A DNA stretch of 64,000 nt from a virus. The translations under genes were made by a program, and so were the position numbers. The DNA lies in the IMG/VR virus record IMGVR_UViG_3300033146_003479, positions 70,397 through 134,396 of that record. The stretch is one strand, 5' to 3'. Below are positions 1 through 64,000 of the stretch, in pieces. Below the pieces are notes generated by a model, which was not told where the DNA came from, searched no databases, and worked only from the letters and a program-made list of their open reading frames with translations. Position 1 is the first letter of the stretch; every line of letters starts with the position of its first letter.

Positions 1-14
1 GACGACCTAAGGTA

Positions 15-641
15 TTGCATACTAAAAAGAAGGTCATTAATCGACAAGATGATATTTATTTGACTAGTAAAATAATGATTAAAAAATTATTAGATATTGG
101 TATTAACACTAAAACATTAGGACTTATTCCTATGGCGGCTAAACCTCTACATAAAGGACACTGGAGTTTAATTGAAAAGGCGAGTCGTGAGTGTGATAAA
201 GTCATAATTTTCACATCAACAATTAGTCGAGAGTTTATGAGTATTAAATCAGTTAATGCTATGTGGGCAATAATTAAGCCTAATTTACCTGAAAATGTTA
301 GTGTGAGAGTTGTCGCTTCTCCTATTAATTCGGTGAATAGAGAGTTAGCGTACTATGATATTGTTGGTAAAAGTCCTATTCCAGAAATCCATGTATATGG
401 TGGAAATAAAGATGCTAATGTGTGGAGGAATGTTGTTAAACAAAATGTTAAATTAACTAACAATGATAAAATATTTGTGCATTTATTAGATACTAATATT
501 GTTAACATTAGTGGTTCTCAGATGAGAGAATTTGTGCGATTAAATGATAAAGTATCTTTTATTGATGGACTTCCCAAAGGGTTTTCTGATAAATGTAAGA
601 TTGATATATGGAATCTGTTATATAATTTGGAGGAAAAATGA
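15..641 (+). CDS. HxGH (cytidyltransferase-like) nucleotidyltransferase; frame is open from the window edge, so the true start is uncertain
   Basis: KPLHKGH motif followed by CDKVIIF strand, and C-terminal ISGSQMR (ISSS..R-like) motif; no in-frame stop upstream of nt 15. Confidence 0.7.
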   Translation: MHTKKKVINRQDDIYLTSKIMIKKLLDIGINTKTLGLIPMAAKPLHKGHWSLIEKASRECDKVIIFTSTISREFMSIKSVNAMWAIIKPNLPENVSVRVVASPINSVNRELAYYDIVGKSPIPEIHVYGGNKDANVWRNVVKQNVKLTNNDKIFVHLLDTNIVNISGSQMREFVRLNDKVSFIDGLPKGFSDKCKIDIWNLLYNLEEK

Positions 642-2062
642 ATCGTAAAATAATTCGAGTTATAAGTGAATCTGAGAGAGAGTATTTTCAAGAATATTTA
701 GATTTAGCCACAAATATTGATTCGCTGATGAAATTGAGGTTGATTTTAGTTGGAGGGTCTATCAGAGATTTATTAATTCGTGGTGATATTGTTGAACCTG
801 AAATTGATGATTTGGATTTTATGTTGGTTGATACCGATGGACATGGAGTCGTAGATGAAATTGATGTGTTGATGATTGAGTTGGCAAAATTAGATTATTC
901 AATTGTGAATGACGGTAGAGAGTTTCTTCATTTCAAAGTAATACGAAATGGATTTGTGTTTGATATTGGTACTCCTCGAACTGAAATTTACGATGAATAT
1001 AGTCGAAATCCGAAAGTTAAAGTGGGATCACTTCGAGATGATTATTTTAGACGAGATTTCACAGTTAATGCATTTTTTGCTCAAATAGTTAAGGTCGATG
1101 ATCGAGTTGAATTGGAGTTATGTGGAGATGATGAGTTAATATCACGCTCGTATGATGATCTTTTATCGACCACATTGAACACTACTCAATATGAATCTAA
1201 CGTTGTATTTGAAGAGGATCCTTTACGTATTCTACGAGCGATACGATTCATGGGGTATGGTTTTCAGTGTTCGAAGGAAATGAGTGTTGCTATTGATAAT
1301 TTTGATATGAATATATTCTTTAGGAAGGTATCGAAAGAGAGAGTTGCTATTGAATTGAAGAAGATATTAAGACGAGGAGATTTAGATTATTTTTTTGATC
1401 ATCGAATTGTTAATAAGATTATTCCTGAATTTGATAATTTTATAAATCGAGAATATGAGTTTGATGAAATTGAGCATATTAAGAATGTGATTTTGAAAAG
1501 TCGAGAGTTATCTAATGACGATATGTTTTTATTAGTAGCATTATTTCATGATTTAGGTAAAAGTATAACTGGTACTATTCATAAAAGTCAAACTCGTTGG
1601 GCATTTTTAGGACACGAAGATATATCATCAAAATGGGCGTACGATACTCTTAGACGATATCGATTTGATAATCAAACTTGCAATTCAGTGAGAGATATTG
1701 TGAAAATGCATATGTCATTGAAGTGGATTTCAAATTGGAAAAAAGGAACTATAGTGAAATTCATATTAAAACATTCACCAACATTAATACGTAATATTTT
1801 AGTATTTAATCACATGGATTGGGGTGGAAAATCTGAGGAGTGGAAGATTAAATATAATGTGGCACAATCATTGGAAACGATAGATGAGATTGTGAATTAT
1901 TGGATAGACATTGTTGATGAAGTGGTGTTTTTTTATAGCAATGAACTAAGAGAAATTGGAGTTAATGCTAATGCTAATAAAAACATTCCACGAAATGAGT
2001 TACGAAATATTATTATTGGTGAAAAAATGAGATTTATTTTAAATAAGGAGAAATTATTGTGA
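638..2062 (+). CDS. cca: tRNA nucleotidyltransferase (CCA-adding enzyme, class II) with HD domain
   Basis: Motifs GGSIRD..DDLD, RRDFTVNA, EDPLRILRAIRF, SKERV; HD domain LFHDLGK, FLGHE, KMHM; ATGA overlap with upstream gene. Confidence 0.9.
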   Translation: MNRKIIRVISESEREYFQEYLDLATNIDSLMKLRLILVGGSIRDLLIRGDIVEPEIDDLDFMLVDTDGHGVVDEIDVLMIELAKLDYSIVNDGREFLHFKVIRNGFVFDIGTPRTEIYDEYSRNPKVKVGSLRDDYFRRDFTVNAFFAQIVKVDDRVELELCGDDELISRSYDDLLSTTLNTTQYESNVVFEEDPLRILRAIRFMGYGFQCSKEMSVAIDNFDMNIFFRKVSKERVAIELKKILRRGDLDYFFDHRIVNKIIPEFDNFINREYEFDEIEHIKNVILKSRELSNDDMFLLVALFHDLGKSITGTIHKSQTRWAFLGHEDISSKWAYDTLRRYRFDNQTCNSVRDIVKMHMSLKWISNWKKGTIVKFILKHSPTLIRNILVFNHMDWGGKSEEWKIKYNVAQSLETIDEIVNYWIDIVDEVVFFYSNELREIGVNANANKNIPRNELRNIIIGEKMRFILNKEKLL

Positions 2063-2250
2063 AGTTGATATATTGTGTTGGTTGTGGAGAAAAATATAAT
2101 CTATCGAGTAGTTTTTTGATATCAAATACTTTTAATCCCAAACGAGTTGTAGTTTGGTGTGAAAACTGTGGTTTATTAGTGACTGGCAATATGATGATAC
2201 ATCGTGAGATTCAAAGTCCAATTATTAGATTTCCTAAATTGAGTTTTTGA
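2059..2250 (+). CDS. small zinc-ribbon protein
   Basis: CVGC and CENC pairs; GTG start overlaps cca stop. Confidence 0.55.
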   Translation: MKLIYCVGCGEKYNLSSSFLISNTFNPKRVVVWCENCGLLVTGNMMIHREIQSPIIRFPKLSF

Positions 2251-2251
2251 T

Positions 2252-2857
2252 ATGAAAATATATGTTATTTCAGATACTCACTTTTTCCATTATAATATTA
2301 TTAAGTATTGTGGTCGTCCATTTACAGATGAATATGAAATGAACGAGTATATTATCTCTCAATGGAATTCTTTAATTACTAATGATGATGTGGTTTTTCA
2401 TTTGGGAGATTTTTCAACAGGACTCAAATGTCGATATGGAGAATTGCGAGAAGTGTTTTCTAGATTAAATGGACAAATACATTTAATTAGAGGGAATCAT
2501 GATCATCAATCAGATGAAGAATTGTTACAATTAGGATTTAAAAGTGTTCAGGAGTTTAAGATAATCAATGATACAATGTTGGTTCATTATCCATTTTTCT
2601 TACCCAAGGACAAATATAATAGTAAATTTCAACGATTTTACGATACATTTAATATGATATATACGGGAGAGAATTGTAGATATGTGCTATATGGACATTC
2701 TCATGAATATCCATCGATATATGTGAATAAGTATAATGTTGCTGTTGATTTACACGACTTTAAGCCTATATTATTGGATGACATATTTAATAATGTATTT
2801 AAAAATAATCTAATTCAAGAAAATATAATAAAGGAGAAAAAAGATGAGAATATTTGA
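2252..2857 (+). CDS. calcineurin-like metallophosphoesterase
   Basis: SDTHF, HLGDF, GNHD, HYP, GHSH motifs. Confidence 0.9.
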   Translation: MKIYVISDTHFFHYNIIKYCGRPFTDEYEMNEYIISQWNSLITNDDVVFHLGDFSTGLKCRYGELREVFSRLNGQIHLIRGNHDHQSDEELLQLGFKSVQEFKIINDTMLVHYPFFLPKDKYNSKFQRFYDTFNMIYTGENCRYVLYGHSHEYPSIYVNKYNVAVDLHDFKPILLDDIFNNVFKNNLIQENIIKEKKDENI

Positions 2858-3299
2858 GTTTGCTACGGGATTTAAACTAGATTTAGATATGGTAATTGCG
2901 GTTGATCATTCAACTCCGGATGGTTATGGCAATATGTCGTATTTTATTTTACTTAGTAGTGGTAAAAGACTCGAAGTATATGAAACAAAGTGTTATGATT
3001 ATCTTGCATATCCTAGAGATGATTTTATTACTCGATGGGAAGAAGTAAAGTGTCCTAGCGATTCAATTGAACATTTTATGAATTATTGTGGTGATGTTGT
3101 TGATATTAATAAAGAAACTATGGAGTATCGCTTCGAGATAACAGATAGATGTTTATATACAATGTTTCATGATTCTGAGAGAGAGATGTTGTGGTATTTT
3201 AAGTCACTATATGATGTTGAATATATAGTGAGATGCACGAAATATTGTGTTGGACTGGGACAGAATCGTATTGTTGTTTTGAAAATAAAGGAGATATAA
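2844..3299 (+). CDS. hypothetical protein
   Basis: GGAG SD, overlaps upstream stop, operon context. Confidence 0.65.
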   Translation: MRIFEFATGFKLDLDMVIAVDHSTPDGYGNMSYFILLSSGKRLEVYETKCYDYLAYPRDDFITRWEEVKCPSDSIEHFMNYCGDVVDINKETMEYRFEITDRCLYTMFHDSEREMLWYFKSLYDVEYIVRCTKYCVGLGQNRIVVLKIKEI

Positions 3300-3303
3300 T
3301 ATT

Positions 3304-4986
3304 ATGGGTGGAAATTCACGAGCAATAAATAGAGAAACTGGTGAAGTTCAATCAATTAATGGAACTCCCGTATTTGCTCAAAAACTTGATTTGAGAGTAG
3401 TTAATCGAAGAGTAGTTGTTAGTTTATTTACAAACACGTTCATCAATTTGTCTTCCATGTATGCTCAACAAAATCTTGGCAATCAATTGTGGGAACTGAA
3501 GAGAGAACTTTTCTCGACAGGATTAGTATACAATGGTTCATCTGAGCATTTATTCAATGATAGCATATCGGATGAAGAATTTGTGAAGTATAAACCGTTA
3601 CTTGGTGATATTGATATTACCGTCGATGGAACAAAATTATCGAAGGTATTTGATTTATTAATTTTACTAGAAGGTAAAATTATCTATGAGAATGTGGACG
3701 GATTCATTCGATATATCGGTCAAAATAAATCTAAATTCCAAGGTGAGCAAATAAATTCTGTATTTGAGTTGAATGTGAATGATAAGAGTCATTATGTTCA
3801 GGTTGATTTTGAAGGAGTCGTTTATGAAAATGGAGTTCCTGATGAATTTTCGAAATTCGGACATTCATCTGATTGGTATGATATAACTAATGGTATTAAA
3901 GGAGTTGCTCATAAGTTTTTAATCATGAATTTAGTGCGAGGGAACACTTATTTATCTCCATCTCAAGGGATTCTTTTAACTAATGGTTCGATTGAGGATC
4001 CCAATTCCGATAAATTAAGAGTTTCGGCTTCTCAGAAATATCTAAAGACATTTGCGTTTTCGATAACTAAAGGGCTTAGAAAGAAGGTTCGATATATTGG
4101 ATTAAAAGATAGTATTCCTATGTATAAAGAATTATCAACATCCAATTCAATATATCAACGAGATTTGGTTGATATATTTCAAACTATATTTAATGTTTCT
4201 CCAAAAAAAGGAGAAATGAAGAAGTTCAGATCATTCATTGGAGTACTTGAACTTATTCAAAAATATTTTGATGTTAATGATGAACGTATCGCTCGAACTT
4301 TTGATTTCTTATTGGATATAAATTTATTTGGAAATTCTGCTCAACGTTTAGATAGAGATAGTATGAAGGTGGATTTTGAGGTGAAGTATAATATGTTGGA
4401 GAAAATCTTTGAGTTTATGCCTCAGTTGAAAACCTCAGATCGAACTGAGAAGATTAAGCATGCGATTGATTCTTATTATACTGTCCAGAATTATTTTAAA
4501 AGTAAAAATATAAATAAAACTACAGATAAAGCACAAATAGGAGAAAAAATGTCTGATACTATACAAAATGAAAATGCTCTTCGTCGAATCATTCAAGAGG
4601 AGATTCAATTGATATTGAATGAAGATAGCAAATTGAATAAAACTTTATCTAAATTATTGAAGATTGTTAAGGAGACCGTGGGGCAAAAAGATTCTCGTAA
4701 AATAAAACGAGTTTTTATTTCATCCGATGGATCTAAATGGGTTGAAATTGAAATACCAAATACAACATATTCGTTGTCTTTAAATTTAAATAAAGATGAG
4801 ATTTCATATGGCACAACTAAAATTGAAAAACTTTTTAAAATCAAAAGTTCAACTGCATCTAAGGAGTGGTTAGAGCATTCAAATAAACTTTTAAGGTATG
4901 CTGAAGACATTAAAGGTATTATGAAGATTTATGCGAAAATGAAGAAGTCCAAAAAAATTAAAACATTTATAGAAAAAGAACTTTAG
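3304..4986 (+). CDS. Pol-beta-like nucleotidyltransferase (MGGN start, GDID motif) fused in frame to a second protein starting at 4549
   Basis: LGDIDI and QVDFE acidic motifs; internal TATAAATA (4509-4516), GGAG (4540-4543) and ATG (4549). Confidence 0.6.
   Translation: MGGNSRAINRETGEVQSINGTPVFAQKLDLRVVNRRVVVSLFTNTFINLSSMYAQQNLGNQLWELKRELFSTGLVYNGSSEHLFNDSISDEEFVKYKPLLGDIDITVDGTKLSKVFDLLILLEGKIIYENVDGFIRYIGQNKSKFQGEQINSVFELNVNDKSHYVQVDFEGVVYENGVPDEFSKFGHSSDWYDITNGIKGVAHKFLIMNLVRGNTYLSPSQGILLTNGSIEDPNSDKLRVSASQKYLKTFAFSITKGLRKKVRYIGLKDSIPMYKELSTSNSIYQRDLVDIFQTIFNVSPKKGEMKKFRSFIGVLELIQKYFDVNDERIARTFDFLLDINLFGNSAQRLDRDSMKVDFEVKYNMLEKIFEFMPQLKTSDRTEKIKHAIDSYYTVQNYFKSKNINKTTDKAQIGEKMSDTIQNENALRRIIQEEIQLILNEDSKLNKTLSKLLKIVKETVGQKDSRKIKRVFISSDGSKWVEIEIPNTTYSLSLNLNKDEISYGTTKIEKLFKIKSSTASKEWLEHSNKLLRYAEDIKGIMKIYAKMKKSKKIKTFIEKEL
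4509..4551 (+). promoter_or_regulatory. internal late promoter, SD and start codon nested inside the 3304-4986 ORF
   Basis: TATAAATA at 4509, GGAG at 4540, ATG at 4549. Confidence 0.6.
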
Positions 4987-4995
4987 GAGAACAGA

Positions 4996-5535
4996 ATGAA
5001 AGTAACATTGTCTGAGAAAAGTCTAAGGAGATTAATTCGTCAAGAGACGACTAAACTGTTAAAGGAACAAGAGGAAAATGCATTTAATACGATCGATGAT
5101 ATGCAAAGTAAGTTTATAGAGGAGTTTAATAAAATTCTTAAAGAAAAATGGGCAAGAAAGATCAAAATGTTAAAATACGTTGATAATAGTTTTCAATTCA
5201 TTTTAATTGGTGATGGTGATGAACGAGTTAAATTGGAATGGAATCCTAAATGGGATGTAACAATTAAAGGTAAAATTAAAGTGTCTCCAATTAAAGCCCT
5301 TAGAATTGGACTTGAATTTTCCGAAAAAATGTATCGAGTTATTGTAAAAATTATTGAGAATGAGAAGGTTATTTATCCTATATTGGAAGAAATTTCTACA
5401 ATGATGAAGGATGGTGGAATGGGTAAAGAAGAGGTTAAAGATACTTCTGAAAAAAAAGTTGATGACTCTTTAACTGATGAATCTTCAACTGATGAATCTA
5501 ATAATGATAGTGAAAAAGGAGAAAAAGATGCGTAA
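4996..5535 (+). CDS. hypothetical protein, possible head-internal protein (LRRLIRQE..LKE leader, acidic tail)
   Basis: GGAG SD; N-terminal motif shared with several other ORFs. Confidence 0.6.
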   Translation: MKVTLSEKSLRRLIRQETTKLLKEQEENAFNTIDDMQSKFIEEFNKILKEKWARKIKMLKYVDNSFQFILIGDGDERVKLEWNPKWDVTIKGKIKVSPIKALRIGLEFSEKMYRVIVKIIENEKVIYPILEEISTMMKDGGMGKEEVKDTSEKKVDDSLTDESSTDESNNDSEKGEKDA

Positions 5536-5983
5536 AAAGAAAGTGAATACATATTCATTAAATCAAATTTTGGAACAAATGGAGGATTTTGGAGGAAAGC
5601 AATATCACAGACAGTTGATTGAATCAACTGATGCTCCAGAAGAGATTGAAGAGGCAAAAGAAGAAGAACTTGAGACAGAAGATGAAACTGATGATGAAGT
5701 TACAGAAGAGTCTATAAATGAAGGTTCTTTTAATACCAACAATGCTTCTGGGAAAAACACAGAAGAAGTTAATAATGAAAAAACTTCAATAAAAGCAACT
5801 ACCACTAAAGATGATTCAGGTAAAGTTTCAAATGAGGGTGGAGAAAACTCTAAAGATCAATGGAAACTGGCGAATAATAAAGCCAAATATGTTATGAATT
5901 CTATGGGAAAATTCTTCTCTAACGATAGAAGTGGAACTCCTATTCAATTCAATGAAAAATCTGGAAAATTCGAAGCCGAATAG
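5528..5983 (+). CDS. acidic low-complexity protein, possible prohead core/internal protein
   Basis: SD-preceded ATG at 5528; E/D-rich tract with LIE, VTE, INE motifs. Confidence 0.55.
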   Translation: MRKKKVNTYSLNQILEQMEDFGGKQYHRQLIESTDAPEEIEEAKEEELETEDETDDEVTEESINEGSFNTNNASGKNTEEVNNEKTSIKATTTKDDSGKVSNEGGENSKDQWKLANNKAKYVMNSMGKFFSNDRSGTPIQFNEKSGKFEAE

Positions 5984-6011
5984 GCACCAAATACCCATTC
6001 AAAAATAAAAA

Positions 6012-6040
6012 TTGACATTGCATTCAAAATATGATATACT
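6012..6040 (+). promoter_or_regulatory. sigma70-type early promoter
   Basis: TTGACA (6012-6017), 17 bp spacer, extended -10 TG-n-TATACT (6032-6040). Confidence 0.8.
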
Positions 6041-6082
6041 TAATCTACAATGAATGTTTATTAATGTTATTGGAGAACTATT

Positions 6083-6676
6083 ATGATAACAGTGACTGGT
6101 GGAATTTCTGTAGGGAAAAGTTTAATTGTGAATTATATATCAAATGAATATAATTTCAATATTATATCTGTGGATTTGATAGGACATCAAGTATTGTTGT
6201 GTGAAGATATTAAACGAGAAATATCATTTAATATTTCGAGTAAGATATTTGATATTAATGATAATATTGATCGACAAAAACTTGGGAAAATAGTTTTCTC
6301 TAATAAAAAAAAGTTGGAGACATTGAATGCCATTGTGGGTCCATCTATTTTCTCTAAATTAAATGATGCTATTGAAGACTTGGGAGGGAAATCATCGAAT
6401 GTTATTTTGGAGCACCCAAAGATATTAGAATTCGATTATTATCGAGAATTTTCTCCGATAATTCAAGTTTCATCGATAAATCAATTACAGTGGCTAATGG
6501 AGAGAGATGGTATAAATGAGTCGGAAGCATTAATGAAAATAAATAGTCAATCTAAATTGTCAGAATTGATGAATAAGCCTGACTTTATGATTTCAACTGG
6601 TAATTCAATGAGTGATAATTTAGAACAAGTTGATGTTATAATGGATTCTTTAATGTATAAAAAAATTAAAAGTTGA
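6083..6676 (+). CDS. coaE: dephospho-CoA kinase
   Basis: N-terminal P-loop TGGISVGKS, VDLIGH, IDRQKLGKIVF..L..LN.I, ERDG motifs. Confidence 0.85.
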   Translation: MITVTGGISVGKSLIVNYISNEYNFNIISVDLIGHQVLLCEDIKREISFNISSKIFDINDNIDRQKLGKIVFSNKKKLETLNAIVGPSIFSKLNDAIEDLGGKSSNVILEHPKILEFDYYREFSPIIQVSSINQLQWLMERDGINESEALMKINSQSKLSELMNKPDFMISTGNSMSDNLEQVDVIMDSLMYKKIKS

Positions 6677-6720
6677 TATACTATAGTATTACTTTTTAAT
6701 ATTTAACCTTGGAGAAAAAT

Positions 6721-7563
6721 GTGTCAAAAATCAAACTAGCCTTAACGTACGATGATGTTCAAATTATTCCGAAATTTTCAAAAATCAATAGTCGGTCGAA
6801 TTGTAATCTGAGAAGCAGATTCACTAAGAATTATGTAGTAGATGTTCCTATAATTGCATCTCCTATGGATACCGTCACAGGAGACTCTATGATGATTGAA
6901 ATGCATAAATTGGGAGGAGCAGGGATTCTTCATAGATTTTCTGATATTGATGAACAAGTGAGAATAATTGAGTATATTGAGGATCAAGATGTTCGATTAA
7001 TTCCATCGTCGATTGGAGTTAAAGAGTCTTCGATTCAAGGAGCCGAACTATTATTGAAAGCGGGATCTAATGTGTTATTGATCGATGTGGCTCACGGAGA
7101 TCACGCACATGTGGAGCGAACAATTAAGTCACTGAAGGATAAATATTCAGGAAAATATGAGTTTGATATTATTGCTGGTAATATTGCAACTGCTGAATCT
7201 GCTGAAAATCTTATTAGATGGGGAGCAGATGCTTTGCGTGTTGGAATTGGAGGAGGATGTTTTATTCCAGGATCAAAAGTTAGAACTGAAAATGGATTGA
7301 AAAACATCGAAGATATCACGATCGATGATAGAGTGTGGACACATACTGGAGACTTGCAACGTGTTGTTGATACATTGATGTTCGATAGAGATGAAGATAT
7401 TATGAGAATTAATGATATTGAATGTACCAAAAATCATGAATTCTATGTTATAGATGCTGAAGATGTGCCAAATGTAACTGAAAGTAATATTCATAAGTTC
7501 GCTAGATGGATTCCTGCTGAAAAATTATCAACTCAGCATAAGTTGATAGAATTGATAACATAA
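6721..7563 (+). CDS. guaB: IMPDH/GMP reductase N-half fused to split-intein N-fragment
   Basis: LTYDDV, ASPMDTVT, IDVAHG, AGNIAT, RVGIGGG, then CFIPGS intein block A; GTG start 6 nt after GGAG; no CBS domains; IMPDH vs GMPR not resolved. Confidence 0.85.
   Translation: MSKIKLALTYDDVQIIPKFSKINSRSNCNLRSRFTKNYVVDVPIIASPMDTVTGDSMMIEMHKLGGAGILHRFSDIDEQVRIIEYIEDQDVRLIPSSIGVKESSIQGAELLLKAGSNVLLIDVAHGDHAHVERTIKSLKDKYSGKYEFDIIAGNIATAESAENLIRWGADALRVGIGGGCFIPGSKVRTENGLKNIEDITIDDRVWTHTGDLQRVVDTLMFDRDEDIMRINDIECTKNHEFYVIDAEDVPNVTESNIHKFARWIPAEKLSTQHKLIELIT
7258..7560 (+). mobile_element. split intein N-fragment (101 aa), IMPDH-1-like
   Basis: Cys1 CFIPGSKV, block B CTKNHEF, ends at stop 7561-7563. Confidence 0.9.
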
Positions 7564-7651
7564 TAAAATAATATACATAGTGTGTTAATTGGCGGAGGAA
7601 TACTGTGTATTGTTTTATTTGCGAAAAGGAAATTAATTAAGGAGAAAAAAG

Positions 7652-8278
7652 ATGAAATTTAAAATTAAAAATATTGATAATATAGAAGTTGTTCAATATT
7701 CAGGTAAAGTTTATGATTTGACTGTAGAAAAAGATCATTCGTATAATATTAATGGAGTTATTGTTCATAATTCCGTCTGCTCAACTCGCATAATCACAGG
7801 AGTTGGAGTTCCAATGATAACTAGTATATTGGATTGCGTAGAAGTTGCAGATGAGTATGATATCCCAGTCATTGCGGATGGAGGAATTAAGACTCCTGGA
7901 GATGTAGCGAAAGCGTTGGGAGCAGGAGCATCAACTGTTATGCTAGGTAGTTTATTAGCAGGTACTCTTGAGAGTCCTGGAGTTATTAGTCGAGATGGAG
8001 TTTGGCCGAATGAGCAACTTTATAAGAAGTTCAGGGGCTCAGCATCACTCGCTAGTAAAATGGATCGTCAAGAAGGAGAAAAAAATGTAGAAGGAGTGAG
8101 TACTATTATTCCATATAAAGGAAAAGTTAAGCGAATAGTTAATGATATTTGTGATGGAGTAAGATCATCTATGTCGTATGTTGGAGTTAATAATATGAAT
8201 GATTTCAGTTCAAATGTGGAATTCGTTCAAGTAACGTCCTCAGGCATTAAAGAAGCATCTCCTCACGCAAAAAAATAA
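7652..8278 (+). CDS. guaB: split-intein C-fragment (40 aa, 7652-7771) fused to IMPDH/GMPR C-half
   Basis: Own GGAG SD; VYDLTV block F and VHN terminus; Ser+1 of SVCSTR carrying the catalytic Cys; [14 protein letters not shown]. Confidence 0.9.
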
Positions 8279-8348
8279 AAGAACGGTATTAAATTTCCGT
8301 CAATAATTACAATATATGATATATTATATAGACTAAGTTTATTAATTA

Positions 8349-8825
8349 TTGACGGTAAAAATTATGAATCTAATGTTGTTGATGATATGGAGACATCGTA
8401 AGAAGAAAAGAGAGCAGAATCGACAGTTTTTGGATGAAATCGCTAGATTATCTGAGGATATCTCCAGTTCGAGTTCGAGTTGGTCAAATTATATCGAAGT
8501 TGATTATGACAATATGATGGAAAATTTGAATAAATATGTAGATATATATCGTCGCAATAAAGCATCTCTTGATGATGATTATGCTGAATTGAAACGTGAG
8601 AATGAAGAGTTGAAATTGAGAAATTCTCAGTTGTCTGATATCATCAATACTCATTTGAATATTGAAGATGAGACTGTGTCTTCAAGAATATTCACTCAAC
8701 GATATGAAGATATATCAGGCAGTGATAGATTACTAAGTGATGCTACTATTCAAAGATTACATCAACAATATTGTCAAAAAATGGATGCAGGATTATATTA
8801 TGCTCCATATATACCCTCATTTTAA
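8349..8825 (+). CDS. coiled-coil hypothetical protein ending in a gp23-like MDAGLYYAPY motif; start uncertain
   Basis: ORF downstream of TGATATATT element; terminal motif recognised by eye. Confidence 0.6.
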   Translation: MTVKIMNLMLLMIWRHRKKKREQNRQFLDEIARLSEDISSSSSSWSNYIEVDYDNMMENLNKYVDIYRRNKASLDDDYAELKRENEELKLRNSQLSDIINTHLNIEDETVSSRIFTQRYEDISGSDRLLSDATIQRLHQQYCQKMDAGLYYAPYIPSF

Positions 8826-8837
8826 TGGAGAAAAAAA

Positions 8838-10550
8838 ATGAAACTGAAAGGATATAGAATTATGCATTTATTGAATACTGCGAGATATGATCGAAATGGT
8901 AAATTTTTACACGATTTTGATTCAAACTTTAAGGTGATGATGAAGACAGTTAGATTTTTACCAGAATGTCATCATTATATTGTGGTCCCAGATAGGAATA
9001 GGTTTACAGGCACAGAGGATTCAATTAGAAAAGAATTTCATTTGAATAGTTCCAACATAACATTCTTATATTATAACTATACTCACGGTAGTGCATCGAA
9101 CAAAGCAAGTTTTAGTGAGGAAGGTATGGATCACATGCTTAAAGACTTTGAAGTTGATTATGAAATTTCGCTTAATAATAAGCATTTAGATCGCAAGATA
9201 AGTAAACTATTAGATGTTCATAAAAATGCACTGGACGAGAAGGATTTTAATGATTTAGATGAACTTCGAAACTCTACTAAACATTTTGACGGAGTTAAAT
9301 TCAAAAGTATGATTAAGTTACACTCTATGGATTTTGATTTTGTATTTAATCATTTGCCTGAAAATCATTATAATGTTCTTTCGGTATTTGGCTCTAAGAA
9401 GTATGGTTTTTTAATTAATAGTTTTATATTTTATCATTGGGTAGATACTCCAGGTAGTAGATTGAATTATCAAATTTATCCTACATATATGAGACAATTA
9501 GAGGCTATTAATTTGTGTGATAAGGTATTTTTTCACACCACAGCAAGTTCAGAATATTTGAAATATAATTTCGATAAAGATCCTAATTGTACAGTTTCAT
9601 TAAATTTCGAAAATGTTCGCAAGAAAGAGAGTTATATGCCATTAGCCAGCGATGAGTTTCCAGAATCTGAAGCGTTTGATTTGCCAGTGTTTAAAAATAA
9701 TAATGGTGAAGAAAAGGATATAATATTATTTAATCATAGATGGAATACTACTACGGGCGTAGATCGAATGGAGCGATATATGGTTGGGTTAGAAGGTAGT
9801 TGTGAGATATGGTCAACTGATGTTAAAGTTAGTCCGTCAAAATATGTGAAGTCTGATAGATTGAGTTTAGGGCAATATAGATATTTAATTGAAAACACAT
9901 TATGCTCAATTTGCTTTGTTGATAGTTATGCTACTTGGAATTTGAGTCTTCAAGATGGATTGAGATTGAAAAAACCAGTATTAATTTATAAACATCCTAC
10001 ATTTGTTGCAATGCTTGGAGAACAATATCCATTTTTCTTTGAAACCAAAGAAGAGTTTCAATTGTTAATTGAGAAAGTTAAAAGTCTGCGAGATAGACCA
10101 TTTGAGTATCCTGTGCGAGATTTTGAGAGTGAATTTAAAACAAATATTCACAAAAGTATGATTGAATGTATTGAGACTCCGAAATATAAACAGGAAAGTA
10201 AAAATCTTAAAATGTGGCTATTTATCATATATCAGTTATGTAAGGAGAATGGGTATGCAACGAAAGATACTGTGTTGTTTTATGGTACGAAGTTTTTAAG
10301 TAAAGATTCAGGTACAGTTAAAGATATGCATTCTGAAAGTGCATCTTGGCAATTTGTTAGACGACAATTAATGGAATTTGGTATTACAGATGACCACACA
10401 TCTAAGCATACTAGATATACAATATCGAAAGATTTATTGCCAAGGGTGGAAACTGAAATTAAAGATATTAATTTCACAATGGATTTTAATGCATTAGTGA
10501 AAGCCAAGAAGGTTTCGAATAGTGTTAGTGTGATGAATCTCTTAAAATAG
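8838..10550 (+). CDS. putative GT-B fold glycosyltransferase with C-terminal extension
   Basis: ILFNHRW strand and TWNLSLQDGLRLKKPVL (GT1/GT4-like donor-binding segment); GGAG SD. Confidence 0.55.
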   Translation: MKLKGYRIMHLLNTARYDRNGKFLHDFDSNFKVMMKTVRFLPECHHYIVVPDRNRFTGTEDSIRKEFHLNSSNITFLYYNYTHGSASNKASFSEEGMDHMLKDFEVDYEISLNNKHLDRKISKLLDVHKNALDEKDFNDLDELRNSTKHFDGVKFKSMIKLHSMDFDFVFNHLPENHYNVLSVFGSKKYGFLINSFIFYHWVDTPGSRLNYQIYPTYMRQLEAINLCDKVFFHTTASSEYLKYNFDKDPNCTVSLNFENVRKKESYMPLASDEFPESEAFDLPVFKNNNGEEKDIILFNHRWNTTTGVDRMERYMVGLEGSCEIWSTDVKVSPSKYVKSDRLSLGQYRYLIENTLCSICFVDSYATWNLSLQDGLRLKKPVLIYKHPTFVAMLGEQYPFFFETKEEFQLLIEKVKSLRDRPFEYPVRDFESEFKTNIHKSMIECIETPKYKQESKNLKMWLFIIYQLCKENGYATKDTVLFYGTKFLSKDSGTVKDMHSESASWQFVRRQLMEFGITDDHTSKHTRYTISKDLLPRVETEIKDINFTMDFNALVKAKKVSNSVSVMNLLK

Positions 10551-10557
10551 ATATTAT

Positions 10558-10597
10558 TCTCCTAAAAATATAAATAATATTGAATATTTTTAGGAGA
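10558..10597 (+). promoter_or_regulatory. 14 bp perfect hairpin occluding an SD, with late promoter TATAAATA (10569-10576) inside it
   Basis: TCTCCTAAAAATAT (10558-10571) is the exact reverse complement of ATATTTTTAGGAGA (10584-10597). Confidence 0.8.
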
Positions 10598-10602
10598 TTT
10601 TT

Positions 10603-10866
10603 ATGAATATAATAAAAAGTAGATTGTCAGAGATTATTCGAGAAGAATTGGATATTGCCATTGAAAAAATTATCATAAGTCGAGTTCAAGAGAAATTAGG
10701 ACGACTTCGATCTGAGCCCGATACCTCAAAAAAATTGCAGGTAACAGAGAAAGTAATTAAGAACACCTCTGTTGAAATTTCAAAGTACATTAAGTTGAAA
10801 GGATTAAATGAGTCGTTTGTGAACTCATTGAGTGACCGAATACTAAAAGATAGAATTGGAGAATAA
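10603..10866 (+). CDS. small late protein (IIREE motif)
   Basis: AGGAG SD, late promoter upstream. Confidence 0.65.
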   Translation: MNIIKSRLSEIIREELDIAIEKIIISRVQEKLGRLRSEPDTSKKLQVTEKVIKNTSVEISKYIKLKGLNESFVNSLSDRILKDRIGE

Positions 10867-10867
10867 T

Positions 10868-11290
10868 ATGGCTAGTAAACTCACATCATATCTAATTAAA
10901 TATAAAACAAAGAAAATTAAACCGGGTGAGAGAATTATAAAGGCTAAGAATGCTGCCGATGCAATATCAAGATTGAAGCATGATGTTGAGGGATTAGTTA
11001 AAATTGAAGAGCCTAAGTTAGCATCACAACGAGATTTAGATTTACGACAAACCAAGAGCGATAAGGAAACTTTAACTCAAAATAGACCTAAAATCAAGAG
11101 AACCTTGGGAAAACCTGATACCGCAAAACGAAGTAAAGAAGAGCGAAAACCAGAAATTGCTAGTCCATTATCCGCATCAAATAGAGGATCTCAAATGAAT
11201 GCATCCAAGCAGTATGATTTAGACTCTATAGATTTAATGATTATGAGAGAGAGTTTGAAATCAATTTTTAAGGAAATCATTTCTGAATGA
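10868..11290 (+). CDS. basic hypothetical protein
   Basis: GGAG SD before ATG 10868. Confidence 0.6.
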   Translation: MASKLTSYLIKYKTKKIKPGERIIKAKNAADAISRLKHDVEGLVKIEEPKLASQRDLDLRQTKSDKETLTQNRPKIKRTLGKPDTAKRSKEERKPEIASPLSASNRGSQMNASKQYDLDSIDLMIMRESLKSIFKEIISE

Positions 11291-11349
11291 TTTTTTAGTT
11301 CAACTAAATAGTATTGTCAATTGAAAATTAAATTTTACGGAGATTAGTT

Positions 11350-11820
11350 ATGAAAAGAAAAGATTTGGTATCATTGTATCACGCATTAAACACTTTAACA
11401 GACTCTTACAGTACAAAATTTGCATATGCTGTGAGTAGAAACAAAAAGTCACTTGAGGAGGAAGTTAAAATATTAGAAGAGCACCAGCCAAAATTAAATG
11501 AAGAATTTGTCAATAAGAAAAATGAAGTAATTCAAAAATTTGCAGAAAAAGATTCTGATGGTAAAATAATTTGGGAAGATATTAATATTGGACTCCCAAA
11601 ATATAAAAAGGTCAATAAGAAAAAGGCTGAAACTGAGGTTGAAAAATTATCTATTGAGTATAGTGAAGATATTTCGACTTTTGATGCGAAAAGTAAGGAG
11701 TTCGTTGCATTTTTAGATGAAGATTATGAAATTGAACTATATAAGGTAGATATCGATAGTTTCCCTGAAACTATCGATCAAAAAGTGATGGATATTATTG
11801 GTGAGGCAATGATTAAGTAA
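11350..11820 (+). CDS. helical protein, possible fibre assembly chaperone
   Basis: GGAG SD; KFAYAVSRNKK pattern typical of small genes beside phage fibres; convergent 8 nt overlap with fibre gene. Confidence 0.5.
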   Translation: MKRKDLVSLYHALNTLTDSYSTKFAYAVSRNKKSLEEEVKILEEHQPKLNEEFVNKKNEVIQKFAEKDSDGKIIWEDINIGLPKYKKVNKKKAETEVEKLSIEYSEDISTFDAKSKEFVAFLDEDYEIELYKVDIDSFPETIDQKVMDIIGEAMIK

Positions 11821-14626
11821 GTTTACTTTTTAATTCGTCAATCTCTTTCTTTAAGTTCTGCATTTCACTTATCATCGGAGCAATCAACTGAATATAATCT
11901 ATAGCATCGGGTATCATTTCAAATTCAGACCTATTTTGAGAGTATTTCTTTTTAGTTTCTTTAAGTAGACGAGTTTTCTCTTTACTCGAAGGTAAATTCT
12001 GAATTTCATGAATTGCCTTTGGGATATATGTTACTGCTGTCGTATTTATTTTGTCTAATTCTTCTGCAATTAAACCGAATTCCAAATTATTCTCGCTAGT
12101 ACCTATTCTATTATATACAACTGGAGTTAGTTCGTATATCCAATCACTTTTTTCTATTGTTTTAATGTTAGTTTTATATCTTTTAGATGATGTATGTCTA
12201 TATAATAGATTTTCTTCATTCACATAAACTGGTCCGAAGCCTATTATAGGATAGTCGTCTGGAGTATTTGGCTGACAATCGCTACCATCTGCGACATTGT
12301 ATATATTTCCAATAAAGCATCTATGAGAAGATGGAGTAGTAGATGTGGTACCAATAACTATGCAATCATTAACAGCCCCTCCAGTAGAATAAATATCTGC
12401 ATTTTGTCCGATGATGATGTTGTCATCTCCACTAGTTACTACTTGTCCCGCTAGGTGTCCAATAATTGTATTATCATATCCCGAAGATATATGATCTCCC
12501 GCATTTCTGCCAATACATATGTTACCGTGACCAGTAGTATACCTTTGTCCAGAGTATGCTCCAAAACTAATATTATTATCGCCTGTGTTGGACCCATTTA
12601 CACCTATTCCTGCACTATATCCCATCGCAACATTATAATCTCCAGTAGTATATCTATTAGCATAATTCCCGATTGCAACATTATAATCTCCAGTCGTTGT
12701 CAATGATAGTGATGAATATCCAATTGCAACATTGCTACCTCCAGACGTTATCAATGCTAGTGATGAACGACCAAGAGCAGTATTGTTATTTCCAGATGTT
12801 ATATTCAGTCCACTTTGATAGCCAATAAATGAATTACCACTTCCAGTTGAATTTCCATCACTTCCTCGTCCCGCATTATAACCATTTGTAACGTTATATG
12901 ATGATGTAATATAACGTCCTGCATTATATCCTATTGCAACATTGTAATTTTGCGTAGAGACACTTGCTTGAGCGTATGATCCAATTGCAACATTGCTACC
13001 TCCAGTCGTTATTGATGATAGTGATACTCTGCCAAGAGCAGTATTGTTGCTCCCAGATGTTATATTCAGTCCACTTTGATAGCCAACAAATGAATTGCTA
13101 CTTCCAGTTGAATCTCCATCACTTCCTCGTCCACTTTCATATCCTATAGTAACGTTAGATGCAGATATAATATAACGTCCTGCACTATATCCTATAGCAA
13201 CATTGTTACTATGCGTAGAGTTGCTCGATTGAGCATAATAGCCTATTGCAACATTGCTACCTCCAGTTGTTATTGATAATAGTGATAATCGACCAAGAGC
13301 AGTATTGTTGCTCCCAGATGTTATATTCAGTCCACTTTGATAGCCAATAAATGAATTACCACTTCCAGTTGAATCTCCATCACTTCCTCGTCCCGCATTA
13401 TATCCTATAGTAACGTTAGATGATGATGTAATATACTGTCCTGCATTATATCCTATCGCAACATTGTAGTACTGTGTAGAGACACTTGCTTGAGCGTATG
13501 ATCCAATTGCAACATTGTTACCTCCAGTCGTTATTGATGATAGTGATGAATATCCAAGAGCAGCATTGTTGCTTCCAGATGTTATAGTTAGTCCACTTTG
13601 ATAGCCAACAAATGAATTTCTAGTTCCAGATGTTATATTCAGTCCACTTTGATAGCCAACAAATGAATTGCTACTTCCAGTTGAATCTCCATCACTTCCT
13701 CGTCCACTTTGATATCCTATTGTAACATTAGATGATGATGTAATGTAACGTCCTGCATTATATCCTATCGCAACATTGTTACTATGCGTAGAGACACTCG
13801 ATTGAGCATAATAGCCTATTGCAACATTGCTATCTCCAGTTGTTATTGATGATAGTGATGAATATCCAAGAGTAGAATTGTTATTTCCAGATGTTATAGT
13901 TAGTCCACTTTGATAGCCAACAAATGAATTGCTACTTCCAATTGAATTTCCATCACTTCCTCGTCCCGCATTATATCCTATAGTAACGTTAGATGATGAT
14001 GTAGTATACTGTCCTGCATTATATCCTATCGCAACATTACTACTATGTATTCTGTTACTCGCTTGAGCATAATATCCAATTGCAACATTACGAGTCCCAG
14101 TTGTTATTGATGATAGTGATGAATATCCAATTGCAACATTATGAGTCCCAGTCGTTATTGATAATAGTGATGAATATCCAAGAGCAGTATTGTAATTGCT
14201 ACCACTTTCGATATTGGCTCCTGATTGGTATCCTATCAAAGTATTTCCAGATCCAAGAGTTGCTTCAAATTCCAATCGATTTCCTTCCCAAGAAATTCCT
14301 GAATTTTCTATCACATTAGTTCCTGAAAAAATAGCAAGTTGATTATCGACCCCTGCTCCAGTAATATTATTCATTATCACATCTTCCTTAAGTGCTAATG
14401 CATCAGTTATATATCCTTGAGTGCATAACGTGTCGTTATTGTTTGTTCCAGATGCTATATTCGAAATTAGTTGACTATCCAGATTGAGAGAGTCTCGAAT
14501 ATGTAGTTCGTGAAAAAATGCTTTATCCCACTGATTAGTGTTGTCTCCTAACGTTAGATTTCCTGTAGATGGGAATATATTCCCATCTGATATTAATCCA
14601 TGTTTAACTTTAAATTCATTTGCCAT
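11813..14626 (-). CDS. tail fibre/spike with NVAIGY beta-roll repeats and C-terminal intramolecular chaperone (peptidase S74-like)
   Basis: Gly/Ser/Asn repeats; TSSKRYKTNI..GLIAEEL..DYIQLIAPMISEMQ coiled-coil chaperone signature. Confidence 0.85.
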   Translation of the reverse strand: MANEFKVKHGLISDGNIFPSTGNLTLGDNTNQWDKAFFHELHIRDSLNLDSQLISNIASGTNNNDTLCTQGYITDALALKEDVIMNNITGAGVDNQLAIFSGTNVIENSGISWEGNRLEFEATLGSGNTLIGYQSGANIESGSNYNTALGYSSLLSITTGTHNVAIGYSSLSSITTGTRNVAIGYYAQASNRIHSSNVAIGYNAGQYTTSSSNVTIGYNAGRGSDGNSIGSSNSFVGYQSGLTITSGNNNSTLGYSSLSSITTGDSNVAIGYYAQSSVSTHSNNVAIGYNAGRYITSSSNVTIGYQSGRGSDGDSTGSSNSFVGYQSGLNITSGTRNSFVGYQSGLTITSGSNNAALGYSSLSSITTGGNNVAIGSYAQASVSTQYYNVAIGYNAGQYITSSSNVTIGYNAGRGSDGDSTGSGNSFIGYQSGLNITSGSNNTALGRLSLLSITTGGSNVAIGYYAQSSNSTHSNNVAIGYSAGRYIISASNVTIGYESGRGSDGDSTGSSNSFVGYQSGLNITSGSNNTALGRVSLSSITTGGSNVAIGSYAQASVSTQNYNVAIGYNAGRYITSSYNVTNGYNAGRGSDGNSTGSGNSFIGYQSGLNITSGNNNTALGRSSLALITSGGSNVAIGYSSLSLTTTGDYNVAIGNYANRYTTGDYNVAMGYSAGIGVNGSNTGDNNISFGAYSGQRYTTGHGNICIGRNAGDHISSGYDNTIIGHLAGQVVTSGDDNIIIGQNADIYSTGGAVNDCIVIGTTSTTPSSHRCFIGNIYNVADGSDCQPNTPDDYPIIGFGPVYVNEENLLYRHTSSKRYKTNIKTIEKSDWIYELTPVVYNRIGTSENNLEFGLIAEELDKINTTAVTYIPKAIHEIQNLPSSKEKTRLLKETKKKYSQNRSEFEMIPDAIDYIQLIAPMISEMQNLKKEIDELKSKLT
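12785..14140 (-). repeat. five 261 bp (87 aa) higher-order coding repeats plus one extra 51 bp subunit
   Basis: CACTTCCTCGTCC recurs at 12859, 13120, 13381, 13693, 13954 (spacings 261, 261, 312, 261). Confidence 0.9.
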
Positions 14627-14788
14627 ATTTTTCTCCTGATATAGAAGACACGAAGAGATTCAACATCACACGCTTCATTGTCCACATGTTAATTTACAAA
14701 ATTGTCTAATATTATTTATCATTTTTATGGATGATAATATCCCTGAAAACATAAATAAAAATAGTAATAAACACAATGAGGATATATA

Positions 14789-15874
14789 ATGAAAGTTGTT
14801 GAATATAATTTAAAAGAGTTTGAATTAATTGAAGAATTCGAAAATGTTGATATTGCTTTGCGAATAAATAGTGCAATTGTAGATGAACGTGAAAATATTA
14901 TTTTTTATTCACACATTTGTTCTGAATATTTGGAAATTTTTGCGGGAAAAGGTAATGTGAGTATAAGTTTCAAAGAAGAGTTGATTTTATCAATGAAAAT
15001 GAATGATCAGAATATCCCAAAGAACATTCGAATATCTAATATGATATCTTCTCCTCCATCTCAAATGAATCCATTGAATAATCATAGTGAGGAATATTAT
15101 GTTGATATTCTTTATCAAAAAAAGAAATTATTTGAGGAATCTCAAGGTATGAGTCCGGATTTAGTTTCCATAATGACAGAGGAGATCAAGAAGGGAAATC
15201 CAAAAGCGTTGTTGAATAATCAATGGTGTAGATCGTTGAATGGCACATTATATAAGAAACTTCAACAAATAAAAAATGGTGAAAATTTTGATTACGATTT
15301 TTCAAATGTAGGTACGTTGCCATATAGTGCAATTGAGATTATGAATTTGAATGAGCAAAATGAAAATATTAATCATATCATAATAGTCGAAGTGTTTTAT
15401 GACCCGGAAGGTAAAGATGATAATCGAGAATGGCTAATTCTTTATAATCCGACGGATGATGATATTGACATTTGTGGTTGGGAAATTCAAGTTGCTGGGT
15501 CATATTTTAAACCATCAGTTACTATTGGTGATGCAATTATAAAATCAAAATCGCATTTTATAATTGGAGGTTCATTAATTGATTCGCATGTGGATTTAGA
15601 GTGTGGGCTTTCTATGCAAAATGGAGGAACATGTACGGATGGAGTTAGAATAGTTAATTCCAATGGAATTGTTCAAGATACTGTTCTATACAATCTAAAT
15701 AATAGTAATGCTTTGGCTGATGATGCCAAAACTCCAGCGATAAGTTTTGCTCCAGACGTAAATTCTGGACAATCGTTGTTGCGACGAACTATTGAAGGTC
15801 GTTATGTTGATAGTAATGAGTCGGCGAAAGACTTTCAAGTTAATGAAACTCCTGATATTTCAAAATATCAGTAA
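14789..15874 (+). CDS. virion-associated protein with C-terminal lamin-tail (LTD) domain
   Basis: IIIVEVFYDPEG..EWLILYNPT..IDICGWEI; late promoter CATAAATA at 14750. Confidence 0.7.
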   Translation: MKVVEYNLKEFELIEEFENVDIALRINSAIVDERENIIFYSHICSEYLEIFAGKGNVSISFKEELILSMKMNDQNIPKNIRISNMISSPPSQMNPLNNHSEEYYVDILYQKKKLFEESQGMSPDLVSIMTEEIKKGNPKALLNNQWCRSLNGTLYKKLQQIKNGENFDYDFSNVGTLPYSAIEIMNLNEQNENINHIIIVEVFYDPEGKDDNREWLILYNPTDDDIDICGWEIQVAGSYFKPSVTIGDAIIKSKSHFIIGGSLIDSHVDLECGLSMQNGGTCTDGVRIVNSNGIVQDTVLYNLNNSNALADDAKTPAISFAPDVNSGQSLLRRTIEGRYVDSNESAKDFQVNETPDISKYQ

Positions 15875-15887
15875 TTGAGAGATAAAT

Positions 15888-18800
15888 ATGGCTAAATTAT
15901 CGAACACTACAATATTAGATGTTGTTGGAAAACAAGGATTAGGGGTCTCATCTACTAATAATGATAAAAATTATTTTGAGGAATCGTATGAATGGAGACC
16001 TCAGTTAACTATAGATGATATTTTTGGTGAAATCGTTCCCATTGCGAATAATCCAACTGAAGCCGATGTAAATGTTGCCAATAATCCAACTATTATCGAA
16101 AAGATAGTTGATTATCAGATGACAGAAATTCCGGCTAGCAATGGACAAGGATACGGAGTATTTTCTATCCCTGGTGATACCAATTCTTCACGACTCAAAG
16201 ACTTTTTGACTCCGCAAAAATTTGGAAACGGATATGCTTGTATAATCAAAAACAACACTTCAGTGATAGATTTATCGATGGGACAATTTACTGTCGATTA
16301 TGCAAACGGTATTATTAGATTTGATGTCGCTAGTGTTCCATCAACAATGGGCTGGACTTCATTGAATATTACTATATATAGATATGTTGGAGCGAAGGTT
16401 GAAGGAGGAACAAGTTCTAGTTCAGGTTTCGAAATGACATTTGTCGATGCAGATTTAACTGCGGGCATTTTAACAGTACCTCACAACTTAAATTCCACCA
16501 ATAATGTTGTTCATATAACTATTCGAGATGATAATAATGATGTTGTTGTGCCCGATAATGTGGAATTCGTGAACTCTAATAGTTCAGTTATTGATTTTAG
16601 TTCGTATTCTCCAATATCTAATACTTGGGCATTGACGGTTGGGATTGGAGGTTCGGGAACTGGAGAAGCAAGTGAAGTGACAGTTGATCCACTTCAGGTT
16701 GCAGGAAACACAGTTGATGCATTAACGGGAAGTTATACTTGGCTCAATCAGCAGATATCGGGGTTGCCGGATCCACATAATATATCATTACACAACATTG
16801 TAAATATATCATATATGGTACCATCTCAACTATGGATAAACACAGAATTAACATCGAATGGTTCGACAAATTATATATTAATTCCAATATCAGGTAATAC
16901 CTCAGAATATATAGTGGCAGGACAACATTTGATAGTAACTGGAGGGATTGCGAATGGAAATGAATATGTTATTGATGGTCAAATTGTATTGGATGGAGCC
17001 GCTATTCCCACATATCACTTAGTCGAAGTTCAATTAGTTTCAGGTTCAGCGATAAGTTTTCCCACATATCCCACCACGGATAGTCCAACTTCTATAGATA
17101 GACCTGGGGGAGCACAACTGATATCTGTTGAATCTCAAGTTACTTCTGTTTCTGTAACATCCATTGGAATAATAAATTCCACGAGTGTTGCTAAGTCAAT
17201 ATCTAACATTGATATTTATTCAACTCATTTCATTCAAAATGGATACTTAGGGATTAATAAAAATGATCCTAAATATCCATTAGATGTTGATGGAGTTATT
17301 AATGCAGATGAAGTCATTTCGAATTCATCCTTGAATAAATTTAATATTGATTCAAATAGTGTTGATCTTATTGAAAATGATTTAGTATTTTTCGGAAAGA
17401 GTCCTAATAACAACTTAATGTTATCTAGTTCATTCGTTAAATCATATGATGAGGATTCTGAAGGAGTAAACGATAATATAGTTACAGGGAATCCCGATAT
17501 GACTATTGCTCCATATGGATTAGATTGTTTTGTTACATTAGTTAGTGGAGGAACAAATTATCAGTTAGAGTCATATACTATAGATTCAAATGGAGTAACA
17601 CTGGGGTCAATATATGATTTAGGAGTTTCATTTCCTAATACGACTCAGTTATTTCCAATAAAGGCTACACATCAAACTCAAAGTGTCGAATCTCTTGATC
17701 ATGTTGTTGGTTTATTTAGAAGTGATGTGACAACAAACACATATCATACTGGATATTATGATGTTAGTTCTAGTGTTGGTTGGAATATTACTCCTATAAT
17801 ATCATTTAGAGATACTACTCATTCTATTCCATCAACATATAGATTTAAACGAATGATTTCGATTAAAACTAATGTTGGCAATGATTATGATCGATATTAC
17901 GCAGTTTTAATGCAAGATGGTGGAGATGAATATTATATTCAAATGATAAAACTAGATATTGAATCTCAAGTTGAAACTATTGGTTCAATGAGAGTTTTGC
18001 CGTCTGGAGTAAATTATTCTGATAGTGAGATTTTTGCTCATTATCGAGAAAATTCCGGAGATGTGATTTTATTTTATGAGAACTCTGTGGGAGATTTTAT
18101 AATTTGTTCAGCATCATGTGATTCTAGTGATATGAATGTTGAAGAATTCACAATATATAATATCATGAATTTAGATAAAGGTAGATTGCTATATGTAGAA
18201 TGCTTTGATACTTATATTGGGACTAATTCATTTAACTTTAAAGCGATAGTTCATCATACTGGCAGTTTCACTATTCACGAATCGAGTTTCAAGAGTGGTG
18301 TTAGAAATATTGAATCTTATGTTCTAAAGGATAATGATTTAGAAGTTCACGGAGTGCATACATTTGTTATGAAACAGATGGGACTCAGTAGTCGAATAGT
18401 AGCGTTTGGACATCATACTGATACTTCGGTAGTTGTTATTGACTTGCTCGATAAAACAATGAAGAGCATTAAGGGCTCCACTGTAACCTGGGATTTTATT
18501 GGACTAGAATCTGCAAGATTGAGAATGGTCCCATTAAGCGATAGATTATCACACTTAGAATATGCAGATCGATTTAAGACATTAAAGTTTTTTAATTCTG
18601 AAGTTGGAATTTTAAAGGAAGTTAAAGATGATGTGGCGTATGTGATGATGAATGGAGTATATTATAGTGAAAGTAATAGATTTAATGTGGGAGATAATGT
18701 AGCATTAGGATCTATAGATTTAGGTGCAACGAGCGATTTGGGATTTTCAACGAATACTTCTTGTGGTATAAATTTAGGATCCATTATTGCTCCAAACACA

Positions 18801-19277
18801 TTATATTTTAACCCTCAATTAAATGTAACTCCCGGACACGTTATTGCTGAATCAGAGTCTCGAATCGAGTATTCTTATGTGTATGTTAATGGAGCAACAA
18901 CTGCGTTTACATCGGGAGGATCTACAACGTGTAATTGGGGAACTCCGATTGAAGATGAATTAGGTGAGATGAGTAGCGATAGATTCACAGCAACATCGGC
19001 TGGATTGTATACCTTTTCATTTAATGTGACTACTGGATATCAATCTTGGAATGTTAATGAGGGTATCGTATTAATATTAAATAAAAATGGATCTCCACTT
19101 CAGCGAATGGATCGAACTAGATTAGGTGCCGCAGTGAGTGAGAATATATACACTCAAGGTAATATAACGCTGAAACTAAATGCTAATGATTTTATTCAGT
19201 TAAGTGTGTATGGTGATAATGTTGCGAGTTCTATGGATCCAACTCGTACCTTTTTGACAGTGATTCGAATAAGATAG
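15888..19277 (+). CDS. large fibre-like structural protein (MAKL N-domain, C-terminal C1q-like domain)
   Basis: N-domain shared with 3 paralogues; FTATSAGLYTFSF..LKLNANDFIQL C1q-like pattern. Confidence 0.7.
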   Translation: MAKLSNTTILDVVGKQGLGVSSTNNDKNYFEESYEWRPQLTIDDIFGEIVPIANNPTEADVNVANNPTIIEKIVDYQMTEIPASNGQGYGVFSIPGDTNSSRLKDFLTPQKFGNGYACIIKNNTSVIDLSMGQFTVDYANGIIRFDVASVPSTMGWTSLNITIYRYVGAKVEGGTSSSSGFEMTFVDADLTAGILTVPHNLNSTNNVVHITIRDDNNDVVVPDNVEFVNSNSSVIDFSSYSPISNTWALTVGIGGSGTGEASEVTVDPLQVAGNTVDALTGSYTWLNQQISGLPDPHNISLHNIVNISYMVPSQLWINTELTSNGSTNYILIPISGNTSEYIVAGQHLIVTGGIANGNEYVIDGQIVLDGAAIPTYHLVEVQLVSGSAISFPTYPTTDSPTSIDRPGGAQLISVESQVTSVSVTSIGIINSTSVAKSISNIDIYSTHFIQNGYLGINKNDPKYPLDVDGVINADEVISNSSLNKFNIDSNSVDLIENDLVFFGKSPNNNLMLSSSFVKSYDEDSEGVNDNIVTGNPDMTIAPYGLDCFVTLVSGGTNYQLESYTIDSNGVTLGSIYDLGVSFPNTTQLFPIKATHQTQSVESLDHVVGLFRSDVTTNTYHTGYYDVSSSVGWNITPIISFRDTTHSIPSTYRFKRMISIKTNVGNDYDRYYAVLMQDGGDEYYIQMIKLDIESQVETIGSMRVLPSGVNYSDSEIFAHYRENSGDVILFYENSVGDFIICSASCDSSDMNVEEFTIYNIMNLDKGRLLYVECFDTYIGTNSFNFKAIVHHTGSFTIHESSFKSGVRNIESYVLKDNDLEVHGVHTFVMKQMGLSSRIVAFGHHTDTSVVVIDLLDKTMKSIKGSTVTWDFIGLESARLRMVPLSDRLSHLEYADRFKTLKFFNSEVGILKEVKDDVAYVMMNGVYYSESNRFNVGDNVALGSIDLGATSDLGFSTNTSCGINLGSIIAPNTLYFNPQLNVTPGHVIAESESRIEYSYVYVNGATTAFTSGGSTTCNWGTPIEDELGEMSSDRFTATSAGLYTFSFNVTTGYQSWNVNEGIVLILNKNGSPLQRMDRTRLGAAVSENIYTQGNITLKLNANDFIQLSVYGDNVASSMDPTRTFLTVIRIR

Positions 19278-19287
19278 GAGAAATAAC

Positions 19288-19914
19288 ATGGCTAAACATG
19301 GAATTATAGATAGTCGAAAGACATCGATAGTCTCATCTCCAGATAGTGGATATTTAAGATTAAAGGCGACAGAAAATAATACATTTGAAATTATTCGAGA
19401 TGATGGCACAAGAACTGATATTTCTGCTCCCTGGAGTTTACCAGTTGAGTCGAAAGTTATTGTTGATCCAACTACATTGACTCCATCTATTTGGCAACGA
19501 TGGATAGTTGGAATAGGTTCAACAGGAGATTGGAATTCTCATGATGACGAAATTGCTCAATGGAATGGGACATCATATGATTTTTTTATACCTGAGGTGG
19601 GCTGGGCAGTTTACGTTAAGGATGTTACTGGACTTAGTACCTTTGATGGATCGAATTGGAATGATTTGAGTGGAGCATCTAGTGGAATTGAAGAATTCTC
19701 GACTACATTGACTTCGACTGATATAAGTAATGGTTTTGTTGATATCGGACAAACCATAAATAGTTTAGTAGATTTTAGAATTAGAGGAGCCGGAACTCAA
19801 CATGAATCTTTAGATTATGAAATAGGAACTCCAAACAGTAGAGTTTCATGGACAGGATTGATATTAGATGGACAATTAAGAATCGGGCACGACATAGTAA
19901 TTTTATATAAATAG
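19288..19914 (+). CDS. virion structural protein
   Basis: SD, Trp-rich module, shared C-terminal beta domain. Confidence 0.65.
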   Translation: MAKHGIIDSRKTSIVSSPDSGYLRLKATENNTFEIIRDDGTRTDISAPWSLPVESKVIVDPTTLTPSIWQRWIVGIGSTGDWNSHDDEIAQWNGTSYDFFIPEVGWAVYVKDVTGLSTFDGSNWNDLSGASSGIEEFSTTLTSTDISNGFVDIGQTINSLVDFRIRGAGTQHESLDYEIGTPNSRVSWTGLILDGQLRIGHDIVILYK

Positions 19915-19926
19915 GAGAACACAGAA

Positions 19927-21270
19927 ATGAGAATGAATGCTGAATGGATATCAAAGAATGGTCAACATTTTGATATATCACAAACTACTGACCTAACTTT
20001 ACTTTTTAAACCTCAAGGTGGCTTGAACTCCGATGCTCAAGGTATTTATGTTGAAGGAACAATTTCCAATCTTCGGAGTGATGTTATTGATATTCAAGTC
20101 GATAACACTTTGGATCCAGGTGCGACTCCAACAACAGGAGATAGATATTTATTAACTGACGTTGCAACATTGCATGCGAATTTTGGAACAATTGTTGGCA
20201 TTGAAGATGATGATATTGTAGAATTCGATGGTTCGGATTTCGTTATAACTTTTGATGCAAGTGCAGATCAAGATGATAATGCTTTAGTTTGGGCAAATAC
20301 TCCAAATCAATGGTGGCATTTTAATGGGAACGATTGGCATTTACATCAAGGACTATCATCATTAACAGCGGGAAATGGTCTTAATATTGCCGCAGGTCAG
20401 ATTGATTTGGTAATTGATAATGTTACAGGTGGAGATATTGCTCCTATTAATGTGAGTGCTAATGGAGTTGGAGTTGATGTTACCACATTAGACGGTGATC
20501 ATTTGACTATTGATTGGGATCCAATTCATTATACTCCCGATGCTAGTTCAGCAGAAGCCGACTCAGTTGATGATTTGACCGCACATCTCGCAGGTATTGA
20601 TAATAAATTAGACGATATTGATGCCACTCATTTAGAACAAACTGTTACAGTGAATGGTCATGGATTTACAGTTAATCAAGTGGTGAGAATGAGTGGTAAT
20701 TCTTGGGTTTTGGCTCAAGCGAATTCTGCAACTAATGCTGAAGCAATAGGAGTTGTCAATGAAGTTATAGATACTAATACTTTTGTGGTCGTAACTCATG
20801 GATCGTGTTTGAATCTTACAGGATTAACTGGAGATACCGTATATTATTTGGATCCAGTTACTCCTGGAGCATTAACTACAATTGTTCCGAGTTCAACTGG
20901 TCAAGTAGCCAAGGCTATATTATATGCTAAAAGTGCAACTGAAGCATATGTATATGATAGAATCGGAATTGAAGTTGCGGCTGATGATCCAGTTCCATAT
21001 AGAGAGCATCATGTTATTACAGCAAGCGAAGAAACTGCTGGATTTTTTGTTTTAATGAATGTGCCAAGTAGCACATTGTTAGTTTCTGCGACTCCTGTGG
21101 GTGGACCAGAACAAGTTAATCAAGATACTCCAGGTAGAACAGCAATGCCTGATTATCAGATATTAGGAGTAGGCTCAGATGAGTTTCATTTTAATAACAA
21201 TGGAGTTGCTAGTGGATTATCTGAAAATATGGTCGCTGGGCATGAAATTATAATAGATTACTCTTACTAA
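19927..21270 (+). CDS. virion structural/fibre protein
   Basis: SD; beta-rich modules; shared C-terminal domain. Confidence 0.65.
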   Translation: MRMNAEWISKNGQHFDISQTTDLTLLFKPQGGLNSDAQGIYVEGTISNLRSDVIDIQVDNTLDPGATPTTGDRYLLTDVATLHANFGTIVGIEDDDIVEFDGSDFVITFDASADQDDNALVWANTPNQWWHFNGNDWHLHQGLSSLTAGNGLNIAAGQIDLVIDNVTGGDIAPINVSANGVGVDVTTLDGDHLTIDWDPIHYTPDASSAEADSVDDLTAHLAGIDNKLDDIDATHLEQTVTVNGHGFTVNQVVRMSGNSWVLAQANSATNAEAIGVVNEVIDTNTFVVVTHGSCLNLTGLTGDTVYYLDPVTPGALTTIVPSSTGQVAKAILYAKSATEAYVYDRIGIEVAADDPVPYREHHVITASEETAGFFVLMNVPSSTLLVSATPVGGPEQVNQDTPGRTAMPDYQILGVGSDEFHFNNNGVASGLSENMVAGHEIIIDYSY

Positions 21271-21281
21271 GGAGACGAAAA

Positions 21282-22622
21282 ATGAATCATTCAAGTCCTA
21301 GAGCCAACTTTGGTTCCACAGCAGGCAGTGCATTTAGAATGAATTTGGGCATCAGAGGTATTATTGCAAAATATCCCGTTCAAATTGAAGAGAGTGAAGG
21401 AGTTATTACAATTCGTCACACTTGCAGTTCTAGATTTTCTTTAGCAGTCACATCTCAAAATGATGAGACTGATGACATTGAAGTTGACTGGGGAGACGGT
21501 ACAGTAACTCAAGAAACCCCATATGTTGGCTTGAATTTTCCAACACAAGAGGCTGGCGAGGCAGCCGCATGGCACCACACATATGCAGATGCTACTCCTA
21601 GAACTATTACTATTACTCCTATATCGAACACTCAAATAAAAAGTTTTAGTATTCAACCTATGGCGTTTAGTTATGTTGGAGGAGTTGGTGAGGAATTTTA
21701 TGAAATACTAAATGTTAATCTTAGTGATGCTCCAGCCTTAGAGAGATTTAGAATATCTAAGCAGCCAAATCTGACAGAGATTGATATGAGTAATTCTATA
21801 CAAATTAAAGATTATTATGCGACTGATTGCGAAAATTTAACTTCAGTGTTGTTTACCTCAGGTGGAATGCAAAATCCATATGAAGTTTATTTAACTAATA
21901 CTGGAATAACATCTCTTAATTTACCATCAATTTCTAAAGTTACTGGAATTAGAGTTGAGAGATCTGATAATTTAACCGAAGTTGATTTGTCATCTGAAAA
22001 TAACTATATATTGACTTCCTTTGGTAGTTGGGATTGTCCTAATTTAACTAGTATAGTGTTCGGTGACATTTCGATGCTGAATAGTGTTTCGGTAGGAAAT
22101 TGTAATTTATCAACTTCTACGATCAATAATATTTTAACTAAACTAGTTTATCAATGTGAGAATCCTCAACCTAATCCCGAGGAAGTTGCATCATTAGAGC
22201 AAGATATTGTTAGATTGGAAGCAGATATAGATGCGTTGAATGATGATTTAACGCAAGCCCAAAGTGAATTATCTAACTTACAGACTATACTGAGTGGGTT
22301 GCAAGATGAGTTAGCATTATTAATCGAAGATAGTCCAGAGTGGATAGCAAAATACGATGAGATTTTGGAGATTGAAACTCAAATTGAATCTAAAAACGCT
22401 GAGATTTACAATATAGAAAGTGATATCGCATCAACAGAAGATGCCTTGGAGTATGCTCAGGAGCAACTACAAGGGTTATATGACGATTTAGAGCCAATTC
22501 AAGGTAGTTTTAATTTTTCTAATAATCCTGGAGCAGAATTCTGTAATCAGACGGATGTCAATACACTAAGGGATACCTACGGTTGGGATATCGATGATGG
22601 GTTCGGTAGCGGAGGAGAATAA
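21282..22622 (+). CDS. PKD-like plus leucine-rich-repeat protein with inserted acidic coiled coil
   Basis: VDWGDG motif, LxxVxLS repeats, heptad segment 22164-22499. Confidence 0.65.
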   Translation: MNHSSPRANFGSTAGSAFRMNLGIRGIIAKYPVQIEESEGVITIRHTCSSRFSLAVTSQNDETDDIEVDWGDGTVTQETPYVGLNFPTQEAGEAAAWHHTYADATPRTITITPISNTQIKSFSIQPMAFSYVGGVGEEFYEILNVNLSDAPALERFRISKQPNLTEIDMSNSIQIKDYYATDCENLTSVLFTSGGMQNPYEVYLTNTGITSLNLPSISKVTGIRVERSDNLTEVDLSSENNYILTSFGSWDCPNLTSIVFGDISMLNSVSVGNCNLSTSTINNILTKLVYQCENPQPNPEEVASLEQDIVRLEADIDALNDDLTQAQSELSNLQTILSGLQDELALLIEDSPEWIAKYDEILEIETQIESKNAEIYNIESDIASTEDALEYAQEQLQGLYDDLEPIQGSFNFSNNPGAEFCNQTDVNTLRDTYGWDIDDGFGSGGE

Positions 22623-22628
22623 CATCTT

Positions 22629-23876
22629 ATGAGATTAAAAAAGGCCTTTTTAAATAGAGATTTTTTGGATATAAATTCAGTTAATGCGAATAATTTATAT
22701 TTCGATGAGACTAGAGATATTAAAAGTGAAATTAATAGTCTTTCTGGTGACAACTTAACTATAGATGTAGTTAATGGAATCTTTTTATCCGGATGTTTGG
22801 ATTCTAATAAAAATGGTCTTTATCTCTATGCAGGAATCATATCAAGTAAGCCGTATTATACTTTAGGTAACTATAGAATAATATGGTCGAATAGTAATTA
22901 TAGATGGGAAATACAACAAATAACTCCTAACGTTTTAGAGTTTCATGGCACATCTATTGAAAATCTTTCTCAACCATTTTATGATCCAACTTGGGTTGCC
23001 GATAATGGAAGTGGGACTCCATCATTTTTATTGTCAGATAAACTTATCAAAAATAAAAATATTGATTATATCATAGATGATGATAATGAAAGCATTGATG
23101 GATCTAATACTCCAATGGTTGATCCTCATCGAGAATTGATTACCAGAGCATTTGCTGAGAGTATTGTGCAGAATGCGAATCATTGGACAAAAAATGGAAG
23201 TGAATTGATACCTCAAGATGCGAATGTTAACGTTCTCACCTTGGATAGAAATCACAATGCTTACACGCAAGTGATGGTGAGAAATGAGAATTCTACTGGT
23301 AATGGAGCAGGGGCTCTTATTGAGATAAAAGGGTCAGGAGCCAATTATACTAATAATGCATATTTTGGAATTTATAGTCCGAATTTCTGGCTTTCTCAAT
23401 TAGCCGGTAATTCGGTTCTTATGACTGATAGGAAATTAGTTATAGGAACAGTTGATGTAAATGAGTCTATTGAATTTTTAGTTGGAAATTCATATTCGAA
23501 TCCTATAGTAGTTGGTCATCTAAATCAAGATGGACTTCATTTAGATACTCTTCAAACGACAACAGTTCATCCAGCAAGTTATTATAACGTTTTCGTTGAT
23601 GCAACAACTGGATTACTATATGGTAGTAATACTGGAGCAACTGGGAATACTCCTAATATTGAAACATTTACGATTACATCGACAATAATTGCAAATTTAT
23701 ATATTGATTTATCTGAAACTCCATCTTCCGATAATCATAATTCAGTGAATTTGAATGGATCAATATTATTCGAAGGATCAGGAGAAGATTATGAGATATC
23801 CAGTAACAGAGTGAGTTTTGACTCAAGTGTTAATTTAACACTTGGAGATAAAGTTCAAATAAAGTATAAATATTAG
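22629..23876 (+). CDS. virion structural/fibre protein
   Basis: Operon context, shared C-terminal domain. Confidence 0.6.
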   Translation: MRLKKAFLNRDFLDINSVNANNLYFDETRDIKSEINSLSGDNLTIDVVNGIFLSGCLDSNKNGLYLYAGIISSKPYYTLGNYRIIWSNSNYRWEIQQITPNVLEFHGTSIENLSQPFYDPTWVADNGSGTPSFLLSDKLIKNKNIDYIIDDDNESIDGSNTPMVDPHRELITRAFAESIVQNANHWTKNGSELIPQDANVNVLTLDRNHNAYTQVMVRNENSTGNGAGALIEIKGSGANYTNNAYFGIYSPNFWLSQLAGNSVLMTDRKLVIGTVDVNESIEFLVGNSYSNPIVVGHLNQDGLHLDTLQTTTVHPASYYNVFVDATTGLLYGSNTGATGNTPNIETFTITSTIIANLYIDLSETPSSDNHNSVNLNGSILFEGSGEDYEISSNRVSFDSSVNLTLGDKVQIKYKY

Positions 23877-23886
23877 GAGAAGTATT

Positions 23887-24114
23887 ATGACTGATATATA
23901 TATCACAGAAGAGCGAGAGATTAAAGTTAGAGAGTTAAGTTTAGCCGCATTTATAAAAACCCATAATTTAATATTAAAACGAGTTGATAATGGTGAGTTT
24001 ATATTTGATAGTAAGTTGAGTTTAAGTGAGTGGAAAATGGAATTCCTAAAGTCAGAAAGTTGTAAGTTCGACCGAGAGGTTAGAGATTTACGATGGATTT
24101 TAAAAAACAAATAA
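23887..24114 (+). CDS. small protein, DUF5659-like
   Basis: ELSLAAFIK..FIF pattern; GGAG SD. Confidence 0.5.
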   Translation: MTDIYITEEREIKVRELSLAAFIKTHNLILKRVDNGEFIFDSKLSLSEWKMEFLKSESCKFDREVRDLRWILKNK

Positions 24115-24126
24115 CGGAGACATACT

Positions 24127-26136
24127 ATGGCTTTATTAAGAGGTTCAACGCAAATACTTGATGCGAGTATAAATAGACCGAAATTGTCGGCTGATTTTTT
24201 AAACGGTAGTAATTGGGATATTACAGATGGAAATAATAATTTTACGATCACTGGATTAGTCGCAGGTACAAATCCATTTGATGCAGTAAATTATCAACAG
24301 TTGATTGACCTAATTGAAGGACAGAGAGTTCGTGAAGTTAGAGTTATCACAGACACAAATCAATCATTAACAGGAGCAGCCACTATTGATGGAGTAGTTC
24401 TTGCTGGTGACGGAACAAAAGCAAATTCAGATAGAGTATTTGTTCATGGACAAACTACTTCAACTCAAGATGGTATTTATTATGTGAATACTGGTGGAGC
24501 ATGGGTTAGAACTGAGGATTTCGCATTAGGATTTGAAGCGAGATCGTGTAAGATCTTAGTATCAGAGGGAACAGTAAGTGCAGATACTCAATGGTTCATA
24601 ACTAACGATAAAGGTGGAGATGTTGTTGGAACAGCCAATTTAGTAGCAGTTCAAACAGGTTCATCAGGTATGTTAGGAGCCAACAATGGTCTTACATTGT
24701 CGGGTTCAGATATAATTCTTGGTGGAACATTGAACCAAGGAACCACTGTTGCTCAAGCAACTAATGCTCTAACTTTTTCAGGCGGAGCATTCACTGTTGA
24801 TGGTGGAGCAACTGATGTGTTACTTCTTAGAAGTGGAGGAGATGTTAGTCTAGTTAGTGGCACAGGAGATGTAACAGTTTCATCTATGTCTGCTGATATT
24901 CATATTAATGCACTTACAGTTGTTGATTTTTTTGACAATGAAATGCAAATGTCAACTTCTATGGGTGGAAATTTGTTACCATTAACAGTGACAACAACTG
25001 TAGATCATGGTAGTGGTACAAGTGCCGGTGATTTAATGGACGATTTTGTTGCTACATTTACTGATATCGGAATCGTGAATGCTATTATGGAAAATAGAGA
25101 TGCTATTTCAGCAACATCTAGTTTGTATAGTGCGAATGGGACACTTACTGGAAATCGAGCAGTAACATTAGATGAGAATAGTTTAAGTTTTGTTGGTTCT
25201 CAAAATGCAAATGAGATCGTAAGTTTTGGAGCAACATCAACTGAAATTAATAGTTTTGGTGTTAGTACAATAGCCAATATTACATTTACTTCAACTTCTG
25301 GTATATTTGAGGTTACATCAAGTAATTTTAATATAGGCAACACATCTAATGCTTATACTATTGGGCATCAGCCAGATGGAACGGTTGCTTTAGCGATAGC
25401 AACTACGGGATATGTAGACTCTGCAATATCTTCGGGATATTCATTCTCAAATGGTCTTACATCAACTGGAAGTGGTCCTATAGCAGTTACTTTGGGAGGA
25501 AATTTAGATGCAGGTACAACTACAATAGGAGTTACTTCTGGTAGAAATTTAGATTTCATAGGTACATTTAGTGGACCAGGACAAGCAAGAATTCGTCATG
25601 AGATAAATAATACTGACTCTGGTAATTATTCTCGATATACTATATCCGATTCTGGAGTTCAATTGTGGACAGGTGCTCAAGCATATGGAGCAACTGGATT
25701 CGAAAGTGAGATTAGTATGGGAATGGGAGCATTGTCATTATCAGTTGAGGATACAGATTCATCACAGTTAACTAGAATTCACGTTGGCAGTTTAACTATT
25801 ACTGATACTATTAATAATCGAGGAATGAGATATTTTGCTGATTATTCGTCCGGATATACTAATAGATCACTTGTCGATAAAGAATATGTTGATAGTTTAG
25901 TTGCGAGTGGCGGAGAAACTGTTGGAAGTGAGCATATAGTTACTGGAACAGATGTTACTAATGGATATATTGATATCACAGTGGTTACTGGTATGACAAA
26001 CGCAAAGATTTTCTTAAATGGAAATAGATTAGGTTCTGGAGAAGTTTCATATGCCTCAACAGGTAGAGTTACTTTTGGTGGAACTCAAGTTATTACAGCA
26101 ACAGATCAAGTTATTGTTGATTTTATTGATGCTTAA
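24127..26136 (+). CDS. fibre-like structural protein
   Basis: Gly/Thr/Ser-rich; DAVNYQQL and TIDGV..DRVFV modules; shared C-terminal domain. Confidence 0.7.
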   Translation: MALLRGSTQILDASINRPKLSADFLNGSNWDITDGNNNFTITGLVAGTNPFDAVNYQQLIDLIEGQRVREVRVITDTNQSLTGAATIDGVVLAGDGTKANSDRVFVHGQTTSTQDGIYYVNTGGAWVRTEDFALGFEARSCKILVSEGTVSADTQWFITNDKGGDVVGTANLVAVQTGSSGMLGANNGLTLSGSDIILGGTLNQGTTVAQATNALTFSGGAFTVDGGATDVLLLRSGGDVSLVSGTGDVTVSSMSADIHINALTVVDFFDNEMQMSTSMGGNLLPLTVTTTVDHGSGTSAGDLMDDFVATFTDIGIVNAIMENRDAISATSSLYSANGTLTGNRAVTLDENSLSFVGSQNANEIVSFGATSTEINSFGVSTIANITFTSTSGIFEVTSSNFNIGNTSNAYTIGHQPDGTVALAIATTGYVDSAISSGYSFSNGLTSTGSGPIAVTLGGNLDAGTTTIGVTSGRNLDFIGTFSGPGQARIRHEINNTDSGNYSRYTISDSGVQLWTGAQAYGATGFESEISMGMGALSLSVEDTDSSQLTRIHVGSLTITDTINNRGMRYFADYSSGYTNRSLVDKEYVDSLVASGGETVGSEHIVTGTDVTNGYIDITVVTGMTNAKIFLNGNRLGSGEVSYASTGRVTFGGTQVITATDQVIVDFIDA

Positions 26137-26155
26137 TATATAAATTGATATTGGA

Positions 26156-26182
26156 GTGGATGTCTTCGGGCATCCACATTTT
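26156..26182 (+). terminator. intrinsic terminator with C(UUCG)G tetraloop
   Basis: GTGGATGTC-TTCG-GGCATCCAC followed by ATTTT. Confidence 0.8.
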
Positions 26183-26193
26183 GGAGGAGATTA

Positions 26194-27588
26194 ATGGCTC
26201 AAATACGAAACACACAAATTAGAGATAATGATTTAACTGGTCGCACTATTAATAGAAATTTTCGATTTTTTGATGAACAGGAAGTTCCTATTAATAAGGG
26301 TGAAATTAGATTTTGGCAAAGTAAATGGTGGCAAGTCACTCAAGACATCACAGTAACTGAGACTGGAGGAGATATACCTGCTGAGGGAGACATATCATAT
26401 AGTCCAGATGTGGAGACTGAATATTGGAGACAATTGCCTAATTACGGATCAGAGAGATATGAATTTGAAGTGTTTGGGTTTTATAATTATCCAATAACTC
26501 AAATTACATTAGATGAATCATTATCATCCACTGCATCTAGAATGAAGAATAATTTTGAGTCATATTCGAAATTGTTATTTGATATTCATAATTCATCCTC
26601 AGGAGATTATTTAGGTAAGCAATTTGCAACTTCTGCATCATTTATAACTTGGGTCAACGATAATCTTACAACAGGAGATACAATAGTTCGAGTTTATGGT
26701 AATGTAGATGGAGATTCCACCAATATTCACAAATTACATGGTCGAAATTTTGCATATGGAATAATCAAAGGGAACGATAGTAGTAGCAATTCTCAATATT
26801 ATAAGGGAATGTGTGGTCAAGAAAGTAATTGGGATAACATTGAAGCCTTTTCTATGGACATATTAGAGAGAATTACGGGAGTTACTCCTTCCGATGCAAC
26901 CAATGCTAGTCGATGTATATGGTTCCCTCAAAACAATCAAAATCTTTATAAATTATATCCAACTATAAATTCCGAAATAGAAATTGAGTTTACGGGTGGA
27001 GTTAGGGCTCAAAAACGTTCATTTGATCCTGCAACAAATACATTCAACACTATAAATACGTCAGACATATTCTCTTCTATTCCAGGATCGAACGGATTCT
27101 ATTCCATTCGCACAACCAATTACAGTTGGCAGTTTGCTGGAGTTCAACATCTCCCAACTGGTGAGTATTTTCGACCTACTCACTCATATGTTAAGGTGTA
27201 TGGATTCCAAGATTCATCTGGAAATATTGGAGTTATCGTGAAACCAGTCGGGATGGATGAATTTAGATTAACCTCAATTGAAGAAACTGGGGACAAAACG
27301 TATTATTCATTATCATACAATGATGATGATAAACCTAAAGTTATGGATATATCATCTGAAATCACACATCTAAATCAAGAACTGAGTAATATCGATGTGA
27401 TTATTTATAAAGAAGCATTAGTTAATTGTCAAAATGCTAAAGGAGTAACTAGTCCGTCCACTACGACATTAAAGAATGTTAAGTTCTTTTATAGTGATGA
27501 TAAGGGAAATATTAGTAAATTTTCTCCTGAAATTAGATGGCATATTAATCGTCCTGGAGCAAAAATTATGACATTATTAAATAACTAA
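26194..27588 (+). CDS. virion structural protein
   Basis: GGAGG SD; MAQIRNTQIRD N-terminal motif like neighbours. Confidence 0.6.
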   Translation: MAQIRNTQIRDNDLTGRTINRNFRFFDEQEVPINKGEIRFWQSKWWQVTQDITVTETGGDIPAEGDISYSPDVETEYWRQLPNYGSERYEFEVFGFYNYPITQITLDESLSSTASRMKNNFESYSKLLFDIHNSSSGDYLGKQFATSASFITWVNDNLTTGDTIVRVYGNVDGDSTNIHKLHGRNFAYGIIKGNDSSSNSQYYKGMCGQESNWDNIEAFSMDILERITGVTPSDATNASRCIWFPQNNQNLYKLYPTINSEIEIEFTGGVRAQKRSFDPATNTFNTINTSDIFSSIPGSNGFYSIRTTNYSWQFAGVQHLPTGEYFRPTHSYVKVYGFQDSSGNIGVIVKPVGMDEFRLTSIEETGDKTYYSLSYNDDDKPKVMDISSEITHLNQELSNIDVIIYKEALVNCQNAKGVTSPSTTTLKNVKFFYSDDKGNISKFSPEIRWHINRPGAKIMTLLNN

Positions 27589-27600
27589 ATATTAATGAAA

Positions 27601-27689
27601 TGGAGTCTCATATAAAAAGACTCTATCTATAAGGAGTTTTATATTAAAAAATTCTTTCTGTTGGGCTCTCATATAAAAAGACCCTATCT
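27601..27689. repeat. two 28 nt palindromic direct repeats (25/28 identical), period 61 bp, 33 nt spacer
   Basis: TGGAGTCTCATATAAAAAGACTCTATCT (27601-27628) and TGGGCTCTCATATAAAAAGACCCTATCT (27662-27689). Confidence 0.8.
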
Positions 27690-27690
27690 T

Positions 27691-27717
27691 GAGAGAAGAT
27701 TCATTTCTTCTCTCTTT
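27691..27717 (+). terminator. probable intrinsic terminator
   Basis: GAGAGAAGA-TTCATT-TCTTCTCTC then TTT. Confidence 0.65.
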
Positions 27718-27768
27718 AAAAATTGAAAATTACTAAATAATAATGTTAATTTTAAATAGGAGAAAATA

Positions 27769-29817
27769 ATGGTAGAGTATAGATTTTATGATCCCACAGA
27801 GACGATTGTTGCGACGGATTTGAGAATTTGGGAAGATGGATTAATATATGAGGCAACTGGAAATATTAGTCCTACAGAATTAAAAAGTAAAAGTACAATT
27901 CCAGTTTTCAATTCGAATTGGATAAAAAATAATACTAATAATTATTTAAATATAGTGCGTGATAGTAGAAGAAACTGGCATATTGATGTTGATTTATCTT
28001 TAGATGAAGTTACTATTTATTTACCTAATCCTGATTATTTCTCAAAAGGAGATATAACAGTGAGTGTGGTTTCAGAAGGCAACTCGCTAGTTATTCGAAC
28101 TCATGATGGATCAACATATATTAATAGCACAAGAGAGAAAGTTAACTATGGAGTATTAGGAGATAATATAACATTTCATTCTAATGGTATAGGTTGGCAA
28201 ATAAAAAGTGAAGTTATAGAAATGTCTCCATTAGTATACACAGTATCTCAAACTACTCCCACTTCATTTACTGGCACTCTTGTTGATATGAATATGAATA
28301 TTGAATTGAAAAATAAGGGTAATATTGCTCGATTAGAAAGTGGTAATATTGTTTTTAATGTAGGTGGAGATTATATAGTTATGTTATCTGTCGCTACGGA
28401 TGTTACAGCAGGTAATAATGGAAGCACATGTATCGCTAATGCTCAATTAAATCATGAGTTAAATGGATTTATTGATGTGACTAGATCTAGATTATATATG
28501 ACAAATAGACGAGCCGGTGATGGATATGCTCAAGGTTCGATAAGTTTTCCTATATATGTTAGTGAGAATGATGAATTGAAATTGCAAATCATTCGAGATA
28601 CTGGTTCAGATTCAATGGAGACAAAGATTGAAGGTACGTCAGTGACGATATTTTCACCAAAAGGATTAAGAGGTGAGACTGGAGAAAAAGGAGATATTGG
28701 TAATGATGGAGCCGATGGAGATATTACCTGGGAAAACGGATGGTCAGCAAGAACATATAATGCCAATGAAGCAGTGGAGTATCAAGGATCATCATTCGTG
28801 TGTCATTCAAATGGAACTTCTACTTCTCCTGGTGATCCCGATGCTCCAAATGCAGGATGGGATTTGTTAGCAAAAAAAGGAGCCGATGGGGCAGGAGCAT
28901 CATTGAATGTTTCAGAAAACAGTTCGATGATTCCAAATGCTCCTCACGGCACGTTAAATTTCACAGGCGGAGTTACAGTGAATGATGCAGGCAGTGGAGT
29001 TGCAGATGTTAATGTTCATAATGGACTTCAACCATACTTAATAAATAATGATGATATTGTTTTATTTTATAATACCACTAGTAATTGTTATTTGAGCGGT
29101 GAACTATTTGATAATAACATGGAGGTTGATTTGGGTCCAAATGTAACAATCAACTCCATAGTTGCTACTTCCAATACTTCGTTGACTATTAATTATACCA
29201 CAACTAGTTTGCTTCAAAGTGCTACCCCTATTTCATTAACAAGAGGGGGATCAGATCATTTCGGTCAAAGTTTAACTTGTTCCGTTACTGATGTGATTGT
29301 TGGTACTGGTAGTGCAGGGACATGGACAGAATCATTTAATGCTGGAGAATGGTCTACTCCTAGATGGACAGTATTTGAAGGACCATCACTGAATAATTTA
29401 TTCCGAACAGGAGTAACAACTGCAAGTTCTAATACAGGAGCCACGACTGCATATGATGGTGATTTTTTATATACTGAGAGATCAAGTCCAAATAATGGAA
29501 CGGGAGTTGACTTTGATGCGTATGCAGAGACAACTGACTTTAGAGATTTAACAGAAGTGTCCTTCCAATTACATAAATTTTCAGGTAACGCGAGTCATAT
29601 GGGAGATCTTGTTATTTTTTCGCAAAATCCCAATACAACTTGGACAGAAAGATATCGTCATACTGGATTAGAACAGTCAGCACAATCAGATCCATTTGTA
29701 TTGATCACATTAAATGCTACATCGTGGGATTGCATAGGAGTAAGATTTTTCTTTGAAAATGCAGGAGGTTGGGAATCAGATATTTGCCTAGATGATATTA
29801 CTATAACTTCAGTTTAA
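27769..29817 (+). CDS. multidomain adhesin-like virion protein (C1q/BclA-like, collagen triplets, CBM-like, C-terminal MAM-like)
   Basis: GLRGETGEKGDIGNDGADGD; WSARTYNANEAVEYQG; TGATTAYDGDFLYTERS..SDICLDDITI. Confidence 0.65.
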   Translation: MVEYRFYDPTETIVATDLRIWEDGLIYEATGNISPTELKSKSTIPVFNSNWIKNNTNNYLNIVRDSRRNWHIDVDLSLDEVTIYLPNPDYFSKGDITVSVVSEGNSLVIRTHDGSTYINSTREKVNYGVLGDNITFHSNGIGWQIKSEVIEMSPLVYTVSQTTPTSFTGTLVDMNMNIELKNKGNIARLESGNIVFNVGGDYIVMLSVATDVTAGNNGSTCIANAQLNHELNGFIDVTRSRLYMTNRRAGDGYAQGSISFPIYVSENDELKLQIIRDTGSDSMETKIEGTSVTIFSPKGLRGETGEKGDIGNDGADGDITWENGWSARTYNANEAVEYQGSSFVCHSNGTSTSPGDPDAPNAGWDLLAKKGADGAGASLNVSENSSMIPNAPHGTLNFTGGVTVNDAGSGVADVNVHNGLQPYLINNDDIVLFYNTTSNCYLSGELFDNNMEVDLGPNVTINSIVATSNTSLTINYTTTSLLQSATPISLTRGGSDHFGQSLTCSVTDVIVGTGSAGTWTESFNAGEWSTPRWTVFEGPSLNNLFRTGVTTASSNTGATTAYDGDFLYTERSSPNNGTGVDFDAYAETTDFRDLTEVSFQLHKFSGNASHMGDLVIFSQNPNTTWTERYRHTGLEQSAQSDPFVLITLNATSWDCIGVRFFFENAGGWESDICLDDITITSV

Positions 29818-29818
29818 T

Positions 29819-32581
29819 TTACCAATTCGAAATTCCTAATCCCGTCAATAAAGAACTACTTTGAGTGTTAGATGCATATGTGATTCGAACAAACATAGTT
29901 CTATTAATTCCACTATCACTTGAATATGTTCCAAGAGTAAACTCAACAGAACCATCGATACTAGGAGAATGAGATGTTGAATTAATTCTACAACCTTCTT
30001 CTGAATCTATTTCATAACAAGTCCATGTTATACCACCATCAACAGTTGTTCCACCAACAGTTGTTCCCCAAACTGGTTCGGTTGCTCCTGAACTACCTGA
30101 ATCAACAGTAACTTTGTACTTATATCCGTTAGAAACTGTAGGTACAGCCCAATCGCCAATAGAATAATCAGTACTTAATGACCAAACATCATCTACAAAT
30201 TTCACATTATCTTCAAATGTACTTAGAGTGTATGGTGAATTCAATGAAATCCAATCCGTTTTTGTAGGAACTTTGATGTCAATTTTAACGTTACCTGAAC
30301 TTAAATCCACATCAGTAATTCCCGGTAAGTCAATGATTCCATTTGAATTATCAATTGTTCCTTGAAAAATTCTATGATAATCGTAATCAGTTCCTGCGGC
30401 TAATCCTGAATAATCAGGTCCTACAGGCAAACGACCTGATGAATAATCAACACTTGGATGAGCAAGTCCTCTAGTAGTTGCTCCACTTTCATCATAAACT
30501 TGAAGTTCATTTGCAAGAGTTGATAGAGAAGTAGTTCCAGTCCAATTTCCGGTTAATGATCCGGGAACAACATCGAAGTTGGTAGTTCTTGGGAATCTAT
30601 AGTTTTCATCGACGAAATATTCATACGTGGTATCAGATAAATTCGGAATGCTCATAATGGATATGTTTTGATTCGCAGTGATATCTGAAATATAAGTTCC
30701 ATATGGGTCTTGTGGAGTGGCTGTAACTCGTACGTTATTTTCTTCTTGATTAGCGAGAACTGTAAATGTATATGCGGCAATAGTCATTGTGTCGCCAATA
30801 GTTGGAGGAGTAGTAACTCCTGAAACAGAAGGATCACTGTAAACTATTCCAGTGGATGCTACTCCTGGGAAACCACTTACCACAACAGGAGCATTAGATG
30901 AATGATATACGTTATTAAATCCATTACTAACAATCGTTCCATAATTGAAAGTTGCTCCTGTATCATAATAAGGTACACCAGATAAGTGTTTTACTACAGG
31001 AACATCTTCAGTTAATGTTGAAGAAGCAACACTAGGATCAGCACCCACATCAGTATCTAAAAATAATTCATATGTAGATGAAGTGTCTGCTCCTCTTGTC
31101 ATATATAGCGAGTTGTATCCTTGTCGGAATAAGGCAGAGTTAGAAACATTAACAGTTGCACTACCTTTTTGATAAACATTGGCTTCAATGTTTTGTGTCC
31201 AATTGACAGTGTTTAGAGTTAAGTTTCCGTTACCTATTCCTGCGTTAGTAAATGGAACGATACCGTTTGTTACTGGGTCACCAGTTCCTGCTAAATCATA
31301 ATCGGCTAAAATTTGTGACCCTCCTCGATTAGTCTCATTAAAATTTATCGCTAAATCCAATGCCCCTATGCTTCCTCCATTAAACATTACATTTAATTGG
31401 TCTATGCTAGCATTATTAAAAGAAGTTGTTGTAGTACTAAAAGTATTTGATGTAGGAATGTCGGTTGAACGAGATATATAATTTAATAGATCGCCAGCAC
31501 TAGTTGATCCATAATTAATATTTCCTTGAGATATTCTACCAGAAAATCTAGTGATAGTATTTTCAATTTCTATAGCATTTGGGGCTTCTGGAGCATGCAA
31601 ATAGGCTGTTGAGTCATCGATGAAGACGGTATCAGATGTTCCCGGACAAACCAGAATTCTATTGATGTTTGCTCCTAATGGAGTCTCATCTGCTTCTCCA
31701 ACAAAAAGGTTGAAATTTGAGGTCTCAACCCAATCGGTTCCATTGAAAGTAAATGTTACATCAGCATACTGTGTGCCTTCTTTTACTAGAAGTCTATCTC
31801 CATCTTGAGGACTTCCATCACTATCTTGACCATCTTCAATTAATGTCCAAGTTAATCCTACATTATCCCAAATATATTTTCTATCATTTTCAAGTCCTAT
31901 TGTTAATGCTGTGAAAAGAACTATGTCGCCAGACACTAAAGTCACACCATCAATTACTGGATCAGCAGACCATCCAGTTAACACTGTAGAAGAAGTATCT
32001 AATACTCTAACTGGTTGTCTCCAACTATCATCGCTAGTTCCACCTGAAGTATTTTCATCTGCCAACATGTCTCCGATATATCTATATGCAGTTAACGTCA
32101 GTGGAGTTGACCATCCCATATCAGTTGGAGTATTACCTTCATTGAATCTTAATATACCATTATGATAATCCATTTGATATGATCCGGTAGTTAAATCGAG
32201 AACTGTTCCACCACTATCCTTCAATATGAATCCATACCCATTTCCATATTTTTGAGGAGTTAGAAAGTGTTGAAGTCGCAATGATGTGGTATTGCCAGGA
32301 GTAGCAAAGGCAGAATATCCTTGAGCGTTACTTGCAGGTAATTCATCAATCTGATAGTCGGTGAGTTTTGATATCAAAGTGGGATTAGCGGAAACATTTG
32401 CATCTGCGGCTGTTGGGTTGGAAGCCGTAGGTATAGTGTTTGCAAAAATATCAGTTTTGTCTAATTGTGGACTCCACTTAAACATTTCTTCGAAATAATT
32501 TTTATCATTCGTTGTACTGAGTACGCCCAATGACATCTTATTGGTGACATCTTGAATTGTGGTGCTATTTAATTTAGCCAT
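29819..32581 (-). CDS. fibre-like structural protein A1 (paralogue of 38889-41648)
   Basis: MAKL N-domain; CBM-like module near C-terminus; colinear similarity to A2. Confidence 0.75.
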   Translation of the reverse strand: MAKLNSTTIQDVTNKMSLGVLSTTNDKNYFEEMFKWSPQLDKTDIFANTIPTASNPTAADANVSANPTLISKLTDYQIDELPASNAQGYSAFATPGNTTSLRLQHFLTPQKYGNGYGFILKDSGGTVLDLTTGSYQMDYHNGILRFNEGNTPTDMGWSTPLTLTAYRYIGDMLADENTSGGTSDDSWRQPVRVLDTSSTVLTGWSADPVIDGVTLVSGDIVLFTALTIGLENDRKYIWDNVGLTWTLIEDGQDSDGSPQDGDRLLVKEGTQYADVTFTFNGTDWVETSNFNLFVGEADETPLGANINRILVCPGTSDTVFIDDSTAYLHAPEAPNAIEIENTITRFSGRISQGNINYGSTSAGDLLNYISRSTDIPTSNTFSTTTTSFNNASIDQLNVMFNGGSIGALDLAINFNETNRGGSQILADYDLAGTGDPVTNGIVPFTNAGIGNGNLTLNTVNWTQNIEANVYQKGSATVNVSNSALFRQGYNSLYMTRGADTSSTYELFLDTDVGADPSVASSTLTEDVPVVKHLSGVPYYDTGATFNYGTIVSNGFNNVYHSSNAPVVVSGFPGVASTGIVYSDPSVSGVTTPPTIGDTMTIAAYTFTVLANQEENNVRVTATPQDPYGTYISDITANQNISIMSIPNLSDTTYEYFVDENYRFPRTTNFDVVPGSLTGNWTGTTSLSTLANELQVYDESGATTRGLAHPSVDYSSGRLPVGPDYSGLAAGTDYDYHRIFQGTIDNSNGIIDLPGITDVDLSSGNVKIDIKVPTKTDWISLNSPYTLSTFEDNVKFVDDVWSLSTDYSIGDWAVPTVSNGYKYKVTVDSGSSGATEPVWGTTVGGTTVDGGITWTCYEIDSEEGCRINSTSHSPSIDGSVEFTLGTYSSDSGINRTMFVRITYASNTQSSSLLTGLGISNW

Positions 32582-32591
32582 ATTTTTCTCC

Positions 32592-34511
32592 TTACCAATT
32601 TATTGAAAATTCATCAGTAATAACTCTAGGAATAGAATTATTAGCATAAACTATTTTCACGAAAAGATTACGATTAACCGAACTATCACTTGCAAATAAT
32701 CCCAATGTGAATTCTATCGAATTGTCTAATGCAATAGAATGAACGGTAGGATTAATTCTACATCCTTCTTTTGAATCTATTCCATAACAAGTCCATGTTA
32801 TTCCACCATCAACAGTTGTTCCTCCAATAGTTGTTCCCCAAGTAGGTTCAGTTCCCGCTGAACTCCCAGAATCAGAAGAAACTTTATATTTATATCCATT
32901 AGCAACTGTAGGTACTACCCAATCATCCATAGCGAAATTCGTAATTGCTGTCCAGGTGGTATTAACAAATCGAACATTTTCATTGAAAGTTGAGAAAACA
33001 TAAGATGATGATATGTCGATCCAATCAGTTTTGCTAGGCACTTTTAGAAATATATTCACATTCGAGCCTAAGTCTGCATCGGTGATACCATTAATTGTGA
33101 GGATACCATTGCTATTGTCTGATGATCCTTGAAATATCCGCACATACTCTTTATCTGTCCCTCCACTTAATGTGGAGTAATCTGGATTATTTATAGGTAA
33201 ATCATTAGAGAAATCATCGTGAGGATGAATTAGACATTGTGTAGTAGCATCATATGTTGAATATACTTGGAGATCATTGCTTCCTAAATTCAATGTTGAG
33301 TCCCAATTACCAGTTATTGATGATGGAGAAACATTGAAATTGTAATTTAATGGAAATCGATAAACTTCATCTACAAAACTTTCACTTGTAGTAGTAGAAG
33401 CATTAGGAATAGACATTATCATTATATTATTCGATGGAGTTTGAGCAGTTGAATAGTTGGCATATGGATCTCTAGGAGTAATAGTTAATCTAGCATTATC
33501 AGTTTCTTGATTAGCAATTAAAGTGTATTCTTTATTTGATATATTCATAATATCATTAATTGTTGGAGGAGTTGATGTTCCTGATGCAGAACTGTCGGTG
33601 TATGCTATTGTATCAGATATTCCCCAATCTGATGATATGACTATAGGAGCATTACTCTGATGATAAACATGATCGAAGGCATTATTAACTGTGACATCGA
33701 AATTAAAAGTAGTTCCGGTATAACAATATTCAACTCCCGAAATATGTTTACCGACTACTGTATCTAAAACTAATTGAGAATTCGTTGCAGAAGGAGATAA
33801 GCCAACATCTGTATCGTAAAATAATTTAAATGTGTTATTTGAATGAAAGTTGTGTGATGTATCAATATGATTATATCCTTGTCGCATTGCTGTCGAATTA
33901 ATGGAAATCTGAAACGATCCGGCTTGATAGTTATCAGAGGTCATAGTTCCGGTACATTGGATGCTGTTTAATTGAAGAAATCCGCCTGAAAAAAGCACTC
34001 TACCATTAGTAACAACATCTCCGGTACCTTGATTATTATATTCCGCAAGGTTCTGAGAACCACTCCTATTACTTTCATTGAAATTTGCTCCTAAATCTAT
34101 ATTAGCAACTGCAATATTATTAATTAATACAATCAGATTGCCAATGCTTGCGTTATTAAATTCACTTTCACTTAGAGTAAATGAAACATCTGTGGTTATA
34201 TAATTATGAACTGCTCCTGCAATAGTTTCATAATTTATATTATTTTGACTTTCTCTTCCTGTAAATAATGTGGTTCCCGACATTGTCAGATTTCCGCCCA
34301 ATGGGCTTGGTGGTGGAGTACCATTAATATAAGCGATACCATCAATGATAGTAACCGTCTCTCCTCCTACTCCAGATTGACCGTTAAATACTATACCCGA
34401 CACAGTTTCCATAGGAGATCCATCGGCTTCACTAACGACAAGTCCTCCTCCACTCCCACTTTTTTTCGTAGAAGAATATCTTGGAGATGATGTGTTGAAT
34501 TGAGTTCCCAT
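32592..34511 (-). CDS. fibre-like structural protein B1 (paralogue of the C-terminal two thirds of 41978-44650)
   Basis: GGGLVVSEADGSP module and C-terminal domains shared with B2, A1, A2. Confidence 0.75.
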   Translation of the reverse strand: MGTQFNTSSPRYSSTKKSGSGGGLVVSEADGSPMETVSGIVFNGQSGVGGETVTIIDGIAYINGTPPPSPLGGNLTMSGTTLFTGRESQNNINYETIAGAVHNYITTDVSFTLSESEFNNASIGNLIVLINNIAVANIDLGANFNESNRSGSQNLAEYNNQGTGDVVTNGRVLFSGGFLQLNSIQCTGTMTSDNYQAGSFQISINSTAMRQGYNHIDTSHNFHSNNTFKLFYDTDVGLSPSATNSQLVLDTVVGKHISGVEYCYTGTTFNFDVTVNNAFDHVYHQSNAPIVISSDWGISDTIAYTDSSASGTSTPPTINDIMNISNKEYTLIANQETDNARLTITPRDPYANYSTAQTPSNNIMIMSIPNASTTTSESFVDEVYRFPLNYNFNVSPSSITGNWDSTLNLGSNDLQVYSTYDATTQCLIHPHDDFSNDLPINNPDYSTLSGGTDKEYVRIFQGSSDNSNGILTINGITDADLGSNVNIFLKVPSKTDWIDISSSYVFSTFNENVRFVNTTWTAITNFAMDDWVVPTVANGYKYKVSSDSGSSAGTEPTWGTTIGGTTVDGGITWTCYGIDSKEGCRINPTVHSIALDNSIEFTLGLFASDSSVNRNLFVKIVYANNSIPRVITDEFSINW

Positions 34512-34512
34512 A

Positions 34513-35556
34513 TTATCTTCTCTTACCTATAGAATTCTCATCAATATCTAAAACTAGTGTGCCTCCAGTTTCTTCTTGATTATTCGTAATCGTTAGTTTG
34601 ACAAATCTGGTATTTGCAGGAACATTTAGAGGTATAACAGGAGACATTGCTCCATCAATTAACAGTTCTCTAGGTTCAAATTCACTAACATTGCCAGTAA
34701 CAGTTTCGACAGTGTCTGAATAGTATTCATAATTATTTTTATCTAACTTATCGTCTTTAGAAAACCATTTAGCAACTTTATCATCATAGAAGAATCCATA
34801 GTATTCGGGAAGTATGTTGACTTGAGTATTATTAGGATAATCCCAATTCGCATAAATCATAATATTTTCAGTTCTAATTCCTCGAACTTCAAAAAATACA
34901 TCATAAATATCAATTGTACCGCTTCCAGATTTTTGAGATTGAATGATTTGAACAACTTCATTCCAAGTCCACTCAGTAGTGAAAGACGTGGGAAAAGAAT
35001 CGAAGGCTATCCCATGAGTACTAGGATCAGTCACATTAAAATCAGCAATCTGAATAGTTTGAGTGGCGATATCAATATTGATAATTTTACGATAAGTTAA
35101 GTTATCAATAGTTTCAGGAATTGGAGCATAATTGATATAATTTCCAACAGAAATATCTTGAATATCTACATTATCATCATATTCTAACATTATTGGGAAA
35201 ACACCGTCAGCAGAAATTCGTCTTATTTGTCCTTGAGTTGCTGAATGGAATTCGACATTTTCGATTGGAAAAGCATTCCAATGTTCAGAATCATTTAGTT
35301 GCAATGTGAAGGTATCTCCAACTCCCACAGGAGCAAGAACCTCTCTCCCTTTACATTGAGGAGCAATATGTCTACCTGAATAAATAAAATCTCCAGAGGA
35401 TATAGATGTGCTGTCTCCACCTTCCACTTCTAATATGACAGGAGTCACATCATCAGCAGTTATTCTTTTAATTCTAGGAATTAATCCTTTGGATGGTCGT
35501 TGAATTCGTGTGCCATCCTTTGGGAATCGAATTGTATTTTTTGTCTTTATTTGCAT
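34513..35556 (-). CDS. hypothetical virion protein
   Basis: GGAGG SD before ATG 35556; late promoter at 35593-35600 (minus strand). Confidence 0.6.
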   Translation of the reverse strand: MQIKTKNTIRFPKDGTRIQRPSKGLIPRIKRITADDVTPVILEVEGGDSTSISSGDFIYSGRHIAPQCKGREVLAPVGVGDTFTLQLNDSEHWNAFPIENVEFHSATQGQIRRISADGVFPIMLEYDDNVDIQDISVGNYINYAPIPETIDNLTYRKIINIDIATQTIQIADFNVTDPSTHGIAFDSFPTSFTTEWTWNEVVQIIQSQKSGSGTIDIYDVFFEVRGIRTENIMIYANWDYPNNTQVNILPEYYGFFYDDKVAKWFSKDDKLDKNNYEYYSDTVETVTGNVSEFEPRELLIDGAMSPVIPLNVPANTRFVKLTITNNQEETGGTLVLDIDENSIGKRR

Positions 35557-35569
35557 AGCAACCTCCGTA

Positions 35570-35605
35570 AAAATCATAAATAGTTATAATGTTATTTATG
35601 ATTTT
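35570..35605. promoter_or_regulatory. palindromic face-to-face pair of late promoters (CATAAATA on both strands)
   Basis: AAAATCATAAATA (35570-35582) and TATTTATGATTTT (35593-35605), perfect 13 bp IR with 10 nt spacer. Confidence 0.7.
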
Positions 35606-35620
35606 AGGTGGAAAAATATA

Positions 35621-36331
35621 ATGTCATTTAATTGGTATAAACATAGAGATACACAAAAGACCTATCGTGGATTAAACTCAGAAGTTATTGAATTATTTGG
35701 AATTCCAATTCGTTATATGCCTAAAACAACTTCTGAGAAATCAGAATTTGGAAATGATCCCAATAATAATAGCGGATTTGGCATTGACTCTCCAATGAAA
35801 AGTAATACTGAATGGAATCAATTATATGGTGAGGATCCGTTAATAGCATATAATAATGCTATTAGAATGAAGGGTATGTTAGAGAATTATGATTTCTATG
35901 AGGGAACACATCAAATATTCAATAAATTTGGATTTTCAATGTCGGATGAGATAACATTAACATTTGAAATTGAAACCTTTAGGAATATTATGGATATGAA
36001 TTCCATTCCATATAATCGACCAGAAGAAGGTGACTTAATTGCATTTGAGTTAGCAGAAGCCAAAAATAATAAATTTCAATTATTCGAAATTAATTACGTT
36101 AATGAGTCCTTTTCATATTTTTCTTTTGGACAACTTTCGATATTTAAAGTTCGATGTAAAGTGTTTCAATATTCTATGGAAAAAATTGAAACTGGAGAGG
36201 AGAAGATTGATCAAATCAAAAATATTAATCCAGCAACTATGATTGGAGATAACGATATGATCGAGAAAGAATCCAATAAAGTGACGAATTATCATCCTAA
36301 TGATCCATTTAAAGATATATTTGATGATTAA
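35621..36331 (+). CDS. gp14: neck/head-closure protein, T4 gp14-like
   Basis: LYGED, KFGF..DEIT, RPEEGDLI, LFEINYV, FGQL, EKIETGEEKID patterns. Confidence 0.85.
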   Translation: MSFNWYKHRDTQKTYRGLNSEVIELFGIPIRYMPKTTSEKSEFGNDPNNNSGFGIDSPMKSNTEWNQLYGEDPLIAYNNAIRMKGMLENYDFYEGTHQIFNKFGFSMSDEITLTFEIETFRNIMDMNSIPYNRPEEGDLIAFELAEAKNNKFQLFEINYVNESFSYFSFGQLSIFKVRCKVFQYSMEKIETGEEKIDQIKNINPATMIGDNDMIEKESNKVTNYHPNDPFKDIFDD

Positions 36332-36357
36332 TTGAGAACTCCGAAGAGTTCTCAATT
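36330..36357. terminator. bidirectional terminator, 12 bp perfect stem, C(UUCG)G loop on minus strand
   Basis: AATTGAGAACTC-CGAA-GAGTTCTCAATT between convergent genes. Confidence 0.8.
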
Positions 36358-36364
36358 GAAGAAG

Positions 36365-37954
36365 TTAAATTAGATGTCTAGTAACTCTAACTGTAGTGTA
36401 ATTATTTGTTGACGCCGTTCCTCTTAATCTAACAATGTTAGTATCTATATCTACCAAAAAAGAAAAATCAGAAGTATCTCCTATGTCTGATGTGGATGTC
36501 TCGAAAAATTCAACAGCATTGGTGGAACTATTGATTGCTGTCATAATAGTTCCGGCTCTTCGATTGTTTCCATATCCAACAACATAATCCCATCTTACAG
36601 CATCTGCAATAGTATCGCCAAAAGAATCAATTGTTTCGGTTGTTGCATTGATTGTAGTAGTATATGAATTTATAGTTCCATCAATATATGCGTTGCTCTG
36701 AACTTCTAACATATTGCTCACTAAAATATCTCCAGAGGAGTTGGTAATATGATTAGCAGTGGCGGTTCCGACTTTTACGACTCCATTGACTGCGAGTTGA
36801 TTAGAAGCAAATGTCAAATTTGTACTATCCTCAACATCTGATCCACTTTCAAACAAAATTCTACCAACATGATATGAATTAATCGTATCTGAAAGTCCTA
36901 GAAAATTCGATGTCGCATTGCTAACTGAAGTTTTTACCCAAGTTGTTCCATTAAATGTCCAACGTTGATCTTCACAGAGAGTTCCCTCTTCGATCCAAAC
37001 AGTATGCCCATCTTGAGGATCATCTGCTCCAGTTCCATCTTGTTCGACAACATATGATGAACCATCATATGAATATATTCTTCCATTGACAGCACCACTC
37101 TGACAAGCAACTACTAATACTCTATCTCCACTCACAATGGTCAATCCATCAACAGATGTCCCAAGAGCCGCTCCTGCATCATTAAATAATGCTCTAACTG
37201 GAGGACGATAAGATATGCCATTTTGAGTAATATTATCAACATAAGTTTTAATAGCCTTTTGAGTAGGTAAAATACTATCAGATGATCCTAAACTAGTATT
37301 AGTGCTGATAGTATATATCCACTCAGGACTAGTTCCGTTAGATGATAAAATTTGTCCACTTGTTCCAGAATCCAAAGAAGTTAATGCTGATGTTCCATTT
37401 CCAACTAATATATGTCCAGAAGCAACTGAAGTGAGTCCTGTTCCGCCTTGTGCTACAGGAACAGTTCCACTCACTCTACTAAACGGTAATGTCCCGCTAA
37501 TATGAGTAAATGTTAATGCTGTCCATGCAGGAGTTGTACCGTTGGATAGAAGAACTGTATTTGCTCCGCCAATCGAAAGTGTAGATAAAGAATTGGCTGA
37601 ATCTGAATATAAAATATCACCTGCTGTATATGAGGCAATACCTGTTCCACCTCTAGTTTCGATTAAAGTTCCTGTCCAAGTTAAAGTATGAGTTGTTCCT
37701 GATGATACTATGGTAACATTTGTATCATCTACGAACGTTTGGATGTCCACCGTAAGTCCGTTTAATCTTGATAATCCACCAGAAATCCCGATGTTTTCCC
37801 AATCTGCCCCGTCATTTGAAAGTTGCCAAGCATTAGTTGCAGAATTATATCTCAATCCTGGTTCATTGGTATCTCCATTGAATGCGAGAATATTAATATT
37901 CTCATTAGTTCCTCTACCGATTTTTAAGTCGGATTGTCTTGCTATAAAAGCCAT
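36365..37954 (-). CDS. fibre-like structural protein (GGTG repeats); C-domain shared with 37975-38814
   Basis: TRGGTG/AQGGTG motifs; TIDSF..RWDYV..RAG..SDIG.TSDFSF..RVTR domain. Confidence 0.7.
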   Translation of the reverse strand: MAFIARQSDLKIGRGTNENINILAFNGDTNEPGLRYNSATNAWQLSNDGADWENIGISGGLSRLNGLTVDIQTFVDDTNVTIVSSGTTHTLTWTGTLIETRGGTGIASYTAGDILYSDSANSLSTLSIGGANTVLLSNGTTPAWTALTFTHISGTLPFSRVSGTVPVAQGGTGLTSVASGHILVGNGTSALTSLDSGTSGQILSSNGTSPEWIYTISTNTSLGSSDSILPTQKAIKTYVDNITQNGISYRPPVRALFNDAGAALGTSVDGLTIVSGDRVLVVACQSGAVNGRIYSYDGSSYVVEQDGTGADDPQDGHTVWIEEGTLCEDQRWTFNGTTWVKTSVSNATSNFLGLSDTINSYHVGRILFESGSDVEDSTNLTFASNQLAVNGVVKVGTATANHITNSSGDILVSNMLEVQSNAYIDGTINSYTTTINATTETIDSFGDTIADAVRWDYVVGYGNNRRAGTIMTAINSSTNAVEFFETSTSDIGDTSDFSFLVDIDTNIVRLRGTASTNNYTTVRVTRHLI

Positions 37955-37974
37955 AGTTAATCTCCGTTAATGTA

Positions 37975-38814
37975 TTATAAAAAATTCCGTGTCACTCTAA
38001 TTGTCGAGTAATTGTTAGTGCAAGTTGCTCTTAATCTAATAACATTATTGTCATTGATTATCGAAAAAGAAAAATCACTTGTGGATCCGATATCTGAACT
38101 AGATGTTGTATATATTCTAACATCACTAGTTGCTTCATTCCAAACAGCATATATGTTACCTGCTCTAAAATCAGATCCTGTACTTATTACATAGTCCCAT
38201 CGAGCAGCCATAGCACTAGTGTCATCGAAACTATCTATTGTGATATTTGATTGATTATTTATACTAGTGCTTATTATATTGGAAGATGAACTAGCAGTGC
38301 TAATCATTTCTCCAACATATCTATATATTGTTATTGTTAAATTTGTCCAACTCATATTGCTCGGAGTACTTGCGGGATCAAATCTAATTATACCATTAGC
38401 GTAATCAATTTGATATTGTCCGAGTGTTAATGCTATTGGACTCCCATCGTTAAATATGGTTGCGGCATAACCATTTCCATATTTTTGTGGAGTTAAAAAG
38501 TTTTTTTGTCGTGTTGAATTGGTATCTCCAGGAGTTAAGAAAACTCCATATCCTTGACCATTACTTGAAGGTAACATATCTATAGAATAATTCGTAAGTT
38601 TTTCAATAATTGTAGGATTATTAGTAACATTTAAATCGGCAGATGTACTAGTTGATGCGAATGGAACATTTTCGCCAAAAATATCATTATGATCTAATTG
38701 AGGTCTCCAGGAGTATAATTCTTCAAAATAATTTTTATCGTTGGAGGTTGAAGAGACACTTAGTCCCTGCTTTCCAACATTATCTAAAACTGTAGTATTC
38801 GATAGTTTCGCCAT
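37975..38814 (-). CDS. short MAKL-family structural protein
   Basis: N-domain like 15888; C-domain like 36365. Confidence 0.75.
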   Translation of the reverse strand: MAKLSNTTVLDNVGKQGLSVSSTSNDKNYFEELYSWRPQLDHNDIFGENVPFASTSTSADLNVTNNPTIIEKLTNYSIDMLPSSNGQGYGVFLTPGDTNSTRQKNFLTPQKYGNGYAATIFNDGSPIALTLGQYQIDYANGIIRFDPASTPSNMSWTNLTITIYRYVGEMISTASSSSNIISTSINNQSNITIDSFDDTSAMAARWDYVISTGSDFRAGNIYAVWNEATSDVRIYTTSSSDIGSTSDFSFSIINDNNVIRLRATCTNNYSTIRVTRNFL

Positions 38815-38860
38815 AATTCATGTTCTCTAATAATTTATTATTAATTATTTATCATTTAAG

Positions 38861-38882
38861 TAGGTGAGATTTCTCTCACCTA
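38861..38882 (-). terminator. probable terminator hairpin (GAAA loop on minus strand)
   Basis: TAGGTGAGA-TTTC-TCTCACCTA directly after the stop of 38889-41648. Confidence 0.6.
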
Positions 38883-38888
38883 ATTATA

Positions 38889-41648
38889 TTACCAATTTGA
38901 TATTCCAAATCCTTCAGTTAATGCCCCACTCTGAGAGTTCGAAGCGTATGTTATTCTTATGAATAGATATCGACTTACAGAAGTATCGCTTGAATATGTT
39001 CCAAGAGTAAACTCAACAGAACCATCGATACTAGGAGAATGACTTCCTGGATTAATTCTACAACCTTCTTCAGAATCTATTTCATAACAAGTCCATGTTA
39101 TGCCACCATCAACAGTTGTTCCGCCAACTGTTGTTCCCCAAGTCGGTTCAGTTCCCGCTGAACTGCCAGCATCAACTGTTACTTTATATTTATATCCATT
39201 AGCAACTGTAGGTACTACCCACTCGTCAAGGGAATAATCAGTATTTAATGTCCAAACGTCATCTACAAATCTAGCATTATCAGTGAATGATCCTAAAGAA
39301 TAATCAGAATTCAATGAAATCCAATCCGTTTTTGTAGGAACTTTGATGTCAATTTTAACGTTACCTGAACTTAAATCTGCATCAGTAATTCCCGGTAAGT
39401 CAATGATTCCATTTGAATTATCAATTGTTCCTTGAAAAATTCTATGATAATCGTAAACAGTTCCTGCGGCTAATCCTGAGTAATCAGGTCCTATAGGTAA
39501 ACGACCCGATGAATAATCAACACTTGGATGGGCTAAACATTTTTTCGTTGCAGAATCTTCGTCATAAACTTGAAGTTCATTTGCAAGAGTTGATAGAGAA
39601 GTAGTTCCAGTCCAATTTCCTGTCGCAGACACAGGAACAGTGTCGAAGTTTGATGTTCTTGGGAATCTATAATTTTCATCGACGAAATATTCATCAGTCG
39701 TAGTTGATTCAGCATTCACACTCATTATGGAAATGCCAGAACTAGCACTAGTGTCAGCAGTATATGAACCGTAAGGATCTCTTGGAGTAGCAGTAACTTG
39801 AACATCATTTTCTTCTTGTCCAGCGGGAACAACAAATTCATAATCAGTAATAGTCATAGTTTCAGAAATATCGGGAGGAGTTGAAACTCCAGTGACTGAT
39901 CCGTCAGTATATGAAATGTTTGCTGATGCTACTCCAGGGAATCCTGAAAGAACTACAGGAGCATTTGATGCATGATATACATTATTAAAAGCATTTGAAA
40001 CTACTAAATCATAATCAAAAGTTGAACCAGTATCATAATATGAAATTCCAGATACGCTTTTGACAACAGGAGTATCAATAGTTAAATTAGATGCTGTAAC
40101 ACTTGGATTAGCACCAGCATCAGTATCATAAAACAATTCATATGTAGATGAAGTTTCGCCATCTCGACTAACAACAATTGTATTATATCCTTGTCTCCAC
40201 AATGCAGGATCAGTCACATTAATTGTACATGACCCTTTTTGATAACCATCTGCTTCTATATTTTGAGTCCAATTAACAGAATTTAATGTCAAGTTACCGT
40301 ATCCACTGGCTGTTCCTGTGAAGTTCACAACACCATTTGTAACAGCATCTCCTGCTCCAGTTACATCATAATCAGCCATAACTTGACTTCCTGCACGATT
40401 ACTTTCGTTGAAATTTGCGGCTAAATCTAAATTGGCAATCACTGTTCCATTTAAAGTTACTGAAAGAATTCCAACGCTAGCACTTCTAAATGATGTTGCT
40501 GTTGATGAGAAAGTATTAGATGTGGGTATCCCTGTTGAACGAGTGATATAATTAATACTAGTTCCTGCTGGATCACCACTCTTATAGTTTATGTTGGATG
40601 TAGAAATTCTACCAGAGTATTCGGTGATTGTGTTATTGATATCTATAGTATCAGGAGCATCTGGAGCGTGAAGATATGCAGTAGTTCCGTCGATGAAAAC
40701 GTTGTCTGAATCTCCAGGACAAAGAACAATATCTGTAATATTTGTTCCTTCTGGATTTCCATCAGATTCTCTAACAGTTAATGATGAGTTTGAAGTTGCT
40801 ACCCATGCAGTACCATTAAACGTAAATGTTTTATCTGCTGAAGTGTCACCTTCAGTTACTATTAATTTATCACCATCTTGAGGAGAACCATCTTCTTCTT
40901 GACCATCTTCAACTAATGTCCAAGATGTCGCTACATTGTCCCAAACGTATTTTCTATTATTTTCTAAGGCATTCGTTAGTGCAGAAAAAAGAACTATGTC
41001 ATCGGACACTAAAGTTACACCATCAATTACGGGATCAGCAGACCATCCACTCAACACTGTTGATGATTCATCTAACACTCTAACTGGTAATCTCCAACTA
41101 TCTGAGATAGAATTAGAACTAATAACATTCGATAACATGCTGCCAGTATATCTATAAACAGTTACAGTTAATGGAGTTGACCATCCTTCGTCCGATGGAG
41201 TATTACCTTCGTTGAATCTCATAATACCATTATGATAATCCATTTGATATGACCCAGCGGTCAATGCGATAGTTGTTCCTGCACTATCTTTAAGAATGAA
41301 TGCGTAGCCATTTCCATATTTCTGAGGAGTTAAGAAGTGAGTTAATCTCACACTTGATGTGTTACCTGGAGTAGCATAACATGAGTATCCTTGACCATTA
41401 CTTGCGGGAATTTCGTCTAATTGATAATCTGTAAGTTTAGTGATTATAGCAAAATTTGTTGCATTAGCATCGGCTTCAGTGGAGTTAGATGCCGTAGGCA
41501 CAGTTTCACCAAAAATATCTGATGAATCTAACTGAGAGGACCATTGAAAACTTTCCTCGAAATAATTTTTATTATTGGTTGTACTTAGTACACCCAACGA
41601 CATCTTATTCGTAATGTCTTGAATCGTAGTACTATTTAACTTCGCCAT
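38889..41648 (-). CDS. fibre-like structural protein A2
   Basis: Full-length paralogue of 29819-32581. Confidence 0.75.
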   Translation of the reverse strand: MAKLNSTTIQDITNKMSLGVLSTTNNKNYFEESFQWSSQLDSSDIFGETVPTASNSTEADANATNFAIITKLTDYQLDEIPASNGQGYSCYATPGNTSSVRLTHFLTPQKYGNGYAFILKDSAGTTIALTAGSYQMDYHNGIMRFNEGNTPSDEGWSTPLTVTVYRYTGSMLSNVISSNSISDSWRLPVRVLDESSTVLSGWSADPVIDGVTLVSDDIVLFSALTNALENNRKYVWDNVATSWTLVEDGQEEDGSPQDGDKLIVTEGDTSADKTFTFNGTAWVATSNSSLTVRESDGNPEGTNITDIVLCPGDSDNVFIDGTTAYLHAPDAPDTIDINNTITEYSGRISTSNINYKSGDPAGTSINYITRSTGIPTSNTFSSTATSFRSASVGILSVTLNGTVIANLDLAANFNESNRAGSQVMADYDVTGAGDAVTNGVVNFTGTASGYGNLTLNSVNWTQNIEADGYQKGSCTINVTDPALWRQGYNTIVVSRDGETSSTYELFYDTDAGANPSVTASNLTIDTPVVKSVSGISYYDTGSTFDYDLVVSNAFNNVYHASNAPVVLSGFPGVASANISYTDGSVTGVSTPPDISETMTITDYEFVVPAGQEENDVQVTATPRDPYGSYTADTSASSGISIMSVNAESTTTDEYFVDENYRFPRTSNFDTVPVSATGNWTGTTSLSTLANELQVYDEDSATKKCLAHPSVDYSSGRLPIGPDYSGLAAGTVYDYHRIFQGTIDNSNGIIDLPGITDADLSSGNVKIDIKVPTKTDWISLNSDYSLGSFTDNARFVDDVWTLNTDYSLDEWVVPTVANGYKYKVTVDAGSSAGTEPTWGTTVGGTTVDGGITWTCYEIDSEEGCRINPGSHSPSIDGSVEFTLGTYSSDTSVSRYLFIRITYASNSQSGALTEGFGISNW

Positions 41649-41962
41649 TATTTAATCCCCCTAATTAATCGTTTTAATTGAGAAACAATTCGTTTCAAAT
41701 CTTGGAATTTCATAATTTTACCTGTAGCAAAAAAGTCATTTACTTTTATTGATAGTAAAAACATATTGTTTTTCTGTTTGATATATGCAAATTTGTTTGT
41801 AAAAACGTCTGCTTTATCGTTCTCCTTCCTAAGAGCAAGAATAGTTTGCTCTTTCAATGCTTCAGCATCTTCTAGTGTTAGCATTATAATTTCACTAGAA
41901 ATCCCATTCTCTTCGAAGATAATACCAATTTTATCATCATGTGTTAAAAATTTTAAATCCAT
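41648..41962 (-). CDS. hypothetical protein
   Basis: AAGGAG SD; 1 nt TAATG overlap with A2. Confidence 0.6.
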   Translation of the reverse strand: MDLKFLTHDDKIGIIFEENGISSEIIMLTLEDAEALKEQTILALRKENDKADVFTNKFAYIKQKNNMFLLSIKVNDFFATGKIMKFQDLKRIVSQLKRLIRGIK

Positions 41963-41977
41963 AGAACATCTCCTTCT

Positions 41978-44650
41978 TTACCAGTTAATCGAAAATTCGT
42001 TACTTATTACATTTGGTATACTAACACTAGCATACGTTATTCTTACAAATATAACTCTATTTACACTTGAGTCGCTAGAAAATTCACCTAATGTGAACTC
42101 AATAGAATTATCAGAATCAATTGAATGACTTCCGGGATTAATTCTACATCCCTCATCACTATCAATTTGATATCTTGTCCATGTGACTCCTTCATCTAAT
42201 ATCTCATCGGTTACCCAATTTGGCTCAACATCTCCAGATTGACCTGTTGAAATCGCTGAACATCTATACTTATTACCATTAGAGATAGTGGGTATTATCC
42301 AATCTCCAACTGCATACGTTGTTGTTTGCCAAGTATTATTGACAAATCTTGCATTTTCACTAAAACTACTCATGTTATAATTATTGGAGATATTTAACCA
42401 ATCAGTTTTAGATGGAACTTTAATATGAATCATCACATTAGTTCCTAAATCCAGATCTGTTATCCCATTAATTGTTAAAATTCCATTACTATTATCTTGA
42501 GATCCTTGAAAAACTCGAACATAATGTTTATTTAGTCCCCCACTTAATACAGAATAATCAGGATTAGCAGGGATAGTGCCAGTCAGGTCATCATGTGGAT
42601 GAATTAATGATTGAGATTCTAATCCATAAGTATCATAAACCTGAAGATCATTCGCTCCCAATGGTAATTGAGAATTCCAACGCCCAGTTATAGCCAAAGG
42701 TACAATATTGAAATCATAACTCAAATCAAATCTATATGTTTCATCAATAAAAAATTCAGATGATGCGTCCGAAGTTGGACTCATACTCATAGTTAAAATA
42801 TTATTTTCAGGAGTAAGATAGTTAGTGTATGTGCTGTATGGATCTCTAGGAGTAAATGTTAATCTAGTATTAGAATCTTCTTGATTGATAGGAATTATAT
42901 ACTCCTTGTTTGTTATAATCATGCTTTCTGAAATATCAGGAGGAGTAGACACTCCTGTAACACTCGAATCAGTGTATGATATAGTATCAGATATGTTAAT
43001 ATTAGATGAAATTATAATTGGAGCGTTCGATGAATGATAAACATTATCAAAAGCATTCTCAACGATAGCCGTAGCATATAATGAAGTCCCAGTATTGCAA
43101 TATTCTATGCCCGATATGAAATTGCTAACTAAACTATTTACTAAAAGTTCTGTTGAATGAACCTCAGGATTAGAATTGCTATCTGTATCATAAAATAATC
43201 TAAAAATATTATTGGAATTTCCATTATGAGATGTTTCAATATAATTATATCCTTGACGTAATGCAATAGGGTTGAGTTCAATGGTAAATGCTCCCATTTG
43301 ATAAGCATCGCTATCTATTGCTCCAGTCGCTCTCACGGATTCTAGAGTTAGTGTTCCTCCAGAGAATGTAATGACCCCGTTTACTAAACTATTTCCAGAT
43401 CCTTGAATATTATAATCATTCATGTCTTGATTCGTAGATCGATTAACTTCATTAAAATTACTGGATAAATCTAAATTCGCAACAACTATTCCATTAATGA
43501 AAACCTCTAAGTTGCCAATGCTAGCATTATTGAACTCACTTTCTCTCAATGAGAAGTTAGCATCCATAGTTAAATAATCATGTTCGACTCCATACGTTGT
43601 TTCATAATTAATATTACTTTGACTTACTCTGCCAGTATATAATACATTATTAGTTAATGTTAAATCTCCTCCTAAATTCAGCGGAGGAGCCACACTGTTT
43701 ATATATGCTACTCCATCAACGATATTGACAGTTTCTCCATTAGAATCAGTTCGACCATTAAATACAATTTGAGATACCGATTCCGAAGGACTACCATCAA
43801 GTTCGCTTACTATAAGTCCACCACTTGATCCGCCACCACTTAATGTGCTATACATTAAATTAGTTTCAATATTGATAATTTTATGTGTATCATCATACAT
43901 GCCTAAATAGACATTTGATGAATTAATAGAAATCTCTTTTAAGGTATTGTCGTAAAAAAAGCGTTGATTAGTATCTGTTAATATAGTAAATTCATCCGAA
44001 ACTTTACTAATACCTGAAAATAAAATAACATACATGAATCGTTCTTCAGATAAGATTAATTCGGGATTCATATCTATTTTTTCGATAACAACTCCGATTT
44101 GCGAATTGCTTCCCGTGAATTCAGTAATGTTTTGTATATTAAATGTGAAGCCTGAAGATATGGTTTCGTTTACTGATTCTATGAAAACTAAATCCGTTAA
44201 ATTTAATTCAGTAACACATCTACCTTTTATAATTTTCTCAGATTTTTGACTTAAACTTTGAAGATTTTGTTCGATTTCTTTACTCCAACCGAATTCATTA
44301 TCGAACTCAGTAGTTTCACCACTCATTGGAATAGTAGAATCAGTTATTGAATTAGATACTTTCAAATATAAGTTAGTTTGTGAATAATTCCCTTTTGAAC
44401 TTCGTTCAACTACTTTTAAATAATAATTTCCACTCACCACAGGAATAAATTTTTCGGGAGATACAATGGATGATTGAGAATTTGAATGCTCAAAAATTGG
44501 CAAATAAGTTTTATCATTAGTGCTATTTGGGTATTGTAATATTTCCCAATGAACTCTTTGAGAATCAGATTCCAGTGTTAATTCTTTAAATGAATCTATA
44601 TCTAAAATGATTTTTGCGTTTGTATAATCTATATTATTTATAGTGAGCAT
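41978..44650 (-). CDS. fibre-like structural protein B2
   Basis: Paralogue of B1 with extra N-terminal domains; late promoter at 44682-44689 (minus strand). Confidence 0.7.
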   Translation of the reverse strand: MLTINNIDYTNAKIILDIDSFKELTLESDSQRVHWEILQYPNSTNDKTYLPIFEHSNSQSSIVSPEKFIPVVSGNYYLKVVERSSKGNYSQTNLYLKVSNSITDSTIPMSGETTEFDNEFGWSKEIEQNLQSLSQKSEKIIKGRCVTELNLTDLVFIESVNETISSGFTFNIQNITEFTGSNSQIGVVIEKIDMNPELILSEERFMYVILFSGISKVSDEFTILTDTNQRFFYDNTLKEISINSSNVYLGMYDDTHKIINIETNLMYSTLSGGGSSGGLIVSELDGSPSESVSQIVFNGRTDSNGETVNIVDGVAYINSVAPPLNLGGDLTLTNNVLYTGRVSQSNINYETTYGVEHDYLTMDANFSLRESEFNNASIGNLEVFINGIVVANLDLSSNFNEVNRSTNQDMNDYNIQGSGNSLVNGVITFSGGTLTLESVRATGAIDSDAYQMGAFTIELNPIALRQGYNYIETSHNGNSNNIFRLFYDTDSNSNPEVHSTELLVNSLVSNFISGIEYCNTGTSLYATAIVENAFDNVYHSSNAPIIISSNINISDTISYTDSSVTGVSTPPDISESMIITNKEYIIPINQEDSNTRLTFTPRDPYSTYTNYLTPENNILTMSMSPTSDASSEFFIDETYRFDLSYDFNIVPLAITGRWNSQLPLGANDLQVYDTYGLESQSLIHPHDDLTGTIPANPDYSVLSGGLNKHYVRVFQGSQDNSNGILTINGITDLDLGTNVMIHIKVPSKTDWLNISNNYNMSSFSENARFVNNTWQTTTYAVGDWIIPTISNGNKYRCSAISTGQSGDVEPNWVTDEILDEGVTWTRYQIDSDEGCRINPGSHSIDSDNSIEFTLGEFSSDSSVNRVIFVRITYASVSIPNVISNEFSINW

Positions 44651-44699
44651 ATTTGAACCTTTTTATAATTTTTCTATCAAATATTTATTATTTTACTTT

Positions 44700-46604
44700 T
44701 TAAAAAATCGTTTGTGTAATTGAGACATGAGCCGTCCATCGACAGGTTGTGTAATGGGATTTGTGCACTTGAATCTCGAGAGTTGTGCCTGATATGTTAA
44801 ATCTTACATCACCATTAAACCCTGAATCTTGTTTTTCATCTTTAGTTGCGGATCCAACTTCAGTTATATCAGTTCCATTAAATTTAAATGCTCCCGAAAG
44901 AGAAAATACTCCACATAAACTTGTTCCAGATTCTGTTGCGGCAATTTCTGTTTTAATGTTCCAAATTGAATTTGTAGGCATTATTAGATCGGAGAATGTG
45001 TCAATTTTAAGTGCTTTCCAAACCAAAGAAGTAGTGAGAATTTGAAGAACTAAGTTGAACTGTTGACTATCTCCAGGCGATGAAAAACTGCCGCTAGATA
45101 GTGCTTGTTCAGTTTTATGTGTTGTTTTTGATCCCTTTCCTTTTGCGTGACTATAATCTCCCTCTGCGTGACTACTTCTTCCTTCTGCGTGACTACCTTG
45201 TCCTTCAGCGTGAGTAAAATATCCTTCTGCGTGGCTATTCTCACCCTCTGCGTGAGTAAAATATCCTTCAGCGTGACTATTCTCGCCCTCTGCGTGAGTG
45301 TTGCCACCCTCTGCGTGACTATTCTCGCCCTCTGCGTGAGTAACATATCCTTCAGCGTGAGTATTCTCGCCCTCTGCGTGAGTGTTCTCGCCCTCTGCGT
45401 GACTACTTAATCCAGTTGCTTGAGTTCCTCGTCCTTCAGCGTGACTATACTCTCCTGAAGCAATGGTTTCGATATATGTGAGCCATGGACTTTCACCACT
45501 TGTCCTATATCCTCCTTCAGCGTGACTATGCCATCCACTAGCAATAGTTCCATATCCTTCAGCATGACTATTTCTTCCGATTGTTTGAGTACGTTCTCCT
45601 TCAGTGTGACTATTCTCGCCCGAAGCAATAGTTAAATGCCCCGAACTATTGGCATTTTTTATTTGAGCATTTGAATGATTAGGTACCACAAAATTTAAAT
45701 CATAAGAATTTAAGTCTTCATTTATAACTAGAGTGGTGATTGGATTAACATAACTACAACTATTAAAATTTGTCGCAACTATTGTATAAATTGAACCATC
45801 CTCTAAAATACATTTTAAATCATTTGACGTGATAAAATAATCACTTGAATAATCTCCTGAAAGTTCGATGTTTGATGGATTTCCAGTAGGAGTATTCACG
45901 ACTTTCACTGCGGGTCCAGTAAGAGTTCGTTCTCCACTAGATTTACAATTATCTCCTAATGCATTAGTTTTTAATCCCTCAGCGTGACTATTCTCGCCCT
46001 CAGCGTGAGTATCTTCTCCCTCAACATGACTATACTGTCCCTCAGCGTGACTACTATGTCCTTCAGCGTGACTATAAGATCCCTCAGCGTGAGTATTTTC
46101 TCCCTCAGCATGACTACCAAATCCCTCAGTATGAGTATTATATCCCTCAGCATGACTATAATTTCCTTCTGCATGACTACCATATCCTTCTGCGTGACTA
46201 CCAGTTTTATTGGCATGACTACCATATCCTTCTGCGTGACTATTCTCGCCCTCTGCGTGAGTGTTGCCACCCTCTGCGTGACTATAATCTCCTGTAGAAC
46301 CTCTTCCTGATATGGTAGTTTGACTACTATCTATCGCATTAGTTCCTATAGTTCCTTTATTACTAGTATCTATCCCTAATAGAACTACTCCATCGTCATG
46401 ACTACCGAAGCCCTCGTTTACACTTCCTCCTCCAGAGTCTTCTACCCAAGATGTTCCATTATAAACTTCAAATCTATCATTAGTTATATTAAACACTCTT
46501 ACTAATTTAGAATTTTCTGTGGGATTTAATCCACTTAACTCAGCAGTTGTATATTTCGGATAAATATCTCCGATTGCTGGGCGAGTATTAAAATTTGCCA
46601 TCAT
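44700..46604 (-). CDS. SHAEG-heptad (YadA-head/Hep-Hag-like) fibre protein
   Basis: Two blocks of xxSHAEG repeats. Confidence 0.75.
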   Translation of the reverse strand: MMANFNTRPAIGDIYPKYTTAELSGLNPTENSKLVRVFNITNDRFEVYNGTSWVEDSGGGSVNEGFGSHDDGVVLLGIDTSNKGTIGTNAIDSSQTTISGRGSTGDYSHAEGGNTHAEGENSHAEGYGSHANKTGSHAEGYGSHAEGNYSHAEGYNTHTEGFGSHAEGENTHAEGSYSHAEGHSSHAEGQYSHVEGEDTHAEGENSHAEGLKTNALGDNCKSSGERTLTGPAVKVVNTPTGNPSNIELSGDYSSDYFITSNDLKCILEDGSIYTIVATNFNSCSYVNPITTLVINEDLNSYDLNFVVPNHSNAQIKNANSSGHLTIASGENSHTEGERTQTIGRNSHAEGYGTIASGWHSHAEGGYRTSGESPWLTYIETIASGEYSHAEGRGTQATGLSSHAEGENTHAEGENTHAEGYVTHAEGENSHAEGGNTHAEGENSHAEGYFTHAEGENSHAEGYFTHAEGQGSHAEGRSSHAEGDYSHAKGKGSKTTHKTEQALSSGSFSSPGDSQQFNLVLQILTTSLVWKALKIDTFSDLIMPTNSIWNIKTEIAATESGTSLCGVFSLSGAFKFNGTDITEVGSATKDEKQDSGFNGDVRFNISGTTLEIQVHKSHYTTCRWTAHVSITQTIF

Positions 46605-47960
46605 ATATCTCCTTTATTATATATCATAAATTATTTCTTCGGTTTCTAATCGTCCTACCCAGAGAACTGAATCTGAATTTCCATTGACTTGGATCTCTAA
46701 TGCGTTACCTGTAGCCACAACTTGGATGCTATATGTTGAGTCGTCTTCATATTCAGTAGTAATTGAGTGATATTTTAATATTGCATTGCTAGAATCTCGA
46801 TATATAATTCCTTTAATGCTATAAGCATTTGAATTAGATGATGAATTTCTACTTATCACATTAGCATTAAATTTTATAGTTTGATTAGGTAATAATGATA
46901 AAGTTAATATATTATCATTTTCGTTTATACTATTTTGTCCCATCGAGTGATTTGAAGCATCAGTTGTATATGCCATTATAGAATGCAGTCCTAATTGAGC
47001 CTGACCTGGAGTTGAGTTGTCCCATGCTCCGGATGCTATATATGTAGAATAATTATCACGAGCGTGAGACAATCTACCACAAGCGTGACTACCATGTCCC
47101 TCTGCATGACTATTCTCACCCTCTGCGTGACTACCAGGTCCCTCAGCATGGGTATTATATCCTTCAGCATGACTATAATTTCCCTCAGCATGACTATTCT
47201 CGCCCTCAGCATGACTATATTGTCCCTCAGTGTGACTATAACCTCCCTCAGCATGACTATAACTTCCCTCAGCATGACTATAACTTCCCTCAGCATGACT
47301 ATATTGTCCCTTAGCATGAGTATTATATCCCTCAGCATGAGACCCATATCCTTCAGCGTATGTGCGACTACCTTGAGTATATGAATATTGACCACTCGCT
47401 ACCGTTTCAAATCCAGTAGCGTGTTGAGAAGACAAAGAAGGTCCAGAATTTGGAATAACGTACTTATATGATGATGATGCTCCATTAATCACAATAATCG
47501 TGGTTTGATCTAATCCGCTATCATATGTTACAGAAACAAAATCGCTTTCAGAGATAATATCACACTGAGAATTTCCAATCACATAAAATTTTAAGTTGGA
47601 GTTAAATGAAGATGTGACATCTCCACTCATAATAAATTCTGTAGGATAAGTGACACTTACAATTTTTATTGCGTGTCCAGCAAAAGAATTTCTTCCTTCT
47701 GCGTGACTAGAAGTGGATAATGCGACGGTATTTTCTCCCTCAGCATGACTATTCTCACCCTCTGCATGACTACCATATCCTTCTGCGTGACTATTCTCGC
47801 CCTCTGCGTGAGTGTTATCGCCCTCTGCGTGACTATAATCTCCCTCTGCGTGACTATCTTCTCCCTCAGCATGACTACCAAATCCCTCGGCATGAGTATT
47901 ATATCCCTCAGCATGACTATCATTTCCTTCTGCGTGAGTGTTACCACCCTCTGCGTGACT
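45140..47960 (-). repeat. 21 bp coding tandem repeats (four blocks) encoding xx(S/T)HAEG
   Basis: Plus-strand unit like CCCTCTGCGTGACTATTCTCG recurring with 21 bp period. Confidence 0.9.
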
Positions 47961-48347
47961 ATAATCTCCTGTAGAACCTCTTCCTGATATGGTAGTTTGA
48001 CTACTATCTATCGCATTAGTTCCTATAGTTCCTTTATTATTAGTATCTATCCCTAATAGAACTACTCCATCATCATGACTACCGAAGCCCTCGTTATCTT
48101 CACCAAAATTAATTGCTGTCCAAGTACTACCATCACTATTTAATATATATTCAGTACTATCAGAGATACATCGAACTTTCATTCCTTCACTACGTCTATC
48201 TACAGGTATAGCATCTCGTTCAGTGGTATCTTGAACTGTTCTATATCCCCCACGATTAAATTTTTCATCAGTGACAGCATATGTGTCGTTATCGTCTGTG
48301 GGAGCAACTAGTCCCCCAAAAGGAATTCCACCTGGTATTTTTGCCAT
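46617..48347 (-). CDS. SHAEG-heptad fibre protein, paralogue of 44700-46604
   Basis: Two blocks of xxSHAEG repeats; RGGYRTV..ERDAIP..RRSEGMKV N-domain. Confidence 0.75.
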   Translation of the reverse strand: MAKIPGGIPFGGLVAPTDDNDTYAVTDEKFNRGGYRTVQDTTERDAIPVDRRSEGMKVRCISDSTEYILNSDGSTWTAINFGEDNEGFGSHDDGVVLLGIDTNNKGTIGTNAIDSSQTTISGRGSTGDYSHAEGGNTHAEGNDSHAEGYNTHAEGFGSHAEGEDSHAEGDYSHAEGDNTHAEGENSHAEGYGSHAEGENSHAEGENTVALSTSSHAEGRNSFAGHAIKIVSVTYPTEFIMSGDVTSSFNSNLKFYVIGNSQCDIISESDFVSVTYDSGLDQTTIIVINGASSSYKYVIPNSGPSLSSQHATGFETVASGQYSYTQGSRTYAEGYGSHAEGYNTHAKGQYSHAEGSYSHAEGSYSHAEGGYSHTEGQYSHAEGENSHAEGNYSHAEGYNTHAEGPGSHAEGENSHAEGHGSHACGRLSHARDNYSTYIASGAWDNSTPGQAQLGLHSIMAYTTDASNHSMGQNSINENDNILTLSLLPNQTIKFNANVISRNSSSNSNAYSIKGIIYRDSSNAILKYHSITTEYEDDSTYSIQVVATGNALEIQVNGNSDSVLWVGRLETEEIIYDI

Positions 48348-48358
48348 TTTATTTCTCC

Positions 48359-49681
48359 TTAACTCACTCTAATATTAATTGTTCCAGCCATTTGCTGAGT
48401 GCTTCTATAAACATAATAATCTATTGCTTGACTTCGAGAATTAGTTACATTAACCGTATAAACAATTTCGAATGGAACTGGTAAATTATTACTAGTGTCT
48501 GTGAATCCAGAAGCCTCACTGAAAGTTATTGGATAACAGATATATTTGTATGTTGGAGTTGGACTAGTTTCAACAAATGAATATGTTCGTTGCCGATTAT
48601 TTTCTAGTTCATCGTGGCTTCTTAATGTAATGATTTCAGATTCAATAAGGGAAGGAGAAACGGTTTCTCCATAATATGTTATCCATCGCCATTCAAATGT
48701 CAAATTTCGGGTTAATGTTTGATTTAAACTATTTTCAATAGATAATCTAAATTGATGTGAAACTGTTGGAGTAGTCATTACAGATGCATCTTTTGTTATC
48801 GCTGTAGGCATTGAACAATTATGTGAATGTGTAGAATGATCTATATCGATTATGTCAACGAAAGTTGACCCTCCACTAACATCTTCAATATTTAATGTGT
48901 TTGGCATAACATTAAATTCATTATTAATTGTCCAAGTTGCAATTGGATCAATTGGCGTTAATTCTCCAACTTCATAAATAGTTTTCCAACCAGTAAATGT
49001 GAAATTAGTGATATTAGTAGCATATAATAAAGCATTCCACATTTCAGAACTAGTTTGATTATTAAATGTTGAGCCAGCAATAATTCCACCCACAGTATTC
49101 ACTGTGGGTTCAGCATTTGTGAATCCGGCGGAGGATACAGTTGTCCAAATAGGAGTAGTATTCCCTTGACATTGTAAAAAATCACCATTGTGTCCGTCTG
49201 GACTCAATGTTACCCAATTTATTCCATCAAACCATAAAACATGTCCAGCACTCGACGGTAAAGGTAATATTGCAATTGTTTCCCAACTAGGATCAGTAGC
49301 AATTCCATTTGACATTAAAAATTTATTTTGTTGTCCAGTGGAATCTAATATATCCCATCCTGTCGTAGAATTTCCAAACATCAGATCTCCACGATGCTGA
49401 GATAACATCATAGAAGTGAATGTATTCCAACTAGGAATACCTGACTCTAATTGTAATATTTGTTCATTTCCACCTGTGGCTAAAAGAGTCCATTCTGATC
49501 CATTCCAGTATAATATTTGACCGGTTTCTGTGCCAGCAGGAACTGAAATTCCTCCAGAACCACTACCACCTGTTCCCCAATAATTAGGTTGATTTGCTCC
49601 ATTTGATTTCAACACATCGTTGACTTGAGCCCCATCTTTTATTTCAATTTTATTTGTGATCCATTGACCTTTTATCTTCAT
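48359..49681 (-). CDS. virion structural/fibre protein
   Basis: Repeated GQILYWNGSEW-type modules, TVGGIIAGSTF motif. Confidence 0.65.
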   Translation of the reverse strand: MKIKGQWITNKIEIKDGAQVNDVLKSNGANQPNYWGTGGSGSGGISVPAGTETGQILYWNGSEWTLLATGGNEQILQLESGIPSWNTFTSMMLSQHRGDLMFGNSTTGWDILDSTGQQNKFLMSNGIATDPSWETIAILPLPSSAGHVLWFDGINWVTLSPDGHNGDFLQCQGNTTPIWTTVSSAGFTNAEPTVNTVGGIIAGSTFNNQTSSEMWNALLYATNITNFTFTGWKTIYEVGELTPIDPIATWTINNEFNVMPNTLNIEDVSGGSTFVDIIDIDHSTHSHNCSMPTAITKDASVMTTPTVSHQFRLSIENSLNQTLTRNLTFEWRWITYYGETVSPSLIESEIITLRSHDELENNRQRTYSFVETSPTPTYKYICYPITFSEASGFTDTSNNLPVPFEIVYTVNVTNSRSQAIDYYVYRSTQQMAGTINIRVS

Positions 49682-49774
49682 AATTAACCTATCGAGATTG
49701 TTTATAATTCCTTTTCTTATTTATTCTTTTTTTCATAAACTATAAATAATTGAAAATAATAAGAGGTAAATAAA

Positions 49775-50251
49775 ATGTCATCGCAACCCTTTCATGAATT
49801 ATTACCTAATATAATTCAACGAGAAGAAAATGAACTTATACGAGAGTCATTATTTGAAAAAACACAAATAACATATGATGATGATTTCTTTGTTGATTTT
49901 GATATGAAAATGGGAATGAATCCTATAAGCGGAGACGTTTCTAAAAAGACAACTGTTGATTCAGTATCGCAAAGTATAAAAAATCTAATTTTAAATAAAA
50001 AATTTTTTAAGCGAATGCCTGTAAATTTTCGTCAATTATTATTTGAAAACTCAAATGTTCCATTTTTATCATCTCAATTAAAAAGCAAAATTATTGATTT
50101 CCTAAATCGAAATGAGCCAAGAGTAAATATTGATGATGTGATAATTCAATTGCACTCCAACAATCATTCAGTAACGGTTGATATTTCGTTTCGACTAGTA
50201 ACTAATTTATCTATGTTGTATAAATTTCCAATTTTCATTAATGTTCGATAA
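49775..50251 (+). CDS. gp25: baseplate wedge protein, T4 gp25-like
   Basis: DSVSQSIKNLIL..LLFEN..NEPRV pattern; late promoter TATAAATA at 49741. Confidence 0.8.
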   Translation: MSSQPFHELLPNIIQREENELIRESLFEKTQITYDDDFFVDFDMKMGMNPISGDVSKKTTVDSVSQSIKNLILNKKFFKRMPVNFRQLLFENSNVPFLSSQLKSKIIDFLNRNEPRVNIDDVIIQLHSNNHSVTVDISFRLVTNLSMLYKFPIFINVR

Positions 50252-50351
50252 CAAATAGGACTTTTTTTTAAAACAATATTATTCTTAATTGATATATTAC
50301 TTTAATGGGCAATTTTAGCCTCAATTAATATTTATTTAAATGGAGAGTAAG

Positions 50352-50690
50352 ATGAGTGAGAAAATTTTTATTGGATTTGTAGATGGAATGTTGAGTATTG
50401 GAAAAGAGAGTGGGGATATGATTACTGAGATTATGGGATTTGGATTTGATTCTGATATAGAAACGGGACAATTAAAAATGGCGTTACAGAATCCTTTACC
50501 GTTTAATTTTAGAAAAAAAGGAACTGCTGAGGTTTTTAGAATGGCATTACATAAAACCAAATTTACATATATTTTAGATGTGGATGATGTGGATGGTGCC
50601 GATGAGATCATTTCTTATTATTTAGGGCAACTTGCTCAAGAGCAACTCGCAATGAGCGAAAGTGCTAAAATGAAATCTGAGGTAAAATAA
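50352..50690 (+). CDS. hypothetical protein
   Basis: GGAG SD; TGATATATT element at 50290. Confidence 0.6.
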   Translation: MSEKIFIGFVDGMLSIGKESGDMITEIMGFGFDSDIETGQLKMALQNPLPFNFRKKGTAEVFRMALHKTKFTYILDVDDVDGADEIISYYLGQLAQEQLAMSESAKMKSEVK

Positions 50691-51746
50691 ATGAGTAAAA
50701 ATTTCATGAAGGATTTATTAAAAGCATCTGATAATCCGTATGCAACTATTTTATCCGAGGGCTCAGTTTATGATAATGCATCGTTAATTAGTACAGGCAA
50801 TTATATGTTGAATGCTCAAATAAGCGGATCATTATATGGAGGATATGCTTCAAATAAAATATTTATTCTCGCAGGCGAACAAGCAACTGGAAAAACATTT
50901 ATGGTGTTAAGTATGGTCAAACAATATCTTCAATCTAATCCAACAAATATGGTCACTTTTTTTGAAACTGAAGGTGCAATAGATAAAGCAATGTTGGAAG
51001 AACGAGGACTAGATACTAATCGAATCATTTTTATTCCTGTGGATAGTGTTGAGAACTTCAAGATTCAATCCATCAAAGTGTTAAAACGATATGAAGATAT
51101 AAAAATGGATGGCGATGAGGTGAAGCCAAAAATGATGTTTGTTCTTGATTCTATAGGGATGTTAGCATCATCTAAAGAATTAAATGATGCATTAGATGGA
51201 AAAACCACTGCTGATATGACGAGAGCAAAGACTTTAAAATCTACTTTCCGAATATTAACATTATCGTTAGCAAAAAATGATATTCCTATGATTTGTACTA
51301 ATCACACATATGAATCGATAGGAATATTTGCTAAAAAAAGTATGGGTGGCGGGTCTGGAGCCTATTTTTCAGCAAGTACTATTGGATTTTTATCAAAAGC
51401 CCAAATTAAAGATGGAACTATTAATACAGGAATTTTAGTTTCATGTAAACTTGAAAAGTCAAGATTATCAAAAGAAAAAAGTTTGATAAAATTTGAAATT
51501 GATTTTAATAATGGAATCAATTTATATAGTGGACTATTTGATTTTTGTGAAAGTCGTAATATAATTAAAAAAGAAGGTAGAACTTATTTTTTTGAAGGTG
51601 AAACTAAAGCCGATGGGAAAGCAAAGGCAAGTATTTATAGTGATCCGGCTGCCTTTTTTACTGAAGAAAAATTGAGAACTATTGTTGAGCCTCAAGTCAA
51701 TGCTATTTTTAAATATGGCACTAAAGATATATTTGACGAAGAATAG
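50691..51746 (+). CDS. uvsX: RecA-like recombinase UvsX
   Basis: STGNYMLNAQISG, AGEQATGKT Walker A, LDSIGML, DMTRAK, NHTY, GGGSG. Confidence 0.92.
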   Translation: MSKNFMKDLLKASDNPYATILSEGSVYDNASLISTGNYMLNAQISGSLYGGYASNKIFILAGEQATGKTFMVLSMVKQYLQSNPTNMVTFFETEGAIDKAMLEERGLDTNRIIFIPVDSVENFKIQSIKVLKRYEDIKMDGDEVKPKMMFVLDSIGMLASSKELNDALDGKTTADMTRAKTLKSTFRILTLSLAKNDIPMICTNHTYESIGIFAKKSMGGGSGAYFSASTIGFLSKAQIKDGTINTGILVSCKLEKSRLSKEKSLIKFEIDFNNGINLYSGLFDFCESRNIIKKEGRTYFFEGETKADGKAKASIYSDPAAFFTEEKLRTIVEPQVNAIFKYGTKDIFDEE

Positions 51747-51824
51747 AATTATTAGGGAGCGTAAAACCTCCCTAAAAACATAAATAATTTATATAATATT
51801 AATATATTTTATGTGAGAAAGGTT

Positions 51825-52163
51825 ATGAGATTGCAAGAAGTAGATTCGTTAAAAATCAATTTAGTTCGAGAATTAAAGACTATTTTAAATGAAGAACTGA
51901 ATCAATTAGATTTAGAAAAGTCATTTAAGTCAGTTCGAAGTATTAAACATTGTTTTACTGAATCAGAATATTCTCAACTGAAAACAGTTCTGCGTAATGC
52001 TATAATTAATGAAATTCGAGTTACTGATGACGATAATTCAATTGAAATAAAAATATTCACAGAAAATTTTCAAAATCAAAAAGAACTAAATAAAATACAC
52101 AATATTTTAATTGAAACTGTTGAGATATTTAACAACAACACATTATTAATTATTAAAAAATAA
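51825..52163 (+). CDS. hypothetical late protein
   Basis: CATAAATA at 51779; ILNEE motif. Confidence 0.55.
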   Translation: MRLQEVDSLKINLVRELKTILNEELNQLDLEKSFKSVRSIKHCFTESEYSQLKTVLRNAIINEIRVTDDDNSIEIKIFTENFQNQKELNKIHNILIETVEIFNNNTLLIIKK

Positions 52164-52174
52164 AGGTAAAAACT

Positions 52175-52348
52175 ATGCGAAAAAAAATAAACGAACAGAA
52201 AAAGAAATCGAATAACGAAAATAATATGGTTTATACTATACCAGATTCAAAAAAACTATTAAAGTATATTGAGAAAAAGTTTACTGGTGGAGTTAAAGCA
52301 TATAAAGATGAAATAAAAGAATCTTTATTGAAAATCATCAAAAAATAA
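52175..52348 (+). CDS. small basic protein (57 aa), not in the ORF track
   Basis: AAGG SD, ATG 52175, TAA 52346-52348; MRKKINEQ...LLKIIKK. Confidence 0.5.
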   Translation: MRKKINEQKKKSNNENNMVYTIPDSKKLLKYIEKKFTGGVKAYKDEIKESLLKIIKK

Positions 52349-52596
52349 TTAAAAAACGCAATCTTATCATAAATCCTTGCCTAAAATAGGTTAAAAATCC
52401 TAAAAAAATATATTTTTTCTTGATATATTATATCAGTTATTGGTATATAATGATATTCATTATATATTTTCACTTTAAAATGAAAAATGCTAATAAATAA
52501 CAGAACTTAATAAGTAGTTGTAATTCTTAATTATTATACGTATGAATGTCAACTATTAATTTATAAATAATATGAAACAATAGTATGAGAGGAATT

Positions 52597-52818
52597 ATGA
52601 TAGTTGAAATGAGTTCAGAAAAGGTTGAAGAGTTACAATCCTTTTTACCATTAAATGTGACGTTTAAAGATTTAGAAATTCAAATTAAAAGTATAGAGTT
52701 GGATGCGAGTGATGATATAACATTAGAATTTATTTATCCAAAGGATCGTACTGATGAATCCTTTCAACATCTAAATGAATTTTTATTGATTTTTAATTAC
52801 AAAAAAGTTGAATCTTGA
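52597..52818 (+). CDS. small acidic hypothetical protein
   Basis: GAGGA SD, TATAAATA at 52562. Confidence 0.55.
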   Translation: MIVEMSSEKVEELQSFLPLNVTFKDLEIQIKSIELDASDDITLEFIYPKDRTDESFQHLNEFLLIFNYKKVES

Positions 52819-52864
52819 TATATTATATTGCAAGTGATTTGAACTTTAAGTGATGGAGAAAAGA

Positions 52865-54292
52865 ATGCTAGAAAATATTAATTATTCAGATATGATAATT
52901 TTTAATTTAATTTCAAATGAAGATTATAGAAACTCATTTATTCCAATATTAAATGATGCCTATTTTAAAGGATATCATAAACAAATATTTAAAGTGATTT
53001 ATAATTTTCATTTAAATGATATGAAGCATTTTACCAGAAATGAAATTTTCTTGAAGATGAAAGAAAATCAAAATATGGATCCAGAATCAACTAAAGAAAT
53101 TGCTCGACTTTTTTATACATTAGAAAAGAGTGGGTATGATTTAAATAAAGATTTTTTAGATGATGAAACTGAAAATTGGATTAAACAAAAGTCAATTGAA
53201 AAAGGAGTCATTGATTGTATTGAAATTATGCAAACTACTCCTGAGAATAGTCATGAGATGCCTGAGATATTAATAAATGCATTAAATGTATCTCTCAATG
53301 ATGAAATAGGATTAGATTATAATAATACATTGGAACGACGAATTGATTTTTACAAAAAAAGAGAGGATAAAATTAAATTTACTCCAAATAGAGATGATAT
53401 ATTAAATAAAATAACAAATGGAGGTCTCTCAAGGAAGACTCTTAATATTTTTATGGCTGGAACAGGAATAGGGAAAACATTAACTATGACCTCGCTAGCG
53501 AGTGATTATATTAGAATGGGATATAATGTTTTATATGTGACATTGGAAATTGCTGAAGAGAGAATTGGTAGTAGAATTGATGCTAATCTATTAGACGTTT
53601 CAATTGAAGAGTTACATACTACATCAAAGGATATTCTCATGAATAAGTTTTCTAACTTCACTAGTTCTGGCAATCGAGGAGATCTTTTCATAAAAGAGTA
53701 TCCCACAGGAAGTATAAATACAGTGCATATTAAAGGACTTATTAAAGAATTGAATATGAAGCATGAGTTTAAGCCCGACGTTATTATGGTTGATTATTTG
53801 AATTTAATGAATCCCGCTAGAAATGTTGGGAAAAATAGTAACTCATATATTAATATAAAAACTATTGCTGAAGAATTAAGAGGTGTCGCTGTCGAAACGA
53901 ATACCGCAATTATATCAGTAACTCAAGCCAATAGAGAAGGATTAAATGGAAATGAAGTTGATTTAGATTCAGTTTCAGAATCAGCAGGATTACCACATAC
54001 CGCAGATTTCTTTTGTGGAATTTTTCAAAATGAAACTCAACGAGAAAATAATATATATATGTTTAAAACATTAAAGAATAGATATTCATCATTTGTTAAT
54101 TGGAAGTTTGTTATGAAAGTTGATTATCTTAAAATGAAAGTTGAAGAAGTGAACTCCGATGAGTTTGAGGAAATTGAGAATAAGGGCTTAGATCAGATAA
54201 CTGAAAGTAAGAAAATAGAAAATGCGGGAAAAGATAGAGGATCATTCTTACCATATGATTCTATTAAGAAAAAACGTTCACGAAGACACTAA
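52865..54292 (+). CDS. gp41: replicative DnaB-like helicase, T4 gp41-like
   Basis: MAGTGIGKT Walker A, YVTLEIAE, IKEYPTG, VDYLNL, AEELRG, TQANR, SESAGLP; no intein. Confidence 0.92.
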   Translation: MLENINYSDMIIFNLISNEDYRNSFIPILNDAYFKGYHKQIFKVIYNFHLNDMKHFTRNEIFLKMKENQNMDPESTKEIARLFYTLEKSGYDLNKDFLDDETENWIKQKSIEKGVIDCIEIMQTTPENSHEMPEILINALNVSLNDEIGLDYNNTLERRIDFYKKREDKIKFTPNRDDILNKITNGGLSRKTLNIFMAGTGIGKTLTMTSLASDYIRMGYNVLYVTLEIAEERIGSRIDANLLDVSIEELHTTSKDILMNKFSNFTSSGNRGDLFIKEYPTGSINTVHIKGLIKELNMKHEFKPDVIMVDYLNLMNPARNVGKNSNSYINIKTIAEELRGVAVETNTAIISVTQANREGLNGNEVDLDSVSESAGLPHTADFFCGIFQNETQRENNIYMFKTLKNRYSSFVNWKFVMKVDYLKMKVEEVNSDEFEEIENKGLDQITESKKIENAGKDRGSFLPYDSIKKKRSRRH

Positions 54293-54300
54293 GAGGAATT

Positions 54301-54642
54301 ATGATTTATTTTGCTCACAGATTAAACCCAACACTATATGTTGATAATACAGATGTTATCCATTCATACTCTACCATATCAAAACGATATGAACTTGATG
54401 CAAGAGAATTGCCTTGTGCTTTTGAGAAAAGTATGAATGATTTAAAGGATTTTGCATTTTACACAAGACTAGGATCCTCTGTAATAAGAGTTCATAAAAT
54501 TAATATGCAATATACGGATATGGAATTAAATTTGATTAGTAGTGGAGATTTACCTCCACATGAGCGACTAGAAGAAGCATTTGTAAGAGCATCTGCTTAT
54601 ATTCAAACTGAACATATAAAAAACACAATGAGGACTAAATAA
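54301..54642 (+). CDS. hypothetical protein
   Basis: GAGGA SD; coupled to nrdG. Confidence 0.6.
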   Translation: MIYFAHRLNPTLYVDNTDVIHSYSTISKRYELDARELPCAFEKSMNDLKDFAFYTRLGSSVIRVHKINMQYTDMELNLISSGDLPPHERLEEAFVRASAYIQTEHIKNTMRTK

Positions 54643-55193
54643 TGAACACTAATGTTATTTCAATAACTACTGAAATGAATGATATCCCTAATCTTTCGAC
54701 GACAATATGGTTTTCTGGATGCAAATTGGACTGTGCGGGATGTCATAATACTATACTTGAAGATTTCACACCGGGATTTTCATTAGATGAAGTTGAAGAA
54801 TTATTAATTGAACGACGAAAAATGACAGATTGGTTAGTATATTTGGGAGGGAATCCATTAGATTCAATTGATGATGTGTTATCCATATCAAAAATTGCCA
54901 AGAAATTGGGATTTAATCAATTTTTATATAGCGGATATACATTTTTAGAATTTAAAAGTATGTTTTCATCAGAAATTCATACGGAGTTAATTCACAATTT
55001 CGATTACATAAAGACCGGACGATTTGATCCACATTTCATGAAAGAAAAGTGTTGTGATATTGGACAAGATTATTTTTTCGCAACTGTAAATCAAGAAGTT
55101 TATAAAAGCGACTCTGACGATAATGTTTGGGATAAATTCTATAATTTTAATTTAGATAACCAACGCATTCAAGGTCAAATGAGTCAATTATGA
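54642..55193 (+). CDS. nrdG: anaerobic RNR activating enzyme (radical SAM)
   Basis: FSGCKLDCAGCHN CxxxCxxC, LGGNP, YSGY, IKTGRF; adjacent to nrdD. Confidence 0.88.
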   Translation: MNTNVISITTEMNDIPNLSTTIWFSGCKLDCAGCHNTILEDFTPGFSLDEVEELLIERRKMTDWLVYLGGNPLDSIDDVLSISKIAKKLGFNQFLYSGYTFLEFKSMFSSEIHTELIHNFDYIKTGRFDPHFMKEKCCDIGQDYFFATVNQEVYKSDSDDNVWDKFYNFNLDNQRIQGQMSQL

Positions 55194-55256
55194 TTAGTTA
55201 TGAGAATCTAATAAATATTATATATGTAATTTTAACCTAATACGACGGAGAAACGT

Positions 55257-58200
55257 ATGAATGTAATTAAAAGAGATGGTAATATTGTTGCCTTTAATTG
55301 GGAAAAGATTTTTAATGCTGTTCGCAAAGCATTTGACGAGAGTGAAATAAAATATTCTAAAGAGAGTTTAGATATGATATTTGGCGATCTTAGAGATTGG
55401 TTTGACACGCAACATTATAAAAAATCAGAAATGAAAGTAGAAGATATTCAAGATCAATTGGTTATATGGATGCATAGTAATGCATATCACAATCAAGCAA
55501 TAAAATTTATGAAATATAGAGAGCGACGAAGTATTGCAAGAGGAGTCAATTCGGTAGATTCAGTTTCATTGATTGATGATTATCTAAATAAAATAAATGA
55601 TATGGATATAAATGAAAATTCATCAACAATGTGGAGTCTTCAAGGACTAAATAATCACATTTTCAGTTCGCTTTCTGAGAAATATTGGCTTAGTCTGTAT
55701 TCCGATGAAATTAAAGATGCTTTCGATAGAGGGAGAATTCATATTCATGATTTATCCACCATCGGAGGGTATACTTATTACGGAAAAGAGACTGTTATAA
55801 TTAAACGAGACGAACAGATAATATTTTCATCTTTCGAAAAATTATTTGATGATTTATTGCCGGCTATGATTCGAGAAGAATATGTGGAAAGCGACGATGC
55901 CACGATTAGATACATTCGAGATGTGAAAATATTAGATAAGAATGGATGGACAAATTTACAACGAATTATCAAAAAGCGAAAGAATAAAGATATGCGATAT
56001 ATTCGAAATGAAAATGGAAAGGATATTATAGTCACAGATGACCATCCAATGATCATCAAAGATTATGAAGAAAAAAAATCTCAAAATGTAGTTGAGAACG
56101 AAGATTCATTATTGAGCGTTGATGTTATTAATATTTTAAAGACCGAAAATGAAAAATTATTCCATAAAGATCATATTTTGTTAAGTGATGAATTTAAAAA
56201 AAGAAATATTACAAAATTTAACGATAAAAAACAAATATATTTACATGGACGCCCTATAGATTTAAATGCAGAATTTAATGATAGCGATGAATTTTATATT
56301 AATAATCAATCATCAATGACTAATAGAATTGATTTGACTTATGATTTTGGGTATTTTATTGGATTTATGCTAGCAGAAGGACATTTATCTATAAATACAG
56401 ATGATATGTTTTCACCAATAATATCAATTTCCCAAAAAGACCCTGAAAAACTCATTCAACTTCATGATATGATGAATAAAAATAATGCGTTTGGATGCAT
56501 AAAGAATAATTCTATTGTTTTTTCAAATTACTTTTTAACATTCATAATTGGTTCCATTTTCAATATTACTCCTGGATCATATAATAAAAGTTTACCTGAA
56601 AACATATTAGAATACTCTAAAGAATTCAACTTAGGAATTATCGATGGTCTTATTGATGGAGACGGATTAGCAGGAAATAATTCGTATACATTAAGATTGA
56701 ATAATAAAACCATATTAAATCAAGTTTCAACTTTATTGAGAGGGTTTGGATTTTTTCCAAAAGGACAAACTCCCTTTGGAGCAAACACTACTCATCATTT
56801 TCAAGACAAAGAAATACATCAAAATTATGATATCATGGGAATCATTTTTAGAAATGTTAATGATACTCTTAAATGCGATAAGTCGTCTAGAGTGACTCGA
56901 TCTACTTCAAAAAAAGGATGTATTGATCACTTTAAAGAGGGATGGTCTAAAGTTAATAAAAACACTATAGTTCAAATTAAAGATGAATATATTTATGATA
57001 TAACTACTCAAACTAATACTTTAATTGTTAATGATATGTGGAATCACAATTGTGCCGGCTGGGATTTGAAAGAAGTTATAACAAAAGGATTCGGAGGAGT
57101 TCCTGGGAAACCATCATCCGCTCCACCAAAACATTTTTCTTCGGCTCTAAGTCAAGCCAACAATTTCATTTTCACACTTCAAGGTGAAACTGCTGGAGCC
57201 CAAGCGTTTAGCAACTTCAATACTCTGATGGCTCCATTTGTGTTTTATGATAATCTATCATATAAGCAAGTAAAGCAAGCCATACAAGAATTCATTTTCA
57301 ATCTTAATATATCAACTAGAGTGGGATTCCAAGCCCCATTTTCAAATTTGACCTTAGATTTAGACCCATCTAAGACCAATTACGCTGATGATTATGTAAT
57401 TGTTGGTGGAGAAATGCAAGAAAAACAATATAAAGATTTTAAACGTCAATCTGAATGGATTAATACTGCAATAATTGAAACTATGGAGGCTGGCGATGCA
57501 AATGGAGCAATGCTTAGTTATCCAATAATAACGTTCAATGTAACTAAAGATTTTCCTTGGGATAACAAATTTGGAGATCTACTTTTGAAAACTACTGCTA
57601 AATATGGATCCTTTTATTTTGCTAACTATATTAATAGTGACTATTCCTCCAGCGACGTTACTTCGATGTGTTGTCGACTTAGAATTGATAGAACCGAAGT
57701 TGAAAAACACGCTAAAAGTCTACAGGGACTTGAAAGTGAAGAATATGAGACCTCTCATCAAAAGGGTGGTGGGTTTTTTGGAGCCGCACCTAAAACAGGA
57801 AGCATTGGAGTTGTAACTTTAGGATTACCTGCAATTATGCATGATGCATATCAACATGAAATTCATACCGCTAAAATATATAAACTTGATACTGATACAA
57901 CCGAACAATTAATGGAAGATGTTTGGGTAACATTTTTAGATAAAGTTAAATATTATATGGATTTAGCAATTGAATCTCTTGAAAAGAAACGAAAAGTTAT
58001 TGAACAAAAAGCAGATTTAGGATTATATCCATACCTTAAAGTTTATCTTGCTGACATTAAGAAGAAAACTGGACAATATTTCGCTCAACATTTCTCAACC
58101 ATTTGTCCGAATGGTTTTCATGAAGCATTGATTGAATGGGGATTAAAAGATGGTATGATGTCGAAAAAAGGACAAGATTATGCTGAAAAACTTCTAAAAT

Positions 58201-58718
58201 TCATGACAGAGTATTCCATCATTCTTCAAAAAGAAAATAGGTGTCTTCTTAATATAGAACAGGCTCCTGCTGAAAGTGCTGGAGTAAAATTATGTACAAA
58301 ATCGGGTATAGATCCTCTTAATAATGGATACTATACAAATTCAACTTGGTTACCTGCGGATAAACCAAAAGATACATTTGAACAAATTAATATTCAAGGT
58401 AAATTAAATGAATATTATAGTGGAGGAAGTTCTCTTCATACATATACTGATGCTGATTTAGTTCCAATCTATAAAGATTTGAAAAAAATCATTCTTTATG
58501 CATTCGAGAATACTAAATTACCATATATGACAATTAGTCCTGTGTTTAGTGTTTGTGAGAATTGTGGTAGAATCCCTGGCAGACATTCTGTTTGTCCAAA
58601 ATGCTCATCGGAAAAAATGCAAACTTTCTCCAGAGTAGTTGGATATTATAGAGCCGAATCAAACTTCAATGAAGGTAGAAGAAAAGAAGCAGAAGAGAGA
58701 TATTTTCCTAAAATTTAA
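55257..58718 (+). CDS. nrdD: class III anaerobic ribonucleotide reductase with ATP cone and cis intein
   Basis: VIKRDG ATP cone, HIHDL, CAGW, MCCRL, Zn ribbon CENC..CPKC, glycyl radical SRVVGY. Confidence 0.95.
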   Translation: MNVIKRDGNIVAFNWEKIFNAVRKAFDESEIKYSKESLDMIFGDLRDWFDTQHYKKSEMKVEDIQDQLVIWMHSNAYHNQAIKFMKYRERRSIARGVNSVDSVSLIDDYLNKINDMDINENSSTMWSLQGLNNHIFSSLSEKYWLSLYSDEIKDAFDRGRIHIHDLSTIGGYTYYGKETVIIKRDEQIIFSSFEKLFDDLLPAMIREEYVESDDATIRYIRDVKILDKNGWTNLQRIIKKRKNKDMRYIRNENGKDIIVTDDHPMIIKDYEEKKSQNVVENEDSLLSVDVINILKTENEKLFHKDHILLSDEFKKRNITKFNDKKQIYLHGRPIDLNAEFNDSDEFYINNQSSMTNRIDLTYDFGYFIGFMLAEGHLSINTDDMFSPIISISQKDPEKLIQLHDMMNKNNAFGCIKNNSIVFSNYFLTFIIGSIFNITPGSYNKSLPENILEYSKEFNLGIIDGLIDGDGLAGNNSYTLRLNNKTILNQVSTLLRGFGFFPKGQTPFGANTTHHFQDKEIHQNYDIMGIIFRNVNDTLKCDKSSRVTRSTSKKGCIDHFKEGWSKVNKNTIVQIKDEYIYDITTQTNTLIVNDMWNHNCAGWDLKEVITKGFGGVPGKPSSAPPKHFSSALSQANNFIFTLQGETAGAQAFSNFNTLMAPFVFYDNLSYKQVKQAIQEFIFNLNISTRVGFQAPFSNLTLDLDPSKTNYADDYVIVGGEMQEKQYKDFKRQSEWINTAIIETMEAGDANGAMLSYPIITFNVTKDFPWDNKFGDLLLKTTAKYGSFYFANYINSDYSSSDVTSMCCRLRIDRTEVEKHAKSLQGLESEEYETSHQKGGGFFGAAPKTGSIGVVTLGLPAIMHDAYQHEIHTAKIYKLDTDTTEQLMEDVWVTFLDKVKYYMDLAIESLEKKRKVIEQKADLGLYPYLKVYLADIKKKTGQYFAQHFSTICPNGFHEALIEWGLKDGMMSKKGQDYAEKLLKFMTEYSIILQKENRCLLNIEQAPAESAGVKLCTKSGIDPLNNGYYTNSTWLPADKPKDTFEQINIQGKLNEYYSGGSSLHTYTDADLVPIYKDLKKIILYAFENTKLPYMTISPVFSVCENCGRIPGRHSVCPKCSSEKMQTFSRVVGYYRAESNFNEGRRKEAEERYFPKI
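55773..57050 (+). mobile_element. 426 aa cis intein with LAGLIDADG homing endonuclease; begins with Thr
   Basis: Exteins rejoin as HDLSTIGGY|CAGWDL; TDDH block B, FMLAEG and GLIDGDG, IYDIT, WNHN/C. Confidence 0.88.
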
Positions 58719-59575
58719 GGAATAAGAATTTCATCCTCCTTGATATTATCAGACAAATTTTGAAGAACTTCTACATTTAAAATATTCATAGATAATGCCC
58801 ACTTTTTCTTTAAGTAAACATCTAACACTTGATTAATAGTTAGTAGATGTTTTTTATTCAACACGAAAAAGTAATTTAACATTTTTTCAACATCAACACA
58901 CTCAGATAAATTACAATTAGGTTCCAATATTAATAAATTTTTCATGATTTTTTTCATATTATTGTCTATTTTAAATAATACAATGAAGAATTCATATATT
59001 TCTTTTTTTAAAAGTAATAATAATTTATTATGATATGATATATCGTTGATTAAATCTTCGTCCACTTTGTCTTCATTTTTCTTTAAAAACTTAATTATCT
59101 TTTCATAAAGTTTGATTCGTAAAGTTGAATCTAAATTAGACAATGTTATAGGGAAAAACATTTCTGAATAAAAATCTTCACTTTCTGCGATAATATCATC
59201 TAATAAATTCATTCGTTGATATTCAAATAAATTAATATTAAATACATTATATACATGTTTGTTACCCTCTTTCGATCTAATAGATTTAGTAATATCAATA
59301 AAATAATAATTTTCAGGGAAAGTATTGTTCATTTCTACAATCTTCTCTCGTAATGATTCTTGAATGCCTGTGAACTCAGCCTTCTTTTTATTTTGAAGAT
59401 AGTATTTCGACCCATAGCAATATATCTTTTTTTTAAAAAAATTAACTTTTTTAAATTGATTTTCATATTTTTGTATTTTCAAATATTCCTCATTCGAGCC
59501 TTTTTGTTGATATATATGATATAAGTCCTTGTTTATTATTTTAGTGCAAAATAATTGTTCTATATTTTTAGCCAT
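58715..59575 (-). CDS. hypothetical protein
   Basis: GGAG SD before ATG 59575; 4 nt stop-stop overlap with nrdD. Confidence 0.6.
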   Translation of the reverse strand: MAKNIEQLFCTKIINKDLYHIYQQKGSNEEYLKIQKYENQFKKVNFFKKKIYCYGSKYYLQNKKKAEFTGIQESLREKIVEMNNTFPENYYFIDITKSIRSKEGNKHVYNVFNINLFEYQRMNLLDDIIAESEDFYSEMFFPITLSNLDSTLRIKLYEKIIKFLKKNEDKVDEDLINDISYHNKLLLLLKKEIYEFFIVLFKIDNNMKKIMKNLLILEPNCNLSECVDVEKMLNYFFVLNKKHLLTINQVLDVYLKKKWALSMNILNVEVLQNLSDNIKEDEILIP

Positions 59576-59625
59576 GTTTTTCTCCAAAAAATTAGTAATT
59601 GCTTTTATTTAGTGATAGTCCAGGA

Positions 59626-61530
59626 TTAAAAAAGCCAACTAACATCTTCCATTGTTTTTCTTACGTCCTTTTCTTGCTGAGTTACTCTTGGAACTCCATC
59701 TTTAGCACTGATTATGAGATTTGCATTTTGATCTTTTTCTCGTTGCATATCTTCCTTGGCTTGTTGCATAACAAATGGATCTTTTCCGTTAGCAATATGC
59801 TTAAAATATTGTTGAGTTTTTGCTAAATATGAAAAATTCAATACTGTCATAGTTAAATCATCATGATATCCGGCTTCTGCTCCATATGTATATTTAATAG
59901 GATGTAATATGAAGTGATATAATTCATCGTATGCTTGAGGATCTAATATGATCAATTTTCCACTTTCAATTAAAAATTTCATATATTCAGCACCTTGCTT
60001 TTTTGTTCGCTTAGTGGTTCTAATTCCTAATTCATAATATTTTCCCTCTTTCAATTTAGATTGACTATTTAAATTTAAGTTAACAATATTTTCATATTCT
60101 AAAGTGTGCCATAAATCTTTTACTACTCCATCACCAATTGAATTATTCTCAATTAACACGTGAGCAGTATTATAATACATACCTAATTGATTGATTACAT
60201 ACGGATATTCAATGTTATTAATTCCGTCATTATAAAAAGTAGCAACTTGTTTAAATGGAACTTGAGTGATATCAAATACGGAAATAGCCGAATAATCTTG
60301 CTCTTTACCTTCTGCAACATCTACAGATAAAACATATAAATGATCTTTTATTGGAGTTCCCGAAATTTGTTTGATAGGCTTTTCAAATATTCTAAGACCT
60401 TTTATGAATTTTCCCTCTAATGTCAATTGAATATCTAAAGCGTCCACTTTAAATTCTCTTTCTAGACTCTCTAATAGTTTACCATCAATCAACATATCGG
60501 ACGTATCTAAAAAGTCGCCAGCATACTCTTGATTAAATTTCTCAATACTTCCCATTTCTTGAATTTGCTTTGCTCTCCATTCTTCATCTCTATCTGGATG
60601 AGCGTCCCATGATATTTCACTAGCAACAAAAGATGAATGACCTAATTGAGCATCTCTAAAGAATCTCCAAAAATGGTTTTTACCTTTAGGAGTCGAAGTG
60701 ATCAGAATTCGAGCAGTCACCGATGATGCAATAACAGGAAACGTCGACTCAATAAATGCTTCAACTAAGTTCTTTGGTATTAATGCAAACTCATCAATAT
60801 ATAATAACGCAATTGATTTACCTGAAATTGAGGCTGCTGATGTGGATGCCGCAATTATTTGACATCCATTCTCGAACGTTATAGAATGCTTATTGAATTC
60901 ATGTATTCCTGGCTTCAAAAACATAGGTAAATTATAATATGTTAATTTTATTCTATCAAGAATTTCCTTTGTAGTACTTTGTTTATTTGCTAATATAGCA
61001 ACATTCTTATCCTTATTGAACATCACAAATATTAAAATAAAAGCCGCGGCTACAGTAGTATTGTGACTTAATATGTCATTTGTATAAAAAGTGTGATCAC
61101 TATCATCACTTAATTGTAAATCATACATGTTTTCTTGTCTAGAGAATTTTTGGACATATTTCACTCCTTGAAGTCCCGTTTTCGTTTGAATTAAATTTCC
61201 ACATCTCAAGGATCGTAAGCGTTGCTTTTCGTGAAGATCATTCATAACTAAATGATCATCTGCTCCTCGAATTATCGAATCATCATTTAGTTTCACTTGC
61301 CACACGTCATATTGCACAGTCTTAAATGAATTCTTTACTTTATTCCAACCATTGTGACTTTTTACCCAAAATGACTCATCGAAAATAGTCTTTTCAATAA
61401 ATTTCAATTCATTATTGTTATATATTTCAACATCGTCCTGATGTCCATATTTATCATGAAATTCTCTAATAGTTATTTCCTCATAATCATATATCCAGCG
61501 TTCCAATATATGTTTTATCCACTTGAACAT
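59626..61530 (-). CDS. terL: large terminase C-part, preceded by split-intein C-fragment (157 aa, 61530-61060)
   Basis: ADDH, MYDL, ILSHN/T; then TTVAAA, ILANK, YIDEFA Walker B, TSTPKG, SVDVAEG, ENNSIG, HDDL as in T4 gp17. Confidence 0.93.
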   Translation of the reverse strand: MFKWIKHILERWIYDYEEITIREFHDKYGHQDDVEIYNNNELKFIEKTIFDESFWVKSHNGWNKVKNSFKTVQYDVWQVKLNDDSIIRGADDHLVMNDLHEKQRLRSLRCGNLIQTKTGLQGVKYVQKFSRQENMYDLQLSDDSDHTFYTNDILSHNTTVAAAFILIFVMFNKDKNVAILANKQSTTKEILDRIKLTYYNLPMFLKPGIHEFNKHSITFENGCQIIAASTSAASISGKSIALLYIDEFALIPKNLVEAFIESTFPVIASSVTARILITSTPKGKNHFWRFFRDAQLGHSSFVASEISWDAHPDRDEEWRAKQIQEMGSIEKFNQEYAGDFLDTSDMLIDGKLLESLEREFKVDALDIQLTLEGKFIKGLRIFEKPIKQISGTPIKDHLYVLSVDVAEGKEQDYSAISVFDITQVPFKQVATFYNDGINNIEYPYVINQLGMYYNTAHVLIENNSIGDGVVKDLWHTLEYENIVNLNLNSQSKLKEGKYYELGIRTTKRTKKQGAEYMKFLIESGKLIILDPQAYDELYHFILHPIKYTYGAEAGYHDDLTMTVLNFSYLAKTQQYFKHIANGKDPFVMQQAKEDMQREKDQNANLIISAKDGVPRVTQQEKDVRKTMEDVSWLF

Positions 61531-61559
61531 CTATATTACTCCATTAATTGTTATAGTGT

Positions 61560-61614
61560 TATTTATGGAAATCGGACATCAATCATTCTAATTGATTTAT
61601 ATTATTCATAAATA
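61560..61614. promoter_or_regulatory. divergent late promoters for the two terminase halves
   Basis: CATAAATA on minus strand (61560-61567) and on plus strand (61607-61614); AGGAGG SD at 61640-61645; GGAG SD before 61530. Confidence 0.7.
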
Positions 61615-62148
61615 TAATATAATATAATAATATGATATGAGGAGGTTTCATATGACAAAAAAATTATTGAACGATGATCTGGAGGTTCAAGCGTATGAGG
61701 AATTCATGCAACAGTTGGCAGCCGAAGATTGGACAAAATCAAAAAAAAGAGAAAAGCCAGATTTAGAGGATTTCACACATGATGTGAACGATAAAGAAAT
61801 CGCATTTATGGGAGATGCGAGAATAAAGCCAGCAAAAACTGAATTGCCTTTGATGAAAACAGGTAAATATGAAGAGTATGCAAAAGAAATATATCATTGT
61901 TATACTAATCCTCTATATACCATAAAAAACTACTTCAAAATTATTCATCAACAAAAGGGGCAAATCGATCTGGTTCTGTATGATTTTCAAGTTCAATTCA
62001 TTAAAAGTTGCTTGGAGAACACCAGACTCATCGCTAAATGGCCTCGACAAGTGGGCAAATGCGTTGTTGGTTCTACAAAAATTAATATTCGACGAGAATC
62101 TAAGAATTATTTTAAAAAGAATATATTAAAATTAATTAGAAAGATTGA
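61579..62148. repeat. imperfect 20 bp inverted repeat (18/20) bounding the terL N-half
   Basis: 61579-61598 TCAATCATTCTAATTGATTT vs reverse complement of 62129-62148 TCAATCTTTCTAATTAATTT. Confidence 0.75.
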
Positions 62149-62161
62149 CTCCACATTTTAA
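61652..62161 (+). CDS. terL: large terminase N-part fused to short split-intein N-fragment (33 aa, 62060-62158)
   Basis: NPLYTIKNY, LYDFQ Q-motif, KWPRQVGK Walker A start, then CVVGSTKI; AGGAGG SD. Confidence 0.9.
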   Translation: MTKKLLNDDLEVQAYEEFMQQLAAEDWTKSKKREKPDLEDFTHDVNDKEIAFMGDARIKPAKTELPLMKTGKYEEYAKEIYHCYTNPLYTIKNYFKIIHQQKGQIDLVLYDFQVQFIKSCLENTRLIAKWPRQVGKCVVGSTKINIRRESKNYFKKNILKLIRKIDSTF

Positions 62162-63176
62162 TTATCTCATTTACATGGAAATCTATTATGGAATCTTTAG
62201 TTTCATTAAAATCTTTTTCCCAAACATCATAGAAAATGACATTCTCATCGATTAATATTTGTTTTTTAATTGCATCTTTTTCCCAAATTTCATGAGCATA
62301 TTTTTTACCTATCATATCTGTTTTATTATATAATTTTGGATTTGCATGCCAATAATCTCCTTGAAATTCAATGCAATAATTTAATCTCGAAACAAAAAAG
62401 TCTAATGTGAAGGGTGAATATTTTTTATATTCTGTATTTAATTCTGCAAAGTGACATTCTTTTTGAATAAATTTAGGCAATTTATTATATATATGCCAAA
62501 ATAACTCTTGTGAAATTTGAGAATAGTTGTTAAATGACATACTATTGATCCATTTAATCTGTCTATTTTTCCAAATTTCTAATCCTTTAATTTGTCCATA
62601 TTTCAGAATACATTTGTCCTTTGAAAAGGTACATTGTCGTTCGCTTAATTTTAGACGAGCATCTTCTTCATTATATCCTTGATTTATCCAATATAATAAC
62701 GTGGTACTATTATTGCCATTATTTTTATGACTATTTGAGTTTTTCATTTTCACTTGTTCAATTTTCAATCTTATATTATCCGACGAAAGGTGTTCATAAT
62801 TAAGATACTTCAAACTCATCGGACTAAATTTGCCTTGATGATCGTATGCAACATTTAATTTACCTTTCATTCGGTTGGAAGCCGATGTTTGATATTTTTC
62901 GGATCGAACATCGTTTGATGTTAAATTATATTTCAAATAGTATTCTTCAATTTTAATATTATGAGTTACTGTAATGTGTGGAATTAAATCATTCTCACTA
63001 GCAAATCCGCAAATTTCGCATCGAATGACATCGCTTCGATTTGAATATTTAATCTTGTTTTTTGTTAAATCTCGTTGACGACGTTTTATAATGGAACATT
63101 GACGACATAACTTTTGATATCCTCGTTTGCTTTTATCAATGAATGTATTTTGACAAGTTAAACAAATTTTCTCCAT
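62136..63176 (-). CDS. free-standing homing endonuclease, Vsr-like PD-(D/E)xK (EDxHD-type), with N-terminal zinc fingers
   Basis: CxxC..CxxC and C2H2 fingers; LDFF..CIEFQGDYWHAN..KD..K..VWE. Confidence 0.8.
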   Translation of the reverse strand: MEKICLTCQNTFIDKSKRGYQKLCRQCSIIKRRQRDLTKNKIKYSNRSDVIRCEICGFASENDLIPHITVTHNIKIEEYYLKYNLTSNDVRSEKYQTSASNRMKGKLNVAYDHQGKFSPMSLKYLNYEHLSSDNIRLKIEQVKMKNSNSHKNNGNNSTTLLYWINQGYNEEDARLKLSERQCTFSKDKCILKYGQIKGLEIWKNRQIKWINSMSFNNYSQISQELFWHIYNKLPKFIQKECHFAELNTEYKKYSPFTLDFFVSRLNYCIEFQGDYWHANPKLYNKTDMIGKKYAHEIWEKDAIKKQILIDENVIFYDVWEKDFNETKDSIIDFHVNEIIKMWSQSF

Positions 63177-63733
63177 TAACTGCTTAGAACTTTAATATTA
63201 GATTTTTTCTGTGCTTCAATGGTTCGCCTTTCCATATTTAACTCAATCATAGATGAAATTAAATCATTTGTATTTTGAATAGTCGCTACACTACCTTCAA
63301 GTGTACCATTATTCTCAACTTTCACGTTTATCTTATTCGCTGGGACTTCAATGACTGCCATATTTAATTCAGAAACCATCTGAAACATTTTGGCTAAAAC
63401 TTCAAATGCCATATGTTTATTTGAAAGATTGCTAATCACAGTTACCATATATTCATTTAACATGAATTTGGCTTTCTCAAGAAGTTCGATTTTGTTTTCA
63501 AGAACATACTTATCTAAGTCCTCTTGATCAACTTGAGATTTTAACATATCTATTTTCAGTTGGATTTGATTTAATTTTTCTTGACGTAACTTTTCAACTT
63601 CCTCATCTGACATTTCTAATATTTCATTTATATTTTGACTATTGGAGTTTGCTGAAGGTATAGTATCTCTAGCAATTGATATTCCTCCTCGAATTAGATC
63701 ATCAATACTGGAATTATTATTTTCATTTGACAT
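63176..63733 (-). CDS. terS: probable small terminase subunit, T4 gp16-like
   Basis: AFEVLAKM..NN..TNDL pattern, helical; position upstream of the terL locus; TAATG coupling to the endonuclease. Confidence 0.6.
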   Translation of the reverse strand: MSNENNNSSIDDLIRGGISIARDTIPSANSNSQNINEILEMSDEEVEKLRQEKLNQIQLKIDMLKSQVDQEDLDKYVLENKIELLEKAKFMLNEYMVTVISNLSNKHMAFEVLAKMFQMVSELNMAVIEVPANKINVKVENNGTLEGSVATIQNTNDLISSMIELNMERRTIEAQKKSNIKVLSS

Positions 63734-63826
63734 TTCTATTCTCTCTACTTATTAATCATATATTTATTTATTGTTTCTTGAAACCACTAAATAATAATAT
63801 TATTTTACAATAGAGGAGACATACTT

Positions 63827-64000
63827 ATGAAGAGGTTTCGACCGGATTATTTATATGAGATGATGTTAAATGAAGCCATGAGTGAAGATGACTTTTATAT
63901 CAAACGAAACGTGGACAAAGTGATGTCAAAGTCAGAATTCAAGAAATTCGTCGAGACGGATCCATCAAGTAAGAATGGTGAAGTTGGTAAATTGACCACG
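63827..64000 (+). CDS. partial hypothetical protein (runs off the window)
   Basis: GAGGAG SD, ATG 63827, open to the end; MLNE motif. Confidence 0.6.
   Translation, partial: MKRFRPDYLYEMMLNEAMSEDDFYIKRNVDKVMSKSEFKKFVETDPSSKNGEVGKLTT

Follow-up and report, generated by a model that had tools for sequence, protein, structure and literature searches.

In an uncultured T4-like phage, the gene of the DNA-packaging motor (the large terminase, terL) is found on the assembled contig as two divergent genes lying on opposite strands. The stretch of DNA analysed here ("the window", 64,000 nucleotides, to which all coordinates refer) spans positions 70,397 to 134,396 of the IMG/VR virus record IMGVR_UViG_3300033146_003479. 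The preferred reading, to which we give about two chances in three, is that an atypically split class-1 intein has interrupted a single terL within its Walker A motif, and that the two halves form separate, divergent transcription units whose products would be joined by protein trans-splicing; each step of it is drawn from sequence and comparison. The split of terL is real, and the enzyme probably functional by way of trans-splicing. What is new is the head-to-head layout, a variant of terL organization; opposite-strand genes interrupted by split inteins, and the principle behind them, were already known. The metagenomic contig, whose completeness is estimated at 60%, ends 2-4 kb from the terL locus.

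Two divergent genes for one large terminase

The gene of the N-terminal half (terL-N, 61652..62161, + strand) has its preferred start at ATG 61652, that of the called protein P0001 (169 aa). It comprises an N-extein (61652-62059) corresponding to TerL residues 1-136 and ending in PRQVGK, an N-intein (62060-62158) of 33 aa made of CVVGSTKINIRR and a 21-aa amphipathic tail, and a stop codon (62159-62161); the C-terminus of its translation reads ...KWPRQVGK|CVVGSTKINIRR...STF. The gene of the C-terminal half (terL-C, 59626..61530, - strand) encodes 634 aa, namely a C-intein (61060-61530, 157 aa) with ILSHN at its C-terminus and a C-extein (59629-61059, 477 aa) that starts with TTVAAAF and carries the remainder of the ATPase and the nuclease domain (translation M...YTNDILSHN|TTVAAAF). 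The open reading frames and the junctions KWPRQVGK-CVVGST and ILSHN-TTVAAAF described in the first-pass annotation agree with these translations.

The domain set is that of a T4-type gp17, a Terminase_6N ATPase followed by a Terminase_6C RNaseH-like nuclease. Both Pfam families are detected on terL-C, with 74.9 bits for Terminase_6N (cut-off 22) and 38.8 bits for Terminase_6C (cut-off 22.6), and the large-terminase families PHROG 5989 and 36964 match terL-N and terL-C alike. The intact TerL of phage Milchi, used as a query, yields only two matches in the 134-kb record, its residues 28-158 on the + strand and 154-546 on the - strand, which meet at the Walker A motif. This motif (RQxGK[ST]T) is divided GK|TT over the two genes and would be whole only in the spliced product, PRQVGK-TTVAAAF.

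The two genes are separated by a divergent spacer of 121 bp (61531..61651) that holds the start signals of both. A late-promoter-like CATAAATA is found for terL-C at 61560..61567 (- strand, 29 nt 5' of the ATG) and for terL-N at 61607..61614 (+ strand, 37 nt 5' of ATG 61652). The Shine-Dalgarno sites are GGAG for terL-C (61539-61542, - strand, 8 nt ahead of the ATG) and AGGAGG for terL-N (61640-61645, + strand, 6 nt upstream). ATAAATA precedes 27 gene starts in the record, at 13-42 nt in 25 cases and overlapping the ATG in the other two, and both terL halves carry it at this usual distance. The upstream zones of 60 nt represent only ~2.6% of strand positions; 11 of the 32 occurrences of TATAAATA and 6 of the 25 of CATAAATA fall within 60 nt 5' of a same-strand start, and the late-promoter motif is thus above chance. 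The Shine-Dalgarno site and the late-promoter motif named for each half in the first-pass annotation are both present. Sigma-70 promoters and intrinsic terminators are not enriched at the terL locus.

Beyond terL-N lies a free-standing gene for a putative Vsr-like (DUF559/EDxHD-type) homing endonuclease with N-terminal zinc fingers (62136..63176, - strand), outside the terL pair and convergent with terL-N, with a 26-bp overlap. Its product is 41% identical to an ORF found between terL-N and terL-C in another split locus (L009). It has no Pfam match of its own above the cut-off; its relatives match DUF559 and Vsr, as exemplified by the aligned relative L010 (DUF559, 27.6 bits, cut-off 20.6). 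Its profile gives weak matches to PDB 3r3p (E 0.014) and to Vsr (1vsr, ~0.15), and it carries the motif IEFQGDYWH, to be compared with the E..D..H of the Vsr-type C-terminal nuclease core. Next comes a probable small terminase (gp16-like, 63176..63733, - strand) with ATAAATA 31 nt upstream, related to the gene directly upstream of terL-N in L009 (phmmer 7e-27) and, weakly, to the annotated TerS of the Vibrio phage vB_VmeM-32.

According to the first-pass annotation, an intact terL elsewhere in the genome, together with halves that do not splice, would speak against its reading; no second terL is present in the 134-kb record, a linear fragment that is about 60% complete. This incompleteness leaves room for the locus to be a decaying remnant, either with the gene of the working terminase in the ~40% of the genome that is missing, or on a contig derived from a defective variant, and a related lineage in which the N-intein varies as by frameshift (P0003 vs. 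P0004) points the same way. Against such decay, both ORFs are intact with their start signals present, the N half, its N-intein included, is 56% identical to its closest relative (L008, from an independent ENA assembly), the small-terminase gene adjoins the locus, and none of the T4-like phages examined has two terL genes in one genome. Decay is hence hardly credible.

An atypically split intein in the P-loop

The break was placed at GK|C and SHN|TT by alignment with intein-free and intein-bearing TerLs. Judged by its sequence, the intervening element is an atypically split P-loop intein of class 1. It possesses the class-1 residues, namely C1 (in CVVGST), a block-B His (in ADDH), and SHN|T, and C1, H93, H156-N157, and T158 are invariant throughout the family. 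The Thr of the block-B TxxH is replaced by Ala across the whole family, cultured phages included. The N-intein (33 aa) is below the ~40 aa of atypical splits, and the 157-aa C-intein harbors blocks B, F, and G. When compared with inteins of solved structure, the C-intein profile matches gp41-1 (5.9e-11), VidaL (6VGV, 1.7e-10), and CatC (6DSL, 4.6e-7), and gp41-1 is also the nearest solved relative by single-sequence search. The same intein family occupies the same GK|C...SHN|TT site in one piece in the cultured, viable phages LIMEstone1, BX-1, and ELT3, and many uncultured phages have it as a split pair. In L008, the N-intein starts with CVVGDTKIKVR, as compared to CVVGSTKINIR here.

The halves were modelled as binding each other, with a score of 0.77 against 0.00 for the best of three controls, a contact agreement of at least 85% between runs and a partner pLDDT of at least 75. 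Of 80 solved complexes, 58 pass the mark applied, as do 2 of 110 mismatched pairs; these counts are only approximate here because our own alignments were used. Fragment association of the kind expected from a split intein is thus found in the model; since split inteins have solved structures, likeness to these may explain the pass. The predicted interface is extensive and includes extein-extein contacts. In the model, the effective split falls within the turn that follows the first β-strand and is flanked on either side by extra helices, and other members of the intein subfamily also display helices on both sides. These matching helices may help the fragments to associate, in the manner of a natural zipper. 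An earlier idea, that the intein's second strand and helix recur in degenerate form as the N-intein tail, was dropped, provisionally, for a tail helix shared by the subfamily. The effective N-intein would be very short, ~12 residues and a helical tail, and of possible interest for protein-ligation engineers.

In the proposed mechanism, terL-N and terL-C would be transcribed separately late in infection and translated, each with a T4-type late promoter (CATAAATA) and a Shine-Dalgarno site of its own, giving an N product of 169 aa (TerL 1-136 and the 33-aa N-intein) and a C product of 634 aa (the 157-aa C-intein and TerL 137-613). The two would associate by pairing of the first intein β-strand (N-half residues 140-147) with C-intein residues 16-22, probably aided by helical packing of the N-intein tail, residues 149-169, with the C-intein leader, residues 1-16. 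Trans-splicing by Cys1, the block-B His, the terminal His-Asn, and Thr+1 would then release a 613-aa TerL with the P-loop restored as RQVGK-TT. The comparative evidence fits, and supports, such a trans-spliced TerL.

The same large interface, with its extein-extein contacts, could also belong to a terminase that works as two non-covalently bound chains, held together by the intein halves or the ATPase fold without splicing, in the manner of broken phage enzymes devoid of inteins such as NrdA (phage Aeh1) and gp43 (T4-like phages) (PMC2677866). The break, however, falls inside the P-loop (GK|TT), where an unspliced intein of ~190 aa would occupy the ATP site, and the splicing residues are all invariant across split members, which argues for selection on catalysis. 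A two-chain terminase is thus very unlikely.

Orientation of terL-N

In split relatives with both halves visible, the two are co-directional in all 56 cases out of 56, which makes the head-to-head layout of terL unusual. The statement of the first-pass annotation that known split terL genes are co-directional thus holds for the surveyed loci; in the cultured phage vB_VmeM-32 the halves are on opposite strands. Joining at the protein level would leave the order and strand of the terL halves free to change, and terL-N would have been inverted between the Vsr-like endonuclease gene and terL-C. A single inversion of the block formed by terL-N and the endonuclease gene, starting from the canonical order, was rejected, as the endonuclease gene, found on the - strand, should then have come to lie on the + strand. 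The probable route is instead recombination at an inverted repeat of 20 nt, or repair after cutting by the endonuclease.

The left arm of this repeat (TCAATCATTCTAATTGATTT, 61579..61598) is located between the two promoter motifs and the right arm (62129..62148) within the 26-bp overlap of the convergent 3' ends of terL-N and the endonuclease gene. Complementary at 18 of 20 positions, the arms bracket terL-N exactly, its promoter and Shine-Dalgarno site included. Only five inverted repeats of such kind, with spacers of 300-1500 nt, occur in 134 kb, hence the chance of one tightly flanking terL-N is ~1e-4 to 1e-3. A simulated flip of the bounded segment keeps the endonuclease (346 aa), terL-C, and terL-N open and turns the layout co-directional; the C-terminus of terL-N becomes ...IRKIDVRFP, 32 nt 5' of the terL-C ATG. 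The junction of the flipped form would read ...GGAAATCGGACA + repeat + TAATATATTC...

The repeat, the open frames after the flip, and the uniform co-directionality of the other loci together raise the question of whether the assembled orientation is the sole, or even an actual, form in the population: the 550-bp cassette may flip or have flipped, or may have been misplaced by the assembler, the working order being terS, endonuclease, terL-N, terL-C. A repeat of 20 nt with two mismatches is nevertheless too short to mislead the usual assemblers, and misassembly via long inverted repeats was discarded since this is the longest flanking repeat. No serine or tyrosine recombinase (Resolvase and Phage_integrase families), as would drive an invertible segment of the Hin/Gin/Cin type, is matched in the 134-kb record, which is 60% complete. 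Furthermore, in L008, terL-N stands alone, likewise co-oriented with nrdD and followed by convergent genes with no terL-C downstream, and no comparable inverted repeat was found around it. We consider it unlikely that the assembled orientation misrepresents the population, and since trans-splicing would be needed in both orientations, such a flip would alter the layout and not the mechanism. In a tentative and rather doubtful extension, terL-N would be a segment whose inversion is ongoing or recent in the phage population, with trans-splicing making either orientation viable. If so, it would offer a natural snapshot of a split intein letting an essential gene scatter, toward a layout like that of vB_VmeM-32. 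Further copies of the locus were sought in IMG/VR, by exact 24-nt matching of the terL-C 5' region (for a second assembly), and in the phage collection, by blastn of the terL locus, with no match in either; the N half, used as a single-sequence query against IMG/VR, gave no relative.

Comparison with known split genes

The cultured T4-like Vibrio phage vB_VmeM-32 (KU160494.1) has the same intein family and GK|C...SHN|TT site, and its terL-N (80 kb, - strand) and terL-C (1.1 kb, + strand) indicate that separated terL halves can be viable. In contrast to the head-to-head pair, its halves are separated by ~77 kb and each belongs to a late-gene block of its own; the break comes after the first helix, so that the true N-intein is longer, and the C half contains another intein, in one piece. 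Neither the annotation of this phage nor the paper on it (PMC6483233) mentions the split. More generally, annotation pipelines that expect a single terL miss or mislabel split terL genes. The terL-N of vB_VmeM-32 is annotated merely as a hypothetical protein similar to terminase.

Phage genes also harbor the naturally split inteins AceL-TerL, GOS-TerL, Cat, and VidaL, which, as here, combine a very short N-intein with a long C-intein. The N-intein measures 25 aa in AceL-TerL and 37 aa in GOS-TerL (PMC11766414), compared to 33 aa here, although the modelled effective split is even earlier than in the AceL-TerL, Cat, and VidaL kind. The present intein also differs from the AceL-TerL kind by its Thr +1, and may differ by its Walker A site. 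The class of "fractured genes", whose listed hosts include the phage terminase, is defined by halves in their original orientation with an endonuclease gene between them (Dassa et al. 2009, PMC2677866). [quoted passage not shown]

The DnaE of Synechocystis sp. PCC6803 is an essential enzyme encoded by two opposite-strand genes and rejoined by protein trans-splicing (PMC3207474). Unlike terL, its gene is cellular, with halves at distant chromosomal positions and a canonical split (long N-intein, short C-intein), and it has no associated endonuclease gene and no shared divergent promoter region. With this precedent and that of vB_VmeM-32, the degree of novelty first attributed to the locus was too high, and no new principle is opened, opposite-strand split-intein genes being known since Synechocystis dnaE. 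What the locus illustrates is that once a split intein breaks an essential phage gene, its halves are untied and can invert, gain separate promoters, and eventually scatter. The terL gene (gp17) of Dickeya phage LIMEstone1 shows the same order of terS, homing endonuclease, and terL, and its P-loop is interrupted at the same site by a homologous intein. There, however, the intein is unsplit, every gene points the same way, and the endonuclease is from a different family (19% identity).

Two opposed pieces of a large terminase gene

The record is linear (134,396 bp, 31.6% G+C, ~95% coding, estimated 60% complete), and the window is its last 64 kb. The large terminase gene (terL) is found there in two pieces. 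terL-N lies on the plus strand, with a likely ATG at 61652 and the ORF end at 62161, in agreement with the called protein P0001 (169 aa). terL-C occupies 59626-61530 on the minus strand (634 aa), and 121 bp separate the two start codons. terL-C matches Pfam Terminase_6N and Terminase_6C well over their cut-offs. Both pieces match large-terminase PHROGs; in one of 890 positions, terL-N aligns to 27-99 and terL-C to 414-848. The intact, intein-free TerL of Pseudomonas phage Milchi has exactly two matches in the whole record, residues 28-158 on the plus strand and 154-546 on the minus strand. These matches are complementary, and terL-N and terL-C are therefore pieces of one terL. ORFs, families and Milchi matches thus agree with the first-pass annotation, which had placed two terL halves on opposite strands here. 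It had also tied its reading to the absence of an intact terL elsewhere in the genome, and no further copy is found in the 134-kb record (estimated 60% complete).

Each half possesses its own Shine-Dalgarno and late-promoter-like motif, as annotated: AGGAGG 6 nt and CATAAATA 37 nt 5' of the terL-N ATG, GGAG 8 nt and CATAAATA 29 nt 5' of the terL-C ATG. In the record, ATAAATA stands 5' of 27 gene starts, at 13-42 nt upstream in 25 and overlapping the ATG in the other two, and is usually followed by GGAG. Occurrences at most 60 nt upstream of a same-strand start amount to 11/32 for TATAAATA and 6/25 for CATAAATA, versus ~2.6% expected from the available space. As sequence motifs, these fit T4-type late promoters. 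The terL locus shows no enrichment of sigma-70-like sites or intrinsic terminators.

Along the minus strand, the order is terS, endonuclease, terL-N (inverted) and terL-C. The probable small terminase gene (63176-63733, minus strand) matches the gene directly upstream of terL-N in comparison locus L009 (phmmer 7e-27) and, weakly, the TerS of Vibrio phage vB_VmeM-32. It is followed by a putative Vsr-like zinc-finger homing endonuclease gene (62136-63176, minus strand), convergent with terL-N over a 26 bp overlap. Its relatives match DUF559 and Vsr, its profile weakly matches the Vsr-like homing endonuclease structure 3r3p, and it is 41% identical to the L009 ORF sitting between the terL halves.

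A split intein at the Walker A motif

The break was placed by aligning the halves with intein-free TerL, the one-piece intein TerL of Dickeya phage LIMEstone1, and other split relatives. The N-side border is RQVGK|C and the C-side border SHN|TT, delineating a 33-aa N-intein (62060-62158, plus strand) and a 157-aa C-intein (61060-61530, minus strand). In silico, the 136-aa and 477-aa exteins add up to a predicted TerL of 613 aa whose P-loop reads PRQVGK-TT, in keeping with the earlier proposal that splicing rebuilds Walker A. No variation is seen in the intein family at Cys1, the block-B His, the terminal His-Asn or Thr+1, and the C-intein profile matches the solved inteins gp41-1 (5.9e-11), VidaL (1.7e-10) and CatC (4.6e-7). 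A one-piece version occupies the same site in cultured phages (LIMEstone1 and relatives, Vibrio phage BX-1, Escherichia phage ELT3), in which the family must therefore splice; the homologous LIMEstone1 intein is in one piece, whereas it is split here. Trans-splicing of the split TerL, the mechanism put forward in the first-pass annotation, is the best-supported reading.

A complex model of terL-C residues 1-330 with terL-N residues 70-169 scores 0.77, versus 0.00 for the best of three controls. This mark is reached by 58/80 solved complexes and 2/110 mismatched pairs, counts that are only rough since own alignments were used. At least 85% of contacts agree between runs, and partner pLDDT is at least 75. 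Because split inteins have solved structures, this pass may reflect likeness to them and not the behaviour of this pair itself. In the model, contacts are tightest between the first intein strand (terL-N residues 140-147) and terL-C residues 16-22; additional ones, spaced as in helices, run between the N-intein tail (155-169) and the C-intein leader (6-15). By this pattern, the effective split apparently falls within the first hairpin turn, ahead of its position in AceL-TerL or vB_VmeM-32. In a subfamily of related split inteins, hydrophobic or amphipathic helices flank the break on both sides, which suggests a natural association aid. Members are the IMG/VR split terL inteins of L100, L105, L154-L158, L165, L166 and L174; their long helices lie at the N-intein end (e.g. 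...KIKYNLWKLYDLI) and the C-intein start (e.g. ...LIEKWEY), and the window intein shares both.

The family is also found in other contexts. In L007:3586-8163 (IMGVR_UViG_3300021142_002226; also L006), it breaks a ClpA/ClpB-like AAA+ gene within Walker A (GDPGVGK|C ... SHN|TA), the halves being co-directional with a 497-aa Vsr-like endonuclease gene between them. In the metagenomic protein P0011 (349 aa), this C-intein (...YTNDILSHN|TTV) is fused to another protein that is not a terminase, so the family has moved from one P-loop host gene to another. The N halves P0003 and P0004 (L009:4068-4715) are identical save in the N-intein, where the differences look like compensating frameshifts and block A departs from the canonical form (CESSMIL / CFFYKSL), a sign that the N-intein may be less constrained in this lineage. 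One metagenomic ORF, P0009 (760 aa), combines the C-intein, the TerL ATPase part, a second-intein start (C|VGENTFINIYD) and an in-frame zinc-finger and DUF559/Vsr-like endonuclease, possibly an intermediate between free-standing and intein-embedded endonucleases. Within the window, class III ribonucleotide reductase NrdD (55257-58718, plus strand, 1153 aa) contains a large insertion, in frame, that has LAGLIDADG-like motifs and ends in ...NHN|CAGW, probably a one-piece intein; its L008 homologue has an additional ~300-aa insert at a different position.

Orientation of split terL genes elsewhere

Among 80 IMG/VR loci with the intein family, 53 show both halves of a split terL, co-directional in every case (53/53); the halves are adjacent in 22 and separated by a gap of endonuclease-gene size in 31. 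The other 27 comprise nine one-piece inteins, ten loci with upstream sequence too short to judge, and eight inteins in other P-loop genes. Eighty metagenome contigs add three split loci, also co-directional, as are those reached via the protein database (L009, L010/L011, L013 and the P0012 contigs). The earlier statement that the known fractured terL genes are co-directional agrees with these surveyed loci; vB_VmeM-32 is an exception. The surveyed layout fits the fractured gene as defined by Dassa et al. 2009 (PMC2677866), whereas the present locus falls outside that definition.

In vB_VmeM-32 (KU160494.1), the minus strand carries terL-N together with the terS block at 80 kb, and the plus strand carries terL-C together with gp18-gp20 at 1.1 kb. 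Its halves (L001:5683-6360 and L005:1102-3216) are on opposite strands as in the window, but ~77 kb apart versus 121 bp. This split-intein terL is unannotated: the N half is a "hypothetical protein similar to terminase", and the phage's paper mentions neither inteins nor a split terL (PMC6483233). Following the Walker B DE, its C half harbors a second intein, this one in a single piece. Outside phages, Synechocystis dnaE-n and dnaE-c also lie on opposite strands, but far apart (PMC3207474). Terminase inteins with an atypical split and split-intein genes on opposite strands are both known already; the layout is a new variant of these, not a categorically new one.

The closest terL-N relative (56% identical) is in L008, an independent ENA assembly, where nrdD, two small genes and terL-N share one strand and convergent genes follow, with no terL-C after terL-N. 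terL-N and nrdD have the same relative orientation there as in the window, and L008 is an independent case of terL-N uncoupled from terL-C. In L096, holding the closest terL-C relative, only 27 nt separate terL-C from the endonuclease gene upstream of it, and terL-N does not intervene.

An inverted repeat around terL-N

The head-to-head form is real with a probability of about four in five. The start signals of both halves are proper and correctly facing. No single misjoin gives the canonical order, because terL-N also opposes the endonuclease and terS genes in one contiguous 2.4-kb block. A 20-nt inverted repeat (18/20 complementary; arms 61579-61598 and 62129-62148) flanks terL-N, too short and imperfect to mislead an assembler. 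Its left arm lies between both promoter motifs and its right arm inside the terL-N/endonuclease overlap, so that terL-N is bracketed together with its own promoter and Shine-Dalgarno. The 134 kb hold just five such repeats (spacer 300-1500 nt), two from one large element, and the chance expectation of one tightly flanking terL-N is ~1e-4 to 1e-3 by a post hoc estimate. No serine or tyrosine recombinase was found in the record, and L008 has no comparable repeat around terL-N. The repeat is likely the footprint of a terL-N inversion, and this half-gene cassette bounded by a repeat is the distinctive extra of the locus. In a simulated flip, the endonuclease ORF is still 346 aa, terL-C is unaffected, and terL-N stays open, its end (...IRKIDVRFP*) then falling 32 nt short of the terL-C start. 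The genes become co-directional (terS, endonuclease, terL-N, terL-C), in an order much like that of LIMEstone1 (terS, endonuclease, terL).

Follow-up and report, generated by a model that had tools for sequence, protein, structure and literature searches.

The window analysed here comprises the final 64 kb of a 134,396-bp IMG/VR contig that was estimated to be 60% complete. Its composition is 67% A+T and its source is an uncultured T4-like phage, in the relatives of which gp13, gp15, neck and sheath genes are present. The locus described below carries a TerS-like gene, a gene for a free-standing homing endonuclease and an ORF of 634 aa (IntC–terL-C, 61530-59626) on the minus strand and, between the last two, an ORF of 169 aa (terL-N with IntN, 61652-62161) on the plus strand. 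The two ORFs, which encode the halves of a large terminase subunit interrupted by a split intein, lie on opposite strands, head to head, with 121 nt between them (Table 1). A ribosome-binding site (AGGAGG at 61640-61645) was found 6 nt upstream of the terL-N ATG, and the TerS stop overlaps the endonuclease start in the sequence TAATG.

Table 1. Features of the split terminase locus, with positions counted from the first base of the window
Feature	Position	Strand	Basis or context
terL-C extein, starts TTVAAAF..., rest of ATPase and nuclease domain	59626..61059	-	Pfam Terminase_6N, E 9e-21; Terminase_6C, E 1e-9
IntC, 157 codons, all intein blocks but the first, ends ...DILSHN	61060..61530	-	alignment to gp41-1 intein
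Mirror copy of CATAAATA facing terL-C	61560-61567	-	motif
Candidate stranded end of pre-inversion IntN tail (...MIDVRFP*)	61563..61585	-	putative coding origin
Left repeat arm TCAATCATTCTAATTGATTT	61579..61598	.	in the spacer (121 nt) from which terL-C and terL-N diverge
T4-late-promoter-like box CATAAATA facing terL-N	61607..61614	+	motif; putative promoter
terL-N extein, 136 aa, ends ...WPRQVGK (first half of Walker A)	61652..62059	+	phrog_5989 terminase large subunit, E 1e-11
IntN, 33 codons (CVVGSTKINIRR...KLIRKIDSTF) and stop	62060..62161	+	Cys1 after GK as in all homologues
Right repeat arm AAATTAATTAGAAAGATTGA	62129..62148	.	covers tail codons of IntN and the end of the endonuclease gene (final codons and stop)
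Free-standing homing endonuclease gene, 346 aa	62136..63176	-	homology to locus endonucleases of relatives; phrog_22677
TerS-like small terminase subunit, 185 aa	63176..63733	-	position in relatives

The terL-N extein aligned with the N-terminal parts of the proteins P0002-P0004 and also with the unsplit proteins P0034, which is intein-less, and P0036, which has a contiguous intein. Residues 48-184 of P0036 aligned with the plus-strand terL-N ORF, IntN being colinear with residues 152-184, and the minus-strand ORF was colinear with P0036 from P0036 residue 228. IntC was 37-49% identical to the IntC of relatives, and its residues 56-157 could be aligned to the gp41-1 intein (PDB 6QAZ, residues 29-128, E 2e-5), including DDHL/EEHL and the terminal HN, which places block B (DDHL) and all later blocks in the IntC of the window. 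A phmmer search of IntC against all PDB chains at E ≤1 returned no TerL intein, the only matches being gp41-1 chains (6RIZ, with E 3e-4, besides 6QAZ). The catalytic residues Cys1, block-B His, terminal HN and +1 Thr were all present, and the predicted splice product would read ...RQVGK-TT..., as compared with ...RQSGKTTT... in P0034. This intein-less junction, the colinearity with P0036 and the alignment to gp41-1 show the two ORFs to be pieces of one protein. Judging from these alignments, terL is broken inside the P-loop by an intein that is split after its first motif (...RQVGK / C...SHN / TT...), and the terL-N and terL-C proteins would be joined by trans-splicing. The split TerL-N form appears to be widespread: a profile search returned 1702 proteins at E ≤0.001, the best 150 of which were mostly 104-234 aa long, and the short proteins inspected among these best 150 of 1702 were terL-N pieces ending in IntN.

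The TerS-like protein had no match in Pfam or PHROG, so that its name rests on its position in relatives. It was 35-50% identical to the product of the gene preceding terL-N in L003, L013 and L012, and the same homologue adjoins gp15 in L008 and L009. The endonuclease combines an N-terminal Ros/MucR-like zinc finger with a putative C-terminal Vsr-like / PD-(D/E)xK nuclease carrying the motif EFQGDYWHANP. It was 35-51% identical to the products of genes that separate the two terL halves in L003 and L013 and that lie directly upstream of terL-C in L009 and L010. Across five endonuclease homologues, D259, E270, G273-D-Y-W-H277 and D301 were invariant (motif EF.GDYWHANP). Three of the five family members matched PF18741 (REase_MTES_1575; best E 3.6e-6) and one weakly matched DUF559 (E 0.058), with no match to either for the window protein itself, and a profile search of the PDB gave no Vsr or I-Bth0305I matches. 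The endonuclease would be in keeping with the Vsr-like family described from fractured genes by Dassa et al. Its gene is located here between TerS and the 3' end of terL-N, outside the terL-N/terL-C pair.

We then searched for relatives of the locus. No close DNA relatives were found by megablast against GenBank phages, and tblastn of TerL-N and the endonuclease against phages gave distant matches only (<32% identity). A peptide-pattern scan of IMG/VR based on the single TerL-N sequence found no relatives, as did an alignment-based scan of metagenome contigs, and the alignment-based scan of IMG/VR returned distant or unsplit TerL only. The TerL-N and TerL-C protein clusters had one member each, that of TerL-N being on one contig. 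The best relatives had protein identities of 38-58%, and a near-identical copy was not found in the collections.

Both halves were present in five independent related split loci, and they were co-directional in all five. L003, L013 and L022 showed the canonical fractured gene, in which terL-N is followed by an endonuclease gene of the same family and then by IntC–terL-C, and in L003 and L013 TerS precedes terL-N and is coupled (TAATG in L003). L012 has the order TerS, TerL-like fragment, terL-N and terL-C with no endonuclease gene between the halves, and in L015/L016 terL-N precedes terL-C at a distance of 175 nt. The window is the only flipped case among those split loci. In L009 and L010 the endonuclease gene precedes terL-C and the contigs end upstream, and in L008 terL-C stands alone with a diverging upstream neighbour. 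L002, with the closest TerL-N (56% identity), has nrdD, two small genes and terL-N followed by opposite-strand genes, so that terL-N lies near nrdD and on its strand, as in the window, and apart from TerS and terL-C. Contiguous inteins in a single ORF were found in L019, L021 and L023. Gene order around terL was heavily scrambled among relatives at ~50% identity, and the side and strand of TerS relative to terL-C varied (L008, L009). The first-pass annotation had proposed that the flipped state is derived, and the co-directional halves in all five related two-half loci bear this out. The particular ancestor that it predicted, a relative in the order TerS, endonuclease gene, terL-N and terL-C with a tail ending in ...IRMIDVRFP, was not found among the relatives.

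Further inteins and endonuclease genes were observed in this phage group. Homologues of a second homing endonuclease family (phrog_3339 / phrog_559, motif EFCGLYWH) lie upstream of TerS in L012 (L012:110-1003), directly upstream of terL-C in L011 (L011:3-473) and in the window's own contig at bases ~3650-5330, ~126 kb from terL; endonuclease genes change slots around terL in this phage group. In L012 (L012:1672-2304; 210 aa, matching terminase phrog_5989) and L004 (L004:5226-5963), the true terL is closely preceded by an additional short ORF that resembles the TerL ATPase; these ORFs may be left over from N-terminal parts of terL that were duplicated or degraded. Several relatives stack terL inteins: in L003 (L003:6038-8413), the Walker B region of TerL-C contains a second intein, which is contiguous. 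In L006 (L006:4941-9496), the fracture is at Walker B (...LLCIDE / S...); the halves are separated by an unrelated gene of 225 aa, and another intein follows downstream. In the IMG/VR contigs L030, L031, L034 and L036, the endonuclease family of the window's terL locus is found immediately before a related IntC, with no TerL extein detected downstream, which suggests that the same intein-endonuclease pair also occurs in other host genes. The nrdD gene of the window (55257-58718, plus strand; 1153 aa) encodes, at residues ~180-610, a complete intein that has a LAGLIDADG domain (Pfam NRDD, Intein_splicing and LAGLIDADG_3). At another site (...SMC / ...HN / CRLRID), which is free of inteins in the window, the nrdD of L002 has a different intein of ~300 aa. 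From this comparison, intein presence therefore differs between relatives at two nrdD sites.

Inverted repeats on both sides of terL-N had been described in the first-pass annotation, and their anatomy was confirmed, as were all the reading-frame details given there. The left arm matches the reverse complement of the right arm at 18 of 20 positions, with an identical 8-bp core (AATTAGAA). It reads CAA TCA TTC TAA, as compared with CAA TCT TTC TAA at the end of the endonuclease gene (62147-62136), and on its other strand it continues as ATG ATT GAT GTC CGA TTT CCA TAA, a frame whose stop (61565-61563) precedes the terL-C ATG (61530) by 32 nt. It also holds a small palindrome of its own (ATCAAT...ATTGAT). 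At the other border, TerL-N ends in ...KLIRKIDSTF* at 62161, and over its final 26 nt IntN runs antisense to the endonuclease gene's end, in a tail-to-tail overlap (62136-62161). It is also true that every ORF stays intact in both orientations, but the argument is weak: the endonuclease stop is in the core and a stop is expected within ~7 codons of any junction at 67% A+T.

The significance of the repeat depended on the scale at which it was assessed. It is the sole inverted repeat with at least 18 of 20 matches and a gap of at most 1000 nt within the 64-kb window, and block-wise dinucleotide shuffles of the window (n=30) contained on average 1.2 such repeats, with at least one in 11 of the 30. 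As a window-wide signal the repeat is thus unremarkable, whereas within the zones at either border of the flipped gene (106 x 121 nt), which were picked after the repeat had been seen, it was matched in only 4 of 5000 shuffles. When four junction zones were paired in 12 ways, inverted or direct, the terL-N border pair was the only outlier (0/600 shuffles), the next best combinations being reached in 54/600 and 58/600 shuffles. We consider a link between the repeat and the flipped terL-N piece probable, although it is not overwhelming given that the border zones were chosen post hoc. Separately, the terL-C leader at 61540-61551 on the minus strand (CAATTAATGGAG, then TAA) resembles the junction of the TerS stop and endonuclease start at 63171-63182 on the same strand (CAGTTAATGGAG) at 11 of 12 bases. 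This direct match (CARTTAATGGAG) was not significant (110/600 shuffles); the likeness could be a scar of an older junction.

In the spacer, the region 61555-61620 forms a two-tier imperfect palindrome, the outer arms of which are the facing CATAAATA boxes and the inner arms ATCAAT/ATTGAT in the left repeat arm, and RNA folding of the divergent spacer predicted a weak hairpin (z -0.15 to -2.0), with z of ~-1.4 to -2.0 for the palindrome itself. Since neither the CATAAATA nor the TATAAATA motif was enriched in the window, the promoter function of CATAAATA is putative; scans for sigma-70 promoters and terminators gave nothing above shuffles. The candidate ...MIDVRFP* tail stops within a CATAAATAA box that precedes the terL-C ATG by 28 nt, and a comparable TAAATA(A) box was found 24-28 nt before the terL-C ATG in L008, L009 and L010. 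The candidate tail had been read earlier as stranded coding sequence pointing to the ancestral state, but this argument does not decide the matter because IntN tails vary freely among homologues. While ...MIDVRFP resembles ...VKFID and ...NINFID, ...KIDSTF resembles ...PTFF, ...PAFF and ...NNNF, and the comparison does not single out an ancestral tail. Both tails retain ...ID..F, and the IntN of GOS-TerL still works when cut from 37 to 27 aa (PMC11766414).

We infer, with modest confidence, that terL-N underwent a single, tolerated inversion between short repeats, and we take the present orientation to be fixed. In the ancestor, the order would have been TerS, endonuclease gene, terL-N and terL-C, and one event of illegitimate recombination or replication template switching between the short inverted repeats would have flipped a segment of ~550 bp (~61590-62140) containing terL-N, its ribosome-binding site and the late-promoter-like box. 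Such a flip would have been survivable in that the halves would be joined as proteins by trans-splicing, making gene orientation irrelevant, in that the terL-N piece would have carried its own expression signals along and in that the break would fall in the last ~7 codons of IntN, which are variable in relatives and dispensable in GOS-TerL. The new six-residue tail of IntN (KIDSTF) would then be an antisense reading of the endonuclease gene end, and the 26-nt overlap would be accounted for because a junction inside two gene ends would leave such an overlap.

Inverting terL-N alone predicts repeat arms at the endonuclease/terL-N and terL-N/terL-C borders, which are the observed sites. Two nested inversions from the order TerS, terL-N, endonuclease gene and terL-C, in either sequence of events, predict an arm at the TerS/endonuclease border; no repeat was found there (best 14-15/20, not significant). 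The single inversion needs an extra step that placed the endonuclease gene between TerS and terL-N in the precursor, because the endonuclease gene directly precedes terL-C in L003, L013, L022, L009 and L010. It may plausibly have been moved or re-inserted, as it is a mobile gene and the second family occupies varying slots in L011 and L012, with a copy elsewhere in the contig. The strand shared by nrdD and terL-N in the window and L002 could mean that the flipped orientation is old; if so, a non-coding arm matching at 18 of 20 positions should have decayed. If the entire terL locus was linked to nrdD in the ancestor, the shared strand would be a one-in-two coincidence. Other rearrangement routes are possible because gene order around terL is so heavily scrambled.

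A less likely, though quite conceivable, reading is that the repeat is a coincidence and that terL-N was placed by module shuffling, for instance by relocation of terL-C and its neighbour beside an already separate terL-N. About one such repeat is expected per shuffled window (mean 1.2), and relatives supply the pieces of such a history: terL-N alone in L002, terL-C alone between diverging genes in L008, TerS on variable sides and strands (L008, L009), the second endonuclease family in variable places (L011, L012) and the nrdD-to-terL-N same-strand linkage common to L002. However, a chance repeat must hit both borders of the flipped piece, which occurred in 4/5000 local shuffles and was the sole outlier of the 12 junction tests, and the 26-nt convergent overlap fits a breakpoint in two gene ends.

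The first-pass annotation had also raised a reversible switch. A working switch would flip during infection through UvsX-type recombination or endonuclease-triggered repair and thereby alter the IntN tail, the terL-N transcription unit and antisense transcription over the endonuclease gene. The repeat does bracket a self-contained gene piece with complete ORFs in both orientations, ...ID..F is kept in both tails and, if the orientation were as old as the split from L002, retention of a partly non-coding repeat at 18/20 would need selection. We nevertheless found no support for a switch and consider it very unlikely. As had been remarked for the window, no site-specific recombinase is visible: PF00239 and PF00589, for serine and tyrosine recombinases, had no match in the whole 134-kb contig (estimated 60% complete) while controls responded. 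The 8-bp identical core and two mismatches in 20 are far below the ~50 bp that efficient homologous recombination in T4 reportedly needs, a figure ascribed to Singer et al. in 1982. No comparable repeat surrounds terL-N in L002, the single-member protein clusters contain no variant with the other tail, and the other orientation is not represented by any recorded copy. That ORFs stay intact both ways is a trivial expectation where the DNA is AT-rich and the tail dispensable. The junction of the alternative orientation (a 39-mer with two degenerate positions) was absent from viral and metagenome contigs, which says nothing about switching because the present junction was likewise absent when its own record was left out.

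An assembly or amplification artefact, with the flipped 550 bp as a chimera, is similarly improbable. The record is a single metagenome-derived contig, and multiple-displacement amplification creates inverted chimeras at short complementary stretches. Against this, both junctions would need to be wrong together, the 8-bp identical core is too short to mislead a k-mer assembler, and the four genes are intact with sensible signals (the terL-N ribosome-binding site, the TerS/endonuclease TAATG coupling and the box before terL-C); moreover, relatives assembled independently also show halves that are unlinked or differently oriented. It is also very unlikely that the terL-N cassette of 550 bp forms an invertible element independent of any recombinase, flipped usefully often by phage recombination or repair or after endonuclease cleavage, in which case terminase maturation would be gated by orientation (through the IntN tail, the promoter and antisense over the endonuclease gene) and the repeat kept by selection.

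The proposed fixed inversion of terL-N can be compared with several known systems. Hin/Gin/Cin, the fim switch and shufflons share the geometry of a short segment between inverted repeats, a flip of which would change the C-terminus of a protein and its transcription unit. Unlike in these systems, no dedicated recombinase was found in the contig, the repeats are imperfect with an 8-bp core and nothing points to two orientations, so that the likeness is geometric only.

The cyanobacterial split DnaE intein and the split PolB of Nanoarchaeum equitans likewise have halves in separate genes that are joined as protein, leaving adjacency and strand free, and Wu, Hu and Liu are said to have described in 1998 that dnaE-n and dnaE-c of Synechocystis lie on opposite strands. 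Those halves are far apart and without an endonuclease gene, whereas the halves in the window are 121 nt apart with the endonuclease gene still present. Closer in host protein are the terminase inteins GOS-TerL, AceL-TerL and Cat-TerL, which are natural, atypically split inteins with an IntN of 25-37 aa and an IntC of 104-115 aa (PMC11766414). As in the window, their host is TerL and the break follows the first motif, the window having an IntN of 33 aa and an IntC of 157 aa.

The closest parallel is provided by the fractured genes of Dassa, London, Stoddard, Schueler-Furman and Pietrokovski (2009; PMC2677866), where a phage housekeeping gene is likewise divided between two ORFs by a split intein and the locus also holds a free-standing Vsr-like homing endonuclease gene. 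They described a gp17 terminase locus from Lake Gatun with the intein broken at an unusual point and a C part holding all motifs except N1 (PMC2677866), and the exact layout of their fractured genes is seen in L003, L013 and L022. The palindrome in the spacer also recalls the late-promoter-containing hairpins upstream of their endonuclease genes. The window shares the division into two ORFs by a split intein; however, its endonuclease gene is not between the halves, as theirs is, and its halves share a locus but lie on opposite strands, while fractured genes keep both orientation and locus (PMC2677866). A split intein with a free-standing endonuclease gene is therefore a known arrangement, and the flipped terL-N is the new feature.

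The locus reveals no new mechanism. Split inteins let a gene survive cutting, and one half could then be flipped in place without loss. The locus offers a natural test of the IntN tail length needed for splicing, with some use in engineering atypically split inteins. Dassa et al. predicted a stepwise genomic uncoupling of fractured-gene halves, with the split DnaE and split PolB as the fully uncoupled end state (PMC2677866). The window looks like an intermediate toward this uncoupling, with the halves head to head and still adjacent and the likely breakpoints still readable, and would thus provide a concrete case for the uncoupling step in their model.
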